The position numbers were made by a program, and so were the translations under genes. 64,000 nucleotides of DNA from Oligoflexales bacterium. GTDB lineage: Bacteria > Bdellovibrionota_B > Oligoflexia > Oligoflexales > Bog-1112. The stretch spans positions 34,233 to 98,232 of the forward strand of contig JBGCEP010000030.1 in assembly GCA_045106415.1 (NCBI GenBank), in the 5' to 3' direction. Under the pieces are notes generated by a model. That model saw nothing but the letters and a program-made list of their open reading frames with translations, was not told where the DNA came from and ran no database searches. Every line of letters begins with the position of its first letter. The stretch's first letter is position 1. Shown one piece after another: positions 1 to 64,000 of the stretch.

Positions 1-672
1 GGACAACCTCATATTCTAAGTCGATTTATGGCGATGAAAGACACTAAAAATATATCAAAATCAGCCCAATTTGGGACCATCTGGTGTGGAGCTTGTTTGT
101 TAGGAGCCGTGTGCACGGGCTTTGCTGGTTTTCGTTTTTTTAATGGTCAACTCTCTGACCCTGAGTCAGTATTCATGGCTTTAATCCAAGAGGCTTTTCC
201 TCCATTTATCGCTGGAACATTACTTGCAGCGATTTTTGGCGCTATCATCAGCACAGCTGATTCCCAGCTGCTTGTCGCAGCTAGCTCTCTTATCCAAGAT
301 CTTTTTCCTTCGAATAGCAAAATTGGACGCCAAGTTTGCAGCTCTATTCATTACGGAAGAGCCGCTATTGTTCTGATTACAGCAACAGCGACACTCATAG
401 CCATTCATCATAGCCACCTTGTTCTAGAAGTCGTTGCTTTTGCTTGGGCTGGGTTTGGAGCAACACTCGGGCCTGTGATTTTGTGTTCTTTATACTGGAA
501 AAAAACTAATGAAATATCTGCCATTTGCGGCTTACTGTCTGGAACGACAGCGCTTATCATGTGCAAATGGTTTCAAAGCCCTATTTACGAGCTTTTGCCT
601 GGTTTTTTCACAGCTCTATTCACTATTTTGATTATTTCTTCGTTATCTCACCAAAAAAATTGTGACACTTAA
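1..672 (+). CDS. putP: Sodium/proline symporter, 5'-truncated by window edge
   Basis: Frame 1 is open from base 1: GQPHILSRFMA (PutP signature), then LLAAIFGAIISTADSQLL and AWAGFGATLGP, typical SSS/PutP transmembrane motifs. Confidence 0.9.
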   Translation, partial: GQPHILSRFMAMKDTKNISKSAQFGTIWCGACLLGAVCTGFAGFRFFNGQLSDPESVFMALIQEAFPPFIAGTLLAAIFGAIISTADSQLLVAASSLIQDLFPSNSKIGRQVCSSIHYGRAAIVLITATATLIAIHHSHLVLEVVAFAWAGFGATLGPVILCSLYWKKTNEISAICGLLSGTTALIMCKWFQSPIYELLPGFFTALFTILIISSLSHQKNCDT

Positions 673-676
673 AAGG

Positions 677-722
677 CAAAAAATAACTTCATTATCTATT
701 TCCAAAAAATAGACAATGAAGT
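677..722 (-). terminator. Rho-independent terminator between convergent putP and the prkA operon
   Basis: Stem ACTTCATTATCTATTT (686-701) / AAATAGACAATGAAGT (707-722) with one G-U pair on the minus strand, followed by a T-run on the minus strand. Confidence 0.7.
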
Positions 723-751
723 GGTTCTATCTCAAAAAATTGAAAGTCACA

Positions 752-2533
752 CTAATTCACTGCGTAGTCCCACCTTGCAGATAAAGACAAAACAAGTCGG
801 TTTAGACGGCTCTGAGTCGACGTATCATTAGTCGTGCCAGGACTCACAAATTGAGTTTGGCCATAGATAAGCCCCAAACCCCAATCTATTGTTTTAGGTC
901 GACGGTTAAACCACGAAACGTGAAAACCGACCTCTAAATCAAGTGCAGACTGAATAGAATGCAGCTTGTTGTCGTATCCAACTCTACCAATATGCAACGG
1001 GGTTAAAGACGATTCTAATGTCCAATTTGCAACATCGCGCCCATTCTCCTCGATTGCCCCTTGAACACCACCATAGAAACCCCCAACCAGATTATCATAC
1101 CCGCCATAACCATCATTCTTGACAGATAAAGATTGAAAACCTCCGACAGCCCCCGCAAACCATTTATCAAACCATAAAGAATTTTTAACTTTTTGATTCC
1201 AAAAAATTCTTGCTAAAGCAGAAAGATGAGTTGCATTTACAGGGCCAGAAGCTTTCGTTTTTGAAAAACCTCCAGTCACATCAAACGTATATTTCACCAA
1301 GGGAAGAACACCTCGAGTTACTGAGACACCTATTTCATTAATAGGTGAGACAAACTGCCCAGAAGCACCAACAGGGCCGTGATATTTCCAATGATGATAT
1401 CCTGCGTGGAGCGTCATATTATCCGCAAAGTATGACATATACCCATTGCTAGGGCCATCTCCACTCGAATCATCAGAAGGTGAAGTCATACTTCCATCAA
1501 AAGAAAATAAGTCAACAAAGCCATTCTTATCATCTTCTTTGTCATTTTCTTCATCTAAATCAACACTTTGATCGTTTGCACTCTTGTTTTTCTGATAGTC
1601 TTCCTCTTCATTTTTGGCAAAACTTTTTATGTTCTTCTGAAAAACAGCACTCGAATCAGCCAATAATTTTTGACTTTCATCATTCAAACGAACAGCTACC
1701 AATGACGAAGTTGGTATATCAACAGATTTTGTCGAAAAATATTGAAAATAAGTTCGCAGCTTTGAGTGCTCAACTTTGACACCGTCACCGACAGAGAGAG
1801 GCTGATAGCTCACTAAGTCAGAAATTTTTGCAACAGACGTTGTCTTTTGTAGGTCAACAATTTTTGCATACCCTAAAAAATCTTGGTCATACTTATAAAA
1901 AGCCCCGGTCGCTGGATGGTTTTCAGAAACAACAACTCGATTTAATTTTAAACGATCTCCAATTCTCAAACCTTGATGATGCCCACCAGACAATGTAATA
2001 AAAGGTTCATGAATAGAAGTTACATAAGCATCTATTGGCCATTTATTCATCAGACCATAAAGAATCGTTCGCACCCAGTGCTTTCTTTCCTCATCTTTTG
2101 CTTTATTCCAAATAAGTTTTTCAAGTGTCAACGAATCTTGAGACCACAGTGTGAAATCAGAATCAAGCATACGCACTGTGAGAACAACCCGATCTGTATC
2201 TTTGGCAACCAGCAAACTGAACCACGCATCCAAGTCATAGTGCTTCTTAACAAACTGCCGTTCTTTATAAGTATCCCACAGATCTTCAGCTATTTCTTGA
2301 GACAGTACTGTATACTTTCCTGACCCTCGGACTTCCGATCGAAAAATATCTTCCACACTTTCTTTATGAGGAAATCTATCTCCGTCTTGACTGGAAAAAA
2401 ACTGAGGAGGGATCACAGCAACATTACGCACAACAGGAAGCTTTTGTACATCGTTTGCTGTTGCTTGAAACGAAAACAAAATACAGAATAAAAAGTATCT
2501 TTTAAATTTTTTCTGAAGACTGCGTATTCCCAT
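752..2533 (-). CDS. Exported protein: CsgG/TolB-N-like + FlgT-C-like domains, acidic linker, probable C-terminal outer-membrane beta-barrel (start 2533 or 2563)
   Basis: Signal peptide KKFKRYFLFCILFSFQATA; VRNVAVIPP...VVLTVRMLD; ITLSGG..GLRIGD...HPATG...VGDGVK pattern; C-terminal amphipathic strands ending SLSARWDY. Confidence 0.55.
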   Translation of the reverse strand: MGIRSLQKKFKRYFLFCILFSFQATANDVQKLPVVRNVAVIPPQFFSSQDGDRFPHKESVEDIFRSEVRGSGKYTVLSQEIAEDLWDTYKERQFVKKHYDLDAWFSLLVAKDTDRVVLTVRMLDSDFTLWSQDSLTLEKLIWNKAKDEERKHWVRTILYGLMNKWPIDAYVTSIHEPFITLSGGHHQGLRIGDRLKLNRVVVSENHPATGAFYKYDQDFLGYAKIVDLQKTTSVAKISDLVSYQPLSVGDGVKVEHSKLRTYFQYFSTKSVDIPTSSLVAVRLNDESQKLLADSSAVFQKNIKSFAKNEEEDYQKNKSANDQSVDLDEENDKEDDKNGFVDLFSFDGSMTSPSDDSSGDGPSNGYMSYFADNMTLHAGYHHWKYHGPVGASGQFVSPINEIGVSVTRGVLPLVKYTFDVTGGFSKTKASGPVNATHLSALARIFWNQKVKNSLWFDKWFAGAVGGFQSLSVKNDGYGGYDNLVGGFYGGVQGAIEENGRDVANWTLESSLTPLHIGRVGYDNKLHSIQSALDLEVGFHVSWFNRRPKTIDWGLGLIYGQTQFVSPGTTNDTSTQSRLNRLVLSLSARWDYAVN

Positions 2534-4004
2534 CAAAGCACAACCTATGTTTGGTCTTCTCAATCATTGTTTCAAGATGCACAGGCCTTTTCCAAACTTT
2601 TTGTAAATTCTTCAAGGTTTCAATTGTACTATCTTGCTTGAGGTCCTCTCCATCATAACGATGCTGAAGAAGAAGCTCTCCCCGATTTCTAAAGTTCCCA
2701 TCAACAACATGAATGACTGGAGCACCAAGATTAATAATTTGTTGCAATAACTTTTGTTTTATTGATCTAAAGTCTCTCGATGAAATAATATAGTCACCCG
2801 TTTTTTGATCATAATCATACAGAAACATTTTTGTTTTATGACAAAAATCCTCATCTAAATATTGATCTAAAAATGTGACATCATTATGAAATTTTCTTAC
2901 TTCAAAAATCTTTTTTCGTCCAGCACCAGCCTCTTTGGGACCTTCCCAAGATTCTCGAACTTTATGGTCATCACAGTTGAGATAGCCCACCCCAAATCGA
3001 CCTTCATCCCAACGATTTTCAATATGTCTTAGTAATTCGATCCCTAACTTATAGGGATTAAGTTGGTTAGGTTGATTTGCAACAACTCCAGCATGTTGGC
3101 AGCAGTAATCAATGATGCCTTCAGCACCAACAGGATCAATTTCTGTCATCATTTTACTATGCCAATAACTCGCCCAACCTTCATTAATAATTTTAGTTTG
3201 GCCCTGAGGAGCAAAGTAATATGATTCTGCTCGAATCATTTCCATAATCCGCCTTTGCCATGTCGACATAGGAGCATATTGAATTAAAAAATGAAGAATA
3301 TCTCGCTCTGGTTGATCTGGAACACGAGTTTGCTTTTCTGCATCCTCTAAAATTTTCCTCTTTTGATCTTCTAAATATTCTTGAGGATTAATATAATGAT
3401 CCATATATTTTTTTGACTTTAGTTTTGATGGATTTTTTTTCGCTAAATCTTCTTTTTCTTTATCGGTCAGAGATTTTATATGAGGGCGAAATACAGAATG
3501 TACATCAATTAGATTTTCCATACTCAGACAAACATCAATAAAGTCCTCAACTTCAGATTGGCCAACTTCATTGATAATATTGCGAACAACAGCTGCATCA
3601 TTTGCCATTTGATCAAGCATTTTTCGGTTTGTCTTACTAAACCAATAATTATTTTTAAAAAAATCACAATGCCCATAAACGTGAGCAATCACCATCCGTT
3701 GAGAAACTTCAGTATTGGACCTTAAAAGATACGCATAGCAAGGGTCATTATTAATGACCATTTCATAAATCTTAGACAAACCATACGTATAGCTTTTTGA
3801 TAAAGATTCATACTCCATACCCCACCGCCAGTGAGGGTAACGAGTAGGAAACCCACCATAGGCAGCTATTTCATTTAACTGTTGATAGTCGACAACTTCA
3901 AATACAGTTGTAAACATATCTAAACCCACCTCTGTTGCTTTATTCCACAGACGATCAGCTTCTGCTTGTAGATGAGGAGGGAGATTTGTCTGAAAATCAG
4001 TCAT
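2502..4004 (-). CDS. spoVR: SpoVR/YcgB family protein
   Basis: GFPTRYPHWRWG, IYEMVINNDPCYAYL, AHVYGHCDFFKNN and TKIINEGWASYWH motifs; conserved prkA-yeaH-spoVR order. Confidence 0.95.
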   Translation of the reverse strand: MTDFQTNLPPHLQAEADRLWNKATEVGLDMFTTVFEVVDYQQLNEIAAYGGFPTRYPHWRWGMEYESLSKSYTYGLSKIYEMVINNDPCYAYLLRSNTEVSQRMVIAHVYGHCDFFKNNYWFSKTNRKMLDQMANDAAVVRNIINEVGQSEVEDFIDVCLSMENLIDVHSVFRPHIKSLTDKEKEDLAKKNPSKLKSKKYMDHYINPQEYLEDQKRKILEDAEKQTRVPDQPERDILHFLIQYAPMSTWQRRIMEMIRAESYYFAPQGQTKIINEGWASYWHSKMMTEIDPVGAEGIIDYCCQHAGVVANQPNQLNPYKLGIELLRHIENRWDEGRFGVGYLNCDDHKVRESWEGPKEAGAGRKKIFEVRKFHNDVTFLDQYLDEDFCHKTKMFLYDYDQKTGDYIISSRDFRSIKQKLLQQIINLGAPVIHVVDGNFRNRGELLLQHRYDGEDLKQDSTIETLKNLQKVWKRPVHLETMIEKTKHRLCFDGNTQSSEKI

Positions 4005-4005
4005 G

Positions 4006-5112
4006 CTATTTTCCTTTGCCTAGGAAAATTTTTAAAGATTCCATAATCGCACTACGGTCTTTAATAGGAGCTAGTGTTACTTTATCATGAGATTCACCGA
4101 ACTTTTTTGTAAGATCACGAAGAAATTGACCTGAACCATATCTAGACTCTACCTGCCCATAACAAAAAATATTAGAAACAGGTAAAAGAGTGTCTTCCAT
4201 AATTTTCAAACATTCAGTCGTATCATTGCCAGACCAATTATCTCCATCTGAAAAATGAAATAAATAAATATTCCATTCATCGACAGGGTAATCTTGAGCC
4301 AACATGTCAGCAACAAGCTTATAGGCAGAGCTAATCAATGTCCCACCAGATTCTTTCGTTTTGAAAAAATCTTCTTCACTCACTTCACGCGCAGTAGCAT
4401 CATGAATAACATAACGCCTCTCTAATCCTTTATATTGCTTTTTAAGCCACGTATCGAGCCAAAAACTCGTCATGCGAACGATTTCTTTTTGTTCATCTCC
4501 CATCGACCCTGAAACATCCATCATATAGACAATAACAGCACCTGCCATCGGCTTAGGCGTGACTGTAAAAGACCGGTATCTTTTATCATCTTTAATAGGA
4601 ATAATAACTGGATTATCAGGATCATAATCACCTGTAAGCACGGATCTTTTAAGAGCTTCACGATAAGTTCTTTTAAAATAATGCAAAGACTCTGGGCCAA
4701 ATTTATGGATCCCTGAATAGCGAACTTTATCACTTTCAAGACTTTTTTGGCCTTTATTTTCGATATTAGGAAGCTCAAGCTCTTCACTCAGAATATCAGC
4801 TAATTCTTCAATTGTGACATCAACTTCAAGCTGCTGTTGCCCTGCTTCATTGCCAGCTTCACCCTCACCTGGTTGAGCCGAGCCTTCCCCTTGACCTGTA
4901 GAATCCCCAACTTCACCGTCTCCTTGCCCTACCCCATTCTGGGAAGAACCAAATCGAAAACGAGGAAGATCAATATGAGGAATAGGAATTGTGACTTCTT
5001 TTTTCCCCTGCCGCGCAATCATATCTCCACTGGAAATAAATTTTCGCAACTCTTTTTTGATCTTCCCTCGCACGATTTTATGGAATCGATTGAGGTCCGA
5101 TTCCATTTTCAT
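4006..5112 (-). CDS. yeaH: YeaH/YhbH (DUF444) vWA-domain protein
   Basis: [13 protein letters not shown] motif, [22 protein letters not shown] precedes ATG 5112. Confidence 0.93.
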
Positions 5113-5122
5113 AAGCAGCTCC

Positions 5123-7180
5123 TCAGTTGGTCGTCGCAGTATCACCACGAGCAAAAATACTAGCTACAAAAGAAAGAATATCTGTTGAGCAAATTTCGCA
5201 GTAGCCATAATTTTTTATTAATCGGTTTTTCACCACATCAATTTTCTTTTGAGTCTCACGATCAACAACATTTGACACAAGAGTTGTTAATTTAATCGTA
5301 TCTTTTTGATCTTCAAAAAGCTTCAGCTCTAAAGCTTTGTGTAGTCTTTCATTTGTTCTAAAGTCAAATGATTTCCCCTCTAGAGCAAGAGCACCAATAT
5401 AGTTCATAATTTCACGCCGGAAATCATCTTTTCGGCTTTCTGACACATCAATTTTATCTTCAATCGACCTCATCAGCCTCTCATCAGGATCTTCATCAGA
5501 ACCAGTATAAGGGTTCCGAATTTTTTCTCGCTGAACATAAGCTTTTACATTATCAATATAATTTCCACAAAGCTTATCAATACCAGCTTCATCGGCTGAT
5601 ATCGCACGTTGGACTTCATGCTTCACAATATCTTCGTACTCTCTTTTAACCTCTGTTAAAAGCTCTTGATATCGTGAACGCACTTCTGGATTATTAATCA
5701 ACGAATGGCCTTTAAGGCCTGCTGATAGTTCATTCATGATGATAAATGGATTAATACACCCATCGCCACGATTTGTAATTAATGCATTCGAAATTTTATC
5801 CTGGATATAGCGTGGGCTAATACCATCAAGACCTTCACGATCAGCATCTTTTCTTAATTCTTTTACATTATCTTCTGTAAAATGTTGTGATGTTCTTCCA
5901 TTGTAAAGTTTTAGCTTCTGTAACAATGTAAGGTTTGCTTTTTTTGGTTCTTCTAATCGCGTTAAAATTGCCCACATAGAAGCCATTTCTATAGTATGAG
6001 GCGCGATGTGAATATGAGGAACTGTTTCAGCGTTGAAATCTTTTTTATAAATTTTAACTTCTTCGTCAAGCGTTGTAATATACGGAACATCAATTTTAAC
6101 AGTTCTATCTCGCAACGCTTCCATAAACTCATTACTTTGCAATTTACGATATTCTGGTTCATTCGTATGGCCAAGAATAACTTCATCAATTGTTGTCTGA
6201 GCAAACTTTTTAGGCTTCACTCTATGCTCTTGAGAAGCAGTTAAAAGATCATATAAAAAAGCAACATCTAACTTTAAGACCTCAATAAACTCAATAATTC
6301 CTCGATTTGCAATATTGAACTCACCATCAAAGTTAAAAGCTCTAGGATCAGAATCAGACCCATATGTTGCGATCTTTCTATAGTTAATATCTCCGGTCAA
6401 TTCAGTTGAGTCTTGGTTTTTTTCATCTTTAGGTTGAAACGTTCCAATTCCAACTCGGTCTCTTTCAGAAATAACTAAACGCTTTACTCGAATATGTTTT
6501 TCTACCATAGCGTTCCAATCACCACGGTAGTGCTCAATCAAACATTCATACGTGTGACGACATGCAGGACAGAGTTCACCTTCAATAACGAGCGCTTTAC
6601 GGCGATCACGCCCTCTATTGAATTCTTCAACAAATTGAGCTCTTTGTTTTTCTGGAATCACATGAAGAGGGTCCTCATGCATAGGGCACGGCATCTCATC
6701 TTCCATTTTCAAGACAGATTCCAGATTCGTCCACACATAAGTATACAAAGCACCATCAGGCGTTTTTGAGTAGGCTTCATAACCTTTTTTTAGCAAACGA
6801 GCTATTGTCGATTTTGCGCTTCCCACAGGACCATGAAGAAGTATAACTCTTTTTTCAGGGCCAAAACGATAAGCGCCTGATTTAATAATGTTCACAAGTT
6901 TCTGTAAATGAACATCTAAACCAAAAACAGCATCACGTCCATTCTCAATAGGATCTTCAAAAAATTTCCAGTGTGTGATCTTCTTTTTATACTGTGTGTG
7001 TTGAGAATAACCATATGACGCAATCATATCGTAAAGACGTTGAAATGCTGTCCGTGCTATTTCAGGGTTTTCAACAACCATGTCCATATATTGTCGAAAA
7101 CTACCTTCCCAACGCAATTCTTCATGCTCTTCTTGAAGACCTTGCTGTGAAATAAGACTATAGAGTCTATCCGAGTCCAT
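5123..7180 (-). CDS. prkA: PrkA/YeaG family AAA serine protein kinase
   Basis: Walker [46 protein letters not shown]. Confidence 0.95.
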
Positions 7181-7229
7181 GAAGAAACCTCATACAATAA
7201 ACAATTGGTAACGATTAAATGGTAGTTCT

Positions 7230-7259
7230 AGGATATGTTCCAATACCAATATGTGTCAA
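7230..7259 (-). promoter_or_regulatory. Putative sigma70-type promoter of the prkA operon
   Basis: Minus strand TTGACA-N18-TATCCT, about 50 bp upstream of the start codon. Confidence 0.45.
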
Positions 7260-7674
7260 AGGACTCAAATGGTGAGATCTGCCTACTTTGTGACGGGAAA
7301 AACAATATTTTTATACATCAAGATGCTTCATTTTTTTAAAAAAATCACTAAATATATAATATTCAAAATATATAAACCGTTTATTATATGAACATCATAT
7401 ATAAATATTTTTTTTACACACAACAACCAAGCATTCCTTTTATCCAAAATCATTCACAAGCCACATAACAAAGCACAGTCTTATTTACACACTCATACAT
7501 ACCAAATATTGCTTTAAAAATGGATTCATCAGCTTCTTGAAATTATTAATACGTAAATAAAATCATCTAATGCTCTATCTTTGAATTTTTACAATCTTAT
7601 ATTTTATATAAAAAAAATTCTGAGTCCGTAAAAAGAGACTGACTGTTAAAAAGTTAGAGCCAATCTCTTTTTAC

Positions 7675-8779
7675 TTAAAGCTTCACTGCATTCTTTTGTA
7701 AAAAAGATTGAATAAAAGCCATGATATCACCATCTAAAACTTGCTCTGGGGAGTGAGACTCTTGTGCAGTTCTATGATCTTTCACCATTTTATAAGGGTG
7801 TAAAACATAGCTACGAATTTGGCTTCCAAAACCAATTTCACTTTTTGAGTTTTCAAGTTCTTTTTGTTTTGCTTGCCGCTTCTCAAGCTCAATTTCATAA
7901 AGCCGACTCCGCAACATTTTCATGGCCGTTTCTCGGTTCTGATGTTGAGACCTTTGACTTTGACACTGTACAACCACACCAGAAGGTTCATGCGTCAACC
8001 GAACAGCGGAGTCCGTTCTGTTCACATGTTGCCCACCAGCACCACTTGCACGGTACGTATCCACACGAAGATCCGCAGGATTAACTTCAATTTCAATATT
8101 GTCATCAATCACAGGCGTCACATAAATAGATGCAAAACTTGTATGACGGCGAGCATTAGAGTCAAAAGGAGAAATGCGCACAAGACGATGCACACCTGAC
8201 TCAGCATTCAAAATTCCAAATGCAAACTCTCCTCGAAGCTCTAATGTTGCACTTCGAATACCAGCCTCATCACCATCTTGAACATCATGTATCTCGACAT
8301 CCCACTGCTTACGCGCCGCAAATCTCAAGTACATTCTCATCAGCATGGAAGCCCAATCACAACTTTCAGTGCCTCCAGCTCCAGCGTTGATTGTTACCAG
8401 TGCATGACATTGATCCGCTTCACCCCCAAGAAGGCTTTCCGTCTCAATGGCGTCGAGCAAAATTTGCAAATCATTTAAGGAGTTTATTGCTTCTTCTAAG
8501 AACTCTTCTCCATCTGTAGCAAGCTCTAAGGCTGCTGCAATATCGGAATTCAGCGCATCAATTTTCTCAGACTTCGCCAGTTTGTCCTCAAGCTGCTTTT
8601 TCTCACGCAATAAATCCGCGGACCTTGCCGCATCATTCCACAAATCAGGATCCGCATTCATTGTATCTGTAATATCTTGCAAGCGCTGTGTCGTATCAGC
8701 AGTGTCAAAGACACCTCCGTAAATGGGTGGATCTTTCTGCTATTTCTTTCGCTTGACTGTTCAGCGTTTCAATATCCAC
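7675..8779 (-). CDS. prfB: Peptide chain release factor 2 (programmed +1 frameshift after codon 24)
   Basis: SPF and GGQ motifs; SD AAGGAG then GTG 8779; in-frame CTT-TGA-C at 8710-8704 with internal SD GGAGG (8718-8714); the +1 frame continues DTADTTQRLQDI into the annotated ORF. Confidence 0.97.
8704..8718 (-). promoter_or_regulatory. prfB programmed ribosomal frameshift cassette
   Basis: GGAGG-TGT-CTT-TGA-C, the canonical RF2 autoregulatory shift site. Confidence 0.95.
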
Positions 8780-8808
8780 TGTATCTCCTTGATATTATTA
8801 TGTGTTCA

Positions 8809-8838
8809 TTGACACAATCGTCATCATGAAAGTACCAT
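8809..8838 (+). promoter_or_regulatory. Putative sigma70-type promoter for flbD-motAB
   Basis: TTGACA-N18-TACCAT just upstream of flbD. Confidence 0.5.
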
Positions 8839-8861
8839 GGAAGTAATGACCATTCCAACGG

Positions 8862-9095
8862 ATGTTTTCTTTGATACTCGTCACTCGACTTGATAATTCC
8901 AAACTTTTAGTCAATCTCGATAATGTAAAATATATCGAATCGACTCCTGATACTTTAATCCGTTTTATGAACGGAGACTCTCTTATGGTGTTAGAGAGTT
9001 TAGAGGAAGTTCAAAACCGGGCTCTCTTTGCTATGCAAAAATTTATGACAGACACACACAAACAACCACAGAATTTTCAACCTGAGGTACTCTAA
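8862..9095 (+). CDS. flbD: Flagellar FlbD (FlgEa/SwrD) family protein
   Basis: LILVTRLD...VNLDNVKYIESTPDTLI...G...V.ES.EEV signature; lies directly upstream of motA. Confidence 0.9.
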   Translation: MFSLILVTRLDNSKLLVNLDNVKYIESTPDTLIRFMNGDSLMVLESLEEVQNRALFAMQKFMTDTHKQPQNFQPEVL

Positions 9096-9850
9096 TGGAT
9101 ATCACCAGCCTTCTCGGACCTATTGTTGCATTAGGAGCTATCGGAGTCGGATTGATTCTCGAAGGTGGCCACGTGTCATCCGTTATTCAATTCACTGCAT
9201 TTTTGATTGTTATTGGTGGCATGGTTGGTTCTATTATGGTGGCCTACCCTATGGGTGACCTCATTAATGCTTTAAAGTCTTTAGGTACTTTCATGAAAAG
9301 CCCTAAGGCTGACCCTGATCAAATCTTTGCAGAAATCATGGAGCTTGCACAAATTGCTCGTCAAGAATCGGTTCTCGCATTAGAAAAAAAACGCGCAGAC
9401 ATCAGCTACCCTCCGTTAGCAAAAGCAATTCGACTCGCTGTTGATGGCACTGATCCAACTATTATCCGTGACGCACTTGAAACAGCTCAACATGTAGCTC
9501 TTGAGGAAGAAGAGGTCTACGTTCACTTCTGGGAAGATTGTGGCGCAATCGCACCAACCATTGGTATTCTTGGAGCTGTTTTAGGTTTGATTCACGTTAT
9601 GGAAAATCTGGACAAACCTGAAATGATTGGACCTGGTATCGCTGTTGCATTCGTTGCAACTCTTTATGGTGTAGGCTTTGCAAATATATTTTTCCTACCT
9701 ATCGGAAAAAAAATAAAAAGAAAAGCAGTGATGGACTCAATGGCACAAGAGATGGTCATTATCGGTGTTGAAGGAATTCTTGCTGGCCTTAACCCAAAAG
9801 TTCTTCAAGAAAAGCTTTCTTGCTTTGTTAACGAAGCTCAAGAAGAGTAG
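9095..9850 (+). CDS. motA: Flagellar stator MotA
   Basis: APTIGILGAVLGLIHVM and GIAVAFVATLYG motifs. Confidence 0.95.
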   Translation: MDITSLLGPIVALGAIGVGLILEGGHVSSVIQFTAFLIVIGGMVGSIMVAYPMGDLINALKSLGTFMKSPKADPDQIFAEIMELAQIARQESVLALEKKRADISYPPLAKAIRLAVDGTDPTIIRDALETAQHVALEEEEVYVHFWEDCGAIAPTIGILGAVLGLIHVMENLDKPEMIGPGIAVAFVATLYGVGFANIFFLPIGKKIKRKAVMDSMAQEMVIIGVEGILAGLNPKVLQEKLSCFVNEAQEE

Positions 9851-9855
9851 AAAAG

Positions 9856-10671
9856 ATGGCAAAAAAAAAATGTCCAGAATTTGAAAACCACGAAAGATGG
9901 CTTGTCAGCTACGCCGACATGCTCACACTACTTTTCGCAGTATTTGTTGTTCTTTTCGCCCTCAAAGACGGTGGGGGGGGAGAAGAAACTCAAGAGACAG
10001 CAGGCTCTATGCAAGAAAGCTTTAGTACACCTCTTGAAGATATTCCTATTGATAGAAAAACGGGATCTCTACCGAATGGAGGAAGCGTTTTTGAGTACTT
10101 TCAAGGCGAAAATGTAACACCACCACCTATTCAGAAATATGATGATCAAAAACAAGAAAAAGGTCTTATCGACACTGAGATGCATAAATTTAAAACACAG
10201 TTAGAGAATCGGCTTTATGGCCCTCATAAATTTAGAAGTCATGATGAATCAGGAAACTCTAGGCTTGTTGAAATCCGACGTTCGTCCACAGGTTTTCAGC
10301 TCAAAATACTTGCGCGACACTTCTATGATGAAGGTGAGATTGACGTTAAAAAAACGGCTATCCCCCAAGTCGATAAAGTCATCACAATGCTTAAAAAATT
10401 AAGGCGCACCGTCGTAATCGAAGGACACACTGATAATTTACCAACAAAAGGTCGCTGGTCAAACTGGGATGTCTCTGCTTTACGAGCCACTCATTTAGTT
10501 AAGTACATGATAGAAAAACATAAATTCCCCCAGTCAAAACTTGCCGCCTCGGGGTATGGGGATACTCGACCGATTGCACATAACGGGACACAAGAGGGAC
10601 GCCAACTTAACAGACGGATAGAAATTCATGTTCATTATGATCGCTCTAAGCATCACGATCCTCTGCGCTGA
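9856..10671 (+). CDS. motB: Flagellar stator MotB
   Basis: ERWLVSYADMLTLLFA and OmpA-like IEGHTDN...NRRIEI. Confidence 0.95.
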   Translation: MAKKKCPEFENHERWLVSYADMLTLLFAVFVVLFALKDGGGGEETQETAGSMQESFSTPLEDIPIDRKTGSLPNGGSVFEYFQGENVTPPPIQKYDDQKQEKGLIDTEMHKFKTQLENRLYGPHKFRSHDESGNSRLVEIRRSSTGFQLKILARHFYDEGEIDVKKTAIPQVDKVITMLKKLRRTVVIEGHTDNLPTKGRWSNWDVSALRATHLVKYMIEKHKFPQSKLAASGYGDTRPIAHNGTQEGRQLNRRIEIHVHYDRSKHHDPLR

Positions 10672-12883
10672 ACAAGCGCAAAGCACCCCTATATCTCAAA
10701 AAGATTTTTTGAAAATCATTAAAAACTACAGCATTATTGCTGATTTTTCTCAAAAAAATCCTGACCGCAACCTTGTCAAAGAAACTATTTTTTGGCAATA
10801 CCCTTGGGAATTACCAAAAATTTCTTTTCCATTTGTAAAAAACTTTGGAGATGAAAAATTTCTACTAAACTCTCCAGGCACTGGTCGACCTTATGAACAC
10901 ATCAACCGGGGCCGACAATTTTACCTGAAAGGCGACTATGAAGAAGCTAAAGATACATGGCTATCAAATCGAATGAGATATGGATCTAGTTGGGATTTCC
11001 ATAGAAGAAATGATCTTTATGTTGGATTTAGTTTTTATAAAATGGGTCAAAAAGCAGAACAAGCAGAAGGCGCTTTTTCACAGCAAGCAAAAACCTATTA
11101 CTCACATTCATCAACATTCTTAACTTGGGCTTTTTCAAGAAAAAAACAGATCCCAGATCCCATGATTGACAAGTTAATGCCAGAAGGCTCTTATCAACTC
11201 ACTGCAATGTACTTTAAATATGACCAATACAAAAAAGCCAACCATATGGCTGAAGCCGGGCTTGAACACATCGAAAACGTGGGTGCAACATCAAAAACAA
11301 GATATTACAGAGCTGATCTTAGGCGTATTTTAGCTGAGACTATGATCAAAAACAGAGCATATCCACCAGCCATTATTCAACTCGACAGAGCTTTACGACA
11401 AGATCCTGACCCTTATCGCGCTGCACTCATTTTTTCACGCATCGGTGACATTTATTTTGACTTGAACAACTATGAACTTGCAGAAGACATGTATCATTTA
11501 AGTATTCGTGTTCAAAGAGAACATCAATCTCTAGCTCCATCACAACTTGCTCTGCAAGCAGAATCTTTTTTTTGGATGAAAAAATTCTCTAAAGCACAAG
11601 AAATTTTTCAACGATCTCTTGATAGTTATGGAACACACACAGATGTCTTGCCAGTACAAACACGACCGTGGGTTTTACTACGTATTGCAGATGCTTTTCT
11701 TGCTCGATCATACCTTAAAGACACAACAGAGAAAGAAAAAATGGAACTTCAACACCAAGCTGTTGTCCAGTACTCTAAGGTTGCACATCATTTCCCAAAT
11801 CATGAAGCAGCACAAATAGCAGAGCTTCGATCAACTTGTCTCCAATTCCCTAAATATCAAAAAAAGAATGTGATACACGCAAGAAATAAGATGCATTCAC
11901 TCAGGCGAGAGAAAATACCCTTTCTTGCCCATGAAATGTCATGGGATTGTGAAATAAACTCTTACATTTCAAGAGAAAGCGGAGAAATCATTATAGAAAA
12001 AGTAAAAGAATTCCTCAGTCATTATCCGGATTCAGAGCGATCAAAAAAATGGATTGAGCCCGTAAGAAACGCACAAGCTATAAAAATTTATAAATACATA
12101 CAACAAAAAGATGATTACGGCACAATCGGTTTTTACCTTGCTAATCGCGACACTCTTTTTCAAAAAGTTGATCCTAAACTCGCAAAAATTCTATTCAAAA
12201 TATTCATCACCCTTGGTAAGCAAGAAGATGCGCATCATCTATACGAAACATTCAAAAACCACATAGAAACAGATCATGATAAATTAATACAAGCTGTATA
12301 TATCGTCGAAAACGAAAATATGAATAAAAATGGTCTAGCTGAAGATCTAACCATTCATCACACAGAGGAACATGAATTTCTACTAACAAGAATTCTTCAA
12401 TCAAAACATGGACACTTTCTCACTCCTTGGGTTTTCAAAATAAAAAATCAGTGGGAAAAAAATCCTATTCTATTATGTGATCAAATATTACCACTCCTTT
12501 CCTCATGGCCACACAATACTGAAACAGAAATGCGAGATAAAACAGTCATAGAAATAGCAGAACAAGAACTTCCTGACCTCCTTACAGATGATGAAGTATG
12601 TGGCATCACCCTTCTTGATTTAGAGCTCGAACAAGCCATTGATAGAAGAGATGCTCATCGTCTCGCCTTGTGGACCAAAAGAACATCTTGGCCATTAACA
12701 CCGTCGATCCTCAGAATTCAATGGATAGCAGCAGAAAAGCTTTATGAGCTTGGTAGAAAAAAAGACGCTGAATTTTTATGGTCCTACATCTCCAAGCAAC
12801 CTCTTCAGACTTATGAAGTCAAATTTTCAAAAGCACGACTTCAAGATATCCACACAGAGCATAATTCTCTATGGGAAAAATAG
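10628..12883 (+). CDS. Exported TPR-repeat protein coupled to motB
   Basis: N-terminal signal/hydrophobic stretch; TPR-like helices (IGDIYFDLNNYELAEDMY, AESFFWMKKFSKAQEIF, LLRIADAF); overlaps the motB 3' end. Confidence 0.7.
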   Translation: MFIMIALSITILCAEQAQSTPISQKDFLKIIKNYSIIADFSQKNPDRNLVKETIFWQYPWELPKISFPFVKNFGDEKFLLNSPGTGRPYEHINRGRQFYLKGDYEEAKDTWLSNRMRYGSSWDFHRRNDLYVGFSFYKMGQKAEQAEGAFSQQAKTYYSHSSTFLTWAFSRKKQIPDPMIDKLMPEGSYQLTAMYFKYDQYKKANHMAEAGLEHIENVGATSKTRYYRADLRRILAETMIKNRAYPPAIIQLDRALRQDPDPYRAALIFSRIGDIYFDLNNYELAEDMYHLSIRVQREHQSLAPSQLALQAESFFWMKKFSKAQEIFQRSLDSYGTHTDVLPVQTRPWVLLRIADAFLARSYLKDTTEKEKMELQHQAVVQYSKVAHHFPNHEAAQIAELRSTCLQFPKYQKKNVIHARNKMHSLRREKIPFLAHEMSWDCEINSYISRESGEIIIEKVKEFLSHYPDSERSKKWIEPVRNAQAIKIYKYIQQKDDYGTIGFYLANRDTLFQKVDPKLAKILFKIFITLGKQEDAHHLYETFKNHIETDHDKLIQAVYIVENENMNKNGLAEDLTIHHTEEHEFLLTRILQSKHGHFLTPWVFKIKNQWEKNPILLCDQILPLLSSWPHNTETEMRDKTVIEIAEQELPDLLTDDEVCGITLLDLELEQAIDRRDAHRLALWTKRTSWPLTPSILRIQWIAAEKLYELGRKKDAEFLWSYISKQPLQTYEVKFSKARLQDIHTEHNSLWEK

Positions 12884-12967
12884 CTTTATTTTCAGCACGA
12901 TAAACACATGTAATTTCACTAAACATAAAAAAAAACCGAGAATATAACCATAGACTGTGGAGGTTTT

Positions 12968-14539
12968 ATGAGTAAACAGGAATTGAGCAAGCCTTTTTTG
13001 AGTATAGTGATTGCAGTATTCTCTCTTATTGCAATCATCCTTATGCCTCTATGGGCGCACGCTGAATCATTCTACACATCAACTTTAGCTCTTTTAGCTT
13101 TAGTAACAGGATCTTTTGCAATAGCAAGATTACAGCATTTATCGCAACAAGAAATGCCTGAATCAGATGTAGATGAGAATAGAATTCGGGGTGAATATGA
13201 AAGTGAGTTTAGAACGCAAAAGCTAGATCTCGAAGCTCAGCTGCAATCGTTTACTCTTAAACTTCGAGATGCTGATACTCAAATATCAAAATTCAAAGTT
13301 CTCATAGATGAAAGTAAGAATCGTGAAACAGTGCTTCAAAAAGAAGTTGCAGAACTACAATCGCAAACAAAAACGAATGGTCAGAGTAGCGGACCTGGTG
13401 TTGCTTCTATTTTTGAAATTCGATCCAAAGACTTAATTTCACGACTTGGAGAGAAAGACGAACAACTCACTTCACAGGAATCTCTATTAAAAAAGATTCA
13501 ACATCTCATACCTGAAATTAAAGGGCAGCTCAATCAAGTCGTTAAACACACAGAGTCAAGCGCTATTGAAATTGGGGATAAAGTTCGCTCTATTTATGAA
13601 AAAGCGCAACGTAATCTCGCTGAATCAAATGAGATTAATCGCCAGTTTTCAGGTGCTCAAATTTCTTCTGAAGAAAGTGATGCTCCTCAGCAGCAGTCCC
13701 TCTCAACAGTCCTTGAAAGCGCACTCAGCCTTCTCACGGAAATGACTGAAATGCTCGAAGAAAACAGCTCACTCAATATAGAATATTCTGAGTCGATTGA
13801 GGTCATTCTTGAAAACACAGCAACAATTAATAAAATTACAGAAGATATTCAATACATTTCAGATCAAACAAACCTCCTAGCTCTCAATGCAGCAATTGAA
13901 GCTGCACGAGCAGGTGAGCATGGTCGAGGATTTAGTGTTGTTGCAGAAGAGGTCCGAAAACTATCTGACAGAACAAACCAAGCCTCCAATGACATTACTC
14001 AAATTGTTGGTAAAGTAAATAATTCTGTGCAAGCCATTGCGAACTCATTAACTGATAAATTAAAGAAAACAAAGGGTAAAAAAGAGTCTGTTGATAACGC
14101 TGTTGAGCTTCTTTTAAATACAGCTAAAGAATCGACAGAAGTTTTTGCTCAGCTTGTATCAAACTCTGTATCAAGCTCTGAGAGTGTTGCTAAGAATATT
14201 GATCAGATCATTACGAGTCTTCAATTCCAAGATATCACACGCCAAGAAATAGAATCAGTCATACGACCGCTTGGACAGATCAACGAATTTGCAGATGATT
14301 TGGTGGATAAGCTTCGAGGGTTAAAATCAGATGGAGCTTCTGCTCCAACTTCACCTAGCTCTGAAGAACGAGTAGCAAGCGCTCCGAATCCACCTCCAGC
14401 AGAACCTGTTAAAACAGACACACCCTCACCAGAGACTGTGAAAGTAGAAGCCCCGACTCCAGCGGAAGCGGCAGCACCACCTCCAGCTGAAGCGGACGCA
14501 GATGAAGCTGCTGCCCCAAAAGAAGTTCTCTTCTTCTAG
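12968..14539 (+). CDS. Methyl-accepting chemotaxis-like protein (TM hairpin, no periplasmic sensor)
   Basis: [37 protein letters not shown] hairpin tip; SD GGAGG; Pro/Ala-rich tail ending KEVLFF. Confidence 0.9.
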
Positions 14540-14552
14540 AAAAAAAACGTTT

Positions 14553-16145
14553 CTATGCCGCATTTTGATGTTCTTCAAAAGGATCGAGATGCGGCATCAT
14601 TTTACTTAAAATAAGAAGAACATCTTCTATATTATGCAAATCTTTACAGAAAAATATCCGCATAACATCGATTTCATTTGATTGAAATGGATATCGTGAC
14701 AAACATTCTGACCCTATCATTTGCCCTAATAAATAAGCCACTTCTAAACTTATTCCACGGCTGCATTTCTCAAAAGAATCTTTTATAATTTGGACTGTTA
14801 ATCCATCTTTTCTTTTTATAGTTTCAAAAACTGAAATAACTTCTTTTGAGATAAAATATTGTTGAGAGCAATTTTTTGATTCATAGAATAATAAATATTC
14901 TTTATGATGATAAAAATTCATAACTGAAAAATGTGGGTCAAAGATTTTAGCACACATAGTCCCAATGGCATTCCACAAGACATATTTATAAAACACCATA
15001 CATGCATCTCCTGAAAAATTAAAATGAGGATGAAGCATATGGTATAAAAACTGTCCGGCAAGGTATGGGAAAGCATCTTGCCAATGTTCATTAAAACAAA
15101 CTGTATATCGATCTAAATCATATAATCCATAATCTTTTTGTAAACTTGTTGAGTTTTTTTGAAAACCTGAGAGCCACTGAAATGAAGATTCATCAATGCA
15201 AAACTTTTGCAAGTTCTCTTGAGCAATACTTAAACCTAAAAAATCAGATAAATCTCTGCAAATTTCATAAAAATGGTAATCAAGATCAATTCTAATCTCA
15301 TTATAGTCATATGTTTTATGATCTGAAGCCTCTATTAAAGACGCCTTTAAATCACTCCACATATTAAAAGATTTCCATTTTGACCACGGAGTTGAGTTCA
15401 TAATACAAAAATATCGTTCTGCAACAGATAAATAAATAGGAAATGATGATTTTTGCTCTAAACATTTAAAAAAATATTGATCAATATTATTAACGATACG
15501 TACAATATAATCTTGAGAAACACCTAGTTTTGTAAGATGATCAGGAAGGTGAGATTGTGCTAAGTGATTCTCACCAACAACACAAATCAGCAATGAATTT
15601 TTATTATTTTTTTGTATTGCATATAAGCGTTGCGACATAAATTTATCCCGCTTTTGAAGTTGATCTAATCCTTTACGATTTGTATCAATTCCATAAACGG
15701 GTATTTTAAAATCACGCGCAGTTGTGAGAAGCTCTTGATAATGCTTCCATGGAAAACCCCAATCACTTTCATATTGAATAGCTTCTAGAAAATCAAACTC
15801 TGTCATATTTCCTAAAAGATAAGCATCAATATAAGGTTGATCTTCTGCTCTAAAGATTTCCACACATAAGACAAGGCTACGATTTTTATATAAATCTCTC
15901 AAAATATTACGACAACCATCGACAGAGGCTCGTGAAGTATGAAAGTCACCATACAGTAGTATATGAGAGCGGAGAATAGAAGCATGCAAAGCTTCTAAGG
16001 AAGTTACAGAAGCATCTTGAGAGAGCTCACAGAGAAATCTTTTTTCATAACGCTCTATTTCATTGGAATAATTTTGTCGCTCCGACAAAGCCTCATTCCA
16101 TTCACGCTGAAAAAGCTCTTGATGTAGATGTTGTAAAGAGGCCAT
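14553..16145 (-). CDS. ChaN/EreA-like fold protein with C-terminal extension
   Basis: ILLYGDFHT, LCVEIF, WGFPWKHY, RDKFM and VVGENHL match ChaN-type motifs. Confidence 0.6.
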   Translation of the reverse strand: MASLQHLHQELFQREWNEALSERQNYSNEIERYEKRFLCELSQDASVTSLEALHASILRSHILLYGDFHTSRASVDGCRNILRDLYKNRSLVLCVEIFRAEDQPYIDAYLLGNMTEFDFLEAIQYESDWGFPWKHYQELLTTARDFKIPVYGIDTNRKGLDQLQKRDKFMSQRLYAIQKNNKNSLLICVVGENHLAQSHLPDHLTKLGVSQDYIVRIVNNIDQYFFKCLEQKSSFPIYLSVAERYFCIMNSTPWSKWKSFNMWSDLKASLIEASDHKTYDYNEIRIDLDYHFYEICRDLSDFLGLSIAQENLQKFCIDESSFQWLSGFQKNSTSLQKDYGLYDLDRYTVCFNEHWQDAFPYLAGQFLYHMLHPHFNFSGDACMVFYKYVLWNAIGTMCAKIFDPHFSVMNFYHHKEYLLFYESKNCSQQYFISKEVISVFETIKRKDGLTVQIIKDSFEKCSRGISLEVAYLLGQMIGSECLSRYPFQSNEIDVMRIFFCKDLHNIEDVLLILSKMMPHLDPFEEHQNAA

Positions 16146-16175
16146 AACCTCCCCAAGTCACTCTTAACTCTATGA

Positions 16176-17219
16176 TCATAACGGATTTTTTTGTCTTGTC
16201 GGGAGGTAAATATAACCGAGACGGCCTTCTTGTAAGAAGTTTTCACCCGCCATCACAAAACTGCAACGAACACCAGAGATTCCCCCCCACCAGACAGGGT
16301 TGGATTTCTGTAAAGATTTGATTATGCCTTGGCATTGCTCGGTTAATGAATCACTTGGTTTATGAACAATCTGCGTTCGAATCAGCAAACCAAAACCGTC
16401 TACTGTAAATAAAGATGCAATATGCTTCACCTTATGCCCAGGCAAAAGTTTTTGCACCTCAAATTTCCATTCATTCTCAGGTAAGACTTGATCTCGAAAT
16501 TGAAAGATTTCTTTTTGAATAGGGAGTTCATATAGACCAGCCCCACTTAAATATTTACCTGAGAGATCAAACCACATTCTTGCACCAAAAGTATCACCGA
16601 CCAGCCTGCGTTGTTCTCCTCTTTGCAAAAGATGCTCATAAGACAAACCGTGATAAGACCAACGCATATAATGAAATCCACCTAAAACCCAACGGTCATG
16701 ATGAGGTACAAAAGTCACAAAAACACGACCTAAATCTTCTTGGCCTAAAATCTGAATCCAAACACCAAACATCAACGGATAGCCATATTGAGGGTAGAGT
16801 GATACTTCAGTCGTATATGGACAAGAAAGGCTCTGAATCGAATTTTCCACGTTCTGCAATGCCCAAAAGCGATGCATTGATACCTCTAAAGGTCCTTTTA
16901 ACCCAAGCTTCATCTGTATTAAGGCTTGGCCAATCTTGCTCGGAGTCATTTTTAAACGGGGGTGAAATAACTGAGAAAGCTCAATTGCATCTTGCTCTTT
17001 TATCGATTTCAAAAGGATTTTTAATTTTTCTTGAGCCCCAGAAGGGATTTGTTTTGGAAACAACCTGACACAGCTTGCTGCTGGAGACTCTGCTGAAAAA
17101 ATTTGAGAACGGATGCTTTCAACCGGCAACGGCAATAAAGGCCGTTGCGCAAAAAGATGTAGATCACCCGCTATTACCACAAGAACCGCAGTCAGATTTT
17201 TCCAATTCATACGGTACAA
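16176..17219 (-). CDS. Hypothetical exported protein (start uncertain)
   Basis: 347-aa ORF co-oriented in the fmt operon; signal-like N-terminus MNWKNLTAVLVVIA. Confidence 0.6.
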   Translation of the reverse strand: MYRMNWKNLTAVLVVIAGDLHLFAQRPLLPLPVESIRSQIFSAESPAASCVRLFPKQIPSGAQEKLKILLKSIKEQDAIELSQLFHPRLKMTPSKIGQALIQMKLGLKGPLEVSMHRFWALQNVENSIQSLSCPYTTEVSLYPQYGYPLMFGVWIQILGQEDLGRVFVTFVPHHDRWVLGGFHYMRWSYHGLSYEHLLQRGEQRRLVGDTFGARMWFDLSGKYLSGAGLYELPIQKEIFQFRDQVLPENEWKFEVQKLLPGHKVKHIASLFTVDGFGLLIRTQIVHKPSDSLTEQCQGIIKSLQKSNPVWWGGISGVRCSFVMAGENFLQEGRLGYIYLPTRQKNPL

Positions 17220-17439
17220 GCTCCCAAGTCCCGAACTCTTGATTCACTGTTTGTAATGCATCATCAAGATAATCATACTCTACAGTCATCAATTCGACGA
17301 GTTTCTCAGCTTCAAGGCAGTAAGCATTGTAAGTATATATTTCTTTTTCAGGTGAATAAATAATACTCACACCTGCTTGACGGGATTCAAACTTTAAAAA
17401 CTTTTTATCATAATTATCATTATTTAAAGGACCTCTCAT
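17164..17439 (-). CDS. Small hypothetical protein with C-terminal CxxC
   Basis: ATGA overlap with the fmt stop codon; ends SDCGSCGNSG. Confidence 0.6.
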   Translation of the reverse strand: MRGPLNNDNYDKKFLKFESRQAGVSIIYSPEKEIYTYNAYCLEAEKLVELMTVEYDYLDDALQTVNQEFGTWELVPYELEKSDCGSCGNSG

Positions 17440-18377
17440 GAGACCTCCACAGTGAAGAAATATTCTTTGTTTTTACGCCCATTGCAAAAATCATGCATTT
17501 TCATTAATTTTTTACCCTCAGGCTTTACACTATAAACCTCAAGAGAACCTTTAGCACACTGCACCCGCAAAACACCAGATTCCGGCTCCCAACGCCCTTG
17601 CCCAATGGTTTCAGAAAAAGACTGGGAGCTCACTTTTACGTCAGAAAAAACTATCCGACGCCCCTCTAGGAAACTATAAAGACCAGGCCAAGGCTGATAA
17701 GCTTTAAATCGTTGATAAATTTTCTGAGCAGATTCACTCCAAAGAATTTGGCCATCTTTTTTATGAATTTTTTTACATAATGTAATCAAACTTTCATCTT
17801 GTTCAACACCGACATACAAAGGATTTTCAAGGTGCTGCAAAGCCATCAAAACCTGTGATCCACCCTCAATAAATAAAGCATGCAGAAGATCTTCAGCTGT
17901 TGCTTCTGGAGCAACATTTTGCTCTGTCTGGCAAATAATATTTCCTGCATCTAAGGCTTGCACTGTGAAAAGAATACTAACACCTGTTTTTGCATCACCC
18001 TCAAGCAATGTATTTTGCACCGGTGTTGCTCCTCTGTGTTTTGGTAGCAAAGAGGGGTGAATATTGATAGTCCCACGTTTTGGAATCTCTAAAAATTTTT
18101 TCGTCAAAATTTGGCCATACGCTGCTGTAATTGCCACATCTGGCTGTAGAGCAGAAAAGCGGGCTAGAAAATCTGGATCTGAGGCCTTCATTGGCTGTAA
18201 GACTTCAATGCCTTTTTGTTTGGCAAACTCAGCTACCGCAGGGTCCATCACTTTACGGCCTCGGCCCTGTTTAGACGCAGGTTGACTCACAACAGCAACC
18301 ACTTCATGATTCGACGCTAATAAAGACTCTAAGGGAGGAATCACACACGCTGGCGAACCTAAAAAAACAACTCTCAT
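17436..18377 (-). CDS. fmt: Methionyl-tRNA formyltransferase
   Basis: MRVVFLGSP, AAYGQIL, INIHPSLLPKHRGATP, LDAG, PWPG. Confidence 0.95.
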   Translation of the reverse strand: MRVVFLGSPACVIPPLESLLASNHEVVAVVSQPASKQGRGRKVMDPAVAEFAKQKGIEVLQPMKASDPDFLARFSALQPDVAITAAYGQILTKKFLEIPKRGTINIHPSLLPKHRGATPVQNTLLEGDAKTGVSILFTVQALDAGNIICQTEQNVAPEATAEDLLHALFIEGGSQVLMALQHLENPLYVGVEQDESLITLCKKIHKKDGQILWSESAQKIYQRFKAYQPWPGLYSFLEGRRIVFSDVKVSSQSFSETIGQGRWEPESGVLRVQCAKGSLEVYSVKPEGKKLMKMHDFCNGRKNKEYFFTVEVS

Positions 18378-18486
18378 CCATCTCTCCTACAACCAATCAA
18401 ACATAGAGATAAACGGATTCTTTATCGACAGCAACAGAATTCGTCGCTTCCATCATAAGCGCCTAATAAAACAAGAATAACCAATA

Positions 18487-19296
18487 TTATTTATCACGAC
18501 ATGTCTCTTGAAATTCGTCTTGTAGCGATTTATTGAGATTCATAGCTTTTGCAAAATCGTACTCACGACCAGAATAAATACGGCCATAATACTCTGAAGC
18601 TTCAACAGATTTTTCTGGGGCCATATTCTCCAAAATCGCTGTGACTTGTTTTTGTTTCATATTTTTAAATAGAGCAACTCTAAGATCTTTATCCATTTTT
18701 TCAAAAATTGGAGCAGCTTTTTTAGGTTCCATTTTCACATAAAATGCTATTAAGTTTTCCAAACGATCTTCTTGAAGTTTTTTTTCTTTTTGCAACGTTG
18801 ATTGAAAAAAATCCATCTCGTCATCAATTTTTTGAAGTTTTTCATCAATGCTTACTTCTAAATTTTGAAGCTGCTTATATTTATCTTTGAGTAGTTCAAG
18901 TCTATCTCGGACTTGACCCTGTAAACGCTCAACAATTTTAACATAACGCGCTGCATCTTCACGTTTAGCTTTTTCTGAATTAAAGTTTGGGAGCTCCAAT
19001 AAACCGTGAAAAAAACCTTTTCTTTCATCTTTTTTTGTTGTATTTGCTTTTGCGATTTTTAAGCCGTCTTCATTCATTTGAAAACCTAATAAATCTTCAT
19101 CGTCAGTAGCTGCTTCTTCAATATTTTCTTCTATAATCTCCGCTGTCTCTTCATCAAGAGATTCTTGTTCTTCTGAAATTCCTTCTTCATCTGCACCCAC
19201 TAAATTTTTTTCACCAAACTCTAAATCAAACACCCAAAAAGCGGATACTACACACAAAATAGAAATTTTTAGAATAAAAATATTACGAAGAAACAT
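18487..19296 (-). CDS. MotE/FlbB/YlxF-type flagellar protein (N-terminal TM, coiled coil, MgtE-N-like domain)
   Basis: MEPKKAAPIFEKMDKDLRVALFKNMKQKQVTAILENMAPEKS; located after fliJ. Confidence 0.8.
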   Translation of the reverse strand: MFLRNIFILKISILCVVSAFWVFDLEFGEKNLVGADEEGISEEQESLDEETAEIIEENIEEAATDDEDLLGFQMNEDGLKIAKANTTKKDERKGFFHGLLELPNFNSEKAKREDAARYVKIVERLQGQVRDRLELLKDKYKQLQNLEVSIDEKLQKIDDEMDFFQSTLQKEKKLQEDRLENLIAFYVKMEPKKAAPIFEKMDKDLRVALFKNMKQKQVTAILENMAPEKSVEASEYYGRIYSGREYDFAKAMNLNKSLQDEFQETCRDK

Positions 19297-19306
19297 AAAT
19301 CAAACC

Positions 19307-19750
19307 TTACATATTATATTTCCAATTATAGCTATCATCTTGCGATTCTTGCTCTTGTCTTGAAACTTCATTTGCGAGTTCTTGCCATGTTCGATGTTTC
19401 ATTTCTTCTGCTGCTTTCACAGACGCATGAGCTTCTTGAAGTTTTTTACCTTGCATTTGAACTCTGCGCTGAATATTTGATAACTCTATATGTGATTTCG
19501 ACCAATTTAATTTGGCATGATCTGCTAAATCTTCAAATGTTGATAACGAGTGCCGCTCAGATGAAGAACGCAATTGATTTACTTTATCAACGCCTTCTAA
19601 ATATTGTTTTTGATACTCATTAAGTCTTTGTTCAAGGTTTTGTTTTTCAAATAAAAGATCTGAAAAAACTTTTTGTTCATTCTCAAGAGCAACTTTTCTC
19701 ATCTTTAAAATAGTCACTAGTCTTTGATTTTTTTTAATGTAATCTCTCAT
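19307..19750 (-). CDS. fliJ: Flagellar export chaperone FliJ
   Basis: 147-aa coiled coil directly after fliI, ending RQEQESQDD. Confidence 0.8.
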   Translation of the reverse strand: MRDYIKKNQRLVTILKMRKVALENEQKVFSDLLFEKQNLEQRLNEYQKQYLEGVDKVNQLRSSSERHSLSTFEDLADHAKLNWSKSHIELSNIQRRVQMQGKKLQEAHASVKAAEEMKHRTWQELANEVSRQEQESQDDSYNWKYNM

Positions 19751-19773
19751 TGTTTTCCCTGCTTATTAAAATT

Positions 19774-21087
19774 TCATGAATGCAACAACCTGATAAGCCC
19801 TTGTATAGTATCTTTATAATCAGAGAGCTTTGTTGTATCTTGTTTTAAATACTCTTCAATTCTAGGCATTAAAAGTAATGCTCTATCGAGTTTAGGATTC
19901 GTTCCTTTTTCATAAGAACCTAATTGAATAAGGTCATAATTTTCTTCATATTGACTAATCAACGCCTTTAACTCAGTTGCAATCTTACGATGTTGCTCAG
20001 GAACAACATCAATCATGACTCGACTTGCACTTGAAGTGACTTCAATAGCAGGAAAATGTCCTTGTGATGCAAGTTTTCGAGATAAATTAATATGCCCATC
20101 AAGAATAGATCGGACAGCATCAGGAATGGGGTCATTAAAATTATCACCATCTACTAAAACCGTATATAGCCCACTGATACTTCCATGCCCTTTTTCCTGA
20201 GGTCCACAACGCTCTAGTAAGCGAGGCAATAAAGAATAAACAGACGGTGGATAACCTTTTGTTGTTGGAGGCTCACCAGCTGCCAGTCCTATTTCTCTTT
20301 GAGCCTGTGCCACACGCGTCAAGGAATCAAGCATAAGTAATACACGTTTATTACAAGATGAAAAATATTCAGCAATAGCCGTAGCGACAAAAGCTCCACG
20401 AATTCTCATTAAAGGAGATTGATCACTCGTGACAGCGATGACAACAGACTTCTTAAGACCTTCTTCTCCTAGTTCTCTTTCAATAAATTCACGAACTTCT
20501 CGACCTCTTTCACCAATTAATGCAATGACATTAATATCCGCAGATGATCCTCGAGCAATCATCCCCATCAAGACACTTTTACCAACACCAGATCCGGCCA
20601 TAACACCAGTTCTTTGCCCCTCACCAAAGGTCAACAACCCATCAATCGCTCTCACCCCTAATGGCAATGGTTGGTGAATTCTAGATCGTTTTAACGGATT
20701 AGGTGCTTCTTTCTGCAAGGGACATAAACGAGCATCTGGCGATAAAGAAAAAGAACCATTTAAGCTATTTAAAAATGGATCTAATACATGTCCCAATAAA
20801 TGAGATCCTGCCCAAATATGGTCATGTACAGTGATAGGCTCAACGCGAGCACCAACATAAATACCACCAATGTTAGTGTAAGGCATTAATAGAGTGCGGC
20901 CATTTTTAAAACCTACGACTTCTGCAGGAAGAATATCAGACGCTAAAATTTGTACTATCGTACCCAGACTACACTTTGGCATTGAGGCTTCGATCATTTG
21001 TCCCACAACATCCAGTACTCGACCAGATTGAGACCAAGATGATTTTGAAAATTCAAAATCACTACGTTTAAACTGTCGGATCTGCAT
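19774..21087 (-). CDS. fliI: Flagellar export ATPase FliI
   Basis: AGSGVGKS Walker A, IGERGREVREF, GEPPTTKGYPPS, RSILDGH. Confidence 0.96.
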   Translation of the reverse strand: MQIRQFKRSDFEFSKSSWSQSGRVLDVVGQMIEASMPKCSLGTIVQILASDILPAEVVGFKNGRTLLMPYTNIGGIYVGARVEPITVHDHIWAGSHLLGHVLDPFLNSLNGSFSLSPDARLCPLQKEAPNPLKRSRIHQPLPLGVRAIDGLLTFGEGQRTGVMAGSGVGKSVLMGMIARGSSADINVIALIGERGREVREFIERELGEEGLKKSVVIAVTSDQSPLMRIRGAFVATAIAEYFSSCNKRVLLMLDSLTRVAQAQREIGLAAGEPPTTKGYPPSVYSLLPRLLERCGPQEKGHGSISGLYTVLVDGDNFNDPIPDAVRSILDGHINLSRKLASQGHFPAIEVTSSASRVMIDVVPEQHRKIATELKALISQYEENYDLIQLGSYEKGTNPKLDRALLLMPRIEEYLKQDTTKLSDYKDTIQGLIRLLHS

Positions 21088-22324
21088 CTTCTTCGCCTAT
21101 ATCAAAAAGCCTTGTGTCGGCTTGCTCTAGAAAATCTCTTACTTTTCGTGAAATAGCACCTTCAATATCACCCCACTCAGTAACAATCTTAAAATCTTCC
21201 CCTTCTACTGAAGCATCTACCTTAAGGTGTGATAAAAAGTCCTCTGACACTATACCTTTTAGTTTTTCAAACATATTTTCATGAACATGAACATGATAGT
21301 TATCGTCTTTAACACCATCTGTAATAGCTTTTTGAATAACTTCAGAAAAAATCCTAGGGCTTTCTGCTAAAGCATGACCTAAAACCCCTTCACAAATTGC
21401 TGCTGTAAGCTCCTGAAAATTATCTTGTATTTTATTCATGATTTGTGGTTTTAAAGCTTGGATTTCTCTTAAAGCTTCTTGCATGTTTTGTAAATTGGTT
21501 TCAGTTTTTACTTTATGCTCATCTGCGGCTTGCTTTAAACCTTCTTCATAGCCTTGATCAAAACCACTCTTTTGGCCTTCTTGGATAGCTTGATTTTTTA
21601 ACTCCTCTAAATTATCTAAATGTTCTTTGTGTTCAATTTCTAAATTTTTCTGATTTTCTAATTCAGAATCAGTTGGCTTTAAATCTTGAGCGATATTTGG
21701 TTCAGAGGAATCATCAATATGAAACGTATCACGCTTTTCTTTTAAATCTGACAAAGGGTCGTTTTGGATCTCATTTTCAGGATGTATTGATAATGGATTA
21801 GCAGAATCTTGAGTTTCTTCTAAGACATTTAAATTACCGCTCTGTTCAGGAACTTTATTTTGATCTCGTTGGTTTTCCTCTTGATTAAATTCTGATTTTT
21901 CATTTTCAATATTTTTTGTTTCCCGCGTTCCATTCGGCTGATGACGCTTCTGATCCATTCTCGCAAAATGCTCTTCTAGCTCATTATCAAAATCTTCTTC
22001 TTCTTCTTGCGATAAGCCTTTTTTATGTAATGCTTTCTGCCTTGCTTCTTTCCAATCATTGTTAAAATCACGCGGCTTCATTGTTGGAGGAGCGTGATCT
22101 TCAGCTAATGAAGGAAAGACATTTGGTGGTAATGCAGTATTTTTTTCTACAACTTTTGGATCATGAAGGCGTGAGTGAACTATATTACCTGCAGGATTAT
22201 CCGGATAAATTGTAAAATCAGCATGCAGTTGATGAAAGTCAAAAGATTCAAGCTTTACAACTTTCATCAAACGAGCATTATGTTTAATAAAACGACCTTT
22301 GAGTTTATTACCATCATGTAGCAT
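21068..22324 (-). CDS. fliH: FliH-family protein with long acidic N-terminal extension
   Basis: GxxxG repeats EGQKSGFDQGYEEG; C-terminal VHVH...DASVEG..FKIVTEWGDIEG; upstream of fliI. Confidence 0.8.
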   Translation of the reverse strand: MLHDGNKLKGRFIKHNARLMKVVKLESFDFHQLHADFTIYPDNPAGNIVHSRLHDPKVVEKNTALPPNVFPSLAEDHAPPTMKPRDFNNDWKEARQKALHKKGLSQEEEEDFDNELEEHFARMDQKRHQPNGTRETKNIENEKSEFNQEENQRDQNKVPEQSGNLNVLEETQDSANPLSIHPENEIQNDPLSDLKEKRDTFHIDDSSEPNIAQDLKPTDSELENQKNLEIEHKEHLDNLEELKNQAIQEGQKSGFDQGYEEGLKQAADEHKVKTETNLQNMQEALREIQALKPQIMNKIQDNFQELTAAICEGVLGHALAESPRIFSEVIQKAITDGVKDDNYHVHVHENMFEKLKGIVSEDFLSHLKVDASVEGEDFKIVTEWGDIEGAISRKVRDFLEQADTRLFDIGEEDADPTV

Positions 22325-22333
22325 AAGAGCCTA

Positions 22334-23947
22334 TTATTGATTAGGATTCAACAACATACGAATCGCTTCTGTTGTACGTTTTGGTTCGTTTCTAGCAAGG
22401 AATAACACTTGCTCTTGAGGGGATAACTTATCGAATGGCACATCTTCTTGAATCTGCACATTTTGAATACTTCCCAACTCAAGGTCTGGTTTGTATTCTT
22501 CAACAATAGCTTGTGCTTCTTTTCTTTCTGGATCATACGAAAGCCACCGAAAATAAGGCCTTACAATAAAGACAAAGAATAAAACAAGTGCAAGAGCAGA
22601 GGAAGCCGAGACAGCCAAAGTTGATAAATACTCTCGATCTTCTTGTTTAATTTTACTTAATTCCATCATTTGAAATGGGTCTAATTGGAACATCATATTT
22701 TCAACAGTGATCACATCGCCACGAACTTCTTTATACCCAACAGCACCTTCAATAAGTTTTCGTATTTTAAGCATTTCTTCTGGGCTTCTTTCTTCAAAAG
22801 CCGGAGTAGAACCATCAATAGGATAAATTTGTTTACCGTCAACAATCACAGAAACTGTAAGTCGATTAATCGTTCCTAGCTGTAAAGTTTTTTGGCTCAC
22901 AGTTTTCGAAACTTCATAATTTAAAAGCTCTGTACTCTTCTCGCTTCCTGCTTTCGACCCTGAAGCTGCGAGTTGTTCTTGCTCCCCAGGTACGTTTGAC
23001 TTACTTCCGGGAATTCCTGTCGGATTTAACCCTTCACCACTCATGGTCATGCCACTACTGTTTTTAGATAAAACAGCAACATCATCAGGATCCACATCAA
23101 CGATACGTTGAGTTTCACGTGTAAAATCGATATCTGCATCAACTTTTGCTTCAACTCTATCTGGACCAACGACTCGGCCAACGATAGCTCGAATGCGTTC
23201 TTCCATACCAGATTCTATACTCTTTTTAAATTCCAAAAGATCTTGCGTTTGTTTTGTTCCTGGATCACGAGATTCAATCTCAGTTAACATTCGTCCATCT
23301 GAGTCAATAATTGTGATATTTGTTGGTTTTAATCCTTCTACAGAGTTTGACACAAGATGTTGAATTCCTTTCACTTGCTTTCGATCAATCCCTGCATTTC
23401 TTCTCGTTCGAATATAAACAGCTGCAGTGGGTTCTTTTTCTTCACGAACAAAAAGGCTAATTTTAGGTAAAACAATATGAACACGAGCAGATTGGATGCC
23501 ATCAATAGCGGCTATCGTTCTTGATAATTCTCCTTGAACAGCTCTTAGCCTTTGAATTTCTTGCTCAAACTGAGTTCGTGAAAAGTCTTCCTCATCAAAT
23601 GCTTCCCATCCAACAACACCTTTTTCAGGCAACCCTTCTTGAGAAAGTTTAATACGTAATGTTGCAAGTTGCTCAACAGGGACTTTGATTCCTTTAGCGT
23701 CAATCACATATTCATCAAATCCACTTCCCTGCAAATACCTTGTTACTTCTGCAACATCTTTTGACGTCAAATCAACAAAAAGATATCGCATTGTTGAACG
23801 CTCCTGTAGAAGCATAAGCGTCATCAGTCCACCACCTATAAATAAAAAGGCTATTCCCATCGCAATTTTTTGCACAAAGGATAATTTTTCCCAAATTTTT
23901 CGAGAAGCCTCAAAAATATTATTAAAGATTGAACTGATTTGATCCAC
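22334..23947 (-). CDS. fliF: Flagellar MS-ring FliF
   Basis: RAVQGELSRTI, ARVHIVLP, SNSVEGL, GIPGSKSN, NYEVSKT; two TM segments. Confidence 0.95.
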   Translation of the reverse strand: MDQISSIFNNIFEASRKIWEKLSFVQKIAMGIAFLFIGGGLMTLMLLQERSTMRYLFVDLTSKDVAEVTRYLQGSGFDEYVIDAKGIKVPVEQLATLRIKLSQEGLPEKGVVGWEAFDEEDFSRTQFEQEIQRLRAVQGELSRTIAAIDGIQSARVHIVLPKISLFVREEKEPTAAVYIRTRRNAGIDRKQVKGIQHLVSNSVEGLKPTNITIIDSDGRMLTEIESRDPGTKQTQDLLEFKKSIESGMEERIRAIVGRVVGPDRVEAKVDADIDFTRETQRIVDVDPDDVAVLSKNSSGMTMSGEGLNPTGIPGSKSNVPGEQEQLAASGSKAGSEKSTELLNYEVSKTVSQKTLQLGTINRLTVSVIVDGKQIYPIDGSTPAFEERSPEEMLKIRKLIEGAVGYKEVRGDVITVENMMFQLDPFQMMELSKIKQEDREYLSTLAVSASSALALVLFFVFIVRPYFRWLSYDPERKEAQAIVEEYKPDLELGSIQNVQIQEDVPFDKLSPQEQVLFLARNEPKRTTEAIRMLLNPNQ

Positions 23948-23963
23948 TGGTTCCCCTTAAAAA

Positions 23964-24296
23964 TTAGACAGGCATTCTCATAACTTCTTGATATGCTTCA
24001 AGGGCTCTATTTCTAACTTGAACCATCAAATTAAAACTTAACTCTGCTTGACTTAAAGCCAGCATAGTTTCATGAATATTCTCAGTTTTTCCAGAAGCGA
24101 TATGGGAGGCCATTTGATCTGCATTTTTTTGAGATTCATCCACACTATTTACTGCTTCTTTTAGTGTTTCGCTAAAAGAAGCAGTTTGCCCTGATGATTC
24201 TTCAAAATTCGCTTGAAGTGGGCCCTGCCCTTCAGAAAGATCATTTTGTTTTTTCAGTGCTTCTCGAAAAAGATTCTGAAATTCAATTTTTGTCAT
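23964..24296 (-). CDS. fliE: Hook-basal body protein FliE
   Basis: IHETMLALSQAELSFNLMVQVRNRALEAYQEVMRMPV. Confidence 0.95.
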   Translation of the reverse strand: MTKIEFQNLFREALKKQNDLSEGQGPLQANFEESSGQTASFSETLKEAVNSVDESQKNADQMASHIASGKTENIHETMLALSQAELSFNLMVQVRNRALEAYQEVMRMPV

Positions 24297-24315
24297 AACC
24301 TACTCCTTTCATAGT

Positions 24316-24756
24316 CTAACGACCTATCTCTAATGCTCTCATTGCCATATCTTTAGCATCATTTAATGCTGTTGCATTGGCTTCATAAGCACGTGTTGCA
24401 GCAATCATATTCACCATTTCATTCATAATCTGAATATTTGGCATCGAGACATAGCCGTCTTGGTCGGCATCTGGATGTGACGGTTCAAAAACTCTTTTCG
24501 GTTCACGACTATCTTTATGGATATCGGTCACAGTTACAGATTTGAGCTGGGTATGCATTGTTTCATCGAGAAAGTCTTCAAATTCATTACTCACAGGAGT
24601 AGCTGAAAAAACAACATCTTTACGGCGATAAGGTCCACCTTCAGCTGTACGCGTTGTTTGAGCATTCGCAAGGTTTGAACTTAATAAGTTCATTCTTACC
24701 CGTTGTGCAGCAAGACCACTTGAACTAATTTTCATCGATTTAAAAAAACCGCTCAT
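24316..24756 (-). CDS. flgC: Proximal rod protein FlgC
   Basis: SNLANAQTTRT..GGPYRRK, PSHPDAD..GYV.MPN, RAYEAN. Confidence 0.96.
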   Translation of the reverse strand: MSGFFKSMKISSSGLAAQRVRMNLLSSNLANAQTTRTAEGGPYRRKDVVFSATPVSNEFEDFLDETMHTQLKSVTVTDIHKDSREPKRVFEPSHPDADQDGYVSMPNIQIMNEMVNMIAATRAYEANATALNDAKDMAMRALEIGR

Positions 24757-24768
24757 CCCTTAACCCCC

Positions 24769-25185
24769 CTATCGACCACCATTTACCGCATATCGAAGCA
24801 TCCCTATTTTTCTACGAAGTACTTCTGTCGTTGTTCTGTATAAAATTTGATTTTGAGCCATTTCCATCATTTCAAGATCAACGTCAACAGTGTTTCCATC
24901 TTCCCCAACACTTTCACTGGGCCGCACATAAACCTCAGGATCAAAACTTCCATCAGCTCGAGCAAAAGGGTGTTGTTTATGCCTTGGGTCTGATGTTTTT
25001 AGCTGAGCAGTTTCTGAGCTATCTTGAAACGCTTGAAGCTGGTCCTCAAAATCATAACCAAGCGCCCGAAACCCTGGGGTTTCGGCATTTGAGATGTTTG
25101 ATGACAAAACATGACTTCGTTCAACCCTTTGATCAAGGGATGCAATCTGAAGCCTATCTTGATAACTAAAGATCCCTTGCATCAT
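24769..25185 (-). CDS. flgB: Proximal rod protein FlgB
   Basis: SNISNAETPGF, DGNTVDVDLEM...NQILY. Confidence 0.95.
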   Translation of the reverse strand: MMQGIFSYQDRLQIASLDQRVERSHVLSSNISNAETPGFRALGYDFEDQLQAFQDSSETAQLKTSDPRHKQHPFARADGSFDPEVYVRPSESVGEDGNTVDVDLEMMEMAQNQILYRTTTEVLRRKIGMLRYAVNGGR

Positions 25186-26278
25186 GACCTTGGCTCCAGT
25201 TCATAGGGGGTGTGACATCAAAACCCGCAGCTGTATATTCATTAATTTTATTTCGCAGTGTTCTTAAGCTGATGCCTAATGTTTTTGCTGCATGAGTTCT
25301 ATTACCTCTATGATTTTTTAATGTCTCTAAGATGAAGTGTGTTTCAACAATCTTTAAAGGAGTTCCAATTGGAAGTGCTGAAATCCAATCACTTGCTAAC
25401 GAGCCTCCTTGGTTTTCTAAAGGAAGGTGCTCACACTGAATCACCTGACCATTTGCAACTATCGCAGCTCTTTGTACAACGTTATGTAATTCTCTAACAT
25501 TTCCAGGCCAATGATGTGCTTCAAGTCGCGCTTTTGCTTCATCAGAAAAGGTAAGATTTGGTTTATCAAAGTTTTTCGCACCTTCTTGTAAAAACAACTC
25601 ACCTAAATGGAGAATATCTTTTGGTCTCTCTCTTAGTGGAGGAATTTCAATGTGAAAAACATACAAACGATAGTAAAGATCTTGACGAAACTGTCCTTTT
25701 TTAATGGCCTCTAAAATATCTCTATTTGTCGTTGCAATAATTCGAGTGTCCACTGCTATAGGATCACTTCCGCCAATTCTTTGAATTTCTTTTTCTTGAA
25801 TTGCTCGCAATAATTTAGCCTGCAACCCAATTTCTATTTCTGTTATTTCATCAAGGAGAAGAGTCCCTCCTTTTGCTTGTTCGAATCGCCCCAGATGCCT
25901 TTGATGCGCTCCTGTAAAAGCTCCCTTTTCAAAACCAAAAAGCTCACTTTCTAGCAAAGTAGGTGGTAAAGCCGCACAATTTACAGCAATAAATGGACGG
26001 TCACCTTGATTTGCTGCATTATGCACAGCCCTTGCGACAACTTCTTTACCAACACCAGACTCACCTGTAATTAACACTGGGACTTGTGTATCCGCAATTT
26101 GCCAGATGATGTCTTGAATTCTCATCATTTTTTCGTCAGCTGTTGAAAAAAGCGTCTTTGCCACATCTTGGTTAGCTCTACGCCCCTGCCGACTTTGAAT
26201 AAAGTCAAGATAGGTGCTCGCTTGTGGGCGAGAAGAGTTCATTGCTGTAGCAAGACTGTTGAAACGAGAATTACTCAC
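25166..26278 (-). CDS. Sigma54-dependent enhancer-binding protein (AAA+ and Fis-HTH, no receiver domain)
   Basis: GESGVGKE, ESELFG..KGAFTGA, LLLDEI, WPGNVRELHN, GNRTHAAKTLGISLRTLRNK; probable start GTG 26278 after SD AAAGGA. Confidence 0.92.
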   Translation of the reverse strand: MSNSRFNSLATAMNSSRPQASTYLDFIQSRQGRRANQDVAKTLFSTADEKMMRIQDIIWQIADTQVPVLITGESGVGKEVVARAVHNAANQGDRPFIAVNCAALPPTLLESELFGFEKGAFTGAHQRHLGRFEQAKGGTLLLDEITEIEIGLQAKLLRAIQEKEIQRIGGSDPIAVDTRIIATTNRDILEAIKKGQFRQDLYYRLYVFHIEIPPLRERPKDILHLGELFLQEGAKNFDKPNLTFSDEAKARLEAHHWPGNVRELHNVVQRAAIVANGQVIQCEHLPLENQGGSLASDWISALPIGTPLKIVETHFILETLKNHRGNRTHAAKTLGISLRTLRNKINEYTAAGFDVTPPMNWSQGHDARDL

Positions 26279-26300
26279 GACGATTCCTTTCCATCCAGGT

Positions 26301-28604
26301 TTACTGGATAAGTTGCCTAAGTCGTTCTTTGGCAAGATTTGAATAAAAAAGACTGTCGCCATCCTGGCTCGCTTCTGTAAGAGCTTTCATAGCTTCTTCT
26401 CGACGACCTGATTTATAAAGAAGGAGTCCTCCTTTATAGAGAGCTTCTGCTCGCCCTCCCCAATCCACACTCTCTCTAGCTGTAAAAGCATAAAGACGAC
26501 CCGCTTTTAGCAGCTGATCAGCATGCCGATATTCTTCAGCAAGAGATATTAACTCTTCTGCCCAAACATCTTTTATTTGTTGATCTTCACTAAGATCAGC
26601 TGGCTTGAATTTCTTAAATAAAAGGATGGTTCTTCTGCGTTCTGAGTCCAAACCAAGTTTTTGAAACTTCATTCTTAATTGTACCAGCATTCTCATTTTT
26701 TCAAGAGTAGGAGAATACTGTTCTCTCCATTTAGAGTCAGATTGATTCACTTTAGAGTGAAGCGCATCTTCCCAAGTTTCTAGTATAATTTTAGAAGGTA
26801 TTGTCAAAATATCTGTGTTCATCATTGAGTCAACAAAATAATTTTGGTACGACAAACGAACATGATGTTTTTGTTCTTCTGTCATAGAAGACCAAATTCT
26901 TTTTAAAGATTGATCAGATTTTTTTTCAAGACTTCCATTTTGAGATCTCGCCGCAGCTTCAGCTAACCAAAAATAAGATTTAAATTTTAAATTTACGTTT
27001 TTTGATTTTTTTGAAATTTCATAAAATTTTTGCGCAGCGTCATCTTGGCCTAATTTACGGTAAGATTCAGCCACAGACCACGCTACTAGTGGGTTTTTCT
27101 TCACTTCCACAAAAAGATTAGGAATATTTTCCCACGACTCAATCACACCAATAAAATCTTCATCAGCACCCATCTGAATAAGATCTTTCTGGACTCTTTT
27201 AGAAATTTTCTTTAGAAGGAAAGCGACCCATGGATCTCTATCATGTTGGTATCTTTTCACCCATTCTTTTGCAAGATGACTTACACTAGAGTCCCATTTT
27301 CTTTTTAAAGACTCATGCAAAATTAAAGACAAAGAAAGAAAAGTACTTCTTCGACTTTCTACATTTTTCCAAGTTTTTATCAGATTTTTTAAACTTAATT
27401 TTGCAACTTTTGGAAACTTATCAACATGGCTATTCATTTGATTTGGTGATGTCCACCATATTTTTCTCAATTCTTTTTGAGCTCGCATCTCATAATCATT
27501 TTTTCCAAAATGAAGATTTTCTAAATCTGCCACTAATGTTTGGAGCTTTGCATTGTTTGAGCTTCTTACAGCCTGAATTGCTTGAATATCTAAATGTCTA
27601 AGCTGAGCCATACTGGCATAGATTTTACCTGGAAACCTCTCGGAGATAGCATCATAATAACCTTGCGCAAGAGTTAAATTACCTTGACCAAAATGTGTTT
27701 CTGCAAATGCCCAGAGATGAAGAGGTTCTTTAGAAAAAATTGAAGAATCATGAAACAATACTTGTTGATATGCAACAAAAGCTCTGTTTTCATGACCAAA
27801 ACTAAATAATTGCAAAGCATAATCAGCCATCGCTGAATAATCTTTCACCGCACTCATCTGTGCTTTTTTCTCCCAATCTTCACTTGGTTTTTTTCCATGA
27901 AGAGCAGAAACCTGCATAGGGAAAATATATTTAGGATATGTGGACCATGCTGGGCCTCTTCCTTTTGAGGATTTTTTCATAGCAACAGCCAACTCTTTTG
28001 ACTGTTTTAATTTTTTAGGAGCTGGCTGTAACAAACGTCTTTTGGGGCCATTTGATGTTTGCGATAGATCCTGATGAGAAGTCCCTGTTTTCATCTGCAT
28101 ACGACTACGTTTAGTCGCTCGATTTGTTTGCTGGGAAATTGAGTTTAAAGATGTTGCTGATACTGTTGCATCAGCATGGAATCTTTTTGCTGAGATCTGG
28201 GTTCGCCATTGCATAGGTGGCAAAGGTAAGCCTGTAATTGGATCTGTTTGCTTCTGATATTGATCATCAAAGAGTTCAATTGAAATACGGGGTGGATTTT
28301 TATATTCAGAGACTGTTGCTCTGACCTGAGCATCTCTAAAGGCAATTTTTAAGGTTACTAAAGATCCTGGAGATTCTTTTACAATAATTCTACGTATCAG
28401 CGTTTCATCATAGTGTTCTAAAGCTTTAAGCTCTTCAGAGTGAGTTCCTTCAATTTCTAAGATAAGAGTTTTTGATGCTTCCTGCATGGAGACATGTAAA
28501 GGTCTTGGCTCTGAGAGGTGAAAAACTAATTCACTATAACGACCAGCACAAAAACCAGCACTGCTCATTAAAAGAATGATCATCATTAAAAGTGTTCTCA
28601 GCAC
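26301..28604 (-). CDS. Exported protein: AMIN-like beta domain, linker and TPR repeats; first gene of the flagellar operon
   Basis: Signal peptide from GTG 28604 (SD GGAGAG); ELVFHL...LILEI...NPPRISIEL; TPR helices. The ORF-track TTG 28640 lies inside the sigma54 promoter. Confidence 0.7.
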   Translation of the reverse strand: MLRTLLMMIILLMSSAGFCAGRYSELVFHLSEPRPLHVSMQEASKTLILEIEGTHSEELKALEHYDETLIRRIIVKESPGSLVTLKIAFRDAQVRATVSEYKNPPRISIELFDDQYQKQTDPITGLPLPPMQWRTQISAKRFHADATVSATSLNSISQQTNRATKRSRMQMKTGTSHQDLSQTSNGPKRRLLQPAPKKLKQSKELAVAMKKSSKGRGPAWSTYPKYIFPMQVSALHGKKPSEDWEKKAQMSAVKDYSAMADYALQLFSFGHENRAFVAYQQVLFHDSSIFSKEPLHLWAFAETHFGQGNLTLAQGYYDAISERFPGKIYASMAQLRHLDIQAIQAVRSSNNAKLQTLVADLENLHFGKNDYEMRAQKELRKIWWTSPNQMNSHVDKFPKVAKLSLKNLIKTWKNVESRRSTFLSLSLILHESLKRKWDSSVSHLAKEWVKRYQHDRDPWVAFLLKKISKRVQKDLIQMGADEDFIGVIESWENIPNLFVEVKKNPLVAWSVAESYRKLGQDDAAQKFYEISKKSKNVNLKFKSYFWLAEAAARSQNGSLEKKSDQSLKRIWSSMTEEQKHHVRLSYQNYFVDSMMNTDILTIPSKIILETWEDALHSKVNQSDSKWREQYSPTLEKMRMLVQLRMKFQKLGLDSERRRTILLFKKFKPADLSEDQQIKDVWAEELISLAEEYRHADQLLKAGRLYAFTARESVDWGGRAEALYKGGLLLYKSGRREEAMKALTEASQDGDSLFYSNLAKERLRQLIQ

Positions 28605-28635
28605 AATCTCTCTCCAAGGTGTATCCATTGTATTG

Positions 28636-28651
28636 AGCAAATACCGTGCCA
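28636..28651 (-). promoter_or_regulatory. Sigma54 (-24/-12) promoter of the flagellar basal-body operon
   Basis: Minus strand TGGCACGGTATTTGCT matches the consensus TGGCACG-N4-TTGCW exactly. Confidence 0.9.
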
Positions 28652-28842
28652 GTTTTCAAACCGTTGCTATAAAGGCCTTGGACATTTTTTTGACATGAAT
28701 TTGGCATAGGCACGTCAATGAGATGACGAATGCGCCAATTTATCGTCAGAGGAGTCGGCATGATGACAGTTTCTAATGATTCTTCTTATGAAGCGTGTCT
28801 ATAATAAGGCGACTGACCCTTGATCACGACAAAGGAGCTGCT

Positions 28843-30270
28843 ATGCAGTGGACTGATAAAAAAATAGCCATCCTTGGGGATATGATTCTCGATGAATATA
28901 TTGACGGTGTTGTCACCCGCATCTCTCCTGAGGCTCCTGTCCCAATTCATAAAGCTGGTCAATCTTGGGTCCGCCCTGGTGGTGCATGCAATGCTGCAGC
29001 CAATATTCAATCTTTAGGGGGCCAAGCAATCATGGTTGGCCTGTGTGGCCATGATGCAACAGGCTCTCAACTACTCGAAGCTCTCGAAAAACTCGATGTT
29101 AATACCACTTATATCTCCAGACACCCTATTCAAACCGTCAAAAAAACACGTATCACATGCAAACACCAACAGCTTCTCCGTATTGATTGGGAAGAACCTC
29201 TTTCTCCAACCGAAGAACAACAGGATCAGCTCCTCACAGCACTTCACTCTTGTCATCCTGACGCCATTCTGTTGAGTGATTATGGAAAAGGCTTGCTCGG
29301 CGCGCCCTTTGTTCAAAAAGTCATTCAATTAGCAAAAGATTTGAACATTCCATGTATTATCGATCCCAAAGGAAAAGATTTTTCTAAATACCAAGGATGT
29401 GACCTCATCACCCCAAACCGCAGCGAAGCACTTGAAGCCACAAACTTATCTCCTCAGACAAAGCCAGCCGAGATTGCACAGCACATCCAACAAAAACACC
29501 ATATTAAACACGTCATGGTGACTCTCAGCGCAGAAGGCATTGCTCTACTGCAAAATGACGGTGTTTTTCTCCATCAGCGCCCTAAAGCTCGTGAAGTATT
29601 TGATGTTTCTGGGGCTGGTGACACTGTCGCTGCGGTTATGAGTCTGTCAATGGCAGCTGACTTGTCATTAAAGTCTGGTATGGAATATGCAAACTTGGCC
29701 GCCGGGTTAGCTGTTGAAAAATGGGGTACACAGTGTGTCTATTACAACGAGCTGGCAGACTTCAAAACGCATAAAAGTCATCATAAAATTTATGACGACA
29801 CACAGACTCTAAAAAAGCACATCGATCAACGACGGCAAAGTGGGCAGTCCATTGTATTTACAAATGGTTGTTTCGACCTCATGCATGCCGGTCATGTCCA
29901 TTATCTCGAAGAGGCTTCAGCCCGTGGTGATCATCTCATTGTTGCTGTAAACAGCGATCATTCGGTCAAAACTTTAAAAGGGCACACACGCCCTGTTACT
30001 CAGCTACGCCAAAGGATGGAAATGCTGGCTGGACTTGCCTGCGTGGGTTCTGTCATTAGTTTTGAAGAAACCACTCCTCTTTCTTTGCTTGCAGCACTCC
30101 AACCTCATTGCCTTGTCAAAGGGGGGGACTATAAGCCTTCTGAGGTAGTCGGTGCTGACCTTGTGGAAAATTACGGTGGACGTGTAGAAGTTTTAAGTCT
30201 CACACCTGAGATGTCAACGACTCATATGATTCAGAAGATTACAAATTCGAATGAACGGATTTCGATATAG
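28843..30270 (+). CDS. hldE: Bifunctional heptose-7-phosphate kinase / heptose-1-phosphate adenylyltransferase
   Basis: RISPEAPVP, LSDYGKG, DVSGAGDTV, FTNGCFDLMHAGH, VKGGDY; SD AAGGAG before ATG 28843. Confidence 0.95.
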   Translation: MQWTDKKIAILGDMILDEYIDGVVTRISPEAPVPIHKAGQSWVRPGGACNAAANIQSLGGQAIMVGLCGHDATGSQLLEALEKLDVNTTYISRHPIQTVKKTRITCKHQQLLRIDWEEPLSPTEEQQDQLLTALHSCHPDAILLSDYGKGLLGAPFVQKVIQLAKDLNIPCIIDPKGKDFSKYQGCDLITPNRSEALEATNLSPQTKPAEIAQHIQQKHHIKHVMVTLSAEGIALLQNDGVFLHQRPKAREVFDVSGAGDTVAAVMSLSMAADLSLKSGMEYANLAAGLAVEKWGTQCVYYNELADFKTHKSHHKIYDDTQTLKKHIDQRRQSGQSIVFTNGCFDLMHAGHVHYLEEASARGDHLIVAVNSDHSVKTLKGHTRPVTQLRQRMEMLAGLACVGSVISFEETTPLSLLAALQPHCLVKGGDYKPSEVVGADLVENYGGRVEVLSLTPEMSTTHMIQKITNSNERISI

Positions 30271-30278
30271 AAAAGATA

Positions 30279-30355
30279 TGGTGGCGAGGGGGGGACTTGA
30301 ACCCCCGACCTCCGGGTTATGAATCCGGTGCTCTAACCAGCTGAGCTACCTCGCC
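30279..30355 (-). tRNA. tRNA-Met (CAT), elongator type
   Basis: GGCGAGGTAGCTCAGCTGGTTAGAGCACCGGATTCATAACCCGGAGGTCGGGGGTTCAAGTCCCCCCCTCGCCACCA; G1-C72 is paired, so not fMet; Ile2 is not fully excluded. Confidence 0.9.
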
Positions 30356-30526
30356 ATGGCATAATTGCGGATTTAATATTATTTCAATACCTTCGTCAAG
30401 CTCTATTCTTTCTTTTAAATGAAAAGAGGCTTCGTGAGGGCTCTAGCCTTCCTTTGCACTCCGGTCTTAAGTCTCCTAAAATACCAACATCGTGTGCTTA
30501 GCTTCTATTCACCACAAGAGGAAATC

Positions 30527-31693
30527 ATGACTTATATCTTATACGCAAAGAGAACTCCCGTTGGTAAAATGTCAGGTGGGCTGAGCCAGGTGCCAGCTCC
30601 GAAACTCGGCTCCGCTCTTGTCTCAGACGCTCTATCAGAAACAAAGATTGATCCCAAAAAAGTAGATGAAATCATCATGGGTCAAGTCTTATCGGCGGGT
30701 TGTGGACAAGCTCCAGCAAGGCAGGCAGCACTCCACGGAGGACTTTCCACACAAACTCAAGCGCTGACTATCAATAGAGTATGTGGCAGTGGCCTTAAGT
30801 CTGTCATGCTTGCAGATCAAGCGATTCGACTCGGGGATGCTGATATCATTTTTGCAGGCGGGCAAGAGAATATGAGCCTTGCTCCTCACCTTTTGCCTCA
30901 ATCAAGACAAGGTTATCGGTTTGGGTCTTTCACAGCTCTTGATCATATGCAGCATGATGGCCTTTGGGATCCATACAATGATGTTCCAATGGGTGATTGT
31001 GGTGAGACTTGTGCCGACGAATATAAATTCACAAGAGAGCAGCAGGATGCCTTTGCTATTGAAAGTTATCGCCGAGCTCAGCATGCCGCAGAACAAGGTT
31101 TTTTCAAAAAAGAGATTCTTCCCATAGAGGTTCAGGAACGTAAAAAAACAAAAACTATAAATCAAGACGAAGAGCCTTTTGGGTTCGACCCAGAAAAGTT
31201 GAAATCTTTGCGAGCTGCTTTTCGTAAAGACGGGTCGATTACAGCTGGGAACGCATCTTCCATCAATGACGGAGCTGCTCTTTTGGTACTTGCTAAAGAA
31301 GCAAGTGGTCATAAACCTCTCGCAAAAATTATTGCTCAAGCGTCCTTTGCTCATGCTCCTGAATGGTTTACAACTGCACCGATTTCTTGCATTAAAAAAG
31401 TTTTAGAAAAAGCCAATATGAAACCTGAAGATATTGATTTATATGAAATCAATGAAGCTTTTTCTTGCGTCACGATGGCGGCTATTCATGATTTGAAGCT
31501 TGATCCTGAAAAAGTAAATATTCACGGCGGAGCTGTATCAATAGGTCACCCTATTGGCGCAAGTGGGGCAAGAATCTTGGTCACTCTCATTCACGCACTT
31601 AAACAAAAAGGCATGAAAACAGGCTTAGCAACGCTGTGCATCGGTGGTGGTGAGGCTTCTGCGGTCATCATTAAGATCTGCGATGAATCATAA
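30527..31693 (+). CDS. Acetyl-CoA C-acetyltransferase (thiolase)
   Basis: INRVCGSG, EINEAF, GHPIGASG, LCIGGG; SD GAGG before ATG 30527. Confidence 0.95.
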   Translation: MTYILYAKRTPVGKMSGGLSQVPAPKLGSALVSDALSETKIDPKKVDEIIMGQVLSAGCGQAPARQAALHGGLSTQTQALTINRVCGSGLKSVMLADQAIRLGDADIIFAGGQENMSLAPHLLPQSRQGYRFGSFTALDHMQHDGLWDPYNDVPMGDCGETCADEYKFTREQQDAFAIESYRRAQHAAEQGFFKKEILPIEVQERKKTKTINQDEEPFGFDPEKLKSLRAAFRKDGSITAGNASSINDGAALLVLAKEASGHKPLAKIIAQASFAHAPEWFTTAPISCIKKVLEKANMKPEDIDLYEINEAFSCVTMAAIHDLKLDPEKVNIHGGAVSIGHPIGASGARILVTLIHALKQKGMKTGLATLCIGGGEASAVIIKICDES

Positions 31694-32131
31694 AGCGCAT
31701 TTTTTTGAGACTCGGTAAGTCAAAAGCGCCCAATGGCTACCGAGACTCAACATAAAAGCCGTTAAACACCCTCCAATACATAATCCAAGTACATCAAAAG
31801 ATGATGCAGGGCCATTGACAGATCTCAGCACCATCAGCACACTCATTGCAAAAACTCCTGCGCTGATCCCCACAGTCTGCAATTTCTGCAGCCTCTGCGA
31901 GGCATGAGCGTGGGGCAGGCTCAGAGCGAATAAAATCTGAATCTGCCCAAAAAGTGCTGTATGGCCATGTGCACTTACTTTCAAAATATTCTGCCAACCC
32001 TTTAAAATATCAGGATCTACCAGAAATGCACTTGCAGTGTCTGTTGCCAAAAAAAGCCCAGCACATGAAGACAAAAGCAACCAAAAAAACCCTAGAGACA
32101 AATTTAAAATTGACAACAAAGACATGCCCAC
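31688..32131 (-). CDS. Small 4-TM membrane protein with AHGH motif
   Basis: Four hydrophobic segments; a His pair that could bind heme or metal. Confidence 0.6.
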   Translation of the reverse strand: MGMSLLSILNLSLGFFWLLLSSCAGLFLATDTASAFLVDPDILKGWQNILKVSAHGHTALFGQIQILFALSLPHAHASQRLQKLQTVGISAGVFAMSVLMVLRSVNGPASSFDVLGLCIGGCLTAFMLSLGSHWALLTYRVSKKCAL

Positions 32132-32176
32132 TCCATTTACGTGTTAGACTTCAGTTGTGCCTGCCAAGAGGTTTAC

Positions 32177-32791
32177 ATGCTTCAAAAAAAGAAACAATAT
32201 CTTCTCTCATTTTGCTTCTGCTTGTTGAGCGTTCACTCATATGCAGCAGTCCATTTAACAATTCGTGGTAACGCTACTGATAATAATATTGGACTTGTTG
32301 GGCAGCAAAGCCGCGATTTAAGCAGCTCAGTCGCGTTTGACCTTGGAAACTATTTTCGTTTGGGGTTAACACACAGAGAAGCAACAACACACAAGATTGG
32401 TTACGAAAGCTCGACCTCTGACGACACTGATACTGTCACTTATCAACCTATAAACAATTTTACTCGAGTGAGCTCAAACTCTTTTGATCTCACCGTAATT
32501 CTTTATTACGGTAAACTCTGGGTTCCTTATGTCATGGTCGGTGTTGTTAAAAAATCTTATGAAACTCAATTTCTGACTTCAGAGGGTGAAACAACAGCTT
32601 TTCGAACTCCGACTCCTGCACTTCCAAATGCAGGCTGTGGAGTAGGCTTCAGGCTTAATAAAGCCTTTACTCTTAAACTTTCTTACACAGCCTCCCCTGG
32701 CCTTAAGATTGATGATCCAACGACTGCTGACGCAAAACCTCGTGCAGCTCGTGACTCATATACATCTGTAGGTATTTCCTACAATATCTAA
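32177..32791 (+). CDS. Outer-membrane beta-barrel protein (OmpA/OmpW-like, 8-strand type)
   Basis: Signal peptide; VPYVMVG; AGCGVGFRL; terminal SVGISYNI. Confidence 0.7.
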   Translation: MLQKKKQYLLSFCFCLLSVHSYAAVHLTIRGNATDNNIGLVGQQSRDLSSSVAFDLGNYFRLGLTHREATTHKIGYESSTSDDTDTVTYQPINNFTRVSSNSFDLTVILYYGKLWVPYVMVGVVKKSYETQFLTSEGETTAFRTPTPALPNAGCGVGFRLNKAFTLKLSYTASPGLKIDDPTTADAKPRAARDSYTSVGISYNI

Positions 32792-32805
32792 TGTGAGGCC
32801 TTACT

Positions 32806-34104
32806 TTGGCACGAATGATCCTAGGTTGTTTACTCATTATGATCATCGCCATGATTGCCTATACGATTTGGAAGCTATCGCATTCGCACGGCTCTCAAAA
32901 ACGCCGCCCATCAAAACGCCACAGCTTTAGCAATGACCAAAAAAGAACTATCAAGCAAGCTCAAGTTTTATGGAATGAAGGTGACGTTCACGGCTCTGTC
33001 AGTCTATTAGAATCGATTAACATGCATGTTGAAGCCTCTTCGTTGCTTGAATCAAAAGGACAGACTCGAGACGCTGGGCTTCTTCTTATTCGATCAGGAT
33101 ATCAGCAACGAGGGGCAACACTACTTGAGAAAAACGAACACTGGCTAGAAGCCACTCAAGCCTACCGAGCACTCGGTCAATACATAAAAGAAGGACAGTG
33201 CGCACAAAAAGCAAATCTTTTTACAGAGGCTGCTTTAGCTTTTTCAGCAGGTCAAGCTCACCTTGAAGCTGGAATATGCTTTATGCAAGCACAACAACCT
33301 TCTCAGGCTGCCGCAGCATTTTTACTAGCCGGAGAGACTCAACATTGGCTAGAAGCTATGAAATACCTTGCTGAGCACGCTCCTGATCAATATCGTTTCA
33401 ATCGCCTTGAGTTTTCATGGTTTCTGCAACTCGCAGATCAATTACCGCATCATCAATCACTTCTCAAGATGTTAGATCAGCAGGACATCTTAGTTTCCAT
33501 TATTCTTAATCGATTGGAACAACAAGACTTTGACGTCGCATCCCTGCTTTTTGAAAATTATAAACACCGTAAGTCTGATCTTATTGCCAGAGTTGATTTT
33601 GAATCTAAGGCTGCTGAAACTTTATCTAAAGTTCTTCTCTGGTCTGGGGAATATGAAACAGCAGGAATCTTATATCAACAAAGATCTGATTTTGAAAAAG
33701 CAGCCAGCGCCTTTAAACAGGCTGGCAATGAGAAAAGATATCACGAATGCCTGAGGCTTTCTGAAGGATTTACCGCCGGCGAAGACGGGCAGAATTTCTC
33801 ACTTTCAAGCGTCCAAGAGACACCTAAAAAAGAAGAGCCTTCTTCAGAAGATTTTCCCTCAACTTGTGACGATCAAGAAAAAACAGGCGAACTTCCTGCT
33901 GCTATTGACAACGAACCAACTACAACTGACAGTTCAAATAATAATTTCAAAAAAACGACGCTTCCTTCAGATGACAGCAGTCCCTCACCAGCAACCATAG
34001 AGAGTGAGCATACTGTGATGGTACAGCTCGATTTAGACGATAAATTCGACAGAGAAGAAGAAGAAGAAGAAGAAGAAGAAGAAGAAGAAGAAAAACATCG
34101 GTAA
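32806..34104 (+). CDS. Membrane-anchored helical-repeat (TPR/SNAP-like) protein with acidic tail
   Basis: N-terminal TM; repeated AA.xF..AG helices; poly-Glu C-terminus. Confidence 0.65.
   Translation: MARMILGCLLIMIIAMIAYTIWKLSHSHGSQKRRPSKRHSFSNDQKRTIKQAQVLWNEGDVHGSVSLLESINMHVEASSLLESKGQTRDAGLLLIRSGYQQRGATLLEKNEHWLEATQAYRALGQYIKEGQCAQKANLFTEAALAFSAGQAHLEAGICFMQAQQPSQAAAAFLLAGETQHWLEAMKYLAEHAPDQYRFNRLEFSWFLQLADQLPHHQSLLKMLDQQDILVSIILNRLEQQDFDVASLLFENYKHRKSDLIARVDFESKAAETLSKVLLWSGEYETAGILYQQRSDFEKAASAFKQAGNEKRYHECLRLSEGFTAGEDGQNFSLSSVQETPKKEEPSSEDFPSTCDDQEKTGELPAAIDNEPTTTDSSNNNFKKTTLPSDDSSPSPATIESEHTVMVQLDLDDKFDREEEEEEEEEEEEEKHR
34054..34092 (+). repeat. (GAA)13 trinucleotide microsatellite encoding poly-Glu
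   Basis: Thirteen perfect GAA units read directly from the sequence. Confidence 0.95.
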
Positions 34105-34111
34105 AAGAGAT

Positions 34112-34675
34112 CTAAGACGCTTCTTCTTGAAGATTTGGCTTTCTTTGAATCTTATCAAACAAATTTTGTGCTTCCTGTAAAGATTCAGGATTTTTTAGAG
34201 CTTTTTCTAAAGTGATTTTTTCAAGTAACACCTTAATAATTTTGTCAGGGTTCAGCAAAGTTTCTAAATCTTTTATTTGCTGTCTTTTCACAAGACCTTG
34301 CGCAATAAAATTATGCAGCTCATCGACATCAAAAGGCTTAGATAAAAAACCATCAGCTTCTGCTAATTGCTCATCTGTTGTCTCTCCCACGGCACCACTC
34401 ACAAGTAAAAAAGGGATCGTAGGATCTTTCTTCCTTACTTTCTTCATAAGCTGAAGGCCGTCAACTCTTGGCATCCTCAAATCTGAAATAACCAAATCAA
34501 TATGCCTATCTTTACAAGTCTGCATCGCTTCTTGTGCACTTTTTACAACAATCACTTTAGAAAAGAATTTATTCAGATGAATCTTAAAAAATTTCAAAAG
34601 AGTGCTGTCATCATCAACAACTAAGATATCAGCCTCACCATCATATTTATCTGTTTGCATATCTCGTAACGGCAA
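34112..34675 (-). CDS. Response regulator (receiver domain + short helical tail)
   Basis: ILVVDDD, DLVISDLRMPRVDG, FLSKPF; probable start TTG 34675 or ATG 34660 after GAGGGGGAG. Confidence 0.88.
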   Translation of the reverse strand: MPLRDMQTDKYDGEADILVVDDDSTLLKFFKIHLNKFFSKVIVVKSAQEAMQTCKDRHIDLVISDLRMPRVDGLQLMKKVRKKDPTIPFLLVSGAVGETTDEQLAEADGFLSKPFDVDELHNFIAQGLVKRQQIKDLETLLNPDKIIKVLLEKITLEKALKNPESLQEAQNLFDKIQRKPNLQEEAS

Positions 34676-34875
34676 AGGCTCCCCCTCATGTATAAACTCT
34701 ACTTCCTTATCGGCGTCACACAGTTCTTCTCCACGATCGTAAACGCAACTCTCTAATAACAAGTGCTTTTAAAATACAATTATGAGCAATCACATGACTA
34801 TTAGGAAAAAAACATATGCCTTTATTTATGAAAGACACTGCTACCATGAGAGCAAGAATAATTAAAGATTGATAT

Positions 34876-36057
34876 ATGCTTTTTGTAAATCACATAAAAA
34901 AATGGTCCTTCCTTTTTTTTGTTACGCACTCACAAAGCGTTTATAGCGCTTTGCCTTCTCAAGATTTTCCAATTACAGGGCATATTGCTCAACAATCTGA
35001 TTTTTGGGAAAAAATATTTACTCAGCTACCATCAACGAGCTCTTTAATTCATGACATGAACCATCCAAATGTTCTTCTAGATCTTATTGATCACCACAAA
35101 ATAGCAAAGCAAAAAAATCGTAAGCTACCATCGCTAGCGCAGCAAGCAAGCCTTACCGAGGCGTACTTGAATCGCTATAAAGAAGCTCTCAATCATTTCA
35201 AAATCTATGGTGAAAAAGCAAAACATAAAAGTTTAATAGAAATGCGTGTTTATGAAGTTTATAAACGCCAAAGAAAAATGTCTTCTCTTCTCAAAGGGAG
35301 AGCAAAAATAAGGTCACAAGCAGGTTTATCAGATCAGTTTATCCTCGGAGGCAGCCGGTCTCAAAATTATCTTCATCAAATGGAAGATATTTTCCGTGAA
35401 TACAACGTTCCTGAGGTTATTACTAGATTGTCTTTTGTCGAATCTATGTTTAACAATCAAGCTCGCTCAAAAGTTGGGGCCTCAGGTGTTTGGCAGTTTA
35501 TGAAACCCACAGCAAAAAATTTTATTATTGTGGATAAGTTCATTGACGAAAGAAACTCACCTTTAAAAGCAACACGAGCAGCAGCTCAACTTTTATCAGA
35601 AAATTACAAATTATTAGGAACATGGCCTCTTGCGATCACTGCATATAATCATGGACCTACAGGCCTAAGGAAGGCTGTTAAAAAATTCAGAACGAAAGAC
35701 CTAAATACCATTATTTCTCAATATAAATCCTCAACCTTTGGATATGCCAGCCGTAATTTTTATAGTGAGTTTGTTGCTGCTGCTCGATCCTATCAAAAGT
35801 ATATCAATCAAGGGTTAATCACAAAACCAGATGCTGAAAAAAAGTTTTATGAAATAAAACCACATAAAAGAAGAACTATTCCAAATACTTTAAAAGCCTT
35901 TAATATCTCTTGGTCTACATTTCGATCTTGGAATCCTGGTATGACACAACAAGGTTACCGTTATTATCAGAATAATCTTTTACCTAAAAAATACAAAATA
36001 ATAGTCCCTGCTAGCTCTCTACATTCAGCTAAAAAACACAATTTTCAAAGGAGATAG
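34876..36057 (+). CDS. Lytic transglycosylase (SLT/MltD-like)
   Basis: LSFVES, ARSKVGASGVWQFM, DERN.P..AT.AA, ITAYNHG; degenerate LysM-like C-terminus. Confidence 0.9.
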   Translation: MLFVNHIKKWSFLFFVTHSQSVYSALPSQDFPITGHIAQQSDFWEKIFTQLPSTSSLIHDMNHPNVLLDLIDHHKIAKQKNRKLPSLAQQASLTEAYLNRYKEALNHFKIYGEKAKHKSLIEMRVYEVYKRQRKMSSLLKGRAKIRSQAGLSDQFILGGSRSQNYLHQMEDIFREYNVPEVITRLSFVESMFNNQARSKVGASGVWQFMKPTAKNFIIVDKFIDERNSPLKATRAAAQLLSENYKLLGTWPLAITAYNHGPTGLRKAVKKFRTKDLNTIISQYKSSTFGYASRNFYSEFVAAARSYQKYINQGLITKPDAEKKFYEIKPHKRRTIPNTLKAFNISWSTFRSWNPGMTQQGYRYYQNNLLPKKYKIIVPASSLHSAKKHNFQRR

Positions 36058-36059
36058 AC

Positions 36060-36734
36060 ATGTTGAAATTTTTTATACTGGCCGTACTTGCATCACAAGC
36101 TGTAAGCCATGATCTTGATGATATCCTAGACCGTTTAGAAGAAAAATTAAAAAGAAACGAAACAGAAGAAATGGGATCAGCACCGGAGCAAAAATACAGA
36201 GAACCCCACTATACAACTCAGTCTACAACCCGCATGACCCCAACATCTGATTTATCTATTCAAAACATTGAGAAAAAAGTCCACAACTTAGAACAACAGA
36301 TTGGAGATTTAGAAAAAGGAGTTGAAATCTTATTTCAAGAAACGCTCCAACAAGCTAAATCAAAAAATGTCGTCAAAATAACAGCTTCCATCATAGCCGA
36401 AGGATCCCATGAGTTCTCAAGCCTCATTGTCGAGCTAGATGGGAAAAAAATATATTATTCAGATACAGAAACTGGTTTTTGGGTCCCTGACGACCATCTT
36501 CCTGTCTTTTGGGGTACTTTATCACCAGGGTCTCATTCTTTAAAAATGACAGCTCGTATTCATCGCGTTGCACAAACCACACACCCAGTTCGAGGAGAGC
36601 GCCTCATACAAAAAGATTTTAAAGTCAACATTCCAAGTGGTCCTTATGAAAAAGAATGGAAAATAACACTGCAACCTGATCAAAATGCAACAGGTGATAA
36701 AGAAGCTTCTCTTGTTGAGGAGGAACTCTCTTGA
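36060..36734 (+). CDS. Exported hypothetical protein (coiled coil + beta-sandwich)
   Basis: Signal peptide; coiled coil; VELDGKKIY...LSPGSHSLKM. Confidence 0.7.
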   Translation: MLKFFILAVLASQAVSHDLDDILDRLEEKLKRNETEEMGSAPEQKYREPHYTTQSTTRMTPTSDLSIQNIEKKVHNLEQQIGDLEKGVEILFQETLQQAKSKNVVKITASIIAEGSHEFSSLIVELDGKKIYYSDTETGFWVPDDHLPVFWGTLSPGSHSLKMTARIHRVAQTTHPVRGERLIQKDFKVNIPSGPYEKEWKITLQPDQNATGDKEASLVEEELS

Positions 36735-38923
36735 AATATTTCATACTCACTATTTTTATAATAACCATGAAGACTCATGCTCAAATACCTGAAATAAAAT
36801 TGCATAAGATTGAAAATGCTTTAACCAATCTAAACCAACAACTCAGTTCTTCTCTTGGAAATCACGAAAAAACAATCCCCTCTAAATTTGCCCTGAGTGA
36901 GAGTTTTTTTTGGTTAGAGAAAAAAAGCTGGCATACAGTCATAGCTCTTTTAGAACCTCAAACTTTTAATGATCCTAAGCAACAACTCAAAAGATTATAC
37001 GCTCTAGGTAAATCTTATGAAGACATTAATAACCATAAGTCATCTCAATTTTATCAGCAGTATCTTAACCTATCTCAACACCAGCCATCATACCCTCCAC
37101 AGTTTATGGAGGTCATTCAGTCTCTTCTTCTTGTTTCACCGAAAAATCTTCAAGGGCAGCAAATTTCTTCAATTTTAACACTTAACTTAAATAAAGAAAC
37201 ACGCCACAAAGTCTTACTTTTTATCGCTACATTTGCACTTAAACAAAACAAAACAGCTATGGCTAGAAAATGGCTAGAAACAATAATAAAAAATGAACCC
37301 ACACCGTTGATACTTTCAAAAACCCTTTATTTCTTAGGGACTGTAGCAACTAGAGAAAGACGATATATAGATGCAGAATCTTTTTTTGATTCCGCCTTAG
37401 GAACAAAAACTCCAGATTCGACTCTGTGGAAAAATAAATCAAAACTTGCCCTTGGGCATATCTCTCGCGATAAGAAAAAGTATAAAAAAGCTCTTAATTT
37501 TTATAAATCGGTCTCTTCAACATCAGAACTTTACCCTAAAGCGATTGAAAACTCTGCTCATATGCTTATCCGCCTTAAACAGTATCATTCTGCTATTCCT
37601 CTCTTGGAGAAAAGGTTAACTTATCCAGGTAATTATTTGTTTTTTCAAAAACTTCTTGCATGGTTAGATGTACAAGTAGGAGAAAAAGAAAAGTCGAAAA
37701 AATCAATTGCTTCTATTCAGAAAAAATTGAATAAAGATAGAAATTTTATTCTTCATGAAATATCTTCATCTAAAAAAATTTCAAGCCTACGCTTTCATCA
37801 ACTAGCCAGAGTTATTGAAGAGTGGATACCTCATCATCATAATTTGCACAAAGTAAAAAAAGTTTTCCATAAAATTTCACAAAACGAAAAAAAACTTTAT
37901 GGATTGCAGTCGCGCATGAAAAACATAGATTATCTTATGATTTATTTAGGTCCCGAACGCCTCCTTCAATATCTTAAAAATGATTATTTTCAGATAAAGA
38001 ACATCACTGATCACGCCATTAATCAAGGTCATGACCTTATTCAGGCAACAACTCAACAATTAAATTCTCAAATACCATCTTACTTAGCAGAGCATTTAAA
38101 AAATTCACAAAAAGAGAGAATAAAAAGAAAATCTGAAACATTCAATATTCAAAAAAAATATAAAGTATGGAGATTTATTCAAGAAAGTTTAAATCATTTA
38201 AAAAATGAATCAACACTTAAACAAAGACTAGAGAATATAGAAGCAAAACTTCAAGGAATATCTTTTCGGTCAAAAAAACAACCAACGCTACAAAACTACG
38301 ATTATTCAATGGATCCTTACTTTAATAAATCAAGAAAGATCAGAAAAGAAATTCAAAGAGTAGTCCGACTCACTAAAGACCTTCAACTTTCATCTTGGTC
38401 CCAAGCAACTCTTATTGATAATTTAGCCCTAGAATCATTTAAAGACTTTAAAGGTATAGAAGAAGATTGGCAAAAACTTTCAAAAATAATGAAAAAAGAC
38501 AGAACCCCAATCGGAACGAGTCGGTATGCAAAAAACATTAATTTGCACGAGCAGTGGAGTTATCTCGCAGGTCATCTTCTGGAAAAAATCACAAATCTTA
38601 AAAAAAGAGAAGAAGACAGCATTCATAATTTTATCTTAAAAAAGTCAAATATCCATAAAAAAATCAAATTTCTACGAGAGGAAAAAAATAAAAATCAGCG
38701 TCTCATCGAAGAGGAAAGTGTCAAAATATTGACATATCTCAAGCCCTTATTCATCACAAAATTTAACAAAATAGAGGCTGATCTCATAAAATGGGAAGGT
38801 GATATGGAGCATCAAAGAGCACTTCAAATCGCCAAGAAAAAACAAAAAATGAAAAATGCGATTAAACTTGAAGAAGAAATACTTCTGCCATCTCAACAAG
38901 AAGCAAGAGGCGTTCCATTATGA
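36731..38923 (+). CDS. Exported TPR + coiled-coil protein
   Basis: Signal peptide; TPR helices (TLYFLGTVA, LALGHI); translationally coupled to its neighbours. Confidence 0.7.
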   Translation: MKYFILTIFIITMKTHAQIPEIKLHKIENALTNLNQQLSSSLGNHEKTIPSKFALSESFFWLEKKSWHTVIALLEPQTFNDPKQQLKRLYALGKSYEDINNHKSSQFYQQYLNLSQHQPSYPPQFMEVIQSLLLVSPKNLQGQQISSILTLNLNKETRHKVLLFIATFALKQNKTAMARKWLETIIKNEPTPLILSKTLYFLGTVATRERRYIDAESFFDSALGTKTPDSTLWKNKSKLALGHISRDKKKYKKALNFYKSVSSTSELYPKAIENSAHMLIRLKQYHSAIPLLEKRLTYPGNYLFFQKLLAWLDVQVGEKEKSKKSIASIQKKLNKDRNFILHEISSSKKISSLRFHQLARVIEEWIPHHHNLHKVKKVFHKISQNEKKLYGLQSRMKNIDYLMIYLGPERLLQYLKNDYFQIKNITDHAINQGHDLIQATTQQLNSQIPSYLAEHLKNSQKERIKRKSETFNIQKKYKVWRFIQESLNHLKNESTLKQRLENIEAKLQGISFRSKKQPTLQNYDYSMDPYFNKSRKIRKEIQRVVRLTKDLQLSSWSQATLIDNLALESFKDFKGIEEDWQKLSKIMKKDRTPIGTSRYAKNINLHEQWSYLAGHLLEKITNLKKREEDSIHNFILKKSNIHKKIKFLREEKNKNQRLIEEESVKILTYLKPLFITKFNKIEADLIKWEGDMEHQRALQIAKKKQKMKNAIKLEEEILLPSQQEARGVPL

Positions 38924-41900
38924 CCAAGCGGCTTTTTAAAAAAACTGTTCTTGCGGGGCTTCTTTTTCATTTCCCCTATTTGCATGCTGTTGATCCACAA
39001 ATCGTTAGAAACCAAGAGTGGGAAGCCTCAGATGTTTTTTGGAAAGCTTTTCAAACATATGAGAATCACAAATCGCAAAAAGCTGACAACCATATTCATA
39101 AAAATTTGAACCGCCTACACACGATAGCTAAAAATCAAAGTAACAAAAATACAGAAGATGAATACGGTGCTCTTAAGAAGGCTGCGTCTTACTACTTAAA
39201 AGCTCTACAAAAACAGAATGTTGATAACGATGGGGCTATACAACTACGCCTAGGGTATACCTACTTCAAGATGTGTGAAATACAAGGCAAAGAACATCAA
39301 AGTTGCGACAAAGCTCTTGATACGCTCAAATATGTTATTAAGAAGACTCCCAAAGGCTCTAAAAGACAGGCTTCTATGTACATGAGAAGTTTACTCTACG
39401 AACAAAAAAACTCTAAAGAGTTAGCTCAAAAAAGCTGGGGTCAAATCATTACTCAAAAAAAATCAGATCGTTACACTTTTCATGCTCACATTGCACAGGG
39501 TGATGATTTCTTTGAAAGAGAGATCTCAGAAAAAGCATACCTTTCCTTTCATCAGGCATTTCTTCTTTCACAAAAAATACCATTGCTTCCTTCCTTAGAA
39601 AAAACCAGAATTTATTACCGCATCATGTGGGCAAGCTATCGCACAGGTCGTTTAAAAGAATCAATTGAACATGCAACACTTATTCTAAAACCTGGTCAAT
39701 CTTTTGATCATGAAATCGGTCGACGGGCTATTCTTAAAGATGCCCAAGAAATTATGGCAGATGCTTTATATGAACTAAAAAATCATAATTTAAGCATGAA
39801 AAAAATTAATTCTTCAACTCTTAAGCCGTACATTACAGAAATCGTTCTTCGCCTCGCTCAAAGAATGCATCATCATGGTGAGTGGAAAAAATCTTTGCAA
39901 ATTGCCCTCTTAGTAAAAAACAAAAATTCTTTATCCAAAAACCAACCAAAACTCTTAAATATGATTTCTGATCTTTATCAAAAAAACAAGAATACAATTC
40001 AATCTATTGCAACTCTATCTGAGCTTGCCATGCTTCTCCCCCATAATAGTCTTTGGAGACAAAAAAACAAAAGTTACCCACAGCACATTAAAAAAATGGA
40101 ACAAGTAGCAGAAAGCGCAGCTATCTCTGTTGCTGCTTGGCACTATAAGCGTGGTTTAGGTTCAAAAGACAAGAGATCTCTTAAAAGTGCGGCTACGTTC
40201 TATAAAATTTTATCTGAGTATAATCCTAAAGATCCTAAAGCTCATGAGTGGAAAATGAGATGGTCCCATTGTCAAAGCTTTTCTCATCATTTTGATCACG
40301 CCATTGCAGGTTATCAAATGATTCTATCAGATAAGGACAGCCCTTTTTCTTCACGAGAAAATGCGGCATATCAAATGATAAAAGTCTATGAGAATAGACT
40401 GCAAGAAACATGGCAGAAAATTTCAGACCAAGGTCGCCATATTGTTCAAAGCCCACAAATCAATGAAAAAATTTCACAATTAGAAAAATCAGTAACAAAT
40501 TTCATACATTTTTTTCCTGATTCAAAATATAAACCTCATATTCTTCTTTCTTTAGCAAGTGCATATAGAGATATTAAAAAAATTAAAAAAGCCGAATCTT
40601 TCTGGGAACAAACTTTGCTCTCTGGTGCAAATTCATATCAAAGAAGTATTGCTATACAAGGGCTCATTTATTCAAATTTAGAAAGAAAAAATTATCTAAA
40701 TCTCATTACAATTTGCGAAAGATTTTTAAGATTTGAAAAATGGGGCCAGAAAAATAAAAACCTTCAAAAAGAACTTTATCAAATACTCGCAGCAACTCTG
40801 AGTAAGCAAAATAAAATTGATATGAAAAATGGTCAATACAAAAAAAGCGCTGAACGTTTACATGCCATTTTAAATGAATTTAAAGGAATTCCAAAAAGAA
40901 CTTTATTTTCTCGAGATACAGCTTATTTATACGCACTTAGTGGAGACTGGAAAAACTCTGAAGAAATCTCGCATAAATTTATAACTCATCAAAAAAAATC
41001 GAAACACCTAGCAGATATGTATTATATAAAAGCTCGAAGTCAAGAGTATCGTTTTAAATTTACAGAAGCGGCCAAATCTTACCAAAATTATCTTCAGAAA
41101 TTTCCGAATCATTCACATGCTAAAGAAAGTAGACTTAGAGCAGTTCATCTTGCTCTAGCAGATGAAAATTTCATTCTTGCTGCAGGCCTTACTATTGAAA
41201 ATATGAAATACCAGCCTTCTAAAGGCTCTCAAATTAAAGAATGCTATCAAGCAACAAAATGGCTCCTTCAAGCGAATTCTCTTCAGAAATCACTAAAGAC
41301 AGCTCAAGAATGCCTTAATTTAAGCAGCACACGTTCTCAGATCTTACAAAGCCGACTTCTTATAGCAAATCTTGAGTGGGAACAAAAAGACACAAAGTCA
41401 CAAATGACATTTAAAAGTTTATTGAAAGATATTACAAATTCAAAAAATCATCTTTCTCCTCAAAGGTATGCAGATTTCATTGGAGAAATTCATTTACAAC
41501 TCGCATTTATGCTTCAAAGCAAATTTCATTCTATCGATATTCAGAGTCAACCACACCAGATGAAACATCAGCTTCATCAAAAAACTCTCTTATTTGAAAA
41601 AATATCTCACCACCTAGAAAAAGCAGGAAGCTTTGGCAGCCAGCCTTGGAATACTCAAGCAAGTTATGAGCTCGGGAAGATAAGTGATCATTTTGCAAAT
41701 GAAATTGCTATGGTTCAAATTAACAAGAAAAAAATAAGATCACTCAACGAAGAACAAAGGTATCACCGACAAATCAAACGATTGCAAAAAATGGCTCGAC
41801 GTTGGCATAGTCATAATATTTTAAGAAGAACTCGCAAACCAGGTCAGTATAACCAAGACATTTGGATTAAAAAATCATCCATAGCCCTACAAGGGGTCAA

Positions 41901-41985
41901 AGCACCTCAAAAAGATCGTCAATATGAACCAATGACTCCTTTTATCACACATTATGAACTTCCTCAGCAATGGATGATCCAATGA
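38920..41985 (+). CDS. Large exported TPR protein (GltD/AgmU-like size and architecture)
   Basis: Signal peptide; many TPRs (QLRLGYTYF, YYRIMWASY, AAKSYQNYLQKFPNH). Confidence 0.7.
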   Translation: MTKRLFKKTVLAGLLFHFPYLHAVDPQIVRNQEWEASDVFWKAFQTYENHKSQKADNHIHKNLNRLHTIAKNQSNKNTEDEYGALKKAASYYLKALQKQNVDNDGAIQLRLGYTYFKMCEIQGKEHQSCDKALDTLKYVIKKTPKGSKRQASMYMRSLLYEQKNSKELAQKSWGQIITQKKSDRYTFHAHIAQGDDFFEREISEKAYLSFHQAFLLSQKIPLLPSLEKTRIYYRIMWASYRTGRLKESIEHATLILKPGQSFDHEIGRRAILKDAQEIMADALYELKNHNLSMKKINSSTLKPYITEIVLRLAQRMHHHGEWKKSLQIALLVKNKNSLSKNQPKLLNMISDLYQKNKNTIQSIATLSELAMLLPHNSLWRQKNKSYPQHIKKMEQVAESAAISVAAWHYKRGLGSKDKRSLKSAATFYKILSEYNPKDPKAHEWKMRWSHCQSFSHHFDHAIAGYQMILSDKDSPFSSRENAAYQMIKVYENRLQETWQKISDQGRHIVQSPQINEKISQLEKSVTNFIHFFPDSKYKPHILLSLASAYRDIKKIKKAESFWEQTLLSGANSYQRSIAIQGLIYSNLERKNYLNLITICERFLRFEKWGQKNKNLQKELYQILAATLSKQNKIDMKNGQYKKSAERLHAILNEFKGIPKRTLFSRDTAYLYALSGDWKNSEEISHKFITHQKKSKHLADMYYIKARSQEYRFKFTEAAKSYQNYLQKFPNHSHAKESRLRAVHLALADENFILAAGLTIENMKYQPSKGSQIKECYQATKWLLQANSLQKSLKTAQECLNLSSTRSQILQSRLLIANLEWEQKDTKSQMTFKSLLKDITNSKNHLSPQRYADFIGEIHLQLAFMLQSKFHSIDIQSQPHQMKHQLHQKTLLFEKISHHLEKAGSFGSQPWNTQASYELGKISDHFANEIAMVQINKKKIRSLNEEQRYHRQIKRLQKMARRWHSHNILRRTRKPGQYNQDIWIKKSSIALQGVKAPQKDRQYEPMTPFITHYELPQQWMIQ

Positions 41986-43070
41986 TATACAGAAAGCATA
42001 TAAAATACTTTTTTGGTTTTGTTATCGGCTGTAATTCGACAAATCACAAAGAGACATTAGATATTATTCCAAGATCTAAAACTGAGATCTTATCAGAGGC
42101 TCATTTAGATTGGCAGCAATTTTTTGAGACACCTCATCAGAATAATATTAAAAAACCTGCAACTACAGTCCAAAATCATAATAAAAATCTCTACACACAA
42201 GCCAAAAATCACATCCATAAAAAAAACCTGTTAAAAGCAGAACACACTCTTCAGGCTTACTTAAGAGTTCACGGCCTAGAAAAAGAACCCCTTCTCGACC
42301 TTGTGATGGTTCATATTCAACGACACCATATCAAGGATGCCTTTATCACCCTTCAAAGCCTAAGAGAACACTTGTCTCACTTAGAAGAGATTCCATCAGG
42401 TTTTCTTTTTAGGTACCGCTACACGACGGCTATTGCCTATTTGCTGAATGGTGATCACTCAGAAGGAAGGCGTATTTTAGTGGACCTTATTCATAAAGAT
42501 CAGAGCTTTCGCCCAGGATATCAAGCACTGGCGTCATCATACTTAGCACAAAACCAAGATAACATTGCAAAATTCATTATTCAGCGAGGCATCGACCAAA
42601 GTGAGCCCTCACCTGCATTTTATAACCTTCTCGGCGCCTTATCTATGAATAAAAATGAAATCTTAAACGCACAGAAATGGTTTAGAAAATCTCTCAAGAT
42701 GCAACCAGAGTACACTCCAACATTAGTCAATTTAGCAAAATTAGAAATTTCACGGCGAGAGTATGTTTCTGCTGATCACCATCTACAACTTGCTCTCAAA
42801 AGTAACCCTAACTCAATAGAGTCTTTAGTCACTCTTGGTCTTTTAAAGCAAAAGACAGGAGATCATAAAAAATCATTAATTGCTTTCCAGAAGGCTCTTG
42901 AGCTGTATCCAGAGCATAAAATAGCTAGATTCAACATGGCTACCTTACTTGCGAACCATCTTCAAAAACCTATCGAGGCTCTAAGATATTTTCATGAAGT
43001 CAAACAACTTTCAGCGCCAGGAGAGAGTCTTCATAAAGTAGCTTCTAGCTACATCGACGATATGCAATAA
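41982..43070 (+). CDS. TPR lipoprotein (GltE/AglT-like)
   Basis: ATGA overlap; lipobox-like VIG-C; clear TPRs (FYNLLG, LVNLA, LVTLG, ARFNMA). Confidence 0.75.
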   Translation: MIYRKHIKYFFGFVIGCNSTNHKETLDIIPRSKTEILSEAHLDWQQFFETPHQNNIKKPATTVQNHNKNLYTQAKNHIHKKNLLKAEHTLQAYLRVHGLEKEPLLDLVMVHIQRHHIKDAFITLQSLREHLSHLEEIPSGFLFRYRYTTAIAYLLNGDHSEGRRILVDLIHKDQSFRPGYQALASSYLAQNQDNIAKFIIQRGIDQSEPSPAFYNLLGALSMNKNEILNAQKWFRKSLKMQPEYTPTLVNLAKLEISRREYVSADHHLQLALKSNPNSIESLVTLGLLKQKTGDHKKSLIAFQKALELYPEHKIARFNMATLLANHLQKPIEALRYFHEVKQLSAPGESLHKVASSYIDDMQ

Positions 43071-43166
43071 AAACACGCGCTATCACATTAAAAATTTTCC
43101 CATAGCAAGATCAACCACAATATCAGTCGGAAAATATTCTATATTGGCAAAAAACTCGAAGACTGA

Positions 43167-43196
43167 TTGACTCTCTTAATATGAGAATGTTATAGA
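43167..43196 (+). promoter_or_regulatory. Putative sigma70 promoter for tRNA-Pro(GGG)
   Basis: TTGACT-N18-TATAGA with a TG extension. Confidence 0.5.
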
Positions 43197-43207
43197 AAAA
43201 CATGTGT

Positions 43208-43284
43208 CGGGGCGTAGCGCAGCCTGGTAGCGCGTACGTCTGGGGGGCGTGAGGTCGCTGGTTCGAATCCAGTCGCCCCGACCA
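43208..43284 (+). tRNA. tRNA-Pro (GGG)
   Basis: CGGGGCGTAGCGCAGCCTGGTAGCGCG...CT-GGG-GG...GGTTCGAATCCAGTCGCCCCGACCA. Confidence 0.95.
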
Positions 43285-43491
43285 TTTTAAAATCATCACA
43301 CAGCATTCTTAATCCACAATCTTATTTCTTTTCATTCACTATGCCATCATGCATACGGTCTCATATGCCTTAAAAGTGACTAAAATAAATACCTACAACA
43401 AAAAATTCGGGATTTAAGTGGGAACGTTTCATCATTTTGATTTATATCGACGCGTTGTATAATTCATAGAGTACAACGCGAGGATATTTTT

Positions 43492-43926
43492 ATGGTTAAA
43501 AAAGTCGAATTAAAAACTGACAAAAACAAAACAAGTGTAAAAAAATTTATTGATAACATTGAAGACGACCTTCTCCGTGACGATTCTAAAAAATTACTGG
43601 CACTTTTCAAGAAAGTTACAAAATTAAAACCTGTCATGTGGGGGACGAGCATCATTGGGTTTGGGGAATATACTTACCACAGGTCAAATGGTGATGAAGG
43701 AGTTTATTTAGCAACTGGTTTTAGCCCAAGAAAGACAGGGCCCACTCTTTATATTATGCCTGGTTACCAAGACTACTCAGAAATTTTAAAAGATATTGGA
43801 AAACACAAAACCGGAAAGTCTTGTTTATATCTAAAATCTCTTAAGGACACTAATCTTGAAGCCTTAGAAAAACTGATTAAAACTGGGATGAAAGATTTAA
43901 AAAAATCACATGAAACTAATTTTTAA
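43492..43926 (+). CDS. DUF1801 (YdhG-like) protein
   Basis: PVMWGTSIIGFG.Y.Y, GFSPRK, GKHKTGKSCLYLK. Confidence 0.9.
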   Translation: MVKKVELKTDKNKTSVKKFIDNIEDDLLRDDSKKLLALFKKVTKLKPVMWGTSIIGFGEYTYHRSNGDEGVYLATGFSPRKTGPTLYIMPGYQDYSEILKDIGKHKTGKSCLYLKSLKDTNLEALEKLIKTGMKDLKKSHETNF

Positions 43927-44055
43927 AATCTGGAAATCGTTCAAAAAAATAAAATTATTTAATAAAACTTCGTGATTAAGTACTACTTATTCTTTTTTAA
44001 ACTATATAAAGTATCAAAAAGATGAAAATCTCTATATTTATATCAGCGCATAATC

Positions 44056-44652
44056 TCAAGAAAAACATTGAAACATTTTTTGAAAAAATTTACGCAAACT
44101 TTTTTTCTTCTTTTTTTCCATCTTTTTATCATCAGGTATATGCACAAATATTTTGTCTTCAAAAAACTCAGTAAAACATGATTTTTCAAAGCATTGTGGT
44201 ATTTTTTTCTCGAAGGCTGAAGATAAATTTTTCATACATTCTTCACAATAAACATGCTCACAAGAAAGTGTCACATACTGATTTTCATGCAATGTTTCAT
44301 AGCACTCAGCACAATATTGAATAACAAAAGCGCTGTGTTTATTTTGGGATTCTTCGACACCGTGATTTGCATATTGTTCATTATCTGATAGTTCTTCACT
44401 ATCTACAGCATATATATAACTATCAACCGAACTTATAGGAGAATCTGTTTCACATGAAAACGCTATCTCTGATGATTTTGAACCTCTTTCTATAGAGTCA
44501 TAAGATCCTAATGAAGATGCAGAAGAAAATAACTGGTCATCACTAAAATATTGACACTTTACTTCTGACTGAGGAGAGTCTCCATTTGCAGACAACGCTA
44601 CAGATCCTGACAAATAAAGACAAGAAAAAATCAATATAAACACCTTCATCAT
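44056..44652 (-). CDS. Signal-peptide protein with RING-HC (C3HC4) zinc finger
   Basis: MMKVFILIFSCLYLSGSVALSA signal; CAEC-x13-CEH-x2-CEEC-x14-C-x4-C; polybasic tail. Confidence 0.75.
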   Translation of the reverse strand: MMKVFILIFSCLYLSGSVALSANGDSPQSEVKCQYFSDDQLFSSASSLGSYDSIERGSKSSEIAFSCETDSPISSVDSYIYAVDSEELSDNEQYANHGVEESQNKHSAFVIQYCAECYETLHENQYVTLSCEHVYCEECMKNLSSAFEKKIPQCFEKSCFTEFFEDKIFVHIPDDKKMEKKKKKSLRKFFQKMFQCFS

Positions 44653-44954
44653 TACCCCCACAATTTATTGTAGATAGTGTACTCTAACAACCTGTTTAAA
44701 GTATGATCACAACCATCAATCACATTTTTTATGCAGTAGAACATGTCACTTCATCTTTGAAAGAGGATCAATTACATCATTCAACTTCAATAAGAGTTAT
44801 TGAAGGTCATCATCGAGTAAGGATAAACTATCATGCATATAAGATTTTTCATTTTATTTTTCAGTATCATTGGAATTGCCTTACTTGGCACATACCTTAT
44901 TTACCCCAACAGTTATATGAAAACACCAGAGAAACAAAAAATTTTCTTGCAGTT

Positions 44955-45545
44955 TTAAGCAATACGTTTCATACATACAGTATAGTCACGACCTAAGTAT
45001 CCGGTTATAATACTCACTTCACAATCCCCTAGGCTCTCACAATATGCTTTTGCTTGCTCAGGAGAAATAGACCAAAAGTTTTTTGATTGCGTTTGAAACA
45101 TATTAAAACGGTATTCATATCGGGTTTTTGCAAAAATTTTTTTAACCATAATTTCAAAAAAAATGCGATCTCCAAATGCAAACAGACCACTGCTAAAAGA
45201 ATAGTCATACTCTCGGGGCAGTCCATCAACAGCAACATTGCAGTCATAAAACCAGCAATCTGGGTGCTCGCCTTGGGCGTACTCGACAAATGATTTTGTG
45301 ATATCAAAACCATGCATCGAAGCTATGACGTGTTCGGATTTCAAGTATCGAAAAAAATCGCCCACCCCACATCCTATATCAGCAATAATTTTCTTTCTAA
45401 GTTCTAGATCTTGCTTAAGTACAGCAAAGCGTGTCCACTGTCCACGCGCTGTTGTCCAATGAGTCATTTCATGATGATGCCGATAACGTTGAATACGATT
45501 GGCATAGATTTTTTGTTGCCGCTTAGCTGTCCTTTCTAGCTTCAT
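44955..45545 (-). CDS. Class I SAM-dependent methyltransferase
   Basis: IIADIGCGVG, HGFDI, YDYSFSSG. Confidence 0.85.
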   Translation of the reverse strand: MKLERTAKRQQKIYANRIQRYRHHHEMTHWTTARGQWTRFAVLKQDLELRKKIIADIGCGVGDFFRYLKSEHVIASMHGFDITKSFVEYAQGEHPDCWFYDCNVAVDGLPREYDYSFSSGLFAFGDRIFFEIMVKKIFAKTRYEYRFNMFQTQSKNFWSISPEQAKAYCESLGDCEVSIITGYLGRDYTVCMKRIA

Positions 45546-45616
45546 TCTTCGGTAAGCTTCTAACAGCACAACAACTCCATAAGTCATGAAAATAAAATAT
45601 CTTTCTTAAAACAAGC

Positions 45617-45643
45617 TCGAGATTTAGAGCTGAGATCCGATAA
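45617..45643 (+). promoter_or_regulatory. Possible sigma28-type promoter
   Basis: TCGAGATT-N11-TCCGATAA versus consensus TAAAGTTT-N11-GCCGATAA, 23 bp before ATG 45667. Confidence 0.35.
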
Positions 45644-45666
45644 GCCTGTGGCATCAAGGGGTTGAT

Positions 45667-48021
45667 ATGAAAATTGCAACATTTCCACAAACCATTCCAG
45701 TGACACAGCAAAACCGTAACTTTGCGTCTCAAGACTCAAAAAAGATGTCAGATCAAGACCCACATCATGGCCAAATAGATCAAAACAATCAACCGAAAGA
45801 TCAAAGAGCCAGCGAACAAATACAAAAATCCCCCCTCCCTGCACAGCAGACTGCTGAAGATACACTGCCTCAGCCCTCAGAAACGTCTTTATGGGCTACT
45901 CTCCCCAAAGCAGGTCCTCCCCCATTTAAATCAAGCGAATTCCCACAGTATCTAGAGCATGAGGTTCTCGACATTTTAAAAGAAAGAATGAGGCAGAATA
46001 AAAGTATATTTGAAATGTGGCCATCTCTTCCTCCTGTGCGAGTTCTTCATGAGAGACTTGCTTATGACGCTATGATTCGATCAAAGATTATTGACCACAT
46101 TGAATTTAGGGGACAAAGTCGAGCAGATAACCCTGAGCTCATCGAGCTCTTTCGCAAAAAAGCATATGAAAAAGATGCTGCTTGGAGACAATGGGATCGG
46201 CAAAGAATCGCCTGGATAGACGATGTCCGACAGGAACGTTTATATTTCTGGAGTACTTTTGACTTTATACAGGGTCGATTTAAAGAAAAAGCTGACAATA
46301 ATTATGTGTATAGACAAGACTTTTTTCAACAGCGCTTTGAAAATGTTGAAAACGCAAAGGACATGCGACGATTTCTTAATGAAATTCGAGAAGCATCACT
46401 GCAAAAAAGATATGATATTTTCTGGGATATGGTTGCTAAAGGACTGGAAAAGCATCGCCATCACATTCCATACTCAGGCCGTAGTATAGAAGATCTTTTG
46501 AGGTGGCTACCTGACGTACCAAATAAATCTCCTTTGATTCAAGCTATTGAGGTTATAAAACTCAATCGTGAAATCAGTGCTGCAGAGCAAATTATGGATC
46601 ATGCCAACAGTCGTGCGGTATCGAATGCTGTTTGGTTTCATGACTTTAGTTTTGTCAAAGCAGAAAACACTGTTGAGCAGTTTCAAGACTACCTTTATGA
46701 TTTAAAGAAACGAGATCTCTATGAAATTTATATGATCCGCGACCATCGAAACCATGAAACCATGGAACACTTCGATGAAGCCATGTATGACACTCTCTAT
46801 CAAATCAATCAATATTGGGATCTTTGGGATCTCAAAAATCAACCTCTGCAGCATGCAGTTTCTGTTTTTGGATCTAATCGCTCTGCGATTCATGGCCTTT
46901 TCGAAACTGGGAATAAATCTCGTATTCAATTTGCTATGGAATTGAATAAACAAAATCTCGACTTCATCAGAGCAGATCAGATCTTTGCTAGACACCCTGG
47001 CACAAATAATGTTGATATTTTATACCACACCCAGATTTTTGATAGTTATAGCAAAATGCTTGACGATCGTTATCAGAGAAAAATAGATAATGAAAAAGTT
47101 GATATCAAAGCCGATTATCATAAACATTTTTTAACAGACCAACACCGCGCTACAATGATCGGCAGAAATATTGCAGAGTATGAAAAAAACGTCGAAGGAA
47201 TCGAACTCAAAAGACAAGAAAACACCGATCGCCAAAATTATTATGTTGACGTTCTCACGGCACCTTGGTCTGGGCAGAATCAATTCTTTAGCACACGTGC
47301 TCAAGAGCATGAAGAACAAGAAATTATTTTCCATGAACTGCTCACTTCAGATATCAATAAACTTCAAGAAAGCCGTCACACTTCATCCCTTCATGACAAG
47401 TATGACAAAGAGCACGTCGCATACTACATGAGTCGTAAAATGGCTGATTTTGACGGCATTGACAACATAAGCCTGGTAAGAAAAGATAGTCAAAATATCA
47501 TATCTCAAGAACGCAATCATGTTGACAGCGATGTCAACGCGTACCAAAATGCCGACAAACAAGCTGTTGGTTTTCATCGTGCACTGCATCACGCTGAATT
47601 TCGAGCACATCACTCTCAAGAAAATGAAATAGTTGTCAATTTAGCTTTTCATTACGAAACAAAAACACAAGCTCACCCTTATTCAGCCCCCCAAGAACAA
47701 TACTATGAAGACCAAGATTTATCTTCATTTCCAACTGAAAATAATGACTTAAAAACCTTCGCCCAAGCAACTGTTGATACACCACGAAATCCAGAGGCCA
47801 CTAAGGGAATTCAACTTTACGCAGGTCTTGAGATGCAAAACCAACTCTATCACAACTCCCCACCTCCAGACCCTTTATCCAAGGCAAATGATGAGTCTGA
47901 AGTCACTCGACAGCGAGATGTTGCAAAAATTAGATTTTTTGAAACAACTCGAGAATATCCAACAAAACCTATGAATCCAGAAGGTCTGGTTGAACAAAAA
48001 AAGCCTAAAAAACCTCTATAA
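45667..48021 (+). CDS. Large hypothetical protein (Q/P-rich disordered ends, helical core)
   Basis: 784-aa uninterrupted ORF with an SD-like AAGGGG; no recognised family. Confidence 0.75.
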   Translation: MKIATFPQTIPVTQQNRNFASQDSKKMSDQDPHHGQIDQNNQPKDQRASEQIQKSPLPAQQTAEDTLPQPSETSLWATLPKAGPPPFKSSEFPQYLEHEVLDILKERMRQNKSIFEMWPSLPPVRVLHERLAYDAMIRSKIIDHIEFRGQSRADNPELIELFRKKAYEKDAAWRQWDRQRIAWIDDVRQERLYFWSTFDFIQGRFKEKADNNYVYRQDFFQQRFENVENAKDMRRFLNEIREASLQKRYDIFWDMVAKGLEKHRHHIPYSGRSIEDLLRWLPDVPNKSPLIQAIEVIKLNREISAAEQIMDHANSRAVSNAVWFHDFSFVKAENTVEQFQDYLYDLKKRDLYEIYMIRDHRNHETMEHFDEAMYDTLYQINQYWDLWDLKNQPLQHAVSVFGSNRSAIHGLFETGNKSRIQFAMELNKQNLDFIRADQIFARHPGTNNVDILYHTQIFDSYSKMLDDRYQRKIDNEKVDIKADYHKHFLTDQHRATMIGRNIAEYEKNVEGIELKRQENTDRQNYYVDVLTAPWSGQNQFFSTRAQEHEEQEIIFHELLTSDINKLQESRHTSSLHDKYDKEHVAYYMSRKMADFDGIDNISLVRKDSQNIISQERNHVDSDVNAYQNADKQAVGFHRALHHAEFRAHHSQENEIVVNLAFHYETKTQAHPYSAPQEQYYEDQDLSSFPTENNDLKTFAQATVDTPRNPEATKGIQLYAGLEMQNQLYHNSPPPDPLSKANDESEVTRQRDVAKIRFFETTREYPTKPMNPEGLVEQKKPKKPL

Positions 48022-48229
48022 CGTCTTATAAGATGATATGAACATATTGGAACGAAACTTTCTTTCAGAGAAGCTGTAAGTTTAAAATGCATATCTCCGA
48101 CTGCGACATTTTAGGCGATAACAACTGGACTTCAAAAATCCACTTAGATCTTGACTGCACTCTTTCTTGACTTTATCAATAGTAGGAGTTAAGAACCTCC
48201 TACTAAAAACATTGAAAACAAGGAGATTT

Positions 48230-49192
48230 ATGTACTCAAGCATCAAAACCATAAGCTTCATAATACTTATAAGTACGACACCTCTATATTCAGGCACAAG
48301 TGACATCTATGACAGCACACAACAAACACTTCTAGAATTAGAATTATTAGAACAAGAAAAATACGAAAAAATCCAAGCACAAAGAGAAGCAAAAGAAAAA
48401 CACAAAATATTCCAGGCACAAAAGGCAAAAGAAGAATACGAAAAAATCCAAGCACAAGAAAAAGCACAAAAAGAATACAAAAAAATCCAAGTACAAAACG
48501 CAAAATATGAAAAAATCCAAGCAAAAAGACATAAAAAAATCTACCCACTTCTCGCTTGTGCTATCGAAATGATTGAAGACGCTTATTCAGATGGTCATTC
48601 TATTCATGCTGGCCTAAGCTTTTTAGAATATATCCAAGAACAACAATTTCATGACCTTAAAACCATTGAAAAAAGATGCATAAAAATTTTAAAAAAATAT
48701 AAAAAAAACTTTAAGAAATCAAAGTGTTTCAAAAACTTTAAACCGAAAAGTGATTTTGAAAAACATTTCGAACAACGTTTTCCATATACAAATATTAATA
48801 CTTCAGATTGTTCTTCTGAAGCGACCTCTGGACTCAGTTTGACATGTGGATTAGGCATATCTTTCGGAGGAGGGCTGTATCAAACAAGGACTCTAAGCTA
48901 TTTAGGCCTGTCTCGAAAAGTTTATAAAAGACGACTTCACGCCGGTTTGGGTTTCGGCCTAGGCCTTCTGCATCACAAAGCACCATACCCAACCTATGAC
49001 ACTTCAGGCAGCATGTTTGGCTGTATCGCTATCATTGGGGATGAAGAGGGATGTTGTGATGTTAGAGCATGCTGCGGAGTCGGAATCTTTACGTTACTTG
49101 ACCTCTCGGAACACGAAGCGCTTCCACATGTTTCAAGCTACAAACATCACCGATTTACAAAACTTTTAACCTTCTTAGGCTTCGAGCAATAA
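48230..49192 (+). CDS. Exported hypothetical protein with tandem coiled-coil repeats and Gly/Cys-rich hydrophobic C-terminus
   Basis: SD AGGAG before ATG 48230; signal-like N-terminus; YEKIQAQ-type repeats. Confidence 0.7.
   Translation: MYSSIKTISFIILISTTPLYSGTSDIYDSTQQTLLELELLEQEKYEKIQAQREAKEKHKIFQAQKAKEEYEKIQAQEKAQKEYKKIQVQNAKYEKIQAKRHKKIYPLLACAIEMIEDAYSDGHSIHAGLSFLEYIQEQQFHDLKTIEKRCIKILKKYKKNFKKSKCFKNFKPKSDFEKHFEQRFPYTNINTSDCSSEATSGLSLTCGLGISFGGGLYQTRTLSYLGLSRKVYKRRLHAGLGFGLGLLHHKAPYPTYDTSGSMFGCIAIIGDEEGCCDVRACCGVGIFTLLDLSEHEALPHVSSYKHHRFTKLLTFLGFEQ
48354..48525 (+). repeat. About five imperfect 33-39 bp tandem repeats (core TACGAAAAAATCCAAGCAC)
   Basis: Encodes EKYEKIQAQREAK / EKHKIFQAQKAK / EEYEKIQAQEKAQ / KEYKKIQVQNA / KYEKIQAK. 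Confidence 0.85.
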
Positions 49193-49221
49193 ACGCACCA
49201 AATATCAGATTACGTTTATAA

Positions 49222-49258
49222 GTCTGAGCATTTTCTTCTACACAGAAAACGCTCAGAC
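49222..49258. terminator. Hairpin between convergent genes, probable terminator
   Basis: GTCTGAGCATTTTCT / AGAAAACGCTCAGAC, one mismatch. Confidence 0.55.
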
Positions 49259-49412
49259 GGATCAATCTTCAATTTCATACCTTGAAAAGCAAGCAGAACT
49301 ATGATTTTAGTATTCAAGTAATTTTGAAAAAAATTAAAGAAACCTTCTAATCACAATCATGAGATATTCATGGAAGCCAATAAGCTCGATACTGCACAAT
49401 TTATCTTACCAT

Positions 49413-50162
49413 TCACTTTCGTGAGCAAGTTCGGTTGAATAAAAGATTCCCTTTACGCAGTCCTCTCAAAGACCAAACTTTCCACATGGCCTCTAAAATA
49501 ATATGATACGACATTTTAGAGGATCCAACTCTGCGATCTACAAAAATAATAGGAATTTCTTCCAATTGGAAATCTGCTAGCCAAGCTCGGTATTTTAACT
49601 CAATTTGAAACGCGTAGCCTCGACTGCTTACGTCATCAATTCCAATTGTCTTTAAGACTTGAGCACTCCAAGCATTAAAACCACCGGTTAAATCTCTTAC
49701 TGACATTCCTAAAATTGTACGAGCATAAAGAGAGCCAAAAGTGCTAATCATCTTTCGAATCAATGACCAATTTTCAGTGCCACCTTCTGCTACATACCTA
49801 CTTCCAAAAACGCCATCCGATACTTGAAGTTTTTCAATCATTGTTATCAAATATTTTGGGTGATGTGAAAAATCAGCATCCATTTCTATCAGATAAGGAT
49901 ATTCTCTTTTTAAACCCCAGTGAAAACCAGCGATATAAGCACTTCCAAGACCCAGCTTCGAGCCTCGGGGCAGCAGATAAATTTTCCCTGAAAACTCTTG
50001 TTCCATCACAGCTATTTCTTCACGAGTTGCATCTTGACTCGCATCATCAACAAATAGCATATGCACCTGAGGAACATGCTTCATCACTTCACGCACCAAA
50101 GGAATGATATTTCCTTGCTCTTCATACGTTGGTACTATTACGAGTGGTGGCATTTCAGGCAT
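49413..50162 (-). CDS. Polyprenol monophosphomannose synthase (GT2)
   Basis: IVPTYEE, VDDAS.D.T, GLGSAY, EMDADFSH, GSRY, DLTGGF, GYAFQIE. Confidence 0.9.
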   Translation of the reverse strand: MPEMPPLVIVPTYEEQGNIIPLVREVMKHVPQVHMLFVDDASQDATREEIAVMEQEFSGKIYLLPRGSKLGLGSAYIAGFHWGLKREYPYLIEMDADFSHHPKYLITMIEKLQVSDGVFGSRYVAEGGTENWSLIRKMISTFGSLYARTILGMSVRDLTGGFNAWSAQVLKTIGIDDVSSRGYAFQIELKYRAWLADFQLEEIPIIFVDRRVGSSKMSYHIILEAMWKVWSLRGLRKGNLLFNRTCSRK

Positions 50163-50225
50163 TGTTTTCTCCAAATCATGAATCCATAAAGGCTATCATA
50201 TCTTCAAGGACTTATCAGCATAGGA

Positions 50226-50756
50226 TCACTTCGTAAACAACAGCCATTGATCAACAAATCCATCACGATTCGGCATAACAATCTTCGGTAAACTGTCCTG
50301 ATTCATAACGACATCATCATCAATAATATGAGACTCAGATAAAATGTACGCGACCACAGCATATGTTTGATTAGAGTTAAGGACCCCTGGTGAAGTCATA
50401 GGCATCGCTCTACGAATATAATCAAACAGAGTCGTTGCATAAGGCCAATAGCTCTCAACGGTTTTCTGGGGCTTGCGTGTTGTCAGGCTTCCACGACCCC
50501 CTACCAAAGCCGGAGCTTGAAACACCACACCACCTTCAAGATTTTGCCCATGGCACATTGCACAATATGTCGCATACACTTGCTTTCCTTCAGAGCCTCT
50601 TCCTTGACCTTTTGGAAGATTTTGCCCCTGAGGGCCAATAGGTAAATCCCAATTTTTTTCGATAGATTCTGTCACCGGTTGTCCAAAATCAAACGATTGT
50701 GCAACAGCAGCGCCTCCGATAAACAATAACAAAAATAATTTAAAGAAGTTCTTCAT
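50226..50756 (-). CDS. soxD: SoxD-like monoheme cytochrome c
   Basis: CAMCH; YWPYATTLFDYIRRAMP; MPNRDGF. Confidence 0.85.
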   Translation of the reverse strand: MKNFFKLFLLLFIGGAAVAQSFDFGQPVTESIEKNWDLPIGPQGQNLPKGQGRGSEGKQVYATYCAMCHGQNLEGGVVFQAPALVGGRGSLTTRKPQKTVESYWPYATTLFDYIRRAMPMTSPGVLNSNQTYAVVAYILSESHIIDDDVVMNQDSLPKIVMPNRDGFVDQWLLFTK

Positions 50757-51930
50757 GATGATTTTTTACATTCCCCTCTTGATCAAGACTCCAGCTTTGA
50801 ATGCCATTCCAATGATAATCCGTCTGAGGGCCATGTTTTAGGAGCTCTTTACGAGAAGGTTGTCTATTTCCTTGATCATCATAGCTACGACTTTGCAGCA
50901 CACACGGCTTTCCATCCCACTGCCAGTCGTAAGAAAAACGTGTATGTGATTTGGTATGAATCGGAGTCGATAATTTTGCAAGCACCCAAGATCGCCCTCC
51001 ATCCACAGACACTTCAACTTTGATTATTTTGCCGTGTCCGCTCCAAGCCAGACCGCTCAAAGAATAAAAACCCTTACCCGGCAAGACTTCACCACCAGAA
51101 GGAAATGTCAAAACAGATTTAACCCCCATTGTAAATGTAAATTGATCTGCTTTTCCATCTTTACGTAGATCCGTATATTTTGATGTCTCCTGCTGAGTCA
51201 TATAGGGACGATCCGTCACATAAAGTTGAGTCAACCATTTGATCCAGCAGTTACCTTCCCAGCCTGGGACGACTAACCGCAATGGAAAACCTTGCTCTGG
51301 CCGTAAAGGCTCTCCGTTTTGAGCATACGCAATCAGCACATCATCAAGGCATTTAGAAAGAGGCAAACTTCTTATTAAGCCGGAAGCATCTGCACCTTCT
51401 ACAATCACCCATACTGCCTTAGGATCTACACCCACATGTTTCAAAACTGTGGAAAGAGGAACCCCTACCCATTCAGAGTGACTCATCAAACCATGGGTAT
51501 CTTGTACATTCACAGCCTTTAGTTCAGATTTCCATTCAGAACGAGTATTTCCCGCACACTCTAAAAAATACTGTTTAATGACTGATGGAAAACGCTTCAA
51601 ATCATCAACTGTATATACCTTAGGGTTTTTCACCATACCACGAACAAGAACACGGTGTACCGACGGATCAACATCAGGAATTCCTGCATGATGACGCTCA
51701 AAATGCAGCCCTGAAGGAGTGAGAGTTCCATAGCTACTTTGCAAAGGTGTTCTAGAACGAGCACTATAAACAGCATCACCCTGTAAAACACGCTTATCCT
51801 TGACATACACACTACGACGACCATAGCCACCATCTTGGCCGGCTGGACGCCCCAGGGTCTTCCTTGGGTCAGACGCAAAAATAATTTGTGAGCACACAAC
51901 AACGAAGAACAAAACACGAAATATAAACAT
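50740..51930 (-). CDS. soxC: SoxC-type molybdopterin sulfite/sulfane dehydrogenase
   Basis: TPSGLHFERHHAG, LECAGN (Mo-ligand Cys), LRPEQGFPLRLVVPGWEG, GLAWSG; SD GAGGT before ATG 51930. Confidence 0.9.
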   Translation of the reverse strand: MFIFRVLFFVVVCSQIIFASDPRKTLGRPAGQDGGYGRRSVYVKDKRVLQGDAVYSARSRTPLQSSYGTLTPSGLHFERHHAGIPDVDPSVHRVLVRGMVKNPKVYTVDDLKRFPSVIKQYFLECAGNTRSEWKSELKAVNVQDTHGLMSHSEWVGVPLSTVLKHVGVDPKAVWVIVEGADASGLIRSLPLSKCLDDVLIAYAQNGEPLRPEQGFPLRLVVPGWEGNCWIKWLTQLYVTDRPYMTQQETSKYTDLRKDGKADQFTFTMGVKSVLTFPSGGEVLPGKGFYSLSGLAWSGHGKIIKVEVSVDGGRSWVLAKLSTPIHTKSHTRFSYDWQWDGKPCVLQSRSYDDQGNRQPSRKELLKHGPQTDYHWNGIQSWSLDQEGNVKNHHEELL

Positions 51931-51944
51931 TTTTACCTCAATAT

Positions 51945-51980
51945 AAAAAAAGACCGCTGCAAACACAGCGGTCTTTTTTT
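51945..51980 (-). terminator. Rho-independent (bidirectional) terminator after rpsD
   Basis: AAAAAAAGACCGCTG-caaaca-CAGCGGTCTTTTTTT. Confidence 0.9.
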
Positions 51981-52002
51981 AAATGACTCATCCAGATTTA
52001 TC

Positions 52003-52611
52003 TTATCGAGAGTAAAACTCAACGACTCGAGAAATTTCGATCAAGAAAGGGAATGATTCATGATCAGGAAGAGCGATCAACTTAGCAGTTGATGCTTTTG
52101 TGTCAGCAGACAACCAAGCTGGGCAAGTCAAAGAAGGGCGTTCCGCACTGCTTACAACAGCTGGAATCTTCTGTGCTTTCTCAGTCAAAGCAATCGTTTG
52201 ACCTGCTTTCATACGGTAAGAAGGAATATTCACTCTTTTACCGTCGACAGTAACGTGCTTGTGGCGAACAAGTTGACGAGCAGCTGGGATCGTTGGTGCT
52301 AAGCCAGCGCGGAACACCACACTGTCTAAACGGCACTCAAGAAACTCAAGAAGCTTATGTCCTGGGTGTTCACGAGAGCGAAATGCTTCTTCAGCAAGCC
52401 GCTTTAAGCTTTTTTCAGTTAAGCCATAATTGAAACGTAGCTTCTGCTTTTCTTGAAGCTGAAGGCCGTACTCACCTTTTTTCTTGCGAAATTGGCCTTC
52501 TTTCATTCCTGGTGGGAATGGACGACGTTCAATAGTTTTTCGTGAGAGTCCAGGAAGGTCCAAGCCTACTGCTCTCATTTTTTTGACTCTGGGTCCTCGA
52601 TCACGAGACAT
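52003..52611 (-). CDS. rpsD: 30S ribosomal protein S4, zinc-free (C-) type, outside the alpha operon
   Basis: YGLQLQEKQKLRFNYG, LECRLDSVVFRAG, ARQLVRH, VNIPSY, VEFYSR; no N-terminal CxxC cluster. Confidence 0.95.
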   Translation of the reverse strand: MSRDRGPRVKKMRAVGLDLPGLSRKTIERRPFPPGMKEGQFRKKKGEYGLQLQEKQKLRFNYGLTEKSLKRLAEEAFRSREHPGHKLLEFLECRLDSVVFRAGLAPTIPAARQLVRHKHVTVDGKRVNIPSYRMKAGQTIALTEKAQKIPAVVSSAERPSLTCPAWLSADTKASTAKLIALPDHESFPFLIEISRVVEFYSR

Positions 52612-52711
52612 GAAAAGATCCTTCCAGAAATATTATGATAACAGCTCTGAAACCCGAAGATGCAGGTTCCAGAACCTATCGTAAATTGCCTATGGCAAGA
52701 TAGATGTAAAG

Positions 52712-52787
52712 TGGTCGGGGCGACTGGACTTGAACCAGCGACCTCATGCTCCCAAAGCACGCACGCTACCAACTGCGCTACGCCCCG
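52712..52787 (-). tRNA. tRNA-Pro (TGG)
   Basis: CGGGGCGTAGCGCAGTTGGTAGCGTGCGTGCTT-TGG-GAGCATGAGGTCGCTGGTTCAAGTCCAGTCGCCCCGACCA. Confidence 0.95.
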
Positions 52788-52982
52788 TTACAAGCCGTAC
52801 TTCTATCTAACCTCACCCGAATGGTCAAGTAATAAATTCAATAAACCTGAAAAAAAATCACTGTTGATGATTTCAGTAACAAATAAAATGATCATGAAAA
52901 GAAAAGAATGGCATTTCCTAAAGGATTTGCTAATTAACATGCCTGAGTGAATTGAAAATAAGTTTAGTGAGGCAGCAATAAT

Positions 52983-53702
52983 ATGGACGTAGTACAGACA
53001 GGGGACGGAAGTTTAACCTTAGTCCATAAAGACCATGGTGAATGGTTTCACTCACAGGATGGAGCAAAATACGAAGCTCAAAGGCTCTACATTGAATCGA
53101 GCTTCTTTCAAGATTCCTTAACGCAACCTAACAAAGTCAGCGTCTTAGATGTTGGGTTAGGCTTAGGCTACAACGCGTGCTCAACCTTAGAAGCTTGGAC
53201 GCAAACCCCTGGCCCAGCTGACCTCGACATCCTCAGCCTCGAGCACGACGAGGAGCTTTTAACACAATTCAAAAGTGGATGTAGTAATTGGCAGAGCAAT
53301 TGGCCTCTCCAATGGAAATCTTGGTGTGGTCAATCTCACATTAAGCACCCTAAAAACCCAAGTTCAACATCTTGGACTCTTTTATTAGGAGATGGCAAGC
53401 AGGAGCTCCAAAAACACGACACACATGCACCTTTTCATTTTATTTGGCAGGATCCCTTTTCTCTGGCTCACGGTTCAACCCTCTGGGATAAAGAGTGGTT
53501 TCAATTGCTTTATCAGCGCAGCGCTCAAAACTGCGTTTTAATGACATATAGCGTGGCTCGCCCTGTGAAAGATGCTCTTGAAGCAGGTGGGTGGTCCATA
53601 GAAAAAATTCCTGCAACCACTAAAAAAAGGCATTGGCTCAGAGCTACAAAGCGACCTTTATCTGAGGTAAGACCCTTTGAAACCACTGCCTTTATTCATT
53701 AG
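52983..53702 (+). CDS. mnmD: Stand-alone MnmC-type (MnmD) tRNA mnm5s2U methyltransferase
   Basis: TGDGSLTL...EWFHS..GA..EA, LDVGLGLGYN, WQDPFS, LMTYS. Confidence 0.85.
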   Translation: MDVVQTGDGSLTLVHKDHGEWFHSQDGAKYEAQRLYIESSFFQDSLTQPNKVSVLDVGLGLGYNACSTLEAWTQTPGPADLDILSLEHDEELLTQFKSGCSNWQSNWPLQWKSWCGQSHIKHPKNPSSTSWTLLLGDGKQELQKHDTHAPFHFIWQDPFSLAHGSTLWDKEWFQLLYQRSAQNCVLMTYSVARPVKDALEAGGWSIEKIPATTKKRHWLRATKRPLSEVRPFETTAFIH

Positions 53703-54736
53703 TACCACCGAAAAATTTTCTTTGTGAGTGCTGTTGCTCCAACTGTATACACAACAAGAATAAGCATTTCAGACTGAACGGCAGCCATGTCAGCACCCTC
53801 TAGAGCCACGCGCCTTAAACCATCAACCAAAGGCGTAAGAGGAAGAAGGTCACAAATAAAAGACAACCATTCAGGAAAACTGTGCCGTGAAAACCACACT
53901 CCCGACAAAATCATCATTGGTAGCGTCACTAGGTTATTCATCCCTGCATAGGCGGCTGAATTCGCAGTTCTAGCACCGCACAAAATGCTGAGCGCTGTAA
54001 ATGCGGCTGTTCCTAAAACACAAAGCAGTGCAAAAAGACACCATGAGCCACTTACTTGAAAACCAAAAAACAACCAGCCCGCGATCATAATAACGGAAAA
54101 CTCTATAAAACTGATGACGTAGCGACCTAGAATATGAGAGATAAAGTATAGGATAGGGCTCATAGGGGTTGCCCTATAACGTTTCAGTATATTTTCTCTA
54201 CGACTTGCGACAATGGTCATTCCCGTCCCAAAAAGGCTCGTCGTAAACAAGCTTAAAGCAAGCAAGCCTGGAATTAAAAAATCAATATAACGCCCACCTG
54301 TTTCTTGCTTTGGCTCATCATAAAAACTAACAGCATCTGCACGACCGAGTGACCTTTGTACAATTTCGTCTAAAGCTCTACGTGCTTCCAACCCTTTTGG
54401 ATGACCCGGATCATATTGATAGCGATACCGCCCATCAGCAAGAAGGCTCACAACAACCTGAAGCTCTCCTCGACGGATAGGATTTCGGAAATCCTCTAAT
54501 TGTTCTGACACCCGAACATCAAGGTAAGGGGTCTTTTGAAGGGCTATTTTCACCTCTGACGGGACACTCATATGCACCCCAACACCGTAGGTTTGAGGTT
54601 TTGGATCTGAAAAAACAAACCCTAAAAGCATCATCCACACAAGTGGCATTGTAAGCACAAAAACCATAGCAGACGGCTCTCGTTGAAATTCTCGCAGCCT
54701 TCCCAAAATCATTTGCCATAAACTTGAATTAAGCAT
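53699..54736 (-). CDS. ABC-2 type exporter permease
   Basis: YIDFLIPGLLA, RRENILKR..ATP, LPMMILSGVWF, LPLTPL. Confidence 0.9.
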   Translation of the reverse strand: MLNSSLWQMILGRLREFQREPSAMVFVLTMPLVWMMLLGFVFSDPKPQTYGVGVHMSVPSEVKIALQKTPYLDVRVSEQLEDFRNPIRRGELQVVVSLLADGRYRYQYDPGHPKGLEARRALDEIVQRSLGRADAVSFYDEPKQETGGRYIDFLIPGLLALSLFTTSLFGTGMTIVASRRENILKRYRATPMSPILYFISHILGRYVISFIEFSVIMIAGWLFFGFQVSGSWCLFALLCVLGTAAFTALSILCGARTANSAAYAGMNNLVTLPMMILSGVWFSRHSFPEWLSFICDLLPLTPLVDGLRRVALEGADMAAVQSEMLILVVYTVGATALTKKIFRWY

Positions 54737-55658
54737 CGCGAATCCCTCTTCCTGTCAGATTTAAAAACACATCTTCAAGCGTTGCGGATTTAACCCCAAG
54801 AGATGTGAGTTTGACACCTTCTTCATGGCATACTTTCACTAATTCCAGCATATGCTGGCTTGCATTCGAGACAACAACACGACACAACCCGCGCCCTTCT
54901 TTCGGTACCCAAGAAAGACGGGAATGCAAAAGAGCAAAGTTTTCAGCGTCGACCTGAAATGTTAGAGTTTCACCATTGGCGTGCTGTTTAATGAGATCAG
55001 GCGCTGTTCCTTGTGCAATCACTTCTCCATGATCCATAATCGCAACTTGATGAGCAAGAAACTCTGCTTCTTCCATAGAGTGCGTTGTCAGTAGAAGGCT
55101 TCTTCCCTGCTCAAGGAGATGTTTTAAAAGATCCCAAATCATTCGTTTGGATTGTGGATCTAATCCCGTTGTTGGTTCATCTAAAAACAAAATAGAAGGG
55201 TTATGAACAAGGGCGCACCCGAGATACACACGCTGCTTTTGCCCTCCTGACAAGGTTTCAAGGCGAGCATCACGTTTCTCTTCAAGCTGCATCTGTTTTA
55301 GAATTTCATTCACAGGCTGCGTTTCTTTATAAAAAGAAGCAAACAAGCGAAGCGTTTCTTCGACTGTGTATTTTTTATAAAGATGCGTTTCTTGAAGCTG
55401 CACACCAATTTTATGAAGAATCTGATCTCTATCGGCTGGTTGCTGCAGCCCACAGATTTCTATCGTTCCTGAATCTGCTACATTCAGGCCTTCAAGAATT
55501 TCACAAGTTGTCGTTTTACCTGCACCATTCGGTCCAAGTAGCGCAAGACACCGCCCTGCCTGCAGAGTTAAGTTCACACGATTGACGGCTGTTTCTTGCC
55601 CCCACTTCTTTACTAAACCTTGCGCTTGCAACACAACGCTGTTTCTCTTCTCATTCAT
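54729..55658 (-). CDS. ABC exporter ATP-binding subunit
   Basis: GPNGAGKTT, LSGGQKQR, LDEPTTGLDP, TTH; start ATG 55658 chosen because the longer ORF overlaps the divergent gene. Confidence 0.92.
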   Translation of the reverse strand: MNEKRNSVVLQAQGLVKKWGQETAVNRVNLTLQAGRCLALLGPNGAGKTTTCEILEGLNVADSGTIEICGLQQPADRDQILHKIGVQLQETHLYKKYTVEETLRLFASFYKETQPVNEILKQMQLEEKRDARLETLSGGQKQRVYLGCALVHNPSILFLDEPTTGLDPQSKRMIWDLLKHLLEQGRSLLLTTHSMEEAEFLAHQVAIMDHGEVIAQGTAPDLIKQHANGETLTFQVDAENFALLHSRLSWVPKEGRGLCRVVVSNASQHMLELVKVCHEEGVKLTSLGVKSATLEDVFLNLTGRGIRDA

Positions 55659-55728
55659 AATCAACTCATACTTGCATGATACCCGCTCAACATAGCATAA
55701 TTCGATCTCTTTAGTAGAGAGGGAGCTT

Positions 55729-57024
55729 ATGGATTCAAAAATACAGAAGTGGGACATTATCATTGCAGGCGGCGGTATCAGTGGAACCCTAGCAGCTAAA
55801 AGGCTTTGCGAACAGTATCCCAAAAAAAACATTCTCCTTATTGAACGAGAAACACAGCTCGGTGGTTCATATCGATCAACTTCCACCGATCATTGGGGTG
55901 GCCCCCTTGCTTTTATGCCTCACGACCTCTTTCAAACACTTCTCCAAGGTTTTGCGGCACCAGAATCCCAACACACGACACAGTTATCAAGCATTCACCA
56001 TATTTCCGGCGGACAAAAAACTGTCTTGAACAGTTGCCAGTTCGAACAAATTGCAACATGGCTCCCAGTGGTAGGGAAATCCTTACAAGGTGAATGGGAT
56101 CAGCTTAAAAAAGGCCTCTATGATAGCATTGCTGAAAAGTCTCTCCAAAAACAGATGACTCTTCCTAAAAAAGGATCTGGGGCTGCGGTTTTGGATTTTT
56201 TAGGACCTCTATGTGGCCTCACAGACCCTTGGGGGAGCTCTCCTTTGTGCCTTCGAGAAAGACTTCGATCTTTTCGCGAACCTCTTCAATACATCCATTG
56301 GAGTTCTTTTTTAGAGAAACAACTTCACACTTGCACGAATCTATCCATCCATAAGAAGTCACTCATTGTCCATTGTGAAAAAGCCGACACATGGATGCTA
56401 CACACAAGCCACGGGCTTCAAGAAACTCCATACATGGTTATCGCCCAAAACCCATGGACCACCCTCAGTTGGCTACCTGAGCCCCTATGGCCATCTAATA
56501 TTTTAAATTACACCCTTAAAACAAGACCAACGAGCCGCATATCCATTTCATCACGAGTACAAAATCCAGAGAGCCTACCCCAGCGTGCATTTAGCGCTGC
56601 AGAATCGACTCTCATGGAGGTTCACGACAAGATTGCGACATGGTCGATTCCCATGGACTATGAAATCTCGCTTGAAGCTCCAAAGGCCGTCAAATCTGTT
56701 GCTAGAGTCAAAAGGGGAAGCAAAAAGATTCTAAAACACTTCGAAGATGTCGTTCTTGAGGACGAACATATCGCTCTCCAGCCGACAGCTTGGGGCTTCC
56801 CTAAGCTGCCAAAAGAGCATATTCTTGCGGAGCGTCATTTGAAAAAAACTGCATTTCCAGACATTGCTTTCTGTGGTAGAGCTTACGGCTTCTCTCAACA
56901 AGAGGGTCAACACTTGATAGACTCTCTTATGAGTGCAACCACACAGATCAGTGAACTTTCGGAGGTTCAAAATGCTCCTAGACGGGAAAGCCCTTGCGTT
57001 GAAAATACGATCTCAGCTTGCTGA
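55729..57024 (+). CDS. FAD/NAD(P)-binding oxidoreductase
   Basis: DIIIAGGGISG...LLIERETQLGG Rossmann motif. Confidence 0.75.
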   Translation: MDSKIQKWDIIIAGGGISGTLAAKRLCEQYPKKNILLIERETQLGGSYRSTSTDHWGGPLAFMPHDLFQTLLQGFAAPESQHTTQLSSIHHISGGQKTVLNSCQFEQIATWLPVVGKSLQGEWDQLKKGLYDSIAEKSLQKQMTLPKKGSGAAVLDFLGPLCGLTDPWGSSPLCLRERLRSFREPLQYIHWSSFLEKQLHTCTNLSIHKKSLIVHCEKADTWMLHTSHGLQETPYMVIAQNPWTTLSWLPEPLWPSNILNYTLKTRPTSRISISSRVQNPESLPQRAFSAAESTLMEVHDKIATWSIPMDYEISLEAPKAVKSVARVKRGSKKILKHFEDVVLEDEHIALQPTAWGFPKLPKEHILAERHLKKTAFPDIAFCGRAYGFSQQEGQHLIDSLMSATTQISELSEVQNAPRRESPCVENTISAC

Positions 57025-57805
57025 TAAAGTTCAAACACTTCAGGCGCAAAAACAAACGCTTCCTGGGCTCGCTGTCATTCTCATTGGTGACGACCCAGCA
57101 AGTAAAGTCTATGTGCATCATAAAGAAAAAGCCTGTCAATCTTGCGGAATCCACAGTGAAACCCACAGATATTCAGCAACAACCAACGTCAAAGAAGTCG
57201 AGAATCTTATTGATAATTTAAATCAAAGAAACGACATCCATGGAATTTTATTGCAACTTCCACTCCCTACGGGTTGGCAAAGCTGGCCTCTTATTCAAAG
57301 AATTTCCCCAACAAAAGATGTCGACGGTCTCCATGCCCACAACCAAGGCATGCTGTGCTGGAATCAAACAGCTCTCCAACCGTGCACCCCTAAAGGGGTC
57401 GTCACTCTTCTTAAAGCAAACGGCATCACCCTTCAAGGCAAACACGCGTTAGTTGTTGGGCGTAGCGCCCTTGTTGGTCGACCTCTTGCAACGATGCTGA
57501 CTCATGAGAATGCAACTGTGACGCTTGCTCACTCTCACACAAAAAATCTAGCTCAATTATGCCAAACCATGGACATTGTCGTTGCAGCAGCTGGTCAAGC
57601 TCAATTCATGAAAAAAGAGTGGTTCCAGAAAGATGCTGTCGTCGTAGACGTAGGGATTCATCGTATTGGAGAAAAACTTTGCGGTGACGTTGATCCAGCA
57701 GTCGCTGAAATAGCATCTGCCCACACTCCTGTTCCTGGAGGAGTGGGGCCGATGACGATCGCAACTTTACTATCAAACTGCGTTCAAGCTTGGGAATCTC
57801 AGTAA
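56972..57805 (+). CDS. folD: Methylene-THF dehydrogenase/cyclohydrolase
   Basis: LDGK, HGILLQLPLP, KDVDG, PCTP, GRSALVGRP, TPVPGGVGPMT; SD GGAGG. Confidence 0.96.
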   Translation: MLLDGKALALKIRSQLADKVQTLQAQKQTLPGLAVILIGDDPASKVYVHHKEKACQSCGIHSETHRYSATTNVKEVENLIDNLNQRNDIHGILLQLPLPTGWQSWPLIQRISPTKDVDGLHAHNQGMLCWNQTALQPCTPKGVVTLLKANGITLQGKHALVVGRSALVGRPLATMLTHENATVTLAHSHTKNLAQLCQTMDIVVAAAGQAQFMKKEWFQKDAVVVDVGIHRIGEKLCGDVDPAVAEIASAHTPVPGGVGPMTIATLLSNCVQAWESQ

Positions 57806-60534
57806 CCGGGTGACCAAGACCCACCTTTTGATGGTGCATGTGACTTTTTAAAGATCAGCTCACAAGTTCCATGTTCAGCGTCTCCTTTATGCTTCAGGTG
57901 CAACTTTACCTTAAAATCATGACCTTTCCAGTTTGTTGGAGGCGTGTAACTTGCAACATTCACACCTTTCCATTTCAAGCTTTGAAGATTGACAGCTGAA
58001 GCAGCTGCACCTTCAACCTCAACCCAATACTCTGTTCCCACGCCATGTTGAACATGATCAAATTCAATATGAATATTCTTTGTCTTATAATCCAAAGTCC
58101 AAGAGCGCGGCTCATGCTTACAAACAGGCGGCTTACGGTCATTGCTTTTTAATCGAATCTGGCACCGCGCAGGCAGAGTCTGGAGACCACCATCAACTTG
58201 CACAATCACATCAGAGTCTTGAGCAATATTCGCCGGGGCTGTATAACGGACCTTCATTTGCTCTAGATCCACAACCGTTCCCTCGCCCTGCAACAAAGAT
58301 GACTGAAGTTCGAAGTTGAAACTCTCTGGTTGAATTTGAAACTCAACACTTTCATTTGCTAATAATTCGACACCATCTCCCTCGCAGCTCAAAGCAACAG
58401 GGTCTTCTTCAACAAGGCGCACCTCACAGACCGCAGATGTGATTTCACGGCCATCAATAATTTCATCTGAAGATGCTATAACTTTCACACGACGAGACTC
58501 CCGAATAAAGTCTGGGGCTGTGTAGACACCTGACATACGATCTGCAGCAAAAGTTCCAACTCGCCCGTCTTCTTGCGCGAGCTCTTCAACCTCAAAATTT
58601 AAAGCAATGTCTTGTCCTTGCGCACTCCACTGTAAGTCTACACTTTCACCTGATTGAATAGATTGCGGAAGAGTATCACAACTTAAAGCAATCGGATCAG
58701 GGGTTAAAGGAAACTCACAAACACCAGGAACAATTGGATAATCTTCTGACAAGGAAAAAGTTTCAATACGCACCATTGATTCTTCAACAATAACGTCCGG
58801 AGCACTGTAAAGAACTCCATGCTGATCATCAAGACTCACGAAAGAGCCTGCTTGATCCAGATTAGAGCTTAATCGATATCCTAGTTGAAGCTCCCTATGA
58901 GGCTGACCATCTTTCGAAGTAAAAAGGACGTCTCCACTTTCACGACTCTTTAAAGCATCTGGAGTTTGGGCGCACTCTAGAGCCACAGGATTTGGAATCA
59001 CACGAGTGATACACTCAGCTCGCAAATAATTGTCTTTTAATGGTGTTGCAACAATTCTGATATCTGCCGGCACAGAAACGCTCCCAGTAAAAGTGACTTC
59101 AACCTCTGAACCCGATGCCGCAAAGTCAAAATTCGGGTATGGATTTTCGCCTTGAAATGCCTCAAAACTAAATTCAAGACCTGGCTCTTCTGGGGTAAAA
59201 CCAAGAATCACAGTATCGCCTGTTTTCAGTCGCTTTACATCTGGGGTCGCACAAAATACAGGCGTTGGTGGAACAGGAGGAAGAAGTGTGACTTCACACA
59301 CAGCTGGTATGTATCGCTCACCATCTTGAGAGTTCACAACCTGTGCAAAAACTTCAACACGCTGTTCTTCAAGCACCCCACCTGTATGCTTAACTATTGC
59401 GCTCTGGCCGTTTTTAACAACAGAAAGAAGGTCTGTTTGAATGTTATTAATTCGGCTTTCAAAAACTAAATTACCTGAGAGTTCTTCTGGCCCAAAAACC
59501 AGAGTCGCTTCTTCTCCAGGAAGGAGACGAACAGGGTTGCTATCACAGCTTAAGGCAACGGGAGGAGACAAGGGTTTTGCGGTCACAGCACATGATCCTG
59601 CAAGGTATTTGCGGGCATTGACACCCAAAGGCAAAGCTTTAATTTCCAAATCAGACTCTAGCGATAGTTTTTCTGGCATTGTAAGCGTGACTTCAAGCCC
59701 ATCGGCAACTAATGAAAATTCATCATTCACAACGACACCATCACGAAGAATTTGATAACCCACTTCAGTTGAAAGGTCACTCGGACCAAATCGTAAAAGA
59801 GTTGAATCCCCATCACGCAGAGTGACTGGATCTGACTCACATACAATCTGAGTTGGGGGCTCTGGCGCAACTAATGTTAAATCGCAAATACCATCTGTAT
59901 ATTCAGTTGAGTTCAAAGATGCGATAATTTGAACAACTTGATCCTCTTGTAAATCAGCATTGTGAATCACACGAACACTTTGACCATCACCTATCAGCTC
60001 AATTCCTTCAATTGGCTCACCACCACTGATAGCTCTATAGGCAGGAATCCCAATCGATTCAGGAGAAAATCTAAGTAAAGTCTCACCACCATAAATGAGC
60101 GATTGATCCGAAGTTTCACAGGTTACAGGTGTTCTTGCTGGTAAAACCTCAAACTCACACACACCAGGCAAGATACTTTCATCAGCAGGAAATGCTGTAA
60201 TTTTAACTTGAATCGCTTCTGTTACATTTGCAGGCGGTGCGTAGAGCGCGCTCATATCACCTAAATCAGTCACAGTGCCTCTTTCTTGAGACGATGGCGA
60301 TGTTGATAAAAGATATGAGACACCCAGACCCTGAAGCCTTGGGGCCCAAGTCAACTTGTGATTTTCTCCAGCATAAATTGTTGTGGAAGGGGTTATACAG
60401 GTTAACGCTTGACCGGCCTCTGCGTCAGCAAAATTTTGTTGCGAAATACGACCACCTTCAAAGCTTGGCTTCTGACTACAGCTCACAACAGACATCAACA
60501 AGAAAAAAGAAAATTTATTTACAACACGCACCAT
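57799..60534 (-). CDS. Surface lipoprotein with nine Cys-bracketed Ig-like repeats
   Basis: Lipobox LLMSVVS-C; SD GGAGGA; repeats of ~90-100 aa beginning AL(S/T/E)C or PVxC and ending (G/A)xCx(F/V/L)xL. Confidence 0.8.
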   Translation of the reverse strand: MVRVVNKFSFFLLMSVVSCSQKPSFEGGRISQQNFADAEAGQALTCITPSTTIYAGENHKLTWAPRLQGLGVSYLLSTSPSSQERGTVTDLGDMSALYAPPANVTEAIQVKITAFPADESILPGVCEFEVLPARTPVTCETSDQSLIYGGETLLRFSPESIGIPAYRAISGGEPIEGIELIGDGQSVRVIHNADLQEDQVVQIIASLNSTEYTDGICDLTLVAPEPPTQIVCESDPVTLRDGDSTLLRFGPSDLSTEVGYQILRDGVVVNDEFSLVADGLEVTLTMPEKLSLESDLEIKALPLGVNARKYLAGSCAVTAKPLSPPVALSCDSNPVRLLPGEEATLVFGPEELSGNLVFESRINNIQTDLLSVVKNGQSAIVKHTGGVLEEQRVEVFAQVVNSQDGERYIPAVCEVTLLPPVPPTPVFCATPDVKRLKTGDTVILGFTPEEPGLEFSFEAFQGENPYPNFDFAASGSEVEVTFTGSVSVPADIRIVATPLKDNYLRAECITRVIPNPVALECAQTPDALKSRESGDVLFTSKDGQPHRELQLGYRLSSNLDQAGSFVSLDDQHGVLYSAPDVIVEESMVRIETFSLSEDYPIVPGVCEFPLTPDPIALSCDTLPQSIQSGESVDLQWSAQGQDIALNFEVEELAQEDGRVGTFAADRMSGVYTAPDFIRESRRVKVIASSDEIIDGREITSAVCEVRLVEEDPVALSCEGDGVELLANESVEFQIQPESFNFELQSSLLQGEGTVVDLEQMKVRYTAPANIAQDSDVIVQVDGGLQTLPARCQIRLKSNDRKPPVCKHEPRSWTLDYKTKNIHIEFDHVQHGVGTEYWVEVEGAAASAVNLQSLKWKGVNVASYTPPTNWKGHDFKVKLHLKHKGDAEHGTCELIFKKSHAPSKGGSWSPGY

Positions 60535-60630
60535 CAATTCCTCCAAAGTCGGGCGATTCCGCTTTCATATGCCATTGGCTAGACCGCGATCAAGTAACTT
60601 TTCGGGAAGACACAAGGTGAACTTAACGAT

Positions 60631-60668
60631 AAAAATAAACCCTTCATTTCATAAATAAAATGAAGGGT
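60631..60668 (-). terminator. Rho-independent terminator after the M48 peptidase gene
   Basis: ACCCTTCATTT / AAATGAAGGGT stem followed by a T-rich run on the minus strand. Confidence 0.7.
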
Positions 60669-60714
60669 ATTCAAGAAATCAGGCTAACAAAGCCACCACA
60701 CTATTAAGACCAAA

Positions 60715-61941
60715 TCATAGCGCAGACAGACGCTCTAGTATCGGAGGATGCGAATGGTAGACCTTAGAGTATAAAGGGTGACACAGAGGCATTGAATGGT
60801 TGTGTTTGGAAAGCTTTTTAAGCGCTGACCCCAAATCTTTTGTATATCTCATCGCAAATTCATCAGCTTCAAACTCATGCTTACGCGAACTCCTTGAGCT
60901 CAAAGGTGTCACAAAAACCTGCACCAAAGGCCACCATAACGACGACACAAATAAAACCCCAAAGACTGTCGACGAAAGACCAAGGCTTTCTGTGAATTCT
61001 GGCGTTTGACTCAAACACCACAAACCAAAAAACACAGCAAAAATCATCACAATCGAAACACCTAACCTTTTTTTGATGTGGTGACATTTAAAATGCCCAA
61101 GTTCATGAGCTAAAACAGAGAGGATTTCCGAAATAGACATACTTGTAACAAGGGTGTCGAATAGAACAATTTTTTTGCTTTTAAAGAGTCCTGTAAAATA
61201 TGCATTCCCATGACTACTTCGAATCGAAGCATCCATAATAGAAACTTCTGAAGCCTCAAAACCCACATCTGTACAAAGCTTAGAAATTCCACTTTGCAGC
61301 TCACCTTCTTCTAAAGGCCTAAATTTATTAAATAAAGGAGAAATAAAAACAGGAACAAGCCATGAAGTTAGAATCATAAAACCAACCAGTAAAGCGGCAG
61401 CCATCCACCACCAAGAATCAGGATATGAGGCCATCACCCATAAAACACTCGCAAGTATCGGGATTGATAATAAAAAAGAAACAACAAACATTTTCAGTTG
61501 ATCAAGCACCCAAGAGCCAAGTGTTTGTTTATTAAACCCAAAAGATTCTTCGATACAAAACGTGTGATAATAATCCCATGGCCACTGCATCAATTGCCCT
61601 AGAAGAGTTAAGCCCATTAAAAAGACAAGCCCTTGTTGCAATTCAGAATGCGGAGCAACACTTACACTGAATGTTTCCCACCATGTGAAAAAACCAAGAT
61701 GCAGCGCAATCAACAACAGTGAGACGTCAAATATAGAACTCCAAAAACCAAAACGATCTTTCGCCTTAGTATATTCAAAAGCTTTTTTAAATTCTGCCTC
61801 AGAAATATCCAATGTCTGCATGACGCTGTCTTGTTTATCCACATCCGAATAATAACGCCCATTCAACCATTGTAGATAAGCTTCCCACGCCCATTGCGTG
61901 ACCTTTAACACAGTGAATATATAAATTATATTAGCAATCAT
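60715..61941 (-). CDS. Ste24/M48 family membrane zinc metalloprotease
   Basis: IEESFGFNK, DAS.RSSHGNAYFTG, VLAHELGH, EFEAD, HSHPPILER. Confidence 0.93.
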   Translation of the reverse strand: MIANIIYIFTVLKVTQWAWEAYLQWLNGRYYSDVDKQDSVMQTLDISEAEFKKAFEYTKAKDRFGFWSSIFDVSLLLIALHLGFFTWWETFSVSVAPHSELQQGLVFLMGLTLLGQLMQWPWDYYHTFCIEESFGFNKQTLGSWVLDQLKMFVVSFLLSIPILASVLWVMASYPDSWWWMAAALLVGFMILTSWLVPVFISPLFNKFRPLEEGELQSGISKLCTDVGFEASEVSIMDASIRSSHGNAYFTGLFKSKKIVLFDTLVTSMSISEILSVLAHELGHFKCHHIKKRLGVSIVMIFAVFFGLWCLSQTPEFTESLGLSSTVFGVLFVSSLWWPLVQVFVTPLSSRSSRKHEFEADEFAMRYTKDLGSALKKLSKHNHSMPLCHPLYSKVYHSHPPILERLSAL

Positions 61942-61969
61942 TAAAGTTCTCCCTTAGTATTGCCGATAA
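61942..61969 (+). promoter_or_regulatory. Sigma28 (FliA)-type promoter
   Basis: TAAAGTTC-N12-GCCGATAA, near-consensus; overlaps the RBS of the divergent M48 gene. Confidence 0.7.
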
Positions 61970-62079
61970 GAGCCGCAGACACATTGTTGATGCAACTCAT
62001 GGAGATTAGGCAAATTGCATATAAAATGCAATGTGATCATGTTGTAGAACTCGATATTGCAGTAGCGGAGAGCGGACAG

Positions 62080-62712
62080 ATGACTTACAAAATTATTCTC
62101 ATTGATGACCACGACATTGTCCGAGAGGGTCTCACAACCATCCTCAGCGCGACAGATGAGTTTAAAGTTGTAGGGAGTTACTCAGGTATAAGCGAAGCTC
62201 TCACAAGCTCACAGCTGACTGATTGCGACCTTATCATCTCTGACATCTGCATTCCTGGGGAAGATGTTTTTCAGCTTGTTGCAGACGCAGATAAATCACG
62301 AAAATCAAAACTTAACATTATGTATATTACTGCATATGTTTCAGAAACAAATATTTCTCGAGTCACACGCTCACAGTCTTGCGGGCTTTTAGAAAAGACA
62401 GCGGCTCCACAGGTGCTTTTGGAAGGGATTCGAAAAGCGTGCCACGGAGAAGTTTTCTACACACCTCGAGTCGCTCATCTTATCGCGCTCGGGACACAAC
62501 CCACATTTATTTTTGAAAGGCTCAGTCGACGAGAAGTAGAAATATTCACTCTCTTAGCTGAAGGTCTCACTATTGCCACAGTAGCGAAAAAATTATTTAT
62601 TAGCCCTAAAACCGTTGAAAAGCATAAATATACTCTCATGCAAAAATTAGAATTACCTAACATGCAAGCCTTAGTACGATACGCTGTAAGAGAAGGTGTC
62701 GTTGCCCCTTAG
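62080..62712 (+). CDS. NarL/LuxR family response regulator
   Basis: IILIDDHDIVREG, DLIISDICIPG, LSRRE...ISPKTVEKH..LMQKL. Confidence 0.92.
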   Translation: MTYKIILIDDHDIVREGLTTILSATDEFKVVGSYSGISEALTSSQLTDCDLIISDICIPGEDVFQLVADADKSRKSKLNIMYITAYVSETNISRVTRSQSCGLLEKTAAPQVLLEGIRKACHGEVFYTPRVAHLIALGTQPTFIFERLSRREVEIFTLLAEGLTIATVAKKLFISPKTVEKHKYTLMQKLELPNMQALVRYAVREGVVAP

Positions 62713-62892
62713 ACTTCAGCGCTTCAAAATTATTCGACCGATTTTCATACAAAGGTACATAGAGAACACCAATTTTTTTCTTCGAAACAGCGATTTTTTT
62801 GCAAAATTACATAAAACTCCCCATACCCATCCCAAAAACCTTCAGGTAAATTAAAAATTCCAGATGCTTCTTTTACGAAGGTTAAATTCATC

Positions 62893-63546
62893 GTGCAAAC
62901 AATCCACCCACTCATTCGAGTTCAAACTCTTTTAGACCAAGATATTTTACATATGGGTGTCCAACAGATCTTAAAAGCACATTCTTTTATTGAAGTAACA
63001 TCTACTCACACAGATGCCCACATCGCCATGGAAAAAGCATCTCAAACACCACCACAAGTTTTTATTACCTATGCTCAACTGTCATCAGGAAATCCATACC
63101 AACTCGCAAAACATTTCCAAAAGCACCACAAAACAAAAACTATTTTTTTAACATCTCACGCAACTTCTGAAAATGAAACACATCATGCCATCGAGCATGG
63201 CGTCCTAGGAATTCTCAACACCAATTGCTCAGGTTCCGAGCTTCTTGCTGCAATACAAAGCGTTGCAAAACACAAAACATATTTCACAGATCGCTTAAAG
63301 CAGCTCATCACACAAACGCCACACAAACCTCTCCTCACTCCACGTAGACACCGCCTTAGCCCACGGGAAATCGACGTCCTTAGATGCCTAGGGTCAGGCC
63401 TACGCGCGTCTCAGATTAGTGATGAATTAAGTATCGCCGTCAAAACAGTTGACCGCCATAAGTCCAACATCATGACAAAACTCGGGCTTTATTCTCAAGT
63501 CCATCTGGCTCTTTACGCAGTTCGAGAAGGGGTGACTCCTCTCTAA
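62893..63546 (+). CDS. NarL/LuxR family regulator with degenerate receiver domain
   Basis: LSPREIDVL...KTVDRHKSNIMTKLG HTH; the receiver has VFITYAQL where the phospho-Asp is expected. Confidence 0.88.
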   Translation: MQTIHPLIRVQTLLDQDILHMGVQQILKAHSFIEVTSTHTDAHIAMEKASQTPPQVFITYAQLSSGNPYQLAKHFQKHHKTKTIFLTSHATSENETHHAIEHGVLGILNTNCSGSELLAAIQSVAKHKTYFTDRLKQLITQTPHKPLLTPRRHRLSPREIDVLRCLGSGLRASQISDELSIAVKTVDRHKSNIMTKLGLYSQVHLALYAVREGVTPL

Positions 63547-63699
63547 ACCTCTCATAAAGTTTGACAAGATTTCTATTTGAGCCTCGCTCTACTGATAATG
63601 GACCTATCAAAATCTATCCATATTACAGCTGTTCCTACTAGTGATCCGTTGATTCTTGACCTCAATTTTCTTCTCACCAATATATTTTTAATTAGCAAT

Positions 63700-63897
63700 A
63701 AGAATCGACCGGCCACATAGGACTCTTGTCATTATGATTTTTTGATAAACGCTAAAAAATTGAGACTCTCTCAAATCTGTGCACGAGACCAACGATTGAA
63801 ATGATGATAAAGCGTCTTCCATGATGGAAAGTCATTTGGTAGGCCACGCCACTTTATACCCCTCTATTTCCTTATAAAAAAGCACAAAACAAATCTG
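63700..63897 (-). pseudogene. IS5-family transposase remnant (DUF4096-type N-terminus)
   Basis: 63860-63771 reads GIKWRGLPNDFPSWKTLYHHFNRWSRAQI*; upstream DLFCAFL* lies in another frame; stops and a frameshift; boundaries approximate. Confidence 0.8.
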
Positions 63898-64000
63898 CTA
63901 TACATCAATACTTTGCTCTTTTAAAGAGTCTATCTTATCAAGAGTTTTTACAAGCATACGATCACGAGTCGTTGTTAACTTTTGATATTCAGCACTCGCA
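63898..64000 (-). CDS. 3' end of a gene continuing beyond the window
   Basis: Open frame ASAEYQKLTTTRDRMLVKTLDKIDSLKEQSIDV-TAG. Confidence 0.45.
   Translation of the reverse strand, partial: ASAEYQKLTTTRDRMLVKTLDKIDSLKEQSIDV

Follow-up and report, generated by a model that had tools for sequence, protein, structure and literature searches.

The window analysed here is a stretch of 64,000 nt, and it carries on its minus strand a short open reading frame for a protein with a signal-peptide-like start, an acidic linker, a RING-type finger and a basic tail. The genome was placed by FliI similarity in the Oligoflexales, within the Bdellovibrionota in the wide sense, in agreement with the Bdellovibrionota-like origin surmised in an earlier note on this DNA. 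The reading frame described in that note was present with every part listed there, and we annotated the locus as follows:

44056..44652, minus strand: the focal ORF, 198 aa, with its TGA stop at 44056-44058
44655..44659, minus strand: five consecutive G, read from the sequence as a Shine-Dalgarno-like element; their distance is 2 nt to the ATG at 44652 and 5 nt to that at 44649
44590..44652, minus strand: a signal-peptide-like N-terminus, residues 1-21, with MMK (Lys3), a 17-residue uncharged hydrophobic core and A-L-S before A22, read from the sequence
44338..44589, minus strand: an acidic Ser-rich linker, residues 22-105, recognised by composition and matching no Pfam family
44176..44313, minus strand: a C3HC4 RING finger of the RBR-RING1 type, residues 114-159, with eight metal ligands and a last pair of C-x4-C
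44059..44175, minus strand: a helical segment after the RING and a polybasic amphipathic tail, residues 160-198, delimited by a phmmer alignment, alignment A1, the structural model and composition

The frame has ATG codons at 44652 and 44649; the second is the start in public gene calls, which gives a protein of 197 aa beginning at residue 2. Promoter and terminator scans at the gene returned site numbers no higher than in shuffled sequence. The gene has tRNA-Pro, DUF1801, methyltransferase and orphan genes as its neighbours, and no conjugation operon. In all three relatives examined (G008, G012 and G002), the two upstream genes are kept at 26-36% identity, but a response regulator comes next, and both the tRNA-Pro and the RING gene are missing; because these relatives are so distant, the loss of synteny says little. 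In a PADLOC defence scan the focal protein went unmatched, and one neighbour had a weak methyltransferase-like match. The GC content of the gene is 0.313 as compared with a genome mean of 0.398 (sd 0.042, 600-nt windows), about 2 sd under the mean, which we counted against the reading favoured below.

The low GC of the gene, a domain typical of eukaryotes and the nearest protein-language-model clusters, which are giant-virus RING proteins and serve as leads only, would all be expected if eukaryotic or giant-virus DNA had been mis-binned or mis-assembled into this genome. We consider such a foreign origin scarcely credible, given that the gene lies inside a 98-kb contig among tRNA-Pro, DUF1801, methyltransferase, flagellar, sigma-54 and ribosomal genes, has no introns, is preceded by a bacterial-type ribosome-binding site and belongs to a genome with a contamination estimate of 0.33%. 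Single contigs from two runs also join the gene to its neighbours: one contig of run X1 spans 43745-44799 and one contig of run X2 spans 44014-44280 (the stop codon and the C-terminal RING part), each with 0 differences, both runs being from the same study, which is possibly the source of the assembly itself. The only DNA runs matching the stretch belong to one study and are labelled 'plant metagenome'; no RNA run matching it was found.

The Sec-type signal peptide claimed earlier could be recognised in the letters as a signal-peptide-like start, both by reading and by a lax heuristic that 903 of the 2330 long six-frame ORFs (39%) also pass. In a lipobox a Cys closes the hydrophobic core; the sole N-terminal Cys (residue 11) follows I-F-S in the middle of that core, and the bacterial lipoprotein candidate was therefore rejected. 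The Ser/Asp-rich linker was borne out by composition, with 24% Ser, 11% Glu and 10% Asp (21% Asp+Glu) in residues 24-105 and a net charge of -13, and it is probably disordered. The basic amphipathic tail was equally apparent: residues 161-198 contain 26% Lys, the last 30 residues carry a net charge of +7, the helical hydrophobic moment rises up to 0.57, and the structural model places helices at residues 157-170 and 176-197 (pLDDT 53-67). This tail can be aligned with the segment that links RING1 to the IBR in RBR proteins, and its Cys three residues from the end corresponds to the first IBR Cys of the relatives (alignment A1). Under the CaaX rule the Cys lies four residues from the C-terminus; the focal protein ends in Q-C-F-S, with the Cys third from the end, and was rejected as a prenylation substrate.

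The eight-ligand motif, previously assigned to nt 44313-44176, lies exactly there, at residues 114-159, and reads C-x2-C-x13-C-x-H-x2-C-x2-C-x14-C-x4-C, which falls within the RING spacing rule C-x2-C-x(9-39)-C-x(1-3)-H-x(2-3)-C-x2-C-x(4-48)-C-x(2-4)-C. When the RING regular expression was applied to the 10,973 six-frame ORFs of the genome, 12 matched, one of them a tandem-repeat artefact; the same ORFs shuffled 20 times gave a mean of 0.15 matches, and the pattern arose in 1 of 200,000 shuffles of the focal protein. Since the pattern is this rare both in shuffled ORFs and in the shuffled protein, the motif is not a product of chance. Pfam comparison by hmmscan gave 13 matches at E <= 1, of which 8 were to RING families, headed by zf-RING_5 (E 7.7e-6; 26.2 bits against a cut-off of 27.9) and including zf-RING_UBOX (24.2 against 25.2) and zf-C3HC4 (19.7 against 21). 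The domain-model comparison proposed earlier thus returned RING families, with every Pfam RING score in hmmscan just under its gathering cut-off, a second point that we counted against the favoured reading. In a six-frame search of the genome the finger scored 26.8 bits and passed the cut-off only together with neighbouring stretches of the frame (29.1). Membership in Prok-RING_4 was rejected (E 0.33; 11.3 bits against a cut-off of 27). Judged from its sequence, the focal finger is a real but divergent RING. In most RINGs a hydrophobic residue before the second ligand contacts the E2, according to the available text of the SneRING study (PMC12591485); the focal finger has Glu at this position (C-A-E-C), which was likewise counted against the favoured reading.

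Profile comparisons supported the earlier assignment of the finger to the RBR RING1 type. The best relative with a solved structure was ARIH2, whose RING1 and linker matched at E 4e-4 in a phmmer alignment reaching residue 195. A profile of 12 RBR RING1 segments from related genomes, built with the focal protein left out, recognised the finger at E 8.9e-7 and 28.3 bits with all eight ligands, and ranked the focal protein as the top non-RBR-type match among the 10,973 ORFs. Alignment of the finger with the RBR module by hhalign gave a probability of 87% and an E of 3.8e-6, whereas a profile of 7 plain RING-H2 paralogues of the same genome scored the finger at 10.1 bits (E 0.3). These data showed that the focal finger resembles RBR RING1 more closely than it does the ordinary RING-H2 type. 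The RING1 domains of the eukaryotic RBR proteins ARIH2, ARIH1/HHARI, HOIP, HOIL-1, RNF216 and parkin share with it the C3HC4 ligands and the C-x4-C last pair, ARIH2 being both the best solved sequence match, extending into the RING1-IBR linker, and the best Foldseek match.

The AlphaFold model computed with alignment A1 consisted of three short strands and a helix, with a pLDDT of 81-90 in the finger core; a single-sequence prediction of the whole protein was low throughout (pLDDT 34) and was set aside. ARIH2 came top when the model was compared with the PDB by Foldseek, all E values being 0.067 or higher, and chain 7oni_H aligned with a probability of 0.98 and an rmsd of 2.2 Å over 52 columns. 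In the VIA comparison about the top 35 rows were RING-type, all at Z <= 4.5; RNF216 RING1 gave a Z of 4.4 and an rmsd of 2.2 Å over 51 residues, and the RING1 domains of RNF216, HOIP, HHARI and HOIL-1 aligned to the model at 2.2-3.1 Å. In the structural comparison put forward in the earlier note the best matches were thus RING domains; no match reached E <= 0.001 in Foldseek or Z >= 5 in VIA, and we counted this against the favoured reading. Because structure matches of so small a domain are weak alone, they were taken only as consistent with the fold class.

The similarity to RBR proteins ends at the RING1/IBR boundary. In alignment A1 the focal protein stops where the IBR of its relatives begins, a search of all frames of 42001-44400 found no IBR or RING2 remnant, and RING2 with its catalytic Cys, present in the paralogues on contigs C1, C18, C41 and C38, is absent. 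Having RING1 only, without IBR and the RING2 catalytic Cys, the focal protein cannot work as an RBR ligase, and an RBR-type ligase reading of it has to be given up. Neither the 1.84 billion representative proteins nor the 40 related genomes that we searched yielded an orthologue. In a further homologue search the whole protein recovered itself alone and residues 100-198 recovered nothing. Among the 1.84 billion proteins the only other match, P0003, was a translated Cys/His-rich tandem repeat and was rejected as a relative. A phmmer search against all six-frame ORFs of the genome gave no significant paralogue (best E 0.13), and a search among genome contigs for loci related to the RBR protein on C18 gave no relative.

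A decaying remnant, that is, an RBR-type gene that has lost IBR and RING2 and persists as a truncated, fast-drifting and functionless ORF, would explain why the protein ends exactly at the RING1/IBR boundary with its tail Cys on the first IBR Cys, why it has no orthologue in these searches, why its finger scores under the Pfam cut-offs with Glu at the E2-contact position, and why its GC is the lowest among the 12 RING/RBR genes measured in the genome (0.313 versus 0.354-0.429). We nevertheless think decay unlikely. None of the eight metal ligands has been lost and their spacing is that of a RING, an arrangement that chance produced once in 200,000 shuffles; 198 codons remain open behind a Shine-Dalgarno-like run and an intact signal-peptide-like start; and the tail, polybasic and amphipathic, does not look random. 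As no trace of IBR or RING2 was seen downstream in any frame, a truncation, if any, would be old or clean.

The focal protein belongs to a larger set. The genome (G000) encodes 8 plain RING proteins and, in addition, 4 of true RBR type and 1 USP deubiquitinase; a genome search gave 9 matches to zf-RING_2 and 3 over the cut-off to IBR, and the Pfam architectures of the 12 paralogues include RING, IBR, ankyrin, hexapeptide, pentapeptide and FGE-sulfatase. The profile of the RBR module matched ARIH2 at E 4e-16 across RING1-IBR-RING2, and ordinary bacterial genes flank the RBR genes of the 120-kb and 80-kb contigs. The repertoire also runs through the family to which the genome belongs (f1): of the 95 genomes of the order 6 have IBR, and these all belong to f1, with none among the 79 elsewhere; zf-RING_2 in 13 of 16 f1 genomes versus 1 of 79 elsewhere in the order; and UCH in 13 of 16 f1 genomes. 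Searches for IBR, zf-RING_2 and UCH gave 0 matches each in 14 control genomes. Ubiquitin-system genes are thus concentrated in one family of the order. A protein of this kind had seemed unexpected in such a genome; counted genome-wide it is one of about 13 RING/RBR proteins and no lone oddity, and the set to which it belongs is spread through a whole family.

Searches of the same genome, which is 93.8% complete, gave 0 matches to UQ_con (E2) and 0 to ubiquitin. An endogenous prokaryotic ubiquitin-like conjugation system was rejected on these counts and on the unrelated neighbour genes; known operons of that kind (Ub, E1, E2, RING and JAB) share with this locus a RING encoded by a prokaryote and differ from it in that here DUF1801, methyltransferase and orphan genes adjoin the RING gene, in a genome with no E2 or ubiquitin gene found. 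With no such gene found and a whole eukaryote-like ubiquitin set present, a role against a eukaryote is the most economical reading, and the membership of the focal protein in a group of about 13 RING/RBR proteins suggests that the bacterium manipulates the ubiquitin system of a eukaryotic host.

Signal-peptide-like starts were scored for 10 of the 12 RING/RBR proteins as compared with 39% of all long six-frame ORFs under the same lax heuristic, which fails for 2 of the 12 paralogues that look signal-peptide-like by eye; the eukaryote-like E2 of the related genome G001 has such a start as well. A type II secretion cluster (GspC/D/E/F/G/J/K) is present in the genome as a possible exit route. 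In the genome search for injection-type secretion there was no VirB4, no TssC and one FHIPEP only, and this too was counted against the favoured reading. A Sec-type signal leads to the periplasm, which has no ubiquitin system, and treble-clef zinc fingers have many uses in prokaryotes; combined with the injection system not found, these points would suit an envelope protein that serves the bacterium itself, binding zinc or another metal in the periplasm or on the outer surface and having nothing to do with ubiquitin. We give this explanation little credence. The finger is specifically like RBR RING1, with Prok-RING_4 reaching only E 0.33 and no PADLOC defence match; the genome has complete RBR modules and a USP that are without a known substrate in a bacterium lacking ubiquitin and E2; and the same signal-peptide-like starts occur on the proteins of the RBR/USP set and on the G001 E2.

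Bacterial mimics of eukaryotic ubiquitin ligases are known from a handful of pathogens and amoeba symbionts; nearly all have a U-box, an F-box or a ligase fold confined to bacteria, and are delivered through an injection system. The U-box and RING effectors NleG, LubX, AvrPtoB and RavN, named in the available part of an October 2026 review (PMC13720258), resemble the proposal made here in bringing a bacterial E2-binding fold into a eukaryotic cell. They are zinc-free U-boxes delivered by type III/IV injection; the focal protein differs from them in its zinc-binding motif, its Sec-like start and the absence of an injection system among the genes found. In the available text of its report, SneRING of Simkania negevensis is, like the focal protein, a bacterial RING with a zinc motif, an atypical residue before the second ligand and a proposed role in host ubiquitination; unlike the focal protein, it combines an N-terminal RING with an alpha/beta domain, has demonstrated ligase activity and comes from an obligate intracellular chlamydia (PMC12591485). 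The same part of the review states that bacterial counterparts of the RBR class are not yet identified (PMC13720258), and our literature searches on Oligoflexia and ubiquitin and on bacterial RBR/IBR proteins turned up no description of proteins of this kind. The Aiptasia paper is a 16S study whose available part is silent on these genes (PMC10701089).

Within the lineage, the closest comparison is with the RBR-type proteins on C1, C18, C41 and C38 of this genome and several in G004, G008 and G012, whose RING1 profile recognises the focal finger. These f1 relatives share with it the last-pair spacing and the signal-peptide-like starts; they differ in keeping IBR and RING2 with the invariant Gly-Cys and in carrying extra pentapeptide repeats, an FGE-sulfatase or a left-handed beta-helix, and in pairwise comparison none of them resembles the focal protein significantly (best E 0.13). 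From eukaryotic RBR ligases the focal protein differs as follows: it lacks IBR, RING2 and the catalytic cysteine, making transthiolation impossible, has Glu for the usual hydrophobic residue before the second Cys, and combines a bacterial signal-peptide-like start, an acidic linker and a polybasic tail on a bacterial chromosome.

We therefore lean, with some reserve, towards the reading that this is a small exported Oligoflexales protein whose sole folded module is an RBR-RING1-type finger and which forms part of a lineage-specific, eukaryote-like ubiquitin set. The ubiquitin-effector role proposed earlier gains from a ubiquitin-system gene set with no E2 or ubiquitin gene found and loses from the presence of RING1 only, the Glu at the E2 contact and the injection system not found. 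In the mechanism that we envisage, the Sec signal peptide would carry the protein through the inner membrane, and the type II secretion system or vesicles would release it from the cell. After export, the Cys-rich zinc finger would have to fold past the oxidising periplasm, a difficulty for this reading. The polybasic amphipathic tail, for which an NLS or membrane-targeting role had been suggested earlier, could then hold the protein on acidic membranes at the surface or in the interior of a eukaryotic host or prey, where the RING1-type finger may engage host E2~ubiquitin. Since the protein has neither IBR nor the RING2 cysteine, no RBR thioester can form, and its effect on ubiquitination would be that of a simple RING-type adaptor or, an option raised by the Glu where RINGs usually contact the E2, that of a weak binder or decoy competing with RBR ligases of the host or with co-secreted ones.

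A broader proposal, which we put forward tentatively and hold to be doubtful, is that the members of f1 are undescribed associates of eukaryotes, whether parasites, predators or symbionts, with the first bacterial counterparts of RBR transthiolating ligases together with RING and USP proteins and, in some of them, E2 and ubiquitin domains, all sent out through Sec-type signals and type II secretion rather than injection. The focal protein might then trap E2~ubiquitin while tethered to a membrane, and so divert or block RBR and RING reactions of the host. If the RING and RBR proteins of the set are active, the range of host-mimicking ligases would be widened, an unrecognised eukaryote-associated lifestyle in the Oligoflexales would be indicated, and the question would arise of how zinc fingers with Sec signals get to the host cytosol. 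A little-studied uncultured lineage carries zinc RING fingers along with complete RING1-IBR-RING2 modules, and the focal protein, the smallest member of the set and a natural RING1-only fragment, would be a handy probe of RING1 acting alone.

The main result reaches beyond the focal coordinates: G000, the genome holding the focal gene (2.95 Mb, 89 contigs, 93.8% complete, 0.33% contamination), carries a whole repertoire of RING- and RBR-type genes. Counting similar paralogues was among the checks that the earlier note had proposed; Pfam searches of the whole genome, combined with a motif scan and with Pfam annotation of the proteins, gave thirteen RING-type genes including the focal one. The FliI protein of G000 shares 57–64% identity with proteins of MAGs labelled Oligoflexales, Oligoflexus or Pseudobacteriovorax, and 59% with its Oligoflexus tunisiensis counterpart. 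Eight genes encode plain C-terminal RING proteins, one with ankyrin repeats and four with hexapeptide/left-handed beta-helix repeats. The RBR-type genes (RING1-IBR-RING2 architecture) and the sole deubiquitinase found in G000 are the following:

G000 C1:7754-9031, minus strand, RBR-type gene (locus L030)
G000 C18:24604-26124, minus strand, RBR-type gene (locus L019)
G000 C41:2042-3958, plus strand, RBR-type gene (locus L014)
G000 C38:779-1462, plus strand, fragment of an RBR-type gene (locus L018)
G000 C28, L063:1167-3632, plus strand, USP-type deubiquitinase of 821 aa with a C-terminal USP/UCH domain (UCH E 3e-14)

The RBR-type proteins of G000 are fused to left-handed beta-helix, pentapeptide-repeat or FGE-sulfatase domains. 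Across ten aligned RBR modules of f1, the family that includes G000, all ligand columns were invariant, including the RING2 Gly-Cys, and the f1 module profile matched ARIH2 (E 4e-16), ARIH1, HOIL-1, RNF216 and parkin across RING1-IBR-RING2. Since their neighbours on either side are genes for phosphoribosyltransferase, a solute-binding protein, methionine aminopeptidase, CtaA/CtaB, RNase II and H+-pyrophosphatase, the C18 and C1 genes are bacterial genes. Signal-peptide-like starts were scored in 10 of the 12 RING/RBR proteins tested, by a heuristic that is a weak test because 903 of 2330 long six-frame ORFs also pass. Neither E2 nor ubiquitin genes were found in this 93.8%-complete genome, and ligase-like proteins would therefore need host enzymes.

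The repertoire is concentrated in one family, whose genomes are all draft MAGs; counts over related genomes are not independent. IBR was detected in 6/95 genomes of the order, all of them in f1 (6/16 including G000; 0/79 in the other 15 families), and in 6/131 genomes of the phylum sample. zf-RING_2 matched 13/16 f1 genomes versus 1/79 elsewhere in the order. Within f1, UCH was found in 13/16 genomes, ubiquitin domains in 3/16 and a eukaryote-like E2 in 1/16, namely G001. None of the IBR, zf-RING_2, UCH, E2 and ubiquitin searches matched any of the 14 control genomes. The E2 gene has an aldehyde dehydrogenase gene on one side and an ORF of 332 aa on the other:

G001:C56, L049:1357-1986, plus strand, E2 (UQ_con E 9e-37) with HPN motif, Cys and signal-peptide-like N-terminus

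Two further loci, L041 (G012:C355) and L042 (G008:C61), hold ORFs of at least about 920 aa, truncated by the ends of the loci, in which an IBR-like zinc finger is joined to a USP (UCH) domain. The only genome outside f1 with any zf-RING_2 match, G089 of another family of the order, has 14; its assembly comprises 770 contigs with 8% contamination, so these matches may stem from contamination or mark a second host-associated lineage.

In a review of October 2026, RING and U-box ligases are said to occur in bacteria, and for the RBR class bacterial counterparts are described as not identified (PMC13720258). Our literature searches on Oligoflexia and ubiquitin, and on bacterial RBR/IBR proteins, found no paper on such proteins; automatic annotation already names the domain, in the database entry "IBR domain-containing protein [Oligoflexales bacterium]". 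Among the bacterial zinc RINGs described so far, SneRING of Simkania is the closest (PMC12591485), and the link between Oligoflexales and cnidarian hosts comes from 16S surveys only (PMC10701089).

Within this repertoire, the focal ORF proved to be real, and the parts that had been read in it were all recovered, the eight-ligand motif at exactly its proposed coordinates:

Window 44056-44652, minus strand, focal ORF of 198 residues (197 from the second ATG, 44649)
Residues 1-21, signal-peptide-like start, by sequence reading: Lys3, a 17-residue uncharged hydrophobic core, and A-L-S before A22
Residues 24-105, acidic linker: 24% Ser, 21% Asp+Glu, net charge -13
Residues 114-159 (nt 44313-44176, minus strand), finger C-x2-C-x13-C-x-H-x2-C-x2-C-x14-C-x4-C
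C-terminal tail, basic and amphipathic: 26% Lys, net charge +7 over the last 30 residues, helical hydrophobic moment up to 0.57

Public gene calls begin at the second ATG, and a five-G run lies 5 nt upstream of it. The gene with its stop codon showed 0 differences in contigs from two public runs, both of one study that is possibly the assembly's source. The RING motif is no chance occurrence: 12 of 10,973 six-frame genome ORFs matched the regular expression (mean 0.15 over 20 shuffles), and 1 in 200,000 shuffles of the focal protein reproduced it. One of the 12, C16:219-926 (minus strand) of G000, was rejected as a RING, being a Cys/His-rich tandem-repeat ORF with an accidental match.

The HMMER comparison with RING models suggested in the earlier note returned 13 Pfam matches at E <= 1, of which 8 were RING families, all slightly below the curated threshold of the family (zf-RING_5, E 7.7e-6, 26.2 bits where 27.9 are required; zf-RING_UBOX, 24.2 of 25.2 bits; zf-C3HC4, 19.7 of 21 bits). 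The best sequence match among solved structures was ARIH2 (E 4e-4, query residues 107-195), in an alignment that covers RING1 and runs on into the RING1-to-IBR linking helix. AlphaFold gave pLDDT 34 from the focal sequence alone, and a mean pLDDT of 72, with 81–90 over the finger, for residues 100-198 with a 14-row RING1 alignment; in this second model, three short strands precede a helix. The proposed Foldseek check gave no match at E <= 0.001; in its ranking ARIH2 came first (E 0.067) and HOIP RING1 third, and 7oni_H had a probability of 0.98 (52 columns, rmsd 2.2 A). VIA structure comparison returned no chain that reached Z 5; its ~35 top rows were RING-type, including RING1 of RNF216 (Z 4.4, rmsd 2.2 A, 51 residues), HOIP, HHARI, ARIH2 and HOIL-1. 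ESM Atlas neighbours, taken as leads only, were RING families throughout. Taken together, these sequence and model comparisons indicate that the finger is, in all probability, a genuine but divergent RING.

The earlier label "RBR RING1-type" is supported by sequence comparisons. A profile of 12 RING1-plus-linker segments, taken from RBR proteins of G000 and three related genomes with the focal protein excluded, was searched against the 10,973 six-frame ORFs; the focal ORF (E 8.9e-7, 28.3 bits, spanning all eight ligands) scored highest once the RBR genes themselves were set aside, whereas it reached only 10.1 bits (E 0.3) with a profile built from seven plain RING-H2 paralogues. Alignment of the focal protein with the whole RBR module by hhalign had a probability of 87% (E 3.8e-6) on RING1 columns. 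The last ligand pair is C-x4-C in the focal finger and in most RBR RING1 fingers of our RING1 alignment, and C-x2-C in the plain paralogues. In this alignment the focal C-terminus coincides with the start of the relatives' IBR, its third-from-last Cys falling on the first IBR Cys column. Because the protein ends at this boundary and no IBR/RING2 remnant was detected in any frame of 42001-44400, it is not an RBR ligase.

Searches for relatives found only the focal protein itself among 5.8 billion clusters (word-indexed search, with nothing among longer proteins), and itself plus one artefact, P0003, a public-library entry that is, like the rejected ORF, a translated tandem repeat, among 1.84 billion representatives (exhaustive HMMER search). 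In 40 related genomes the best match had E 1.6e-3 and lay in RING1 of an RBR protein of G004, and pairwise search within G000 gave no significant paralogue. This orphan status, the stop exactly at the IBR boundary and the low GC of the gene (0.313 versus 0.398 for the genome, sd 0.042; the lowest among 12 RING/RBR genes measured) would suit the main rival explanation, in which an RBR gene was truncated and its remnant is drifting, but the metal ligands and signal-peptide-like start are intact and the tail is ordered, and we consider such decay unlikely.

We lean, by a modest measure, towards a ubiquitin toolkit directed at a host, to which the focal protein belongs as an exported component. 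The protein would be kept at acidic membranes by its polybasic tail, its RING1-type finger would engage host E2~ubiquitin, and it might act as a simple adaptor or as a decoy. The decoy option is considered because IBR and RING2 are missing and because, unlike most RINGs, the finger has Glu before the second Cys in place of the hydrophobic E2 contact (PMC12591485). A purely bacterial envelope role would leave the company of RBR, USP and E2 proteins unexplained and seems improbable. As to export, no injection-type system was found in G000 (VirB4 and TssC were absent from the matches, and the single FHIPEP is the flagellar one). The genome has three secretins. The type II secretion cluster L061 (G000:C21:4000-23000) comprises two GspC and two GspD secretin genes in tandem, with GspE, F, G, J and K, and protein L was not detected by its Pfam model; another cluster encodes PilMNOPQ. 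With the type II cluster present, the protein could leave the cell by the Sec pathway and then type II secretion.

Around the focal gene lie genes for a DUF1801 protein and a methyltransferase, together with two orphan ORFs, neither with a match in Pfam, NCBIfam or PADLOC, and a tRNA gene lies 0.8 kb away:

Window 43208-43284, plus strand, tRNA-Pro(GGG)
Window 45667-48021, plus strand, orphan ORF of 784 aa, rich in Gln, Asp, Glu and His
Window 48167-49192, plus strand, orphan ORF of 341 aa

Contamination as the source of the gene is excluded by this contig context, and we give it next to no weight. In three relatives both upstream genes are conserved and then other genes follow; identities of 26–36% make this comparison little informative. 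The block of DUF1801, RING, methyltransferase and orphan genes, which directly follows tRNA-Pro(GGG), was without synteny in the three, and this part of the contig is perhaps variable or acquired. Elsewhere in the window, a trio of PrkA, YhbH and SpoVR-like genes (2502-7180, minus strand) lies beside flagellar and sigma-54 genes.
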